From contig PRDJ01000041.1 of assembly GCA_003345555.1 (NCBI GenBank), positions 66,038 through 98,037 on the forward strand: a DNA stretch of 32,000 nt, in the 5' to 3' direction. The notes beneath the pieces are model-generated. The model saw only the letters and a list, made by a program, of their open reading frames with translations. It did not search any database and was not told the DNA's origin. The position numbers and the translations under genes are program-made. Of this stretch, positions 1-32,000 are shown one piece after another. This stretch comes from Candidatus Thorarchaeota archaeon. GTDB lineage: Archaea > Asgardarchaeota > Thorarchaeia > Thorarchaeales > Thorarchaeaceae. The first letter of the stretch is position 1, and each line of letters begins with the position of its first letter.

Positions 1-222
1 GGGTATGAGTGGAAGGTCATCGGCTATGAAATAGAACCCCTCGTCAATCGATGTGAATGGGACCATGGTCGTGTAGCTAGAATGCACAACGAACCTGTAG
101 TCCAATCTGTCGCCCTCATTGAGCCCCCAGTGAAGTCCTTGAGTGTTAGCTCCATAGACGCTAGGTGCAGATAGGGCGATTAAGAGCCCAAGCATGATGA
201 CGAACAAGCGTATCCTGCTCAA
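1..222 (-). CDS. Secreted/surface protein, N-terminal part only (runs off the left edge of the window; absent from the supplied ORF track)
   Basis: Manual reverse-complement translation from TTG at 222 is open to base 1: LSRIRLFVIMLGLLIALSAPSVYGA-NTQGLHWGLNEGDRLDYRFVVHSSYTTMVPFTSIDEGFYFIADDLPLIP. The N-terminus has a basic n-region, hydrophobic h-region and VYGA cleavage site, as in a Sec signal peptide. Confidence 0.8.
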   Translation of the reverse strand, partial: MSRIRLFVIMLGLLIALSAPSVYGANTQGLHWGLNEGDRLDYRFVVHSSYTTMVPFTSIDEGFYFIADDLPLIP

Positions 223-270
223 TGGTTGCCACGCACATGCAACTCACACGATAGCTGAAGGTATCCGCTC

Positions 271-290
271 TTTCGTTTATAAGTATTAAG
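271..290. promoter_or_regulatory. AT-rich TATA-like element (TTTATAAGTATTAAG) in the divergent intergenic region
   Basis: This AT-rich run lies between two divergent starts (222 minus, 376 plus). TTTATAA at 276-282 contains the self-complementary TTATAA and resembles an archaeal TATA box. Assigned on position and composition only. Confidence 0.4.
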
Positions 291-375
291 AACTCGCGGT
301 TACAAACTCTGTAACAGAAGAACATTCAAGCCGGCTCTAAAACCTACTAGAATAGCAGACGACTTTCGGGCAGTA

Positions 376-1629
376 ATGGATTCTGAGGTTCCTACCATGG
401 GTGGCCGATCTGAGCGACGATTCCTGGGCCTTAGTCCAGCTCTCTGGCGATTGTCCAGTGTAATTGCTGTCGCACAGTTTGGATGGAGCATATGGTACTG
501 GCAGTTTTCGGTTTTTCTCATGGAATATGTGGAGGAATGGGAGATTGGAGTCGTGCTCGCAGTAGGTACGATAGCCACTCTGGTAGGCTACCCAGTCTCA
601 GGTGCACTCGCCGACTCCATAGGCCGCAAGAAGACAGTAATTCTTTCCTTCGTGCCCATTTTCATAGGTCTGGGACTCCTTGCCATTTACCCTGAATGGC
701 CGGCTGTTCTCTATGAATATGCTTTGGCCGCCTTTGGTTGGTCGTTCGTCATGGTCGTCGAGAGGGCAATGGCGGCCGATGTCGTTGTTGAAGACAAAGG
801 GCAGGATTCGGCAAGAACATTCTCTATGATTGTTGCACCGGCATTTTTCATTGACGGCGTCGCCCCCCTTCTTGCTTCAGGTCTGCTTCTCGGGGGAGTT
901 TCGCAGAGAATGCTGATTCTGATCGGTGCCCTTGTATCTTTCTTGGCACTGATGATGGGACCAATCATACTGAAGGAAACGCTGAGCCAAACGACGATGG
1001 AGCGAGCAAGGAAGGGTGCGAAGATTCCTATCCGCAGCTTCGGTAGGAGCTACTGGAGAATAGCTGCTGGCATGTCCAGCTTCTATTTCGTTTCGGGTAT
1101 GACCCTTTCCTATTTTGGTAACCTCTTCGTTGATGAATGGCATCTGGATCTACCAACATACGGTCTCACTTGGGCCGCGTTCTCAATCACCCAAGCAGTA
1201 CTATCATATACAATAAGCGGTCTCGCAGACAAGAATCTGAGAGCCTCCTTGATGGCGGGAGTCATAGGCAACTCGCTCATGATCGGAGTGTGCGGCGCAG
1301 GCAATGGTCTCCTTCTTGCTTTCGCAGTGAACTTCACGTGGGCACCGCTGATGATTCTCTGGATTGGGGCAGAGAACTCGCTCATAGCCGCCAATGTAAG
1401 CGAAGAGGCTCAGGGTCGTGCCATGGGAATCTATAGCCTAATGCTCAATTCACTCGGCATAATCTCTGCACCAATCGGTGCCTTTCTTTGGGTAAGCCTT
1501 GGCAGTCTCAGAAGCCTCTACATGCTGACCAGTGTAGCAAGCCTTCCTTTCCTTATCCTGCTGGGCTACGTTCTAAAGACCGTGAGAGTCCAAATGCCAA
1601 GTCTAGACACTCAGGCTCAGCCAATGTGA
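376..1629 (+). CDS. Major facilitator superfamily (MFS) transporter
   Basis: 417 aa with about 12 hydrophobic segments in 6+6 layout. MFS motif A (GALADSIGRKKTV) follows TM2, and EEAQGRAMG lies before TM11. Confidence 0.9.
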   Translation: MDSEVPTMGGRSERRFLGLSPALWRLSSVIAVAQFGWSIWYWQFSVFLMEYVEEWEIGVVLAVGTIATLVGYPVSGALADSIGRKKTVILSFVPIFIGLGLLAIYPEWPAVLYEYALAAFGWSFVMVVERAMAADVVVEDKGQDSARTFSMIVAPAFFIDGVAPLLASGLLLGGVSQRMLILIGALVSFLALMMGPIILKETLSQTTMERARKGAKIPIRSFGRSYWRIAAGMSSFYFVSGMTLSYFGNLFVDEWHLDLPTYGLTWAAFSITQAVLSYTISGLADKNLRASLMAGVIGNSLMIGVCGAGNGLLLAFAVNFTWAPLMILWIGAENSLIAANVSEEAQGRAMGIYSLMLNSLGIISAPIGAFLWVSLGSLRSLYMLTSVASLPFLILLGYVLKTVRVQMPSLDTQAQPM

Positions 1630-1642
1630 GAGGACCAGTACG

Positions 1643-2713
1643 CTATTTCGAAAGCTTCTGCTTCTCCTTCTCAATCTCTTCGGCGCGCTTCTGCTTCTCC
1701 TTCTCAATCTCTTCGATGCGTTTCTTCTTGGCCTCTTCGGCCTTCTTAATCTGCTTGTCCTTTTCATCGATGCGCTTCTCTGCTACAGACAGCTCCTTCT
1801 TTCTGATGCCTTCTGCATTCTTGTACTCTTTATCCGCATCGTCCCACTCTTTCTTCGCGGAATGGGCCTCGCGCTCTGCGCTGTCAAGACGAGCTCTCTT
1901 TGCATCTGCGACAGCACGATAGCGCTCGACCTCTGCATCGAAACGGACACGCGTCTTATCGAGATCTTGCTCAAGCTGTTGACGCTCGACCACAAAGCGC
2001 CTTATGTCGAACTCGAATTTCCTGGTTTTCTCATCCTTTAGATATTCACTCTCTGCAGCTGAGACTGCTGATGCAGCCACCGAGGAAACGGGCCGCTCGG
2101 CCGCCCTCTCTTCAGGTCGAGAGGGCAATCGCTCTTCGACCAAAGATGCTGCGGGGGTCTCGAATCCTGCCTCTCTCGAAGACGCAGATTCAGCTTTCGC
2201 CTCAGGTGAAGATGGGGCTAGAACCACTGCAGAAGGTTCCGGCTGTGCACCTTTCTCCTTCTTCGCCCGGGCCTCAGCTTCTCTAACCTTCTCAAGAACC
2301 ATTCTGAGAGCCTCTCTTCCTTCCTCGGACTTGACTTCCGGTCCCGCGGCAGTTGCACCTACGCTTGCAGGTGCAAGAGGTTTCTCCTCCACAGAAGCGG
2401 GAGCCTCATCTTTCGCACGTGATTCTGCTACAAGGCCTTCAATTCCAGCTGCCCTAGGCATCCTCTCGCCTTGCTCACCAGGCTGAACGAAACCGCCGGT
2501 CTCCGCGGTGGTCGGCAATTCACCTGCCGCACCTTCTTCAGCTTGCTTAGAGGGTTGGAGACTTGCCCCGGTTACTACGCGTCCAGACTCAGGCACATGA
2601 GATGGTACCTTAGGCTTGGCTGTCTCTGCGGGAGCAAAGAGAGATGCTCCACATCGAACACAGAACTTGCGTGTTACATCATTGGCTCTCCCACATTTTG
2701 GGCACGTTCTCAA
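1643..2713 (-). CDS. Zinc-ribbon protein with long low-complexity linker and highly charged C-terminal helix/coiled coil
   Basis: N-terminal CPKCG-x-CVRCG zinc ribbon, about 200 aa rich in A/E/P/S, and a C-terminal region of about 115 aa dominated by E/K/R. Confidence 0.85.
   Translation of the reverse strand: MRTCPKCGRANDVTRKFCVRCGASLFAPAETAKPKVPSHVPESGRVVTGASLQPSKQAEEGAAGELPTTAETGGFVQPGEQGERMPRAAGIEGLVAESRAKDEAPASVEEKPLAPASVGATAAGPEVKSEEGREALRMVLEKVREAEARAKKEKGAQPEPSAVVLAPSSPEAKAESASSREAGFETPAASLVEERLPSRPEERAAERPVSSVAASAVSAAESEYLKDEKTRKFEFDIRRFVVERQQLEQDLDKTRVRFDAEVERYRAVADAKRARLDSAEREAHSAKKEWDDADKEYKNAEGIRKKELSVAEKRIDEKDKQIKKAEEAKKKRIEEIEKEKQKRAEEIEKEKQKLSK
1654..1715. repeat. 33-bp-period tandem duplication inside the zinc-ribbon/coiled-coil gene
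   Basis: GCTTCTGCTTCTCCTTCTCAATCTCTTCG occurs identically at 1654-1682 and 1687-1715, encoding EEIEKEKQK twice (11-aa period) on the minus strand. Confidence 0.9.
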
Positions 2714-2831
2714 GATGAATCCGCTCCTTTGTTATACAACGGTGGGCATAATAGAGAAGCATTGTCAGATATAGATTTGGAGTATCGTCTTGCAGGACCA
2801 GATAGGTCAGCCAGTGCCCACCATCCGTGTC

Positions 2832-3890
2832 CTAGCGCTTCTTGTCCTTCTTGTCCTTTGCTTCCTTCCGAACCCGGACCCCTTTTTGAGAAATGGTAAT
2901 CTCCTGCCTCTCGAGCTTCAGCTTCTTCTCAAGGTCGACTGTCTTGGCACTCGAGACAATCTCCTTTCCGGCTGATTCAGCCAATATTCCTTCGGTGCTT
3001 ACTCGAGTCGTCTTCTTGATAGCTTCCTTCTCAACAACGGTTGCCCCAAGCTTGATGGCCAAGTGTCCCATCTTCCTTCTAATCCGATCTTGAGAATGCT
3101 CGTTCACCACGACGACAGGCACAATGAATGCCATAACGAACAGAGGGACTCCGACGACGAGTGTAAGAGCACCAAGCAGCTCGGGGAGAGTTGGAACAAC
3201 ATCTGCAGCGAAGTATGGGCCATAGATATAGGTCGTGAACATCGTGATTGGGAATGCGATCAGCGCGTAGCCACCGAAGATGTTACTGACCCAGCGACCG
3301 ACCCCCTGCGTGTCGGGACACTGGCGCACTTCGAGCTTGCTGGTCTTGAGGTGGGTCACGATGCCAGAGTCATTCAGCACCCACGTGGGCATGAATATCA
3401 GGAGGGCAATGGGCATGAAAATGAGTGCACTCATTAGAGACAGTGCTGCCTCGCCCAAGAAAGGACTCTCTGGGAACGGTCCGATCGCAAGGTATCCTGC
3501 TATGACTTCACGGAGCATGCTAGCTGAAGCGACACTAAACAGAGCAGGTGCAGCAGCCCTTCGAATTATGTGCCTGCCTGCAAACACCGGACCGATATTC
3601 ATGATGTTCATCTCGTAGGATGCGGCTTTCACAGCTCGGTTGACGAACAGAAACATGGACGCGATGGGAACGGCAAACAGGAAGTACTCAGCAAACAGCA
3701 CTGGCAGCGAGATGCCAAGCAGAAGAACAATGAAGCTTGGCATCGTCAGGCCCATGATAGACATCGTGCTCCCAGATGGTAGACCAACCGTAACTAGGTA
3801 TATGATCTGGAGAGCGGATCCTCCTATGACTAGGCAAAACAAAGCAGGCAACACATATCTTCCTTTGCTCAGAACCACTTGAATCTCCAA
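2832..3890 (-). CDS. Uncharacterised polytopic membrane protein with basic C-terminal tail
   Basis: 352-aa ORF (TTG start) with about 6-7 hydrophobic segments and a K/R-rich soluble C-terminus. No family motif recognised. Confidence 0.75.
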   Translation of the reverse strand: MEIQVVLSKGRYVLPALFCLVIGGSALQIIYLVTVGLPSGSTMSIMGLTMPSFIVLLLGISLPVLFAEYFLFAVPIASMFLFVNRAVKAASYEMNIMNIGPVFAGRHIIRRAAAPALFSVASASMLREVIAGYLAIGPFPESPFLGEAALSLMSALIFMPIALLIFMPTWVLNDSGIVTHLKTSKLEVRQCPDTQGVGRWVSNIFGGYALIAFPITMFTTYIYGPYFAADVVPTLPELLGALTLVVGVPLFVMAFIVPVVVVNEHSQDRIRRKMGHLAIKLGATVVEKEAIKKTTRVSTEGILAESAGKEIVSSAKTVDLEKKLKLERQEITISQKGVRVRKEAKDKKDKKR

Positions 3891-4008
3891 TCGCTGAAAG
3901 AATCATGACTATGTAAACTCATCTACTAAAATGAGCTTCAAGAGGACTCCTACTCGCATAACTGACGATCAGACAGAACTTGGCGGCCAAGGAAACAATG
4001 CCCACTGG

Positions 4009-4677
4009 CTACTGAACCACGAACTCTTCGCCTTCCTTAGGTGCCAAGAATCTAATACCACCCCTTCGCTCTAGTTTCTTCCTGAAGTCCGAAGTATCCT
4101 TGTCCCAATTGTGCATCGGAACAACCAGCCGTGGTTTAATGGCCAAAGCCGCTTCTGCTGCTTCTGTGTTGTCCATTGTGTAGGTGTCACCGCATGGCAA
4201 GAGAGCGACATCTATCGGACCAAGCTCCTTCATCTCAGGAATGACGTCAGTGTCACCTGCATGATAGATCGTTCTTCCCTGCACAGTTATGAGATACCCG
4301 ACGCCAAATCCTCTGGGATGGAAGGGCTTACCGGGAGAGCGAAAGCGCTTGACGTTGTAGGCTTGGACTGCCTTGACCCTGATACCGCGAACGGTAGTTT
4401 CCTCTCCGGCCGTCAGTGACTTGAAGTCCCTGTTAATCTTCTCGGCACAGTCCTTGGGCGCAATAATGACTGTGCTATCGCTAAGGAAACTCAAGATAGC
4501 ATCCGGGTCACAGTGGTCGGCATGAGAGTGGGTCACAAGAACTAGGGTAGCAGGGTCGAATACATCCGGAACACGCTCCACATACTTCTTTGCGCGATAC
4601 GGATCGACGTAGATCACCTTCCCGTCAGCCTTGATTTCGAAGCCAGCATGTCCTAACCATCGAAGTGATACAGTCAC
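4009..4677 (-). CDS. MBL-fold metallo-hydrolase (UlaG/UPF0173-like beta-lactamase superfamily)
   Basis: N-terminal WLGHAGF, metal motif THSHADH (HxHxDH), then YHAGDT and PMHNW. Confidence 0.92.
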   Translation of the reverse strand: MTVSLRWLGHAGFEIKADGKVIYVDPYRAKKYVERVPDVFDPATLVLVTHSHADHCDPDAILSFLSDSTVIIAPKDCAEKINRDFKSLTAGEETTVRGIRVKAVQAYNVKRFRSPGKPFHPRGFGVGYLITVQGRTIYHAGDTDVIPEMKELGPIDVALLPCGDTYTMDNTEAAEAALAIKPRLVVPMHNWDKDTSDFRKKLERRGGIRFLAPKEGEEFVVQ

Positions 4678-5063
4678 TACGGTCGCCAGCTATGGAAGAT
4701 ATGTCGGAAGTATATGTGTCTAACCGTTCACCAGAATAGTAGCACAATAGATGACTCCATGCAAGTCTAACGGTACGATTGTTGAACTCCTAGCCATGGT
4801 ACAGTCATCCCAACTGGGTCGACAGCTCAGCTTTCCCCGAAACAGCGGTTCGACGATCTGCTATTCCGTTTCGCCAGCAGTCTCTTCGCTCCAACACACT
4901 GAATCTCTGTCCTGCGATGTATACTAGAGCACCCAATGCTTTGGACTATCGAATGTTGCATCTCCTTCTTGGTAACCTGAGGAAGCGGAATCTGAACAGC
5001 AACATTGAGAAGAAGGCGAAGAGTTGCGCAAGCCTCACTGGGTTTGGGGGATATGACAAGTCA

Positions 5064-5552
5064 ATGCGGATTGACGAATTCGACGTCCCGACAGAGCTTA
5101 ACTTGCAAGAAGTAACAACGAGGACAATGCAATGGCTGAAAGCCGGCGAACCCGGCACCGATTACGTCCTGATGGGAGAGTCAGACCAACAAGCAACAAT
5201 CAGTAAGGACAAGCGCGACCTCAACATATGCGGCATTTCATTTTGCGAGACTTGCGGGATCATCGTCCTGCTGGTCACGCTCATGATAGGAACCATATAC
5301 TCGGGAGGACTAGACGCCTTCTATTTCCTCGTAGGCATTGTGAATATCGTCGGAATAATCGGACTTGTCGGAGGATTCGCATGCTATCTCCTCACTGCTA
5401 AGAAGGTCACGTACACATTGAGATTCAGCGAAGGAACACCCTTTAACGTGACAGTCTACGGTGAGGGGCGAGTGGAAGCGACCAGACGAGACTATGACTC
5501 ACTCAAGTCCGCCGTCTTGCATGGTCCTCGTCCTCCGCCAGGCCCTTGGTAA
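5064..5552 (+). CDS. Small uncharacterised two-TM membrane protein
   Basis: Part of track ORF 4917..5552. ATG 5064 (MRIDEFDVP) is preferred because the upstream 49 codons look non-coding. Two hydrophobic helices sit between soluble beta-rich segments. The start choice is an inference. Confidence 0.65.
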   Translation: MRIDEFDVPTELNLQEVTTRTMQWLKAGEPGTDYVLMGESDQQATISKDKRDLNICGISFCETCGIIVLLVTLMIGTIYSGGLDAFYFLVGIVNIVGIIGLVGGFACYLLTAKKVTYTLRFSEGTPFNVTVYGEGRVEATRRDYDSLKSAVLHGPRPPPGPW

Positions 5553-5730
5553 CGCGTACTGCCCATTGTGCCCGTGGATTCAAGCCTATCCGGTTAAGAA
5601 GAAGTAACTATTACGTTCTCATCTCTTTTCAGAATTCATTGCCCATACCGGAGTGCCACGCCACCAAGATTGGGCATCCAGAATGCATTTTACTGGCTCT
5701 TGACATTGCGCTTGCGGGAGTTGACCCGAA

Positions 5731-7449
5731 ATGATTCTCCTGAATCCGAACCACCTTACTCGCCCATATCCTGATGAAGCATCAAGAGAAATCATGGAGA
5801 AGACCGTTCAGTTCTTTGAGAACAAGGGCAAGGTCAAGCTGAAAAATGATGACCACGCTATGGTCTGGTATCAGGATTTCCTTGACTTCGTCAAGAAGGA
5901 AGAGATATTCTACAAGCTCCTGACGCCGCCGCAATATGGGGACAAGGACTGCCGGTGGGACACATGGCGCAACATGGAATTCAATGAGATTCTTGCTTTC
6001 TATGGGCTGCACTACTGGTACACCTGGCAGGTTTCCGCTCTTGGTCTTGGACCTATATGGATGAGCAAGAATGACGGTGTGAAACGTAAGACTGCTCAGT
6101 TGCTGAAGGGTGGTGGAGTATTCGCATTTGGATTGAGCGAAAAACAGCATGGTGCAGATATCTACTCGTCAGAAATGCTTCTCAAGGTGCTGGGTGGTGG
6201 AAAATACAAAGCAAGAGGAAGCAAGTACTATATTGGCAACGGCAACGTGGCAAGCTTGGTCTCAGTCTTTGGCAAGAGTGACAAACCAATGGATCCGACT
6301 GACGAGAAGTACGGCAAATACGTCTTCTTCGTTGTCAATTCGCAGCATCCCAACTATGAGTGTGTGAGAAGCCTCGTAGCAGTCCAGTCGTACGTAGCCG
6401 AATACAAGCTGAACGATTATCCGCTGACCGATGCAGACATCCTTTCCTTTGGCCGCGATGCTTGGGACTGTACATTGAACACAGTTAATGTCTGCAAGTT
6501 CAATCTGGGTTGGGCATCAATAGGCATCTGTACCCATGCACTCTATGAGGCCATCAACCATGCTGCAAATCGCTTCCTATACGGTCAGTGGGTTACCGAT
6601 TTCTCTCACATACGTAGTCTCCTTGTCGACGCCTATGCTCGCCTCGTGGCCATGAAGCTCTACGCATTACGTGCAGGTGACTATATGCGGACGGCGTCTC
6701 TGCAGGACCGCCGCTACATCCTCTATAACAGTCTGGTAAAGATGAAGGTCACAACCGAAGGAGAGAAAGTCATCGATTTGCTTTGGGACGTGATCGCGGC
6801 CAGAGGTTTCGAAGGTGAAACGTACTTCTCTGCGGCAGCCAGAGACATTCGAGCGCTACCCAAATTGGAGGGAACGGTTCATGTCAACATGGCGCAGATT
6901 ATCAAATTCATGCCAGCCTTCTTCTTCATGCCAGAGAAGTGTGCAGAGATACCGACTGTCAAAGACGCCAAACATGATGGGTTCATGTTCAACCAGGGAC
7001 CAACAAAGGGTGCGAGCCAGATACGCTTTCACGACTACCATGAGACATACGACAGTGTGAGCCTACCTAATATTGACATCTTCAAAGAGCAGGTCCACGT
7101 CTTCAACGAGTTCATGACAGATGCCACCCCCACGGAACAACAAGGGGCGGACCTGGATTTCAGTCTGAACGCGGGCGAACTGTTCACTCTCGTAGTGTAT
7201 GGACAGCTCGTATTGGAGAACTTCAGGAATTATGATATAAGTGAAGGCTTGCTCGATCAGATATTCGACTTCATGGTGCGCGATTTCTCACGATATGCTT
7301 TGCAGCTGTACTCCAAACGCAGCACGACAGAGAAACAGCAAGAGATACTCCTGAGATGCATTAGGAAACCACACGTAGATGAGGAGCGATTCAGACAAGT
7401 GTGGGAGGAAGTCTACTCACTGAAAGGCCTCTATGAAATGAGAAAGTAG
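5731..7449 (+). CDS. Acyl-CoA dehydrogenase family flavoprotein
   Basis: 572 aa. FAFGLSEKQHGAD (ACAD signature-1-like), KYYIGNG, AARG, and KLEGT carrying the glutamate at the position equivalent to the catalytic YEGT of medium-chain ACADs. Confidence 0.93.
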   Translation: MILLNPNHLTRPYPDEASREIMEKTVQFFENKGKVKLKNDDHAMVWYQDFLDFVKKEEIFYKLLTPPQYGDKDCRWDTWRNMEFNEILAFYGLHYWYTWQVSALGLGPIWMSKNDGVKRKTAQLLKGGGVFAFGLSEKQHGADIYSSEMLLKVLGGGKYKARGSKYYIGNGNVASLVSVFGKSDKPMDPTDEKYGKYVFFVVNSQHPNYECVRSLVAVQSYVAEYKLNDYPLTDADILSFGRDAWDCTLNTVNVCKFNLGWASIGICTHALYEAINHAANRFLYGQWVTDFSHIRSLLVDAYARLVAMKLYALRAGDYMRTASLQDRRYILYNSLVKMKVTTEGEKVIDLLWDVIAARGFEGETYFSAAARDIRALPKLEGTVHVNMAQIIKFMPAFFFMPEKCAEIPTVKDAKHDGFMFNQGPTKGASQIRFHDYHETYDSVSLPNIDIFKEQVHVFNEFMTDATPTEQQGADLDFSLNAGELFTLVVYGQLVLENFRNYDISEGLLDQIFDFMVRDFSRYALQLYSKRSTTEKQQEILLRCIRKPHVDEERFRQVWEEVYSLKGLYEMRK

Positions 7450-7513
7450 GAAATAAAAGACCGACACGCGTCTGACAAGCATACTGCGGCCGCCTCAATC
7501 TGAGGGATGACAC

Positions 7514-7714
7514 ATGAAACGTAAGCTGATTGGATTGTTGCTGATCCTCGTGGGGTCGATCCTGTTCTTGGATGAACTGTGGTTCTTTGTGCCAGGCATT
7601 GTGCCACACGGTTGGCTCATCGGCGATTGGTCTCAGTTCCATGTGTACCCCTTTCATCACTGGATGCTGGGCGTCGCCATGATTGTAGTCGGTCTATGGC
7701 TATTGAAGAAGTAG
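7514..7714 (+). CDS. Small two-TM membrane protein with His/Trp-rich loop
   Basis: 66 aa. Basic N-terminus, TM1, loop PHGWLIGDWSQFHVYPFHHW, TM2, KK. A GAGGGA SD-like sequence lies upstream of the ATG. Confidence 0.65.
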   Translation: MKRKLIGLLLILVGSILFLDELWFFVPGIVPHGWLIGDWSQFHVYPFHHWMLGVAMIVVGLWLLKK

Positions 7715-7892
7715 GTTCTCGATGCCGTGCTCTCCAAGGGTTTCGTGCGACGACAGGGAGAAGAACAAGGCATCTCAACATCTGTAATGCAGACGATTCG
7801 GCAATCGTGTGGCGCTTAGTAGTGGCGGTCATCCCAAACTTCTTAATGTGGTGGACTCCGGGCATCGATAAATCACGGAGAGCGCCCCAGTC

Positions 7893-9383
7893 ATGAGTAT
7901 AATCGCCCGATTCTTCGGCCTACAGCAGCCCACGGACAAGGCACTCTGGTTAGTGCGAACCATGGTTCTTCTAATGCCAACCATGGCGGCCACGTTCATG
8001 ATTTCCACAACCTTCTGGATGATCTTCATCGCCACCTCGCTGGGCGGCGGCGATCTCATGGCGGGCTTGCCCTTGATAGGAGTCCTAGTGATAATCCAGC
8101 TAGTCATACGGACCGTCTTGGACTATCCTAGCGGCGCCCTCGGAGATTACATTGGCCAAAGATACGTGATCGCAACAGCCCTAACATGCTATGCCATTGG
8201 CTTTTGGTTGACATCAACAGTGGACACAGGAACTCCATACATCGTGTTTGTGGCAATATACGTGGTCCTAGGAGTAGGGCAGTCGCAAGAAAGCGGGGCG
8301 TGGGCTGCTTGGTTTGACAATAACTATCGTGTGGCCATGCCTCATGACAAGGACAGAAAGATGTACGGTGTCATGCAGGGCCGCTCCGGAATGATCTTTC
8401 AGATCGTGTCAACCCTTGTTCTTCTTCCAGGAGCTTGGCTTGCTGTAGCCTATACTGAAAGGTGGGTCTTCAGATTCCAGGGCATCTTATGCCTCTTTCT
8501 TGCCCTTATCGTGCTAAGAGTCATTAGGGACTTCCCCGAAGCACAAGCTCTCAGGAAGAAGCAGAATGCATCATCCGGAGGGTATTCACGTGTCCTCGTT
8601 GACGGGTTGAAGTTTGTCGGTTCTAGCCGCTTCGTGTTTTTCATCTTCATGGGCGAGACTGTTCTCTTCGCAACAGGCATATTGTGGTGGGAAATCATCC
8701 TGTTTCCCTTCTACTTTATCTATCTCCTCAGCTACATTGGCATCTCTGGTTTCAGAACCCTTGTCTTCATACCAAACGTTGCGTCCCAAGAAAGAAGCGG
8801 AATCTGGTCACGCAGGTTTGACCCGGTGAAATGGATTCCTCGTCTCAGACTTCTCCAGTTCTGCGGATTCGTGTTCTACGTGCTGTTATCAGCTACGACC
8901 TTCATCTTCAAGCCGCCTGCGCCTGAAGAGGCTCACATGATAATGGTTTTCATCCCACTGACGAGCATTGCCCTTTTCGAGGTCCCCGCAGAATCAGTAA
9001 TACCTTTGACGCTTATCTTTATGATTTTCCTACTTGGCGATTTCCTAGGAGCATTCGCCGATGTGCTAACTCAACGTGTATTGATAGATGTGATTCCGAA
9101 CAGAATCAGAAACAGCCTATACTCCCTCAGACCTGCCCTCGCCATTCTGTGTGCCGTTCCCTTAATATGGTTCTTCAGTGTGTTCCTTCCTGCCTACGGA
9201 TTCGGCTTGACATTCGCCTTGGTAGCAATCGTTGCTCTCGTAGGATCCGCTCTCATCAAGGTCGGCTTCTCGTACCCAATTCCTAAGGCAAAGGACATTG
9301 AGGTTACTATTGAGAAAGTCAGGACGGAAGACAACTTACAAATGTCTGCAGACGATGCAGGTCGCGACGCAGAGACCACATAG
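7893..9383 (+). CDS. MFS transporter (longer variant)
   Basis: 496 aa. Motif A variant GALGDYIGQRY, SQESGAWAAWFDN in TM4, and IPNRIRNSLYSL before TM11. An extra hydrophobic insertion lies in the C-terminal half. Confidence 0.85.
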   Translation: MSIIARFFGLQQPTDKALWLVRTMVLLMPTMAATFMISTTFWMIFIATSLGGGDLMAGLPLIGVLVIIQLVIRTVLDYPSGALGDYIGQRYVIATALTCYAIGFWLTSTVDTGTPYIVFVAIYVVLGVGQSQESGAWAAWFDNNYRVAMPHDKDRKMYGVMQGRSGMIFQIVSTLVLLPGAWLAVAYTERWVFRFQGILCLFLALIVLRVIRDFPEAQALRKKQNASSGGYSRVLVDGLKFVGSSRFVFFIFMGETVLFATGILWWEIILFPFYFIYLLSYIGISGFRTLVFIPNVASQERSGIWSRRFDPVKWIPRLRLLQFCGFVFYVLLSATTFIFKPPAPEEAHMIMVFIPLTSIALFEVPAESVIPLTLIFMIFLLGDFLGAFADVLTQRVLIDVIPNRIRNSLYSLRPALAILCAVPLIWFFSVFLPAYGFGLTFALVAIVALVGSALIKVGFSYPIPKAKDIEVTIEKVRTEDNLQMSADDAGRDAETT

Positions 9384-9562
9384 TCGGTCAATAGGATGCC
9401 CGATTATGTGCCAGCTGTGGCGTGTTTACCGCAAGAAGGGAGATGCTCAAGTCCAGTTCCGTCGTGATATTCGATGGCGCGGACAATTCCGCTACCGATT
9501 GTCTTATACTCTCTCGCGAGAGAACAACGGGAATCGATGTGAAGAAAAGGGAGGCGAAAGAG

Positions 9563-10237
9563 ATGGAAGCACATGACATAGAAGGCCAACTGGTGAGGTG
9601 CCCCAGCTGTGGAGCGACGTATTCTTACCGCAGCGACAAGATCGCCACGGACGGTACCGTTCAGTGCCAGAACTGTGCAAAGTGGCTCTTTGTCCCCTCG
9701 AAGCTCGAACAGGACAAGGGTGCATCAGTTAGTGTTTCAGCTGAGAAAGAGGCCTCTGCGCGGATACGGAGAAGCAGGCCAATAAGAGACTTTCATATCA
9801 AGAGAGACCTGCCGACTGCATTGTACCATGGACTCTATCTGTCTCTGACCATCATCGCGTCATTCTGGATTTGGATCTACGTGAACTATTTCGCCGAGTC
9901 ATTAGGAGGCATCAACGGGTTCTATGTCGGTCTCGCAGTCATTTCATTTGGCATTGTCGAAGTGGCTGGATACGTGAATGTGTTTCTTGTTCAGAACCTG
10001 TGGGAGGTCTATTGCAGAAGAGACTGGCCGGCAGTGCTCACTCACGGCGGCATCCTGACTCTGTTGCTTATCGCGATCATCTATCCGGGAACATACATTC
10101 TGCAATTCGTGAGCGCCCAGTCAATGAATATCCTTGTTCCAGTGGTCGGAGGAATGGCACTTCTGTACTGGGTCGCGATTGGGCTCATTGGCAGGTTTGT
10201 AGCGTACCCATTTGTCGCAGACAAACCTGAAGCATGA
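9563..10237 (+). CDS. MJ0042-like zinc-finger protein fused to a 4-5 TM domain
   Basis: ATG 9563 is preceded by GGAGGC and is in frame with track ORF 9422..10237. CPSCG-x18-CQNC finger, followed by hydrophobic helices. Confidence 0.8.
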   Translation: MEAHDIEGQLVRCPSCGATYSYRSDKIATDGTVQCQNCAKWLFVPSKLEQDKGASVSVSAEKEASARIRRSRPIRDFHIKRDLPTALYHGLYLSLTIIASFWIWIYVNYFAESLGGINGFYVGLAVISFGIVEVAGYVNVFLVQNLWEVYCRRDWPAVLTHGGILTLLLIAIIYPGTYILQFVSAQSMNILVPVVGGMALLYWVAIGLIGRFVAYPFVADKPEA

Positions 10238-10428
10238 GCATACCTCTCTGTCGATGGGTTCTGACTCAAAGTTCAGGACTGAACGCCCCGGTTATCCCCC
10301 CCGCCGTTCGACAACATCATTGCATGGCACGATATATGGGCTTCTTCAAGCACCTAGATAGAGGCTGAACTTTCCTTCATCATCCGTGCACAATTGGTTG
10401 ATAACCTTCCAGAGACTAGTGCCACCCA

Positions 10429-10435
10429 GAGGTGA
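10429..10435 (+). promoter_or_regulatory. Shine-Dalgarno sequence GAGGTGA
   Basis: GAGGTGA lies 9 nt before ATG 10445 and matches the archaeal-type GGAGGTGA consensus. Confidence 0.65.
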
Positions 10436-10444
10436 GAATGTGCC

Positions 10445-12748
10445 ATGAGGCACATTGGCAGGAAGATTCTCCCAGGGTTATTGGTGCCGCTCTTCCTCAT
10501 TCTGGGGTCTTTTGTGGCTCCAGGAGCGGCGCTTCAGGCCAGTTCAATAATTGAGGAATATAACCAGGCCATAGCGCCCGGACCTAATAATCATACATAC
10601 ATATTCAGCAAACCAGACCCGATCGATTTTGCGTCCTCGAGCAGGATGTACGTAAATGAAGACCTAGACTATTTTGTCTACTCATATGATACCACGGGAT
10701 GGACTAGGTCGGCCAGCTCATTGACTGCTCCCAGCAGTCCGCAGTTCGACTGGCAAGATTATTCTGAATGGACCAACGGCGCGTTTGGCAACCCGGCAAC
10801 GATGCCACTCTTCTTCGACTTCATTGGCAGCGACGGAAGTGGTGCTGTCATCAACACAACCTTAGAGCGAAGATCTTTCGTTCTGACTATTAACCAGCAC
10901 ACGCCCATTGTCATGGATGGCGGCTTTGTCTCTTATGGGGCTCTGGCGATAAGCGGTCAGGAGTTCGTGAACCTGATAGTCAACTGTCGCCAAGATGTCG
11001 TGTCATGGGGTGCAGTGGTTGCCGACCCAGTTGGCAGGCTTGTGAACTCCGTTAGCGGTACTGGAGGCGACATACTCGTAGTCCCGTTCAGGCCCGCAAT
11101 GGCTGGCAACTACATCGTAGTGCTCCGAGCGGATAATGCACCGGGTACTTCCGCACTCTTTGATCTGTACCCTATTGCGGCGTCGGTCACAACAATCCCC
11201 TTTGGGGAAGTAATACAGGGAACACTTCCGACTGGCGAACTCATTGTCAGTAGTTCGGGCAGCTTAGTGCACCAAGAGATGGCACCCACCGTGAACACCT
11301 ACAAGGTGACGTCTCCGGACAATCTGGCATCGGTGACATATGCGTTCAACTACCCTGAAGTGTCGACCGGCGTTCCACAAATAACCGGCATTCAGTTTAC
11401 GAGGGATGCATATGAGTACGACACCAACGGCGGGATTCAGTACGTGCGTGGTTCCATCTCCCCGAATACTGCGGAGTTCTTCTATACAGGAGGACCCCTC
11501 TATGTGACAGTCTACGGTGGAGATAACGTTGAGTACACTCTCTACCATAAGGACAACGGTGCCGCGAACCTGCCGTTGAATAAAGAATTCCTACTCGAGA
11601 ATGAATACGGTGTTACAATTCAGAAAGCCTACCGACTGCATGCGGAGCAGGACTCGCTCTTGAAGGCCAACTCCACTGGCGTTGGAGCTGACTATGATAT
11701 CTCGGTGCTTGGAGTCAACGAGGATGGGTTCTTCAAGACTCAGACCATAACGGACGGTGCTACAATTGAAGGGTCTACGGCATACTTCCTCCGAGCAGGG
11801 GACTACGTAGTAGTGATTAACATTGCTTCTACTACATCAGAGTACATTGAGTTCAGTCTCGGCGAGATAGTCGCTGATAGCTTGACGGCCGACTTGATGC
11901 GTCTTGGAGGCTTTAGGGTCCCAACAAACCCGTGTGAGCTCTACAACCTGACGCTACACCTCGACACTCTCGACAACATCACGGTGACTGTCCAGATTGC
12001 GGCCTACACCAAATTCTACCAGTCTGTTTGGAGTACAAGTCTCACTCTTGCTAACCGATGGGACGGAACCCACTGGGTGCCACACCCGACCTATAACAAT
12101 TGGTCGACATTTCTCCCGGGTCGCACCTGGTCAGAGGGCTATTCCTACTTGACCATATCCTTCCGCGTGTACAACAACACGGGAGCACTGGCTGAGTATG
12201 CTAATCACCCAGTGAGGTTCACCGTCGATTGGAACGAGTACACCAATGAATGGTATGACGGACACGCAACGATGGACATCAGAAGTGCAGCGGCCATAAG
12301 CAATCTGACTCTAGAGTATCCAGGTACGAGCCCTAACTACATCGCACTAAGACTAGACACGACGGCCGGGACATGGTACAACGTCTCAGTGAGGACAGCC
12401 GATGTGTCATCATTCACGGCTATTCTCTACAGCCTCTATGATTCTAGGACCCATTCTACCCCTTGGGCGGACCTTGATGACGATCTAGTGGGTTCAATAC
12501 CCTACCTGTCATTCCAGTTTGGGGCTATCTCCGAGTATGCGATTCTCCATATCCAGTTGGGGCGGACACTAGCAGCAACAGGGTTCCTCTGGATTGAGAT
12601 AACTCCACTAGAGAGTCACACACTGGGCTGGCTACCGCCTCTGAGTGCACCTGGACCGAACATCCTAGCAATGCTAGCATTGCCAGTTTCATTGGGTGCC
12701 ATTGCCGTTGTGGCCATATACGTCGTTTACGTCAAGAAGATAAAGTAG
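10445..12748 (+). CDS. Large secreted, C-terminally membrane-anchored cell-surface protein
   Basis: 767 aa. Signal peptide MRHIGRKILPGLLVPLFLILGSFVAPGAALQA. Body is beta-strand-like, rich in S/T/Y/G/N, with several N-x-S/T sequons. C-terminal TM helix followed by KKIK. No catalytic motif recognised. Confidence 0.88.
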   Translation: MRHIGRKILPGLLVPLFLILGSFVAPGAALQASSIIEEYNQAIAPGPNNHTYIFSKPDPIDFASSSRMYVNEDLDYFVYSYDTTGWTRSASSLTAPSSPQFDWQDYSEWTNGAFGNPATMPLFFDFIGSDGSGAVINTTLERRSFVLTINQHTPIVMDGGFVSYGALAISGQEFVNLIVNCRQDVVSWGAVVADPVGRLVNSVSGTGGDILVVPFRPAMAGNYIVVLRADNAPGTSALFDLYPIAASVTTIPFGEVIQGTLPTGELIVSSSGSLVHQEMAPTVNTYKVTSPDNLASVTYAFNYPEVSTGVPQITGIQFTRDAYEYDTNGGIQYVRGSISPNTAEFFYTGGPLYVTVYGGDNVEYTLYHKDNGAANLPLNKEFLLENEYGVTIQKAYRLHAEQDSLLKANSTGVGADYDISVLGVNEDGFFKTQTITDGATIEGSTAYFLRAGDYVVVINIASTTSEYIEFSLGEIVADSLTADLMRLGGFRVPTNPCELYNLTLHLDTLDNITVTVQIAAYTKFYQSVWSTSLTLANRWDGTHWVPHPTYNNWSTFLPGRTWSEGYSYLTISFRVYNNTGALAEYANHPVRFTVDWNEYTNEWYDGHATMDIRSAAAISNLTLEYPGTSPNYIALRLDTTAGTWYNVSVRTADVSSFTAILYSLYDSRTHSTPWADLDDDLVGSIPYLSFQFGAISEYAILHIQLGRTLAATGFLWIEITPLESHTLGWLPPLSAPGPNILAMLALPVSLGAIAVVAIYVVYVKKIK

Positions 12749-12764
12749 GTCTAGAGCCCACTTT

Positions 12765-12797
12765 CGACCCGAGTGATCTCGGGTCGCTTCTTTTTTT
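12765..12797 (+). terminator. Stem-loop plus T-tract, intrinsic-terminator-like
   Basis: CGACCCGAG-TGAT-CTCGGGTCG is a perfect 9-bp stem with a 4-nt loop, followed by CTTCTTTTTTT. It starts 17 nt after the stop of the surface-protein gene. Confidence 0.7.
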
Positions 12798-12966
12798 CCC
12801 GGATTTTCTTCACTCGACTTTGTAACAAGACTGACCAATGCCTGAGACTGTGGAGAAGCGCCGGTCTCCTTTTCAGATTCATGTCTTCGGCCCAGTCAGG
12901 ACCAGGACTGAGAATGATTGCTCAATTGTGGATGAGTGAACAATGATGAACGGAAGCGCACCGAAT

Positions 12967-13581
12967 CTATGCCTTGCTTTCATTCTTGAGAGGAAGCTTA
13001 GGCTCCTGAACCAGTCTCATCCTATCATCCATCTCAATCATCAGGCGGGTCAGTTTTGTAAATGCTTCGCGGATGTTCTGACCCGTCACAGCGGATGTCT
13101 CCTCGAAAACCACGGGGACTGTGAGCTTCTCACTGAAGAATTGGGCGAACTTGTGGCCCTCATCATTTGTTACATTCTTCTCGAAGGGATTATCCTGTCT
13201 CAAATCTGTCTTGTTTGCCAACACCGCCGTTGGCGGAAGCTTGCCCATGTACTTGTACGCCTCCACAAGCCATTTCGAGGCGTTATCAAAGCTTTCGCGG
13301 TCAACCACAGAGTACACCAAGATTATGCCGCTGGAGCCAACGTAGTAGTGTCGCCGCACCTTCTCGAATGTGGGTTGACCTGCCAAGTCCCATATAATGA
13401 GACGAATGTTAACGCCATCGAGGTCAAAACGTGTCTGGGCAAAATCGACTCCGATGGTTGGCATGTGACTTGTGATAAAACCCTCCCCAAGATACACCCT
13501 ACGCAAGCTCGTTTTTCCTACCGCCCCGTCGCCAATTAGGACTACCTTGAATGTTCTATTGCCTGCGGCTTCGAATGTCAA
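12967..13581 (-). CDS. Rab-like small GTPase (Ras superfamily)
   Basis: G1 GDGAVGKT, G2 PTIGVDF, G3 WDLAGQ, G4 NKTD, G5 ETSA. Probable TTG start at 13581 behind an AAGGAG SD (the track ORF starts at 13650). No C-terminal cysteine. Confidence 0.95.
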   Translation of the reverse strand: MTFEAAGNRTFKVVLIGDGAVGKTSLRRVYLGEGFITSHMPTIGVDFAQTRFDLDGVNIRLIIWDLAGQPTFEKVRRHYYVGSSGIILVYSVVDRESFDNASKWLVEAYKYMGKLPPTAVLANKTDLRQDNPFEKNVTNDEGHKFAQFFSEKLTVPVVFEETSAVTGQNIREAFTKLTRLMIEMDDRMRLVQEPKLPLKNESKA

Positions 13582-13825
13582 GGGGGAGCGTCTCCTTAGG
13601 CTCTGTGGTGTACTCGTACATTCCTTATTAGAGCTCTCGTATGACATCAAAGGGACCGGCTACGTGAATGCCAGTCCAGTTCGACCACTCTGATCACAAA
13701 ACGTCCTATATTCCCATTTCTGCTTTGAACCAATCCTTCATAGGTCACCTTTGGATGCTCGTAACGCGGGACGCCATTCACCTGTCAATCGTGGGATTGA
13801 ACCGACCGATACTGAGGAAAGAACA

Positions 13826-14767
13826 GTGTCTCTCGAGTCATCATCGACACTGCAGAACCAAGGGATATCTGAACCTTACTTCAGATTCAGGACGGTGTCT
13901 GTCAAGCATTTGTGTGAGCTGCAGCATCATATCGACATTCTGCGCCGCGATGGCCTCTTGAGCAACAATGAAACCTTCAGGAGCTACATTGACGGCAAGA
14001 GATTCGCAGTGCCCGAGTCGTTTCCTGACGCATGCTTCGTAATAATCATGGCCGTATTCGCGCCCTTGGCACTGGTCGGCTTCCATTACAAGGGAAAACG
14101 ATTCGAGCTCATGCTGCCCCCCAATTACTACGACGATGGGATTTCGCAAGAGCAGCTGCAGAACATGGTTTCAAACAGAATCATTCGAGAGCAAGGCCAC
14201 CGAATCGAGAGGGCTAGCAGGAACCTTCTGGTCAAGACGCTTGCAGCAAGAAGCGGTCTCGGTAAGTACGGCAGGAATAACCTGTGCTATGTTGATGGGA
14301 TGGGCAGCCTCTTGACGCTCCATGCGTTCTTCACTGACTACGCTTTCGAGCATGACGATTGGACAGACATGCGGATGATGGATGCGTGTAAGAAGTGCAG
14401 GATCTGCATGAAGGAGTGTCCGAATGGGTGCATAACGGAGCAGAAGTTTGTCATCAATGTCGACAAATGCCTGCCCTTGTACAATGAGGTGGAAGGGCAG
14501 TTCCCGGAGTGGATGCCAGCCAGTGCTCACAATGCCCTGATGGGCTGTATGAGGTGCCAGCTCAAGTGTCCGGCCAATCGCGATGCACTCAAGAGCAGCG
14601 TGCGGTTTGAAGATATCACTGAAGAAGAAACAGCGGCAATCCTAGAAGGGACAGTGGACGAGAGGCTCCTTCGGAGCCTGTCTGAGAAGCTCAGAGGCTT
14701 CTCTCCCACTACTTCGCTGGGGGAATTCCCGGTGTTGACGAGGAATCTGAGGGCACTGATAATGTGA
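13826..14767 (+). CDS. QueG/reductive-dehalogenase-superfamily protein (cobalamin-binding-like motif plus 2x[4Fe-4S])
   Basis: LAARSGLGKYGRNNL motif, CKKCRICMKECP, and DKC...GCMRCQLKCPAN. GTG 13826 behind GAGGA is preferred over track start 13751. Substrate cannot be assigned. Confidence 0.8.
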   Translation: MSLESSSTLQNQGISEPYFRFRTVSVKHLCELQHHIDILRRDGLLSNNETFRSYIDGKRFAVPESFPDACFVIIMAVFAPLALVGFHYKGKRFELMLPPNYYDDGISQEQLQNMVSNRIIREQGHRIERASRNLLVKTLAARSGLGKYGRNNLCYVDGMGSLLTLHAFFTDYAFEHDDWTDMRMMDACKKCRICMKECPNGCITEQKFVINVDKCLPLYNEVEGQFPEWMPASAHNALMGCMRCQLKCPANRDALKSSVRFEDITEEETAAILEGTVDERLLRSLSEKLRGFSPTTSLGEFPVLTRNLRALIM

Positions 14768-14968
14768 TAACCTACGGGCGCGCGACACCGTTTTCCACTA
14801 ACCATACTTTCGACCATCTCTCCCAGATTCGCGAGTACAAAAGAACAGACACGCTGTGACAGAAATGCCCTAGCAAGGGTCTGCCGCTCGACTCCCATCA
14901 GCGTGTGGCAGGTACCGTAAGCCTTACTTGTCGTTAGGCATGCGTTGCGCTGGTCGAGGCTCGAGCAG

Positions 14969-16948
14969 ATGGCAGGTTTCAAGCTGGTTGCCCCGTTCAA
15001 ACTCACAGGAGATCAGCCCGACGCGGTGCAGAAGCTCGTGGAGGGCCTGAACAGTGGGCTTCAGCAACAAACTCTGCTCGGAGTCACTGGATCCGGTAAG
15101 ACCTTCGTGATGGCCAATGTCATAGCTCACTACCAGAAGCCGACCATCGTCATCTCTCACAACAAGATACTTGCGGCACAGCTCGCCGCTGAGTATCGAC
15201 AGTTCTTCCCCGAGGATGCGGTGGAATACTTCGTCTCATACTATGACTATTACCAGCCAGAGGCATATGTCCCGACTAAGGACATGTACATTGAGAAGGA
15301 GACAGACATCAACGAAGAAATCGAGAAGCTTCGTAATTCCACGACTCGTTCTCTCAAGACCCGCAATGATGTTGTAGTCGTAGCTTCTGTGTCCTGTATC
15401 TACAACCTCGGCGACCCTAGGGAGTATGATGAGCTAGCTCTGACGCTAGAGGTGGGTCAGGAGATCGAGAGGCGTACGCTGCTCGAGAAACTGATATCGA
15501 TGCAATACGAGCGCAACGATATGGAACTCAAGGCGGGCATCTTCCGCGTTCGCGGCGATGTAATTGATATTCATCCCGGTTACGAGTCAGAGACAGTAAG
15601 GCTCCAACTCGATGGCGACAGAATAGACCGAATCTCTATAGTTGACTCTCTGACATCCCATCGGATATTCGAGGAGCGTGGCATAGATATCTGGCCTGCG
15701 AAGCATCACGTTGCACGCCATGAGAAGACCTTGGCCGCCCTCGACTCGATTAAGGCAGAGATGGAGCAACGCGTTGAGTGGTTCAAGAAGCAGGGGAAGG
15801 TTGTCGAGGCAGACCGCCTCCGCCGAAGGACACTCTATGACATCGAGATGCTCCGACAGACCGGGTCTTGCGAAGGTGTTGAGAACTACTCCCGACACAT
15901 AGATGCCAGAAAGCAGGGTGAAAAGCCCTACTGTCTCCTCGATTACTTCCCAGAGGACTTCCTGATGATCATCGATGAAAGCCATATGACCATTCCGCAA
16001 CTTGAGGGGATGTATCACGGTGACATATCGCGTAAGCAGAGCCTTGTCGACTATGGTTTTCGGCTACCCTCTGCGTTTGACAATCGTCCATTGAAGTTCG
16101 ACGAGTTCAAGGGTTACATGAAACACGTAATCTGCACGAGCGCAACACCGGGACCATACGAAAGAAAGTCAAGCAATCAGATTGTCGAACTGCTCCTGAG
16201 ACCGACTGGTCTCATTGATCCGGAGATAACAGTAAAGCCCGTTGAGAATCAGGTCGACGATTTGTTGGCTGAGATAGGGAAAACAACGGCGAGACATGAG
16301 AGAGTGCTAGTGACAACGCTCACGAAGAAGACCGCGGAGATGCTTTCTGAGTATCTTGTGGAATCAGGCGTCAAGGCTAGGTACCTCCACTCTGACATTA
16401 AGACAGTCGAGCGCATAGAAATCATCCGTGACTTGCGTCTCGGCAGGTTCGACGTGCTCGTGGGCATCAACCTGCTAAGGGAAGGACTCGACCTCCCAGA
16501 AGTCTCTCTTGTGGCCATTCTTGATGCCGACAAGGAGGGTTTTCTGAGAAGTGAGTGGGCACTCATCCAGACAATGGGGCGTGCTGCAAGGAATGTCAAT
16601 GGCCGGGTCATACTCTACGGGGATCACATCTCGGCTGCCATGCAAGCCGCCATAAACGAGACCAACCGACGCAGGGAGTACCAGCTGCGATACAACGAGC
16701 AACACGGTATCACGCCCAAGACCATAGTGAAATCAGTATACGATATTGCCGAGCGCATCCCATCGAAGAAGAAACCCGAGCAGGCGAAGATAGCTGACTT
16801 CGATTTCGTGGATATTGAAAGCATCACAGAGTTGATTGTCAATCTTGAGGAAGATATGAAGGAAGCAGCAAGGAACCTTGAGTTTGAACGAGCGGCGGAA
16901 CTGCGAGACCAGATTCGTGAACTGCAGTCGAAGATTGAAGGGCGGTAG
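14969..16948 (+). CDS. uvrB: Excinuclease ABC subunit B
   Basis: [27 protein letters not shown] beta-hairpin, [29 protein letters not shown], and a C-terminal UVR domain. ATG 14969 is preferred over track start 14945. Confidence 0.98.
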
Positions 16949-16951
16949 TGT

Positions 16952-19876
16952 ATGGCATCAAGTTCTAAGTCTCGTGCGAAGAGCGTGCGGCTGGATACGG
17001 AAGGTCCACAGGACATCGTTATCCGTGGAGCCGCAGAACACAACCTCAAGCACATCGACCTGCAGATACCTCGCAACAAGCTTACTGTTGTTACAGGAGT
17101 CTCCGGCTCGGGCAAGTCGAGTTTAGTATTCGATACCATATTCGCAGAAGGACAGCGCCGTTTCGTGGAGTCGCTTTCGCCCTATGCTCGACAGTTCCTT
17201 GGCATGCTTGAGAAGCCCAAGGTGGACTACATGTCAGGGCTGTCTCCTTCAATCTCAATCGACCAGAAGAGTGCTGGTCACAATCCTAGGAGCACAGTCG
17301 GCACTATCACTGAGATCTACGATTTCTTGAGGCTCCTGTTTGCCCGTGTTGGAGTGCCCCATTGCCCAAAGTGTGGCAAGAAGATTGAACCCCAGACTGC
17401 GCAGCAGATTGTCGACAGGGTTCTTGCTCTTGGAGAGGGGACAAGCATCGCCATCATGGCACCAATCGTCCGAGAAAGAAAAGGAGAATACAGGAAGGAG
17501 TTCCGTGACCTACTTGAGAAGGGGTTCGTCAGAGTACGTGTTGACGGAGAACTGAAAGACATCGAAGAGGGCACGTCGCTAGACCGATACTACAAGCACA
17601 CAATTGAGGTTGTAATAGACCGCCTCAAGGTATCTGATTCCCAGAGAGCAAGAATATCGGAAGCGGTAGAAACCGCCCTCACGATGGCTGATAGAGTGGT
17701 GACGATTGCTGCAGACTCAGGCGACCTCACACTTTCGGAGAAGTTTGCATGTGTAGATTGCGGCATCAGCCTTCCCGAAATGGAACCACGCCTATTCTCA
17801 TGGAACACTCCACACGGGGCGTGTCCAACCTGCACCGGGCTCGGGGTCATCAGAGAGATAGACACAAAGCTTGTAGTGTCAGATGATTCGCTCTCAATCT
17901 CTCAAGGAGCAATCGCACCCTACAATTGGATGTCTAAGTCTACAACGATCAAGGCGGTTGCCAATAGGTATGGATTCTCCATGGACACTCCCTGGAGAGA
18001 TCTAACTCCAGATCAGAAGGACAAGATACTCTGGGGAACAGGTGACGAAGAAATCAAGATTGACTGGCACTGGGGAGACGATCCCGCGAAAACCCAGTGG
18101 GAAGGGACAACGGTCGCTCCATTTCGCGGCGTGATTGCTCAAATGGAACGGAACTACAAGTCAACCAAGTCAAACTACATCCGCGAGTGGCTTGAGCATT
18201 TCATGGTAGACCATGAGTGCTCGGTATGCAAGGGCTTGCGGCTTCGACCCGAGTCGACTGCCGTGAAGTTCAGAGATCTCTCGATAACCGATGTGAACAG
18301 TATGTCCATCAAGGACCTATCCGAGTTCTTCCAATCCGTGGTCCTGTCGCCGCGAGAAGAACCAATTGCCCATCCAATCATCAAGGAGATAATGGGAAGG
18401 TTGGGTTTCTTGATGGAGGTCGGCCTCGACTACCTGACACTCGATCGGTCTGCACCGTCACTCGCCGGAGGAGAAGCACAAAGAATCCGACTAGCGAGCC
18501 AGATTGGCTCCAATCTTGTGGGAGTGACCTACGTATGTGACGAGCCTTCTATTGGGCTTCATCAACGTGATAACCTCAGGCTTCTGCGCTCATTGAAGAG
18601 CCTACGAGACATAGGAAACACAGTGGTTGTAGTCGAGCATGATGAGTCCACTATGAGAGCCGCTGACTACCTTGTTGACCTCGGACCCGGGGCCGGCGAT
18701 GAAGGCGGTCGAGTTGTTGTTGCGGGAAAGGTCGATGATGTGCTTGCATCGAAGAAATCGTTAACCGCCAAATATCTTCGAGGCGATGAGAAGATACCAG
18801 TGCCTGCTGTTCGAAGACAACCGAACGGCAGATTCATTGAGATAAAGGGTGCCCGGCATCACAACCTCAAGTCCATAGACGTTAAGATTCCTCTCGGACT
18901 CTTCGTTTGTGTCACGGGCGTATCGGGCAGTGGAAAGTCGAGCCTGATAGACGAGACGCTTCAGAGAGAGCTAGCAAGGAGGTTCTACAATGCTACAGCC
19001 ACACCCGGTGAGTGCGATGCCATTATTGGTGCTGAACAACTCGACAAGGTCATTATCATTGATCAGAGCCCGATTGGTCGCACACCAAGATCTAACCCCG
19101 CGACCTACGTAAGCCTGTTCTCGGACATTCGAGACCTCTTCTCAGGCTTGCCCGAGGCGAAGATCAGAGGTTACAAACCGGGTAGGTTCAGCTTCAATGT
19201 GAAAGGCGGGCGGTGCGAAAAGTGCAGGGGTGCAGGTGTTGAAGTCATAGAGATGCAGTTCCTCCCACCTGTTGAGGTCACCTGCGCTGAATGCAAGGGG
19301 CGACGATACAACAGAGAGACACTTCAGGTCCGCTACAAGGGCAAGAACATAGCCGACGTCCTTGCAATGAGAACAGACGAAGCACTTGACTTCTTCGCAG
19401 ACTTACCATCAATTCATCGCAAGCTGAAGACACTCTACGAGGTGGGCATGGGCTATGTTCAACTGGGCCAGCCCGCGACGACACTGAGTGGCGGAGAGGC
19501 ACAAAGAATCAAACTAAGCAAGTTCCTTTCGCGGCCCGCCACCGGTCAGACTCTGCTCCTCCTCGACGAACCGACGACCGGGCTCCATTTTGCAGACATC
19601 AAGAAGCTGCTTGAGGTTCTTCATAGGCTTGTGGACTTGGGCAATACAGTGCTCGTTGTGGAGCATCAGCTCGATGTTGTGAAGACCGCGGACTGGGTGA
19701 TTGATTTGGGCCCTGAGGGCGGCGACGAGGGCGGCTACCTCATCGCAGAAGGTACTCCAGAGCAAGTGGCTGAACGCGAGAACTCATACACTGGGAAGTA
19801 CCTCAGAGGGGTGCTTCACGAGGCGAGACCAGAAGCTGCAGTCCAAAGAAGCGGCACGAGGAGGAAGAAGCCATGA
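16952..19876 (+). CDS. uvrA: Excinuclease ABC subunit A, copy 1 (full length)
   Basis: Two Walker A motifs (GVSGSGKSS twice), signatures LAGGEAQR and [16 protein letters not shown] and DEPTTGLH, three zinc modules, UvrB-binding domain and insertion domain. Confidence 0.98.
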   Translation: MASSSKSRAKSVRLDTEGPQDIVIRGAAEHNLKHIDLQIPRNKLTVVTGVSGSGKSSLVFDTIFAEGQRRFVESLSPYARQFLGMLEKPKVDYMSGLSPSISIDQKSAGHNPRSTVGTITEIYDFLRLLFARVGVPHCPKCGKKIEPQTAQQIVDRVLALGEGTSIAIMAPIVRERKGEYRKEFRDLLEKGFVRVRVDGELKDIEEGTSLDRYYKHTIEVVIDRLKVSDSQRARISEAVETALTMADRVVTIAADSGDLTLSEKFACVDCGISLPEMEPRLFSWNTPHGACPTCTGLGVIREIDTKLVVSDDSLSISQGAIAPYNWMSKSTTIKAVANRYGFSMDTPWRDLTPDQKDKILWGTGDEEIKIDWHWGDDPAKTQWEGTTVAPFRGVIAQMERNYKSTKSNYIREWLEHFMVDHECSVCKGLRLRPESTAVKFRDLSITDVNSMSIKDLSEFFQSVVLSPREEPIAHPIIKEIMGRLGFLMEVGLDYLTLDRSAPSLAGGEAQRIRLASQIGSNLVGVTYVCDEPSIGLHQRDNLRLLRSLKSLRDIGNTVVVVEHDESTMRAADYLVDLGPGAGDEGGRVVVAGKVDDVLASKKSLTAKYLRGDEKIPVPAVRRQPNGRFIEIKGARHHNLKSIDVKIPLGLFVCVTGVSGSGKSSLIDETLQRELARRFYNATATPGECDAIIGAEQLDKVIIIDQSPIGRTPRSNPATYVSLFSDIRDLFSGLPEAKIRGYKPGRFSFNVKGGRCEKCRGAGVEVIEMQFLPPVEVTCAECKGRRYNRETLQVRYKGKNIADVLAMRTDEALDFFADLPSIHRKLKTLYEVGMGYVQLGQPATTLSGGEAQRIKLSKFLSRPATGQTLLLLDEPTTGLHFADIKKLLEVLHRLVDLGNTVLVVEHQLDVVKTADWVIDLGPEGGDEGGYLIAEGTPEQVAERENSYTGKYLRGVLHEARPEAAVQRSGTRRKKP

Positions 19877-22752
19877 CGGGCTACATCAAGGTCCGAGGCG
19901 CCTCTGAGCACAACCTGAAGGGTATCGACGTCGACATCCCGAGAGACAGGCTCGTTGTCGTCACGGGACCCTCAGGTTCGGGGAAATCCAGTCTTGTCTT
20001 TGATACCATCTTTGCCGAAGGTCAGAGGAGATATGTTGAATCACTCTCATCATATGCCAGGAGGTTTCTGGGTCGACTCGATAAGCCGAGAGTTGAGTCA
20101 ATCACAGGCTTGCCACCCGCAATCTCAATTGAGCAGAAAGGGGGAACCAAGAACCCCAGAAGCACGGTTGGAACCAGTACCGAGATTCACGACTATCTAC
20201 GACTTCTGTTTGCCAACATAGGCATCCCGCACTGCCTCAAGTGTGGTGCCGCTATGGAACAACTCACTGCGGATTCGGCTGCAACACTTCTGCTTCAGGA
20301 GAATGGTGGCAAGAGAATCGTGGTTCTCGCCCCGGTCGCGAGAGAAGAGCCAGGAAAACTAGAGGATACGCTCCAGCATCTGACCGAGAACGGTTTCACG
20401 CGAGTCAGGGTCGACGGGGAGATTCGAGAACTTGAAGGACTAGAACTGGACGGCCGCAAGAAGCACAATGTGGACGTAGTCGTTGATAGAGTCGAGCTGG
20501 GCGAGAAGAGCAGAGAAAGACTGGTCGGTTCCATTGAGACTGCTCTAGAGTCAGGGCAGGGTTCGGCAGTCATAGCTCGGGAAGGGGAGCAGGATATAGT
20601 ATTCGCAGAGAAACTCATGTGCCCACACTGCGGTATTCAATACGAAAAGCTCGAACCCAAGGCTTTCTCGTACAACACTCCTGCTGGCGCATGTCCGGCC
20701 TGCAACGGTCTCGGTGCCACAATCAGCATCGATCCGGAGAAGATTGTTCCAAATAAGATACTCAGTCTAACAGATGGTGCCCTGAAGCCATGGGCCGGGT
20801 CTCAACAGTCATGGCCGTATCGCTTGCTTGAAGCTCTATCTGCAGAAGCGAACTTCTCCCTTGACACGCTGTGGAGCAAGCTTCCAGAGTCCGTTCACGA
20901 CCTCATAATGTGGGGTCGTCCGCCACTCAGAGTGAAGTTCTCCTATCAGCAGATTGACTACAAGGGACGACTTCAAACAGTAAACGTGACCCGCACTTGG
21001 GAGGGCATGGTACCTAGATTTGAGAGGCACCTTCGCGGAAGACTATCCGAAGAGACCAAAGAGAAGATCATCAGTCTATACTCAAGCAGGAAGGTCTGTG
21101 CAGCATGTGGTGGCAAGAAACTTCGACCGGAAAGTCTCGCAGTGACAGTTGCAGGAAAGACAATCGACAGCGTAACCTCAATGACAATCGAAGATGCTCT
21201 CGACTTCTTCAAGAATATCGAACTGACAGAGCGGGAGCACAAGATTGCTGGACTCATCCTGAAAGAGATCGTGTCCCGTTTATCATTCATAGTATCAGTC
21301 GGACTTGACTATCTCAACCTTGACCGTCCATCGATGACACTCTCGGGCGGAGAATCACAGAGAATCCGTTTGGCGACTCAGATTGGGTCTGCGTTGACGG
21401 GAGTACTCTACTGCTTGGATGAGCCCTCGGTCGGTCTGCACCCTCGCGATATTTCACGGCTGCTTGTCACTCTGATTCGACTGAGGAGCCTTGGCAACAC
21501 GGTTGTAGTAATCGAACACGACCGTGACACAATCAATGCGGCAGACTACGTTGTGGACTTGGGTCCGGGAGCCGGCGTCCACGGAGGAAAGCTAGTCGCA
21601 TGCGGCACTCCTGAAGAAGTGCTCTCGAGTCCGAAATCACTCACTGCCCTCTATCTCGCAGGCAAGAAGCAGATACCAGTGCCCAAGACGAGAAGGGCGG
21701 GTAGCGGAAAGTCAGTAGTCGTAAGGGGAGCCCGTCAGAACAACCTGAGAAACATAGACGTTGCATTTCCACTTGGGAGATTCATCTGTGTCACGGGAGT
21801 CTCTGGCAGTGGTAAGAGTACGCTCGTCCACGAGACACTATACAAAGCCTTGGCCCAAGTCATGGGTTCCTCCACGGAGACACCTGGTGACCATGACGGG
21901 ATTGACGGAGCCGAGAACATTGACCGTCTAATACTGGTGGACCAGTCTCCCATTGGACGAACTCCTCGGTCAAACCCTGCAACCTACACAAAGGTCTTCG
22001 ATGAGATTCGCAAGCTCTTTGCACTGACTCCCGAGGCAAAGGCGAGAGGCTACACGGCAGGCAGGTTCAGCTTCAACACGAGAGCCGGCAGATGTGAGAA
22101 GTGCCAAGGCAGTGGGCTTCTTCGAGTCGAGATGCACTTCATGACCGATGTCTACATCACCTGCGACGTGTGCAACGGTAATCGCTTTGACAGAGAGACA
22201 CTCGAGGTGAAATACAAAGGCAGGAACATAACTGAGGTTCTCAGGATGAATATCGAGGAGGCACTGGGATTCTTCCAAGACATTCCGCAGGTGGCCGACA
22301 GGCTGCAGACACTCGCTGATGTTGGTCTTGGATACGTCGAACTCGGCCAGCCCGCGACCACGCTCAGCGGAGGCGAGGCACAAAGGGTTAAGCTTGCAGC
22401 AGAACTCTCGCGCAGAAACACAGGGTCTACCCTATACATACTTGACGAGCCTACAACCGGCCTCTCAGCATCAGACGTGGATGTGCTCCTCAAGGTCTTG
22501 AATCGGCTTGTCGACTCTGGCAACACTGTCATCGTCATCGAGCACAACCAAGAAGTCATAAAGACTGCAGACTGGGTGATTGATTTGGGTCCCGAAGGTG
22601 GGGTCAAGGGTGGTACCTTGGTTGCCGCAGGAACGCCAGAAGAGGTCTCATCAGTACCCGAGTCTTTCACTGGGCAGCATCTCAAAAGCGCTCTTTCAGG
22701 TCCCAAAGTGCGTCACAGTGTAGTTACCACACTGCCGCCTCCAAAGACCTGA
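19873..22752 (+). CDS. uvrA: Excinuclease ABC subunit A, copy 2 (full length, diverged paralogue)
   Basis: GPSGSGKSS and [17 protein letters not shown] and [16 protein letters not shown] and DEPTTGLS, all three zinc modules, both inserted domains. Overlaps copy 1 by ATGA. Confidence 0.97.
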
Positions 22753-22802
22753 TTTATCACTGACTGCATCGCAATATCAGCTGACGAACGGAGATTCTCG
22801 AT

Positions 22803-24614
22803 GTGTCCGATCTTGCCAAACTGGTTGGTGACCTTCCTGAGCTTCCAGGGGTGTACCTCTGGAAGGATGAAGCAGGCAAGATCATTTACATTGGAAAAGC
22901 CAAGTCACTTCGGAAACGTGTTAGCTCATATCTCAGCAGAAAGGAATTGGACTCAAAGACTGAAGATCTCATGAACCATGCCCGTGACCTTGAGACGATA
23001 GTGACTAACAACGAGCTTGAGGCTGTGATACTCGAGTCAACACTCATCAAGCAACATATGCCAAAATACAACATCGCACTGAAGGACGATCGAAGGCATG
23101 CTTGGATACGTGTTGACCTCAACAAGGAGTATCCAGTGTTTGAGGTGACTCGCGATGTCGCAAAGGACGGGGCCAACTACTACGGGCCCTATGGAAGCAC
23201 AAGGCGGCTCGACAGATTCCTAGATTCAGCTCGTAAGTTCATTCCTATTGCTATGTGCAAGAGCCCAGAAGCTGTCAAGAGGGAGTGCACAGATTACTAC
23301 CTTGGTAGATGTGCGGGACCTTGCAAAGAGCATGTCCCAAGAGAAGAATACAGATCCATGGTCGAACAGATGCGTCTGTACCTTGAGGGAAAGGAAGCCC
23401 AGCTGACTCAAGCAGTCAAGAAGGAGATGGACAAAGCTGCTAACAACCTCGAGTTCGAGAGAGCTGCCAGACTCAGAGATCGGCTCAAGGACATAGAGAT
23501 AGTCATGAGGAAACAGAAAGTCTTCGACGTCGCCGAAATTGACAAAGACGTTCTTGGAATATCCAGAACCGAACAGGCTGCTCTCGTTGAGATGCTCATC
23601 ATTAGGACGGGAAGGCTTGTTGGCACAGACCATTTCTATTTCGAACTGAGCATGGATACGACGGATTCGGAAGTCCTCTCTTCATTTGTAAAGCAGTTCT
23701 ACTTCAAACTCCCTCAGGTCCCTGATGAGATACTCGTGCCGGTCGAAATACCTGAAATGGAACAGCTTGGCGATTGGCTTAGTCAAAACAGGGCCGTGCC
23801 CATTAAGCTGTATCTGCCCGCTGAGGGTAAAGCGAACGAACTCGTCAAGATGGCAAACGCAAACGCCACGAGAAGCCTACGGAGGATACTCGTTCTTGGA
23901 GACCGGGACGAAGACATTGTTGACGAGGGCGTCAAACAGCTCAAGGAAGCTCTGGGACTCACTCGCGCGCCGTTCCACATAGAAGGCTTCGACATTGCTA
24001 ACATTCAGGGAACCGACCCGACCGGTTCATGTGTGGTCTTCGTCAACGGTCAAGCCGCAAATAGCAGCTACCGGATGTTCAGGGTACGCGTGAAAGAGAC
24101 CCCCGATGATTATGCCATGATGTCAGAAGTGGTGCTGAGAAGGTATAGAGGCGTCCTTGAAGAGGGCGGTGTCATCCCTGATTTGATAATGGTCGACGGA
24201 GGAAAGGGCCAGCTAAGTGCGGCGCTCAAGGCTCTTGATCAGCTCGGACTCGAATACCTCCCAGTTGCGGCTCTTGCAAAGAAAGAGGAGATCATCTATA
24301 CTCAAGACAACATGGACGGAATTGCTCTCCCGCCTGAGTCGCAAGGCCTGCGATTGATTGAAAGTATACGAGACGAGGCACACCGATTTGCGCAACGATA
24401 CCATCACATCCTGAGAGAGAAGAGATTCACGGGTTCGATACTGGAGGAGGCGCCGGGGATTGGACCGAAGAGGAGAGCCGCCTTGCTCAATGCATTCGGC
24501 AGCTACGAAAAGGTCAGGTCAGCGAGTGTAGAGGAACTGGCGAAAGTTGAGGGGATGTCGCAAAAGACCGCAGAAGCACTCAAGGAGTGGCTTGACAAGG
24601 ACGAAATTGCCTAG
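22803..24614 (+). CDS. uvrC: Excinuclease ABC subunit C
   Basis: GIY-YIG domain (PGVYLW...IYIGKAKSLRKRV), four-Cys region, UVR domain, RNase H-like domain (FDIAN, PDDY, VDGGKGQL, RDEAHRFA) and C-terminal HhH2 (PGIGPKR). Confidence 0.98.
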   Translation: MSDLAKLVGDLPELPGVYLWKDEAGKIIYIGKAKSLRKRVSSYLSRKELDSKTEDLMNHARDLETIVTNNELEAVILESTLIKQHMPKYNIALKDDRRHAWIRVDLNKEYPVFEVTRDVAKDGANYYGPYGSTRRLDRFLDSARKFIPIAMCKSPEAVKRECTDYYLGRCAGPCKEHVPREEYRSMVEQMRLYLEGKEAQLTQAVKKEMDKAANNLEFERAARLRDRLKDIEIVMRKQKVFDVAEIDKDVLGISRTEQAALVEMLIIRTGRLVGTDHFYFELSMDTTDSEVLSSFVKQFYFKLPQVPDEILVPVEIPEMEQLGDWLSQNRAVPIKLYLPAEGKANELVKMANANATRSLRRILVLGDRDEDIVDEGVKQLKEALGLTRAPFHIEGFDIANIQGTDPTGSCVVFVNGQAANSSYRMFRVRVKETPDDYAMMSEVVLRRYRGVLEEGGVIPDLIMVDGGKGQLSAALKALDQLGLEYLPVAALAKKEEIIYTQDNMDGIALPPESQGLRLIESIRDEAHRFAQRYHHILREKRFTGSILEEAPGIGPKRRAALLNAFGSYEKVRSASVEELAKVEGMSQKTAEALKEWLDKDEIA

Positions 24615-24679
24615 ATGAAGTCGGTCCCTGAGAATGAGCAAGCACTTAACCCGGAGAAGCGTATGTATCGCCGATAGAC

Positions 24680-24970
24680 GTGAGGGTCTTCGTAGGAGTC
24701 AAAACGGAACTCGGTCGTGCGTATCAGGTTAGAGAACGTGTTCGCAAGCTCAGAGGCGTGAAGTGTGCATGCACGATCTACAGGGGTCCATATGATGTGA
24801 TTATCACAGTTGACGTTCCAGACTTGAAAGACTTCGAGACCCTCGCCCTATACGAGCTTCCTCGCATTCAGGGTGTTCTGGACTATGAATCGTTTCTCAC
24901 GGCAAGCCCTGATGACAAAGAGGAAGCAGGATGGACTCCGGATCCCATTTTCTCGCCGTCAAAGAAGTAG
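24680..24970 (+). CDS. Stand-alone Lrp/AsnC ligand-binding (RAM) domain protein
   Basis: 96 aa with a beta-alpha-beta-beta-alpha-beta pattern, GPYDVII motif and LPRIQGV...ESF ending. No N-terminal HTH. Confidence 0.8.
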   Translation: MRVFVGVKTELGRAYQVRERVRKLRGVKCACTIYRGPYDVIITVDVPDLKDFETLALYELPRIQGVLDYESFLTASPDDKEEAGWTPDPIFSPSKK

Positions 24971-24993
24971 CAAGCCCTCCTCAAGAAGCTCAT

Positions 24994-25812
24994 TCAATGC
25001 TCCTTCGTAGCAAGTAGCGAATACATCAGAGGAAGCTGAACCTCAGCGTTGTCATAGTACCATGACCCATCCTTGGCTTGCTTCAGGAATGGGAATTGCT
25101 GGAAAACCGAACTCGGAAACTCGTGAAGAAAACGAATTCGCAGGCCAGCATTTGATAATGCAGTGACGACATCACCCAACCCATGAGCCCACTCATAATC
25201 GACGTATGGTCCTATCTTCTTGTCGGTTTCTGCGTAGGACTTGTCAACGTCGAACCGACTTGGCTGGGTGTTGTGAAAGTAGCTGTATCTAATCTCGAAC
25301 CCATCATGCGAGTCCGAATCGAACACCCACATCAAGGGGTGAAATTCGGCGATGTAGAACACTCCTTTAGGCTTCAGGAAACTGGCAACAATCTCCGCCC
25401 ATCTGGGCAAATCTGGCAACCAGCACAGAACGCCGTATGAAGTGAAAACAACATCGAACTTCTTGCTCAGAACCTTCGGCAGATCATAGATGTTGGACTC
25501 GATAAACGTCCCCTTGAGACCTGTTTGCTCCGCCAATCTTCGTGCCAGCTGAATGGCCGCTCCTGAGAAGTCAACGCCAGTCACATTCGCCCCCTTGCGC
25601 GCCCACGATAGCGTGTCGAGACCGAACTGGCACTGGAGATGCAACAGACTCTTTCCCTTTACGTCGCCCAGCTCATTGAGTTCCACAGGATGGAGAGTTG
25701 TTGCTCCCTCGAGAAACTCCCTTGTCTTGTAGGTCTTAGAATCAAAATGGAGTCTGGAGAGTTCGTCCCAAAGCTTCTGATTGGCTCGGAAAGCTGCATC
25801 GATATCCTTCAC
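24994..25812 (-). CDS. Class I SAM-dependent methyltransferase
   Basis: Motif I variant LLHLQCQFG, VTGVDFS, and FDVVFTSYGVLCWLPDL...LKPKG. Confidence 0.92.
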   Translation of the reverse strand: MKDIDAAFRANQKLWDELSRLHFDSKTYKTREFLEGATTLHPVELNELGDVKGKSLLHLQCQFGLDTLSWARKGANVTGVDFSGAAIQLARRLAEQTGLKGTFIESNIYDLPKVLSKKFDVVFTSYGVLCWLPDLPRWAEIVASFLKPKGVFYIAEFHPLMWVFDSDSHDGFEIRYSYFHNTQPSRFDVDKSYAETDKKIGPYVDYEWAHGLGDVVTALSNAGLRIRFLHEFPSSVFQQFPFLKQAKDGSWYYDNAEVQLPLMYSLLATKEH

Positions 25813-25948
25813 CGGTTGTCATACCTTCAACACGGACTGCAAACCTCATCGGTTATGCTTTTTGCTCGTCGCACGAGAAAAGATGGCGTACTAGTTTGCA
25901 GCAGAGCGAAACGTCGCCATTTGCGCATTGGAAAGCCACACCATTTCG

Positions 25949-25955
25949 TTTAAAT
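25949..25955 (+). promoter_or_regulatory. Putative TATA box (TTTAAAT) for the ferredoxin gene
   Basis: TTTAAAT lies about 70 nt upstream of ATG 26026 in a divergent intergenic region. Consensus match only. Confidence 0.4.
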
Positions 25956-26025
25956 TGGGGGGCTCAAAGGCTCAAGACCCTCGGACGCTTCAATGTCCGT
26001 ACAAGTTATCCAAGAGAGGACAACA

Positions 26026-26229
26026 ATGATTTGGAAGGTAACTGACAAATGCACCGGATGCGGCACGTGTGTTGATGTCTGCCCGGTCGATCCTTCTCTT
26101 TACGTTCTCAACGAAGACAAGAAGACGAAGAAGAAGAAATCGGAGTATCAAGTCAAGCGTGCCGACGAATGTACAGAGTGCTACGCCTGCACTGATTCAT
26201 GCCCCGAGGGAGCGATTGAGGAAGGGTAG
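26026..26229 (+). CDS. 2x[4Fe-4S] ferredoxin
   Basis: CTGCGTCVDVCP and CTECYACTDSCP. ATG 26026 lies behind GAGAGGA (track start 25993). Confidence 0.95.
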   Translation: MIWKVTDKCTGCGTCVDVCPVDPSLYVLNEDKKTKKKKSEYQVKRADECTECYACTDSCPEGAIEEG

Positions 26230-26275
26230 ACTCCCTGACTTATGCTCTGGGACGACTGATATTCTAGAAAAAGAT

Positions 26276-26318
26276 CGAGCCAGTCCACCACCGACAATTC
26301 TGCAGGTGGGCTGGTTCG
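26276..26318 (+). other. 14-bp RNA stem-loop downstream of the ferredoxin gene
   Basis: CGAGCCAGTCCACC pairs with GGTGGGCTGGTTCG. Both non-Watson-Crick positions are G-U wobbles on the plus strand. Loop is 15 nt. Confidence 0.5.
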
Positions 26319-26422
26319 TCATACTGATTCAATTTCATTGGTTGCGAGTTGATAGTTGGGAAAAGGGGGGGTCGGCAACTGCCGTTTCCTTTCTGCGCAT
26401 GACTCCAAGAAAGGCTGGGCCA

Positions 26423-26680
26423 TTACTTGATTCGATACGGTTCGCCAAAGACCGAATCGAAAAAGGACTTGAGCGTCGCGTCTATCAGCACAACGCGAAC
26501 TAGAGCTTTTTCATCATGCCCGGGATCGTAACTACCTGTGACAAGCTCAATCTTTGACTTGTCGTCCAGCATCAAGATGGTCTTGTCTTCATCGACCTCC
26601 TGATGCATTCCGAACTTCTCACGGACCTTCTTCATGCTAGGTTCGTAGGCCAAGGGATCGACATAGTAGAAGAGCTTCAC
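26423..26680 (-). CDS. Small uncharacterised soluble protein (85 aa)
   Basis: GTG-start ORF with normal globular alpha/beta composition that fills an otherwise empty region. No family recognised. Confidence 0.75.
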   Translation of the reverse strand: MKLFYYVDPLAYEPSMKKVREKFGMHQEVDEDKTILMLDDKSKIELVTGSYDPGHDEKALVRVVLIDATLKSFFDSVFGEPYRIK

Positions 26681-26803
26681 AAGCCTGTGCTTGATACATC
26701 CTCGATAATAACGTTATCCGCATTTCCTCTAACGCGTACCTTGGGCAAGATATAAGTGAAGGAAGCCAAGGCCGCAATATCAAAGGTGTTAGAGGAGTAA
26801 GCA

Positions 26804-28093
26804 TTGACCGGACTTCATTATCGGACAATCTGTGTCTTGCTAGTCAGCCTGCTTGTCATGGGAATCGGCACCGTGGCGTTCGTGCCCGGCGCAGCTTCGG
26901 CTCAGCCCGTGACATCGTTCACACCATCAGCAATTCCCTGGACGACCTACAGCAAGAACATGAATGTGACTACTTTCGTCGCGCCCGATGGTAGTCGTGA
27001 CCAGCTCTGGCACTTCTTGAACGGTGCCCAACAGAGCATCTATGTCGAGATATTCGGTATAAACAACCCGTACATAGTCGATCTGATTCATCAGATCCAC
27101 GCGGCGAAACCATCACTGGTGATGAAGTTCCTAATTGGATGGAATAGCCTAGGATACCTGGACCAGAACAAATGGGTCGCCAACGACCTAACGAATCTTG
27201 GCCTTCCGGTAAAATGGACTAAGTCAACCGACTTTGACCAAGCTCATCAGAAGTATATCATCATCGACAACAAGACCACGATAGTTCAATCAGGCAACTG
27301 GGCAAAGACCAGTTTCCCTGAAAGTGGGAAGATATCTAACCGTGAATGGAACATTGCAATGACTGATGTCGATGTGACCGCTGCCTATAGGGCAGTCTTC
27401 GATTATGATTGGGGCAGGGGTAAAACCTACAGTGTCGCAGATGGCACAGGCTCCGCCTTGTCCTACTCCGAGAGCGGCAGTAGCTATCCGCGTCCCTTTG
27501 CCACTGCCGGTACGTTTAGTGGTCAGATGAACGTAACTCCGATTTTCAGTCCGGATACGAGCTTGCAGGGCATCCTTTACTGCATAAACCGAGCCCAAGT
27601 AACACTCGATGTCCAGATACCATACTTCACTGATGTAAATGATGGAGGCCAAGTGGACCAGGTCATTAACGCAATATTAGCTGCGAAGGCTCGTGGCGTT
27701 ACCATCCGGATAATAACAGATGAGACGAAGGATTTCGAGAACATATCTGATATTTGTGTGGCCAATGGTATTGCAATAGGGTGGCAGGACACGACCTATT
27801 TCACTGCGGAGCATAACAAAGGAATCATCGTTGATGGAGAGCTTGTGCTAGTCTGCAGCATAAACTTCAGCGATGAAAGCATCGCCAACAACAGAGAAGC
27901 AGGTGTGATCATCGAGAACAACAACGTTGTTCAGTGGTACCAAGCGGTCTTCGACTATGATTGGAGCATAGCCGACATTGTCAATCCGATTACGACGACA
28001 ACCACAGAACCGGGCATTGACTGGGTCGACGGTGTAGTGGTTATCGCGCTAGTCATAGTGGTGTTTAGTGGGGCTTACTGCAGGAAGAAGTGA
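26804..28093 (+). CDS. Secreted, C-terminally anchored phospholipase D superfamily enzyme (two HKD motifs)
   Basis: Signal peptide, HQKYIIIDNKTTIVQSGN and HNKGIIVDGELVLVCSIN motifs, TTTTT linker, C-terminal TM helix followed by RKK. Confidence 0.92.
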   Translation: MTGLHYRTICVLLVSLLVMGIGTVAFVPGAASAQPVTSFTPSAIPWTTYSKNMNVTTFVAPDGSRDQLWHFLNGAQQSIYVEIFGINNPYIVDLIHQIHAAKPSLVMKFLIGWNSLGYLDQNKWVANDLTNLGLPVKWTKSTDFDQAHQKYIIIDNKTTIVQSGNWAKTSFPESGKISNREWNIAMTDVDVTAAYRAVFDYDWGRGKTYSVADGTGSALSYSESGSSYPRPFATAGTFSGQMNVTPIFSPDTSLQGILYCINRAQVTLDVQIPYFTDVNDGGQVDQVINAILAAKARGVTIRIITDETKDFENISDICVANGIAIGWQDTTYFTAEHNKGIIVDGELVLVCSINFSDESIANNREAGVIIENNNVVQWYQAVFDYDWSIADIVNPITTTTTEPGIDWVDGVVVIALVIVVFSGAYCRKK

Positions 28094-28234
28094 GAACTGT
28101 AGCAAGACTCCATGGCTTATTGTACAGCTCAGAACCAGCACACCTGGGCAGAGGGGCACGCTCGCCTCTCGCCCGGCCATCTTTCATCCGCAGTTCAATC
28201 CCGAGAGAAATCATTGCTTTGTCCACACATAGGC

Positions 28235-28834
28235 CTAGGCATCTGAACCGCTTTCTGCCATCTTCGCAAACTTGAGGCAGCTCTCAGCTTCGTGGTTCTC
28301 TCCGCGCTTCTTATGTAGTCCGGCTGCTATCCTGTAAGCGCGGGCAACCTCGGACCACTTTTGCTGGGCGTCTAAGCAGAGAGCAAGTGCCTTCCAGGTC
28401 TCAGGATTGGCAGAATTGTACTTTAGCGCCTCATTGTAGCATCCCACAGCCTCTGGAATCCTGAGAAGACTTTCGAGTGCCCTTGCTTTGCGGCACCACA
28501 ACGAGGCATCAGTGGGTGCGCGCTTGAGACCTTCTTCGGCGGCCGCAAGTGCATTGTCGAAGGCTCCCATTGCGAGATATGCCTCCGCTTTGTTCGAGTA
28601 AGCGTCGGGTTTGTTTGGCATGACTGCAATAGCTTTATCAAAAATCTGAACCGCTGTGTCCTGCTCGCCAATGCTTATGTGAATGAGACCCATCTCATTC
28701 AAAGCGACGAATGATTTAGGGTCAGCCTTCAGAGCTTTCTGGTAAGCCTCAATCGCCTTCTTGTTCATTCCCTTCTGTTTGAAGAGGCGTGCGGCTTCCA
28801 ACCATTGGTCACGAGTCTGACCCTCAAAAGACAT
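28235..28834 (-). CDS. Tetratricopeptide repeat (TPR) protein
   Basis: Repeated roughly 34-aa units such as AIEAYQKALKADPKS, ALNEMG, AYSNKAEAY, LWCRKARAL and TWKALA. ATG 28834 is preferred over track start 28882. Confidence 0.9.
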   Translation of the reverse strand: MSFEGQTRDQWLEAARLFKQKGMNKKAIEAYQKALKADPKSFVALNEMGLIHISIGEQDTAVQIFDKAIAVMPNKPDAYSNKAEAYLAMGAFDNALAAAEEGLKRAPTDASLWCRKARALESLLRIPEAVGCYNEALKYNSANPETWKALALCLDAQQKWSEVARAYRIAAGLHKKRGENHEAESCLKFAKMAESGSDA

Positions 28835-29007
28835 ACGAATGACTCCGAACTGATGTGTTTTAACAGTTCTTCTTACGGACACGGATTTTTGGTGAGGTAC
28901 TCAGCGCTGGATTAGTACGAACTGGCAAGGTGTTAGGTCCTCGTGCTTGGACACAAGGGTTTTAACGAGAGCGGCTCCGTAACGCGAGCACAGCGCGAGG
29001 CCACAGT

Positions 29008-29535
29008 ATGAGTCATCGCTATCAACCTCCCATTGACAAGGATAATGAGACAGAAGAGGAAGAAGAAGCCTCTGCCGAAGAGGCTGAGGAGGAGGAACTC
29101 CCTGAGGAGGTAACTCCTGAGGAAGGAGTGAAACAGGGTTTCCTCGATGACCCATGGCCGAGGATGGTATTCGCGCTTATGGTTCTCGGTTTCATTCTTG
29201 TCATATTCACTCCAATCGATATGTGGGCCACCTACCGTTATAGTCTCGTCGGAACATACGTTTTCGTGATTCTAGCTTGTGCAGGCGCTCTCTTTGCATT
29301 CAAGATATGGAAGAAGAATCCCGGATCGGGTCTTCGTTGGGGAGGTTTGTTTAACGGCATTACCATCTCTTTCTGCCTAGTGCTTGGGGTAACCGACTCT
29401 CTCGAGACCGTCTTCTTTGGCAGCGGACTGTTTCCTGGTGTCTCAACCCCCGTGTTTGCCATTGCGATATTCGTGGTCGTTATGTGTATGTACAGCGTAG
29501 TGCTGATTGATCGGTCCTTGAAAAAGGGATATTGA
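29008..29535 (+). CDS. Uncharacterised four-TM membrane protein with acidic N-terminal tail
   Basis: 175 aa. Glu-rich stretch at about residues 10-40, then four hydrophobic helices. Stop codon overlaps the next start. Confidence 0.8.
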   Translation: MSHRYQPPIDKDNETEEEEEASAEEAEEEELPEEVTPEEGVKQGFLDDPWPRMVFALMVLGFILVIFTPIDMWATYRYSLVGTYVFVILACAGALFAFKIWKKNPGSGLRWGGLFNGITISFCLVLGVTDSLETVFFGSGLFPGVSTPVFAIAIFVVVMCMYSVVLIDRSLKKGY

Positions 29536-29906
29536 TGACTACTCAGTCCCCTTCGTTGGAGGAAATCATGGTCCAGATACGGCGATTCGTGGAAGAACGA
29601 GACTGGACCAAGTATCACAAGCCGTCGGCCTTGGCCATCTCGGCGGCTATCGAAGCCGGAGAACTGCTTGAGCTTTTTCAGTGGCGTACGGATGAGGATG
29701 TGCAGTCTTCAATTGCGAAGGAGGAATATCGAGAGGCTATGGCGGACGAGATTGCTGATGTGATGATTTATTTACTCCGCCTCTGCGACACCGTCGGAAT
29801 CAGTCCTTCATCAGCTCTCATCAACAAGATGTCGAAGAATGCCCGGAAGTATCCCGTTGCCGAATCTCGAGAGAAGGACCCATGTAGGCTCAGGAAGGCC
29901 GTGTGA
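29532..29906 (+). CDS. MazG-like all-alpha NTP pyrophosphohydrolase (DCTPP1/RS21-C6-type)
   Basis: FVEERDWTKYH, EAGELLELFQW (ExxE) and DEIADV (ExxD) motifs. Start is TTG 29532 or ATG 29535. Confidence 0.9.
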   Translation: MMTTQSPSLEEIMVQIRRFVEERDWTKYHKPSALAISAAIEAGELLELFQWRTDEDVQSSIAKEEYREAMADEIADVMIYLLRLCDTVGISPSSALINKMSKNARKYPVAESREKDPCRLRKAV

Positions 29907-30690
29907 GTAGTGTATATGTCTCCGGGCGCCGGTCTTTGAGCACATGGTTCCTCGCTGTAATCATCTTGTTGTCTGAATCTCGTGGTTCGATGTCGACCCA
30001 AAACAGTCCTTGGTCTGTCACGCCTCGACGCAGAAGCACTTCGCCCTTCGGACTGGTCACTTGGGACATTCCCGAGAACTGAACGTCCCTTTCGAGACCA
30101 GTTCGATTAGCGGTGGCTGTAAAAACGCGATTCTCGATCGATCTGGTTCTCATTGCCTCCTGACAATACGGAAGAACAAGGTTGGCTGGATGCAGGATAA
30201 CTTGGGCGGACTTGAGAGCCAAGATGCGTGCCACCTCAGGAAATGCCCAGTCAAAGCACACCATGATACCGAATCGATATCCGTGAAACTCCACTACAGG
30301 TGGTTCTTTGCCTCCCGGGGTGAACCATTCACTTTCATGGTCGAACAAATGCAGCTTCTGGTAAACGGCAAGCAGTGCACCATTGGCAAATGCCGCCGCC
30401 GAGTTGTAGACCAGATTGCCTTGCTTCTGGCATATGCCACTCACAATAAGACGACCCTTCTTAGAACTGGCCTGAAGGAGCTTCGAGAAAGGTCCAGCAG
30501 GTATTTCCTCAGAAAGGCCGGTAGCCTCATTCTTGGACCTAAAGACATAGCCCGAGTTCAGCAGCTCAGGAAGAACCACAACATCTACTGATTCATGGTC
30601 TGCGGCTTGGAGAAGTTGTCGCGTCTGCTCCATGTTCCAAACCTTGTCACCAAAATTGGGCTGCGTTTGGCCCACGCCGATTCTGATCAT
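29890..30690 (-). CDS. Carbon-nitrogen hydrolase (nitrilase superfamily amidohydrolase, PH0642-like)
   Basis: Glu-Lys-Cys triad in LPELLNSGY, YQKLHLF and MVCFDWAFPE, plus HPANL...ENRVF. ATG 30690 is preferred over track start 30750. 17-bp tail-to-tail overlap with the MazG-like gene. Confidence 0.93.
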   Translation of the reverse strand: MIRIGVGQTQPNFGDKVWNMEQTRQLLQAADHESVDVVVLPELLNSGYVFRSKNEATGLSEEIPAGPFSKLLQASSKKGRLIVSGICQKQGNLVYNSAAAFANGALLAVYQKLHLFDHESEWFTPGGKEPPVVEFHGYRFGIMVCFDWAFPEVARILALKSAQVILHPANLVLPYCQEAMRTRSIENRVFTATANRTGLERDVQFSGMSQVTSPKGEVLLRRGVTDQGLFWVDIEPRDSDNKMITARNHVLKDRRPETYTLLTRPS

Positions 30691-30817
30691 GAAATGCTCG
30701 CCGAAAGCAGAAATGCAGATCCTCGCTATCTCTGCTTTGGTTACCACCACATCATCTCAGAGGGCGAACCTTCTAGGTCGGCTCAAGCACTGGAAAATGA
30801 TACCGAAGGAACCGAAC

Positions 30818-31708
30818 TTACTTCTCAGAGAGAGCGTCCTGATGGGGCGTGGGTTGGGCAACAACCTGTGCCGATTCTGTCGAGTCAATGACCGCCCTAA
30901 TCTCACGTTTCACTCTGAGAAGGATGTTGTACGTTCTTCTGAGCTCTCTTTCGGTATCATGATGCCAGATACTCTGTACGGCCATGAAGTTGATTCTAAG
31001 AATCCTGAACCTTCTCGCCATCACTGTGTATCGTTCTTTGAGCTTCTTCACGGACACGCCGGGTTTGGCTGCGGCGTCTCGGAGCCGGGCCAACCTCATT
31101 TCAATCGACGACATTTCTCTGGAGACCATTCTCTCTATTGCCCGGCCAACCAGCTCTTCGCTGTAATCCTCTACCAACCTGAGGTGAGTCCAACGCCGCA
31201 CGGAGGCGCCGTTTTCTTTCATCTTTGTCACGAATGTTCTTGCATCGTAGAGAGGATGACTCGTATCCGACCTATAATAGCGCACAGACTCCTTAGACCT
31301 TAGATGAGGGAAGAGGAGAACACCCGGCCGCAATCTCACGCAAGGAGACCTGCGTATGAGTCTCTGTGTCTGTTGTCTTTGCTGCGCTGAAGGACTGTCG
31401 TAACTGTAAGCCACGACCATGTATGTTCTATTTTCGGATTCGTTTGGACCCGAATCTTTCACTCTCGGGATCCGTTTTGTTTTCCTGAACGATATGTGTC
31501 TCCTGTTCAGGACGATATCCCTCACTAGCTGAGACTCCATCTTGGCCAAGTAGACACCTCTCGCCAGAGTCCTTATCCCCTCCACCCTCTCGGCCAGTAC
31601 CTCGAAATCCCTTGTGGGTTCCAACAGAATAGCCAGCTGTAAGCTTCCGCTCAAGATGACCTGATATATGCGACGAGTTGAGGATCTAGACTCGGTCGAA
31701 AGAATCAC
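30818..31708 (-). CDS. Basic protein with a ChrB_N/PaaX-central-domain-like (Cas2-like ferredoxin fold) module and helical C-terminus
   Basis: YMVVAYSYDSPSAQQRQQTQRLIRRSPCVRLRPGVLLFP...ARTFVTKMKENGASVRRW followed by three long helices parallels the ChrB N-terminal domain layout. GTG start behind GAAGGA. Family call is by eye. Confidence 0.6.
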   Translation of the reverse strand: MILSTESRSSTRRIYQVILSGSLQLAILLEPTRDFEVLAERVEGIRTLARGVYLAKMESQLVRDIVLNRRHISFRKTKRIPRVKDSGPNESENRTYMVVAYSYDSPSAQQRQQTQRLIRRSPCVRLRPGVLLFPHLRSKESVRYYRSDTSHPLYDARTFVTKMKENGASVRRWTHLRLVEDYSEELVGRAIERMVSREMSSIEMRLARLRDAAAKPGVSVKKLKERYTVMARRFRILRINFMAVQSIWHHDTERELRRTYNILLRVKREIRAVIDSTESAQVVAQPTPHQDALSEK

Positions 31709-32000
31709 ATCCTTCAGGGGGAGCTCTTCGCAAGGCGGCCTACAGACCGGGATTCGCCTTCATTGAAGACATGTTGTATCATCCCAGTATTGGGCCGTGG
31801 GTGACACTGCCGAAATGCTTCGAAACTACCAGATATTACCCTTTTGATGATATAAAGCGATTGAAATGCACAATAAGCGTTGATAATGCCCGGATTACGT
31901 ATCGCAGTCAATGTGTACCATCTTCGTAATCGTGGAGAGTTATCACCGACCTCTAGGCTTTGGGACACGCTTAACACCTAAGGAAGCCAATACATGTTCG

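Follow-up and report, generated by a model that had tools for sequence, protein, structure and literature searches.

In textbook accounts of excision repair, the damage sensor UvrA acts as a homodimer. How the work is shared among its protomers and four ATPase sites, and whether one or two UvrB molecules are loaded, is debated (PMC11985968; PMC7835731). The stretch of 32,000 nucleotides analyzed here (the window), which comes from a Thorarchaeota metagenome-assembled genome (MAG), contains two different full-length uvrA genes within a single uvr operon. The question that this locus raises is whether the two products, A1 and A2, are separate sensors or the two protomers of a single heterodimeric sensor.

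Organization of the uvr operon

The four genes of the operon lie on the forward strand. The first, uvrB (14969..16948, +; ATG start, TAG stop), encodes a protein of 659 aa that scores 1010 bits against NCBIfam NF003673 (cut-off 743) and has a Pfam UvrB_inter match at residues 158-246. It is followed by uvrA1 (16952..19876, +; ATG start, TGA stop) and uvrA2 (19873..22752, +; ATG start, TGA stop), which encode class I UvrAs of 974 and 959 aa, scoring 1422 and 1372 bits, respectively, against NF001503 (cut-off 1147). The last gene, uvrC (22803..24614, +; GTG start, TAG stop), has GGAG 9 nt upstream of its start and encodes 603 aa (TIGR00194, 528 bits; cut-off 285). Both uvrB and uvrC are single matches in the whole assembly. 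The locus has intact copies of uvrB, uvrA and uvrC and is a UvrABC excision-repair operon. The same DNA is present in wetland metagenome runs from two studies; none of the runs listed for it is an RNA run.

Only 3 bases (tgt) separate uvrB from uvrA1, and 50 bases separate uvrA2 from uvrC. The A1/A2 junction (19858..19876, +) reads GAGGAGGA, followed by 7 nt and then ATGA, in which the start of A2 overlaps the stop of A1; the uvrA1 stop TGA occupies 19874-19876 and the uvrA2 ATG begins at 19873 in a different frame. ORF calls, translations and junction sequences agree to the base with the preliminary description of this DNA, which had reported two complete tandem UvrA genes with these lengths, spacings and overlap. 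We also note, as a point against a heterodimer, that an operon would account for the co-expression of two separate sensors.

Domain architecture of A1 and A2

A1 and A2 reach 1350 and 1310 bits, respectively, against the class I equivalog TIGR00630, for which the cut-off is 730. The UvrB-binding domain (Pfam UvrA_inter, PF17760) is found above cut-off in both, at residues 148-254 of A1 (17393..17713, +; 123 bits) and residues 134-236 of A2 (20272..20580, +; 94 bits), and so is the insertion domain (UvrA_DNA-bind, PF17755), at residues 304-415 and 287-399, respectively. In each protein the Walker A, signature and Walker B motifs and the H-loop all occur twice, and there are six CxxC pairs, giving both ABC ATPase modules and all three zinc modules in full. 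These catalytic and zinc motifs are invariant among 103 A2 orthologues, and the same motifs are present in all A1. Pfam, NCBIfam and motif checks therefore bear out the earlier statement that both copies keep the ATPase, zinc, insertion and UvrB-binding elements. A1 and A2 each keep everything needed by a homodimeric UvrA, an observation that counts against a heterodimer.

The two proteins differ throughout, as had been described, and are 52% identical over 939 residues, so the pair is not an assembly duplicate. The insertion domain, which contacts DNA, is the most diverged region with 25% identity, and A2 evolves faster than A1 in both the UvrB-binding and the insertion domains. A1 retains RKGEY in its UvrB-binding domain as well as the wedge sequence YARQF; in A2 the fold of the UvrB-binding domain is retained and the RKGEY motif is degenerate. 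A further difference resides in the second ATPase module, in which A2 Ser865 (22465..22467, +) occupies the D-loop position and gives GLS in place of the usual GLH. This position is Ser in 101 and Ala in 2 of the 103 A2 orthologues, with no His among them; it is His in A1, single UvrAs and most halves of the fused proteins described below. Judged by these sequence features, A1 is the more canonical and A2 the diverged unit of the pair.

Retention and selection in Thorarchaeia

The synteny survey extends the pair from one genome to the class, in line with what the preliminary description had proposed to look for. About 49 of the 87 class genomes have full-length A1 and A2 next to each other on one contig; no A1 in the interior of a contig without A2 was seen among these 87, and neither uvrA1 nor uvrA2 was ever seen alone in the class genomes surveyed. 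The order uvrB-A1-A2-uvrC is constant in every fetched locus that covers the four genes, and in all relatives examined A2 is flanked by uvrA1 and uvrC. The 4-nt A1/A2 overlap, which is the tightest junction of the operon, is present in 17 of 20 loci examined, and in all 20 the two genes are split rather than fused. More than 100 A2 orthologue clusters were found, nearly all labelled Thorarchaeota. Outside the class, the 16 genomes covered had a single UvrA (nine), a fused form (one) or no UvrA (six). The A1/A2 pair is a defining class-wide trait of Thorarchaeia.

A2 is under strong purifying selection, equal to that on its neighbors. In the two genome pairs with usable dS, the remaining pairs being saturated, dN/dS is 0.033-0.038 for A2, 0.035-0.042 for A1, 0.039-0.049 for uvrB and 0.034-0.059 for uvrC. 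Relaxed selection on A2, which had been named as an outcome that would count against the heterodimer, is thus not what these values show.

Phylogeny and fused double-length UvrAs

Proteins in which two full-length UvrA units are fused are numerous. They are annotated as ‘excinuclease ABC subunit A’, are ~1800-2340 aa long, and occur also in Heimdallarchaeaceae, Chloroflexota, Planctomycetota and other groups; we know of no biochemical study of them. The preliminary description had taken the arrangement of two full-length UvrAs to be undescribed. This holds for the split two-gene form, for which no paper was found in literature searches (searches on UvrA classes were dominated by UVRAG papers), but not for the two-unit principle as such, because fused two-unit UvrAs are widely annotated and were reported for Planctomycetes (PMC8567305).

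In the UvrA tree, A1 and A2 form old, separate clades (support of 100/99 and 98/97, respectively), each of which includes the second family of the order; the two old, co-retained clades that the preliminary description had proposed to look for are recovered. A sister grouping of A1 and A2 is rejected with AU p of 0.006, which becomes 0.07 when the UvrB-binding domain is left out. A simple duplication within the lineage therefore does not account for A1 and A2. A1 clusters with the N-halves of the fused doubles, those of Heimdallarchaeia included, with SH-aLRT of 95 in a quick tree, support of 85/78 in a careful tree, and 88/89 with the UvrB-binding domain removed. The quick search was poor in that it missed a topology better by 47 log-likelihood units, and its AU p of 0.375 is superseded. 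A2 groups with the C-halves in the best tree from all columns, and without the UvrB-binding domain this grouping gives way to a polytomy. A single clade of A2 and C-halves is therefore tentative, since its all-column support is not robust to dropping that domain.

The order of A1 and A2 in the operon parallels that of N-half and C-half in the fused doubles. Like A1 and A2, the fused doubles combine two different full-length UvrA units, in their case at a fixed 1:1 stoichiometry, and their second unit tends to lose RKGEY and gain GPSGSGK, with a subset carrying the wedge Arg discussed in the next section; A2 does likewise. In contrast to the fused doubles, A1 and A2 are separate polypeptides divided by a real stop codon, and A2 has its own ribosome-binding site. 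A2 also keeps both CxxC pairs of zinc module 1, which several fused C-units have lost. In the fused protein P0005 the two halves are sisters, yet similar second-unit changes arose in it independently, and convergence of these changes is for this reason likely.

Residues at the dimer axis

The structure of Ct-UvrA places the dimer interface at Tyr55, Phe66, Ser82 to Ile85 and residues 507-510; Tyr55 makes a self-contact at the dimer axis, Ser82 is an interface contact with Tyr55, and Gln65, Tyr62 and Phe66 insert into the DNA helix (PMC12796330). The numbering of A1 and A2 was mapped to Ct-UvrA through PDB 9gxk. A1 differs little at these positions. Its Phe71 (17162..17164, +) corresponds to Tyr55, a position that is Phe in all 13 A1 of the source's family and Tyr in A1 of the sister family, and it has Ser at position 84. 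Both changes are conservative, and they are not seen in A1 of the sister family.

Arg64 of A2 (20062..20064, +), within YARRF, corresponds to Gln65, the wedge residue at the dimer axis, and this position is Arg in all 103 A2 orthologues. Of 74 bacterial single UvrAs that have the motif, 73 carry Gln here, as do the Asgard single UvrAs; no wedge Arg was found among the single UvrAs sampled, which are few, mostly from Bacteroidales and not independent. Beyond A2, among the sequences sampled, the wedge Arg is limited to one unit of the fused doubles, in which the wedge residues of the N- and C-units pair as QQ in 38, QR in 16, RQ in one and RR in none; fewer than one RR is expected under independence, so its absence has no statistical power and is not evidence. 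A2 Pro81 (20113..20115, +) corresponds to Ser82. Position 82 is Pro in all A2, including those of the sister family, and Ser in A1 and Asgard single UvrAs. The fused proteins P0016 and P0018 pair their residues as A1 and A2 do, with Phe55 and Gln65 in the N-unit and Tyr55, Arg65 and Thr508 in the C-unit. [quoted passage not shown] Taken with the clustering of A1 with N-halves, the presence of the A2 wedge Arg in some C-halves suggests that the fused doubles provide new support for an A1-A2 heterodimer.

Predicted docking of UvrB

The degenerate RKGEY motif in A2 and in C-halves had suggested that A2 lost UvrB docking. This possibility was rejected in that form, as residues 155-163 of A2, which make up the motif, are not part of the predicted UvrB interface and the predicted complex passes. 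The complex of the A2 UvrB-binding domain with domain 2 of UvrB scores 0.62, compared with 0.02 for the best control, a mark that 58 of 80 solved complexes attain, as do 2 of 110 mismatched pairs; a similar complex is already solved (3FPN, 3UWX), and the pass may reflect a structure already known to the predictor. Contact agreement between runs is at least 97% and the pLDDT of the partner is at least 84. The predicted interface on A2 comprises residues 148, 151, 171-176, 188, 204-208 and 215-223, which are invariant in A2. Both A1 and A2 appear able to dock the only UvrB that the genome encodes.

Comparison with known UvrA proteins

In length, domain order and motifs, A1 and A2 match the canonical class I homodimers (Escherichia coli; Geobacillus stearothermophilus, 2R6F and 3UWX; Thermotoga maritima, 3PIH; Mycobacterium tuberculosis, 3ZQJ; Ct-UvrA, 9GXK). 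Both are ~50% identical to the solved UvrAs, pass the equivalog models, and share their operon with uvrB and uvrC. The canonical UvrA is the product of one gene, whereas Thorarchaeia have two distinct genes that are co-retained throughout the class, and A2 departs from the canonical protein by Arg for Gln65, Pro for Ser82, Ser where module II normally has its D-loop His, and degeneration of RKGEY.

Second UvrA copies in bacteria are mostly class II proteins, as had been stated from the outset; these are devoid of zinc module 1 and the UvrB-binding domain, work independently of UvrB and UvrC, and are encoded away from the uvr operon (PMC9328131). The class II paralogues UvrA2 of Deinococcus radiodurans (2VF7), DrrC and Ecm16 (7SH1) resemble A2 in being a second UvrA-family gene beside a canonical copy. 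In contrast to them, A2 has zinc module 1 and the UvrB-binding domain and is inside the operon; neither A1 nor A2 falls into class II.

Proposed heterodimer and alternative explanations

From the gene anatomy and conservation observed, together with the selection values, the trees and the residue patterns, we infer a heterodimer and any division of labour within it. The stop/start overlap would lead to production of A1 and A2 in roughly equal amounts, and the two would assemble mainly as an A1-A2 heterodimer. In such a dimer A1 would be the near-canonical protomer, and A2 would contribute Arg in place of the helix-inserting Gln at the dimer axis, together with Pro at the neighboring interface position and a Ser in the D-loop of its second ATPase module. 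These changes would make both the wedge that probes the DNA and the ATPase cycle asymmetric. Either protomer could dock the one UvrB of the genome, which would then recruit its one UvrC. An A1-A2 heterodimer, as the split form of the fused double UvrAs, seems to us somewhat more probable than not. The stronger version, in which Thorarchaeia have an obligate and asymmetric heterodimer whose canonical A1 and Arg-wedged A2, with its altered second ATPase site, perform different jobs in the probing of DNA and its transfer to UvrB, and of which the fused doubles are the covalent counterpart, has in our judgement an even chance of being right.

The chief alternative is that A1-A1 and A2-A2 are two separate homodimers, which draw on a common UvrB and UvrC for different lesion classes or DNA contexts, with the operon serving co-regulation only. 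The presence in both copies of a UvrB-binding domain and of all class I motifs, the strong divergence of the insertion domains (25% identity) and the predicted docking of UvrB by A2 would all fit. This reading nevertheless leaves unexplained why the most conserved junction of the operon is the stop/start overlap, why neither gene is ever alone in the class, why the fixed changes of A2 fall on dimer-axis residues, and why the wedge Arg is otherwise confined to one unit of fused two-unit proteins. An A2 homodimer would, moreover, place two Arg side chains beside the Phe66-Phe66 contact, which would presumably be unfavourable. Two separate homodimers are thus unlikely. The same objections apply, more weakly, to a mixed population in which A1-A1, A2-A2 and A1-A2 all form and repair DNA, widening the range of lesions with no strict pairing. 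The largely conserved ATP-binding-I interface is compatible with such a mixture, and nothing seen bars A1, near-canonical at every interface position, from pairing with itself; the class-wide translational coupling and the covalent 1:1 fused forms suggest instead that selection maintains a 1:1 mixed species, and we consider the mixed population less likely still.

A2 could also be an accessory UvrA-like protein outside excision repair, active in drug resistance or clearance of DNA adducts in the manner of class II UvrA2, DrrC and Ecm16, and situated in the operon by history. Most second UvrA copies in bacteria are of such a kind (PMC9328131), and over its UvrB-binding and insertion domains A2 has changed faster than A1. 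The two elements that class II proteins do not have, zinc module 1 and the UvrB-binding domain, are nonetheless present in A2, which passes the class I equivalog cut-off, conserves its UvrB-docking surface with a predicted complex that passes, and has uvrA1 before it and uvrC after it in all relatives examined. An accessory role is for these reasons highly improbable.

Implications

Through the A1/A2 pair, the fused double UvrAs are connected with a two-gene form that is open to experiment. A1 and A2 differ at residues that work published in 2025 placed at the dimer axis or inside the DNA helix, which leads to specific swap experiments. If the A1-A2 heterodimer is real, it would be a natural two-protomer UvrA in which each protomer can be mutated separately, which is not cleanly possible in a homodimer. 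Bacterial MutS is a homodimer and eukaryotic MSH2-MSH6 a heterodimer; in that transition a symmetric ABC-type damage sensor gave way to two paralogues, one of which bears the lesion-contacting residue. The resemblance to A1 and A2 is an analogy between different families, and an obligate A1-A2 heterodimer, if true, would parallel the passage from the MutS homodimer to the MSH heterodimers.

Organization of the uvr operon

The genes uvrB (14969-16948), uvrA1 (16952-19876), uvrA2 (19873-22752), and uvrC (22803-24614, GTG start), as defined by ORF calling and translation, are all co-directional on the plus strand of the window, and the four proteins pass NCBIfam equivalog cut-offs. The junction sequences agree exactly with the spacings given in the preliminary description, namely 3 nt between uvrB and uvrA1, an ATGA overlap between uvrA1 and uvrA2, and 50 nt before uvrC. 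The sequence GAGGAGGA is situated 7 nt upstream of the uvrA2 start. Pfam matches for the UvrB-binding and insertion domains are present in both UvrA1 (A1) and UvrA2 (A2), as had been claimed, and the reported divergence of the two proteins corresponds to 52% identity over 939 residues. A whole-assembly search revealed one uvrB and one uvrC in the genome.

A small protein of 95 aa (24683-24970, plus strand), consisting of the Lrp/AsnC ligand-binding domain alone, adjoins uvrC on the downstream side. Ras-family small GTPases are a typical trait of Asgard archaea, and one is encoded at 12967-13650 (minus strand; Pfam Ras, E 3e-41). The ORFs at 10445-12748 (plus strand, 767 aa), 1643-2713 (minus strand, 356 aa), and 2832-3890 (minus strand, 352 aa) have no Pfam match at E 1e-5.

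Distribution and selection

The gene pair is not confined to the genome of the window; full-length A1 and A2 are adjacent in nearly all members of the family and in the single genome of the sister family (G025). Both are found on one contig in ~49 of the 87 genomes of the whole class, the remainder being explained by contig ends or incompleteness, and no contig-interior A1 without A2 was seen across these 87 genomes. The order uvrB-A1-A2-uvrC is kept in every fetched locus whose contig spans all four genes. At 20 A1/A2 junctions, the genes overlap by 4 nt (17 loci) or 1 nt (one locus), or are separated by a short gap (two loci). The spacing between A2 and uvrC ranges from an overlap to 1.3 kb. 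Among 16 Asgard genomes outside the class, nine encode a single UvrA, six encode none, and one, from Heimdallarchaeaceae (G028), encodes a fused double of 1916 aa, i.e., two full UvrA units in one polypeptide. In a same-genus MAG (L112, G003:C4:340000-353000), uvrB, A1, and A2, which are 92-93% identical to the genes of the window, are each broken by stops or frameshifts; these interruptions are probably sequencing error rather than decay.

Relaxed selection on A2 was not seen. The two genome pairs with usable dS gave dN/dS values of 0.033-0.038 for A2 versus 0.035-0.042 for A1, and of 0.039-0.049 for uvrB and 0.034-0.059 for uvrC. The Walker A, signature, Walker B, and H-loop residues and six CxxC pairs are all invariant in 103 A2 orthologues, and per-domain conservation is about equal within the A1 and A2 clades. 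Identity to single UvrAs is lower for A2 than for A1 in both the UvrB-binding domain (35% vs 42%) and the insertion domain (26% vs 33%).

Phylogeny and fused double UvrAs

Careful maximum-likelihood analysis (LG+C20 PMSF, 66 rows) placed A1 and A2 in two separate clades (support 100/99 and 98/97, respectively), each including the sister family, in line with the old, co-retained clades envisaged earlier. A1 belongs to a clade (95/92) that also comprises the single UvrAs of Asgard archaea and N-halves of fused doubles and leaves A2 outside, and it groups with N-halves in all three trees (support 95, 85/78, and 88/89). In an AU test of four trees, a joint clade of A1 and A2 was rejected (log-likelihood difference 56.7, p 0.006); removal of the UvrB-binding-domain columns reduced the penalty to 33.9 (p 0.069). 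A duplication within the lineage is thus a less likely source of the pair. The best all-column tree found unites A2 with C-halves, and A2 falls into a polytomy when the UvrB-binding domain is left out. In Bacteroidales single UvrAs (L039, L040, and L100), both the cysteines of Zn module 1 and RKGEY, a motif of the UvrB-binding domain, are missing, which may underlie the nearness of these proteins to A2 and C-halves in all-column trees.

When A2 was compared with 1.8 billion representatives, the top matches were proteins of 1800-2340 aa, each composed of two full UvrA units, and their sources include Heimdallarchaeota and Chloroflexota. In the five fused doubles scanned, the best UvrB-binding-domain match was always in the N-unit and was the single match in two. 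The halves of P0005, a fused double of 2334 aa from a JGI metagenome, are sisters, which makes it an independent duplication, yet its second half has gained GPSGSGK and lost RKGEY, as in A2 and other C-halves. This pattern points to a recurrent evolutionary path, and the likeness of A2 to C-halves is therefore possibly convergent. A Pirellulaceae MAG carries a UvrA ORF of 2429 aa (L038:1698-9002), exceeding a plain double.

Outside the window, contig C17 of the same genome (G000) carries a third UvrA-family gene (L138:3852-8711, minus strand), also present in relatives, that encodes a fused double of 1619 aa. The first unit of this protein matches the UvrB-binding domain only weakly and lacks the insertion domain; in the second unit, the insertion domain gives a weak match and the UvrB-binding domain is missing. 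An extra, very divergent full-length UvrA (~1100 bits, long branch), absent from the genome of the window, is encoded elsewhere in the genomes G008 (C5:71951-74713, L136), G017 (C50:3334-6096, L137), and ~13 others of the class; TSRTM replaces its YARQF motif, and its Zn module 1 has lost the second CxxC pair.

Dimer-axis residues and UvrB docking

[quoted passage not shown] Gln65, Tyr62, and Phe66 enter the centre of the DNA helix (PMC12796330). By alignment to PDB 9gxk, the published number equals the A2 number + 1 and the A1 number - 16. Position 65, part of the wedge motif (YARQF in A1), is Arg in all 103 A2 orthologues and also in A2 of the sister family. Gln occupies it in 73 of the 74 motif-bearing single UvrAs from bacteria, in those from Asgard archaea, and in solved structures. 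Position 82 is Pro in A2; in A1 of the window's family, positions 55 and 84 are Phe and Ser, respectively. Where UvrA has His in module II, the A2 orthologues (n = 103) have Ser (101) or Ala (2) and never His; in our own motif alignment, this position would correspond to the D-loop Asp of ABC ATPases.

Fused doubles with both motifs readable show the position 65 patterns (N/C) QQ in 38, QR in 16, RQ in one, and RR in none. The N-units of P0016 and P0018 have Phe55 and Gln65 and the C-units Tyr55, Arg65, and Thr508, the same pairing as in A1 and A2.

RKGEY is kept in A1, single UvrAs, and N-units and is degenerate in A2 and C-units, which does not show a loss of UvrB docking. Complex prediction for UvrB 150-255 and A2 118-256 gave a score of 0.62 (best control 0.02), a mark that 58 of the 80 solved complexes and 2 of the 110 mismatched pairs attain; agreement between runs covers at least 97% of contacts, the partner pLDDT is at least 84, and the predicted interface avoids the degenerate RKGEY region. 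The pass indicates likeness, and the prediction may echo known structures, since like complexes have been solved (3FPN, 3UWX).

Quaternary arrangement of A1 and A2

Since A1 and A2 are both complete proteins, they could assemble as two separate homodimers, A1-A1 and A2-A2, which we consider rather unlikely, or as a mixture of A1/A2 dimer species, which appears less likely still.

A literature search found no paper on a two-gene UvrA form. The best fit, moderately probable from the sequence comparisons, is a candidate A1-A2 heterodimer that would represent the split form of a fused double UvrA. The heterodimer is suggested by the class-wide co-retention of the pair, the conserved overlap, and the equal purifying selection on both genes, by the fact that the genome encodes just one UvrB and one UvrC, by the kinship of A1 with N-units, and by the location of the fixed A2 changes exactly on dimer-axis and wedge residues, changes that, among the UvrAs sampled, recur solely in one unit of fused doubles.

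Follow-up and report, generated by a model that had tools for sequence, protein, structure and literature searches.

The canonical class I UvrA is a homodimer encoded by one gene, and solved chains are available from G. stearothermophilus (2R6F), T. maritima (3PIH), and M. tuberculosis (3ZQJ) and for Ct-UvrA (9GXK). Both composite ATP sites are formed inside a single chain, the proximal one from ATP-binding I and signature II and the distal one from ATP-binding II and signature I (PMC12796330; PMC6486640). The sites had been defined in the same way in a preliminary description of the DNA studied here, and its emphasis on the signature Ser agrees with the literature, in which the distal site is said to have the Ser of signature I (S490 in Ct-UvrA) as its catalytic serine (PMC12796330). 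The distal Arg and the proximal Gln, located five residues before the signatures, have an adenine-stacking role (PMC6486640). In the solved UvrAs of T. maritima, G. stearothermophilus, and M. tuberculosis, both signatures read LSGGE and both D-loops read GLH.

Several known systems combine two related ATPase modules. Fused double class I UvrAs (about 1800–1950 aa, NCBIfam PRK00635-type, falling into many 50%-identity clusters) carry two distinct class I units in one polypeptide. Class II UvrA paralogues, such as D. radiodurans UvrA2 (2VF7) and Ecm16 (7SH1), are encoded by a second UvrA-family gene beside the repair UvrA; they have no UvrB-binding domain and measure about 810–840 aa. In heterodimeric ABC ATPases with a degenerate site (TM287/288, TAP1/TAP2, and CFTR-type), two chains or halves contribute to every composite site, and the degenerate one has lost the Walker B Glu, the H-loop His, or both, besides having a signature that is strongly changed. 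No relevant paper turned up in literature searches on tandem or heterodimeric UvrAs or on what the D-loop His does in UvrA.

Organization of the uvr Locus

The window, that is, the whole 32,000-nucleotide stretch of DNA that was analyzed, comes from a Thorarchaeota (Asgard) metagenome-assembled genome (MAG) and contains a uvrB-uvrA1-uvrA2-uvrC operon in which both UvrAs (A1 and A2) are full-length class I proteins. The features are as follows.

14945..16948, + strand: uvrB, 667-aa ORF; NCBIfam UvrB NF003673, 1010 bits against a cut-off of 743
16952..19876, + strand: uvrA1, 974 aa, class I UvrA (NF001503)
18461..18484, + strand: A1 signature I, LAGGEAQR, with A505 (GCC, 18464-18466) at the usual position of the distal-site signature Ser
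19873..19876, + strand: ATGA overlap of the uvrA1 stop and the uvrA2 start codon, from the ORF coordinates
19873..22752, + strand: uvrA2, 959 aa, class I UvrA (NF001503)
19966..19989, + strand: A2 Walker A-I, GPSGSGKS, with P33 (19969-19971) and K38
22444..22476, + strand: A2 Walker B-II and D-loop, DEPTTGLS, with S865 (TCA, 22465-22467), which is His in reference UvrAs
22803..24614, + strand: uvrC, 603 aa; TIGR00194, 528 bits against a cut-off of 285

The true start of uvrB may be the ATG at 14969 instead of 14945. Against the curated class I cut-offs of 1147 bits (NF001503) and 729.8 bits (TIGR00630), A1 scored 1422.2 and 1350.3 bits and A2 scored 1372.3 and 1309.9 bits, and the matches covered positions 4–942 (A1) and 5–941 (A2) of the 943 positions of NF001503. 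Both proteins aligned to the solved class I chains with about 1040–1140 bits. They share with the canonical homodimer the length, the domain order, the three zinc modules, the UvrB-binding and insertion domains, the two intramolecular composite sites, and all catalytic residues. Every CxxC pair of the three Cys4 zinc modules was present, the conserved Cys columns were kept at 100%, and the UvrB-binding and insertion domains were alignable in both, those of A2 being diverged. In contrast to the canonical system, the single gene is replaced by a pair of paralogous genes in which the stop codon of the first overlaps the start codon of the second and whose products are 52% identical. Unlike class II paralogues, A2 is full length and lies inside the uvr operon, and this uvrB/uvrC context is consistent with a predicted role of A1 and A2 in damage-dependent UvrB loading and UvrC incision. 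The same genome has a separate 1619-aa ORF for a double class II UvrA on another contig (C17), and a further, unlinked class I copy occurs in some Thor genomes.

ATPase Motifs of A1 and A2

The motif alignment bore out what had been read from the sequence in the preliminary description. Signature I of A1 is SLAGGEAQR, with A505 in the place of the Ser of LSGGE, and the other motifs of A1 are canonical; A2 has canonical signatures, GPSGSGKS as Walker A-I, and S865 instead of the D-loop His. Each protein has Walker A GxSGSGKS, Walker B DE, and H-loop EH twice, and LSGGE is found in three of the four signatures. The distal Arg and the proximal Gln are retained in both proteins, including the adenine-stacking Arg five residues upstream of signature I of A1 (LDRSAPSLAGGE). 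Thus, the sole departures in the ATPase motifs are A505 in A1 and P33 and S865 in A2. These residues depart from the bacterial norm, since the solved reference UvrAs have LSGGE and GLH. P33 gives a normal ABC Walker A without any defect, and S865 occupies the position of the D-loop Asp in alignments with other ABC ATPases. None of the hallmarks of a degenerate ABC site was present among the four sites, namely loss of the Walker B Glu or the H-loop His or a gross change of a signature; DE and EH were also intact in all of the orthologues examined.

The preliminary reading had been tied to conservation among orthologues, which turned out to be strict in A2 and incomplete in A1. Among the 102 clusters of A2 orthologues (65–100% identity), Walker A-I was GPS in all 102, while D-loop II was GLS in 100, GLA in two, and GLH in none. 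Signature I was LAGGE in 19 of the 21 family genomes with an A1 orthologue and LSGGE in the other two (G013 and G012), and the D-loop II His was retained in every A1 orthologue. Because the variants are kept across the orthologues of both proteins, the pattern is neither a one-off nor a sequencing error.

Distribution of the Variants in Other UvrAs

In a bacterial background set, obtained by scanning contigs with A2, redundant, and mostly from Bacteroidales, signature I was LSGGE in 76 of 77 sequences and D-loop II was GLH in all 77; the lone LAGGE belonged to a Coatesbacteria UvrA. The same positions were much looser in 49 UvrAs from 21 other Asgard families, where signature I was LSGGE in 17, LS[V/A]GE in 27, and LAGGE in five, and where the D-loop II His was missing in 15, representing eight families. 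Twenty newly fetched sequences of one family (f9) had 15 His, four Ser, and one Ala at this position, and G032 added one more Ser.

We found the variants in genomes with no second class I gene, single-copy status being based on MAGs and HMM searches of the assemblies. The sole UvrA of G329 and of two genomes consisting of one contig (G026 and G037) carries LAGGE as its signature I, and the sole class I UvrA of nine genomes (G032, G240, G198, G194, G114, G159, G160, G251, and G399) carries GLS or GLA as its D-loop II. In G032, the gene lies between ORFs of 672 and 620 aa, a layout like uvrB-uvrA-uvrC in which the flanking ORFs were judged by length alone. The GLS-bearing UvrAs of other Asgards were considered as A2 orthologues that had lost their A1, and this was rejected because they group with bacterial single-copy UvrAs, in a clade of their own apart from A2. 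GLS as a sign of hidden tandem pairs was likewise rejected in five genomes, whose second matches were unlinked class I or class II UvrAs.

Judged from these alignments, the signature I and D-loop II positions vary freely among Asgard UvrAs, sole class I copies included. The caution, voiced at the outset, that LAGGE may also occur in ordinary UvrAs proved justified by the three sole Asgard copies and the Coatesbacteria protein. The variants are not particular to paired UvrAs, given that LAGGE and GL[S/A] are common in single-copy Asgard UvrAs. A sole class I UvrA must run all four sites of its homodimer with the variant, since the genome has no other class I copy, and for the same reason it is presumably functional. 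The signature-I Ser/Gly and the D-loop-II His, invariant in reference bacterial UvrAs, can accordingly be replaced in such presumably functional sole copies, and the residues of A1 and A2 are part of a wider variability at signature I and D-loop II among Asgard UvrAs that had gone unremarked. By themselves, the flagged motif variants are, on this comparison, no evidence of specialization of A1 and A2.

Domain Conservation and Order of the Changes

Conservation was scored over columns with a conservation of 80% or more among unpaired UvrAs. By this measure, the two paralogues have about equally conserved ATPase cores, with values for A1 and A2, respectively, of 0.87 and 0.85 in ATP-I, 0.90 and 0.90 in ATP-II, 0.85 and 0.91 in Sig-I, and 0.91 and 0.94 in Sig-II. 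The values were 0.83 versus 0.48 in the insertion domain and 0.87 versus 0.77 in the UvrB-binding domain. The clearer asymmetry between the paralogues is in these diverged domains of A2 rather than in the ATPase motifs.

In the tree, A1 and its orthologues formed one clade and A2 a separate one (SH support 1.0 each), and the two were not sisters. A1 and A2 are anciently diverged paralogues. In a genome of the sister family (G025), A2 already has GLS in the D-loop (GLSMSD), together with GVS in its Walker A-I and LSGGE in A1. From this coexistence, we infer that the three substitutions arose stepwise, at different times.

Coupling of uvrA1 and uvrA2

The sister family and most of the searched genomes of the family itself have the tandem A1-A2 pair. 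In 19 of 20 pairs, the A1 stop and the A2 Walker A were separated by 89 nt, or in two pairs by 92 nt, and an ATG or GTG stood at the equivalent A2 start position in the pairs compared; the 4-nt overlap of uvrA1 and uvrA2 is, on these sequences, invariant. Moreover, a genome of another Asgard family (G028) has a fused double class I UvrA of 1917 aa, of which the N half grouped with the A1 clade (SH 0.97) and the C half fell in a clade containing A2 (0.96). This fused form is far more degenerate than A1 and A2: the two D-loops of its N half read GLA, and its C half contains LSNGE, ISGGESER, and an H-loop reading DH.

A library search with A2 returned almost only fused double UvrAs, which score twice; they were used as the set of paired units after division at the third Walker A. 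Their N units group with A1, and A2 lies outside the main bacterial clade of their C units. LAGGE and a non-His D-loop II are sporadic in them. GPS in Walker A-I occurred in 39% of the C units (19/49) and 16% of the N units (8/49) and in none of the unpaired UvrAs, and it was absent from the unfused full-length UvrAs aligned outside the A2 clade. This distribution hints that GPS is tied to partnering. Overall, the gene overlap and the fused homologues favor an A1-A2 heterodimer; the pair is a reasonable candidate for a 1:1 complex. The candidacy rests on gene coupling, fusions, and the divergence of the accessory domains, not on the motif variants. Whereas the fused proteins are one polypeptide, A1 and A2 are two coupled genes.

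Predicted Activity of the Four ATP Sites

Because neither paralogue has lost a catalytic or nucleotide-contacting residue in either composite site, all four sites of an A1-A2 dimer most likely bind and hydrolyze ATP, with at most quantitative tuning and no division of labor between degenerate sites; we give this reading a probability of roughly 0.68. The flagged residues are genuine and lineage-fixed, yet mild substitutions at freely varying positions. If there is any tuning, A505 may slow ATP hydrolysis at the distal site of A1, and the change of His to Ser in D-loop II of A2 may alter the coupling between sites. On the other hand, the strict fixation in A2 and the retention of the His in A1 could reflect selection for asymmetry instead of inertia.

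Such an asymmetry was the core of the preliminary description, according to which A1 may have a weakened distal site (Ser to Ala in signature I) and A2 a weakened proximal site (His to Ser in D-loop II, and GPS), a division of labor as in heterodimeric ABC ATPases with degenerate sites. A heterodimer would then have complementary slow and fast sites. The D-loop of ABC transporters extends to the opposite site, and it is by analogy with them that the D-loop II change would be placed at the proximal site; in cis, the loop belongs to ATP-binding II and hence to the distal site. In favor of this model, the substitutions are conserved and paralogue-specific, the distal site is where the signature-I Ser works (PMC12796330), second units of fused double UvrAs have GPS more often than first units, and a heterodimer is favored by the overlap and the fusions. 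A1 and A2 also resemble the degenerate-site heterodimers in being paralogous modules with asymmetric signature and D-loop substitutions. However, the composite sites of UvrA lie within one polypeptide, so A505 and S865 belong to sites of different protomers and cannot merge into one degenerate site of the TAP1/2 type, which leaves only a loose analogy. Genomes with one class I UvrA show the same variants, no site has lost its Walker B Glu or H-loop His, the conservation of the two ATPase cores is equal, and GPS belongs to an ordinary, canonical Walker A. The changes also differ in age, and LAGGE has reverted twice. Thus, the residues and the site definitions of that description stand, but complementary weakened sites are not supported, and we regard them as very improbable.

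A stronger form of partnership would be an obligate A1-A2 heterodimeric damage sensor with four kinetically distinct ATP sites, in which A2 is a regulatory, one-sided partner and UvrB is loaded perhaps mainly via A1. The role assigned to A2 is suggested by its fixed Ser/Ala in D-loop II, its GPS Walker A-I, and its relaxed insertion domain and UvrB-binding surface; we hold this proposal to be distinctly unlikely. If it were true, A1-A2 would be a naturally asymmetric form of a machine so far studied only as a symmetric homodimer. The symmetry of the homodimer makes the four ATP sites hard to dissect, and a natural heterodimer would permit mutation of a single site.

The reading with four active sites also has to be weighed against the absence of any pairing. 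A1 and A2 might form separate homodimers that differ in lesion or partner preference, like class I and class II paralogues, and the motif differences would then be lineage markers. This is unlikely, though it would suit proteins that are only 52% identical and not sister clades, the diverged and variable insertion domain of A2, which discriminates damage, and the extra unlinked class I copies and the 1619-aa double class II ORF, paralogues with separate roles being common in these genomes. Against it, the invariant 4-nt overlap within a uvrBC operon suggests coupled, equimolar synthesis, covalently fused homologues have halves grouping with A1 and near A2, and A2 has lost neither its UvrB-binding domain nor any of the three zinc modules.

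The uvr Operon and Its Unusual Residues

Four ORFs in the same direction occupy positions 14945-24614 of the window, and all four products exceeded the NCBIfam curated cut-offs. The UvrA profile was covered end to end by each of A1 and A2, the products of uvrA1 and uvrA2. The window is part of contig C41 of a 2.28-Mb MAG that is 93% complete.

uvrB, within 14945-24614, 667 aa
uvrA1, 16952-19876, 974 aa
uvrA2, 19873-22752, 959 aa
uvrC, within 14945-24614, 603 aa

The unusual residues named in the preliminary description were borne out. Signature I of A1 reads SLAGGEAQR, in which A505 is encoded by GCC (18464-18466). In A2, S865 of D-loop II is encoded by TCA (22465-22467), and Walker A-I is GPSGSGKS, with P33. 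The remaining ATPase motifs of both proteins are all canonical. The solved UvrAs of T. maritima, G. stearothermophilus, and M. tuberculosis have LSGGE at both signatures and GLH at both D-loops.

Conservation and Order of Change

Nearly every genome of the family that was reasonably complete had the A1-A2 tandem, as did the sole genome from the sister family. The flagged residues are real and fixed in their lineages, with strict conservation across A2 orthologues and conservation in most A1 orthologues. Among 102 A2 orthologue clusters (90% clustering, 65-100% identity to the query), Walker A-I was GPSGSGKS in all 102, D-loop II was GLS in 100 and GLA in 2 but never GLH, and both signatures were LSGGE. 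Signature I of A1 was [S/T]LAGGE in 19 of 21 orthologues and LSGGE in two genomes (G013 and G012), and every A1 orthologue kept GLH. In the sister-family genome (G025), A1 has LSGGE, while Walker A-I of A2 is still GVS and its D-loop II is already GLSMSD. Based on these states, the D-loop change is the oldest; LAGGE and GPS arose after it, independently of each other.

At one locus of a genome of the same genus (L135, G003:C4:343600-350000), A1 has an in-frame TGA and the open frame of A2 stops early, at 815 aa. Either pseudogenisation of the operon or an assembly error could account for this.

Distribution of the Variants in Unpaired and Fused UvrAs

Considering the suggested comparison of single-copy with paired UvrAs, we found that the flagged variants are not specific to pairs. 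The Asgard comparison comprised the best UvrA of 40 further genomes and 9 from the first survey (49 sequences, 21 families). D-loop II was GLH in 34 of them and GLS or GLA in 15 (8 families); signature I was LSGGE in 17, LS[V/A]GE in 27, and LAGGE in 5, and LAGGE was found in families f3, f12, and f31. The variants also occurred in genomes that gave only one match at E ≤ 1e-150: GLS or GLA in G032 (99% complete), G240, G198, G194, G114, and G159, among others, and LAGGE in G329 and in the single-contig and 6-contig 1.4-Mb genomes G026 and G037, among others. In five genomes with at least two matches, every additional copy was unlinked: it was either a class II form of ~830 aa, a double class II form of ~1640 aa, or a further class I gene carried by a different contig. 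Since the extra copies in G160, G251, and G399 are not class I, each of these genomes has one class I UvrA, with GLS or GLA. The variant UvrA of G032 is flanked by ORFs of 672 and 620 aa, an order that by ORF length resembles uvrB-uvrA-uvrC.

Close relatives within f9, a large Asgard family, switch between the D-loop II states His, Ser, and Ala (15, 4, and 1 among 20 newly fetched sequences, with G032 as one further Ser), and signature I was LSVGE[A/S]ER in all 21 f9 UvrAs sampled (L146-L165, L144). Walker A-II was GVSGAGKTS in the same 21, and the f9 UvrA is often the sole class I UvrA of its genome. We also considered that the other Asgard variant UvrAs were A2 orthologues without A1; this was rejected, as in the tree they join bacterial single-copy UvrAs in a clade apart from A2. 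In a bacterial set of 77, which is redundant because it is mostly Bacteroidales, D-loop II was GLH throughout and signature I was LSGGE in 76, the sole exception being a Coatesbacteria UvrA with LAGGE. GLS was also found in P0137, an unfused UvrA of 980 aa.

Most matches of the representative search were fused double UvrAs (at least 1500 aa in 134 of the top 150 clusters, P0005-P0154), and we compared 49 in which both units are full class I UvrAs. LAGGE occurred in 3 N and 2 C units and a non-His D-loop II in 3 N and 4 C units; third-position variants of signature I were commoner in C units (11/49). LAGGE and GLS are recurrent variants of low frequency. GPS was present in Walker A-I of 8 N units, 19 C units, and no unpaired UvrA, so this state may be associated with partner units. 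One 1917-aa Asgard protein with two full class I units (G028 of family f5; L137, G028:C24:96513-102194) is much more degenerate than the Thor pair, with GLA at both D-loops of its N half and LSNGE, ISGGESER, DEPSQGLH, and a DH H-loop in its C half. P0011, at 1916 aa, belongs to this type as well.

ATP Sites and Accessory Domains

In well-characterised ABC heterodimers, the degenerate site is without the Walker B Glu and/or the H-loop His, and its signature is strongly altered; GPSGSGKS is a standard ABC Walker A. The preliminary description held that A1 is weakened at the distal site and A2 at the proximal site. This complementarity is mostly not supported: Walker B DE and H-loop EH are intact at all four sites of A1 and A2 in all orthologues examined, the variants are not pair-specific, and the ATPase cores score alike.

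Table. Scores of A1 and A2 on columns at least 80% conserved in unpaired UvrAs.
Domain; A1; A2
ATP-I; 0.87; 0.85
ATP-II; 0.90; 0.90
Sig-I; 0.85; 0.91
Sig-II; 0.91; 0.94
Insertion domain; 0.83; 0.48
UvrB-binding domain; 0.87; 0.77

In TAP1/2-type heterodimers the composite sites lie between two chains, so substitutions in two genes meet at one site. In contrast, both UvrA sites lie within one chain, and A505 and S865 thus touch different sites in different protomers. The site definitions of the preliminary description match recent structural and kinetic work, in which the proximal site comprises ATP-binding I and signature II, the distal site comprises ATP-binding II and signature I, and the signature-I serine S490 of Ct-UvrA is termed the catalytic serine of the distal site (PMC12796330, PMC6486640). 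A1 and A2 both keep the adenine-stacking Arg, which lies five residues upstream of signature I, and the Gln that precedes signature II; these residues were tied to tight distal and weak proximal binding (PMC6486640). In cis, D-loop II is part of ATP-binding domain II, the distal site, and only analogy with transporters would place it at the proximal site. In our own reading, the register appears to put the His of GLH opposite the D-loop Asp (DEPxxxL-D) found in other ABC ATPases.

Core scores were alike and accessory-domain scores apart, so the clear asymmetry between A1 and A2 lies in the accessory domains. The changes in the insertion and UvrB-binding domains of A2 are the strongest asymmetry measured. 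The APxVRxRKG segment of the UvrB-binding domain no longer has its Lys, and the conserved C-terminal R-R-Y..T.S...R positions of the insertion domain are lost or variable. Positions 20260-21060 (A2 residues about 130-396) span these changes, and A1 retains the positions.

Probable Partnership of A1 and A2

The A1 stop and the A2 start overlap by 4 nt, and the distance from the A1 stop to the A2 Walker A was 89 nt in 17 of 20 pairs and 92 nt in two; the odd pair comes from an assembly with an in-frame TGA in A1. In a 68-unit tree (FastTree, LG+gamma; long-branch effects are possible at deep nodes), A1 and A2 were each monophyletic (SH support 1.0) but not sisters. A1 grouped with the N halves of fused double UvrAs, Asgard ones included (SH support 0.97), and the clade holding A2 also included Asgard fused C halves (SH support 0.96). 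The gene overlap and the grouping with fused halves favour, but do not prove, a physical partnership. Judged from sequence, A1 and A2 probably form a heterodimer in which all four ATP sites are most likely competent, at most kinetically tuned, and the real asymmetry would reside in the insertion and UvrB-binding domains of A2.

Other UvrA paralogues were observed. In some genomes of the same family there is a third full-length class I UvrA, not linked to the pair (L142, G008:C5:71951-74713; L143, G017:C50:3334-6096), with LSAGE at signature I and DEP[ST]VGLHMED at D-loop II, a type that groups with fused Asgard C halves in the tree. The host genome has, outside the window, a third UvrA-family gene, a 1619-aa ORF on the minus strand (G000:C17:17908-22704; L003-L007) made of two class II-like units, each under the class I cut-off. 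Other Thor genomes, as well as genomes of family f18, carry comparable ORFs of ~1640 aa.
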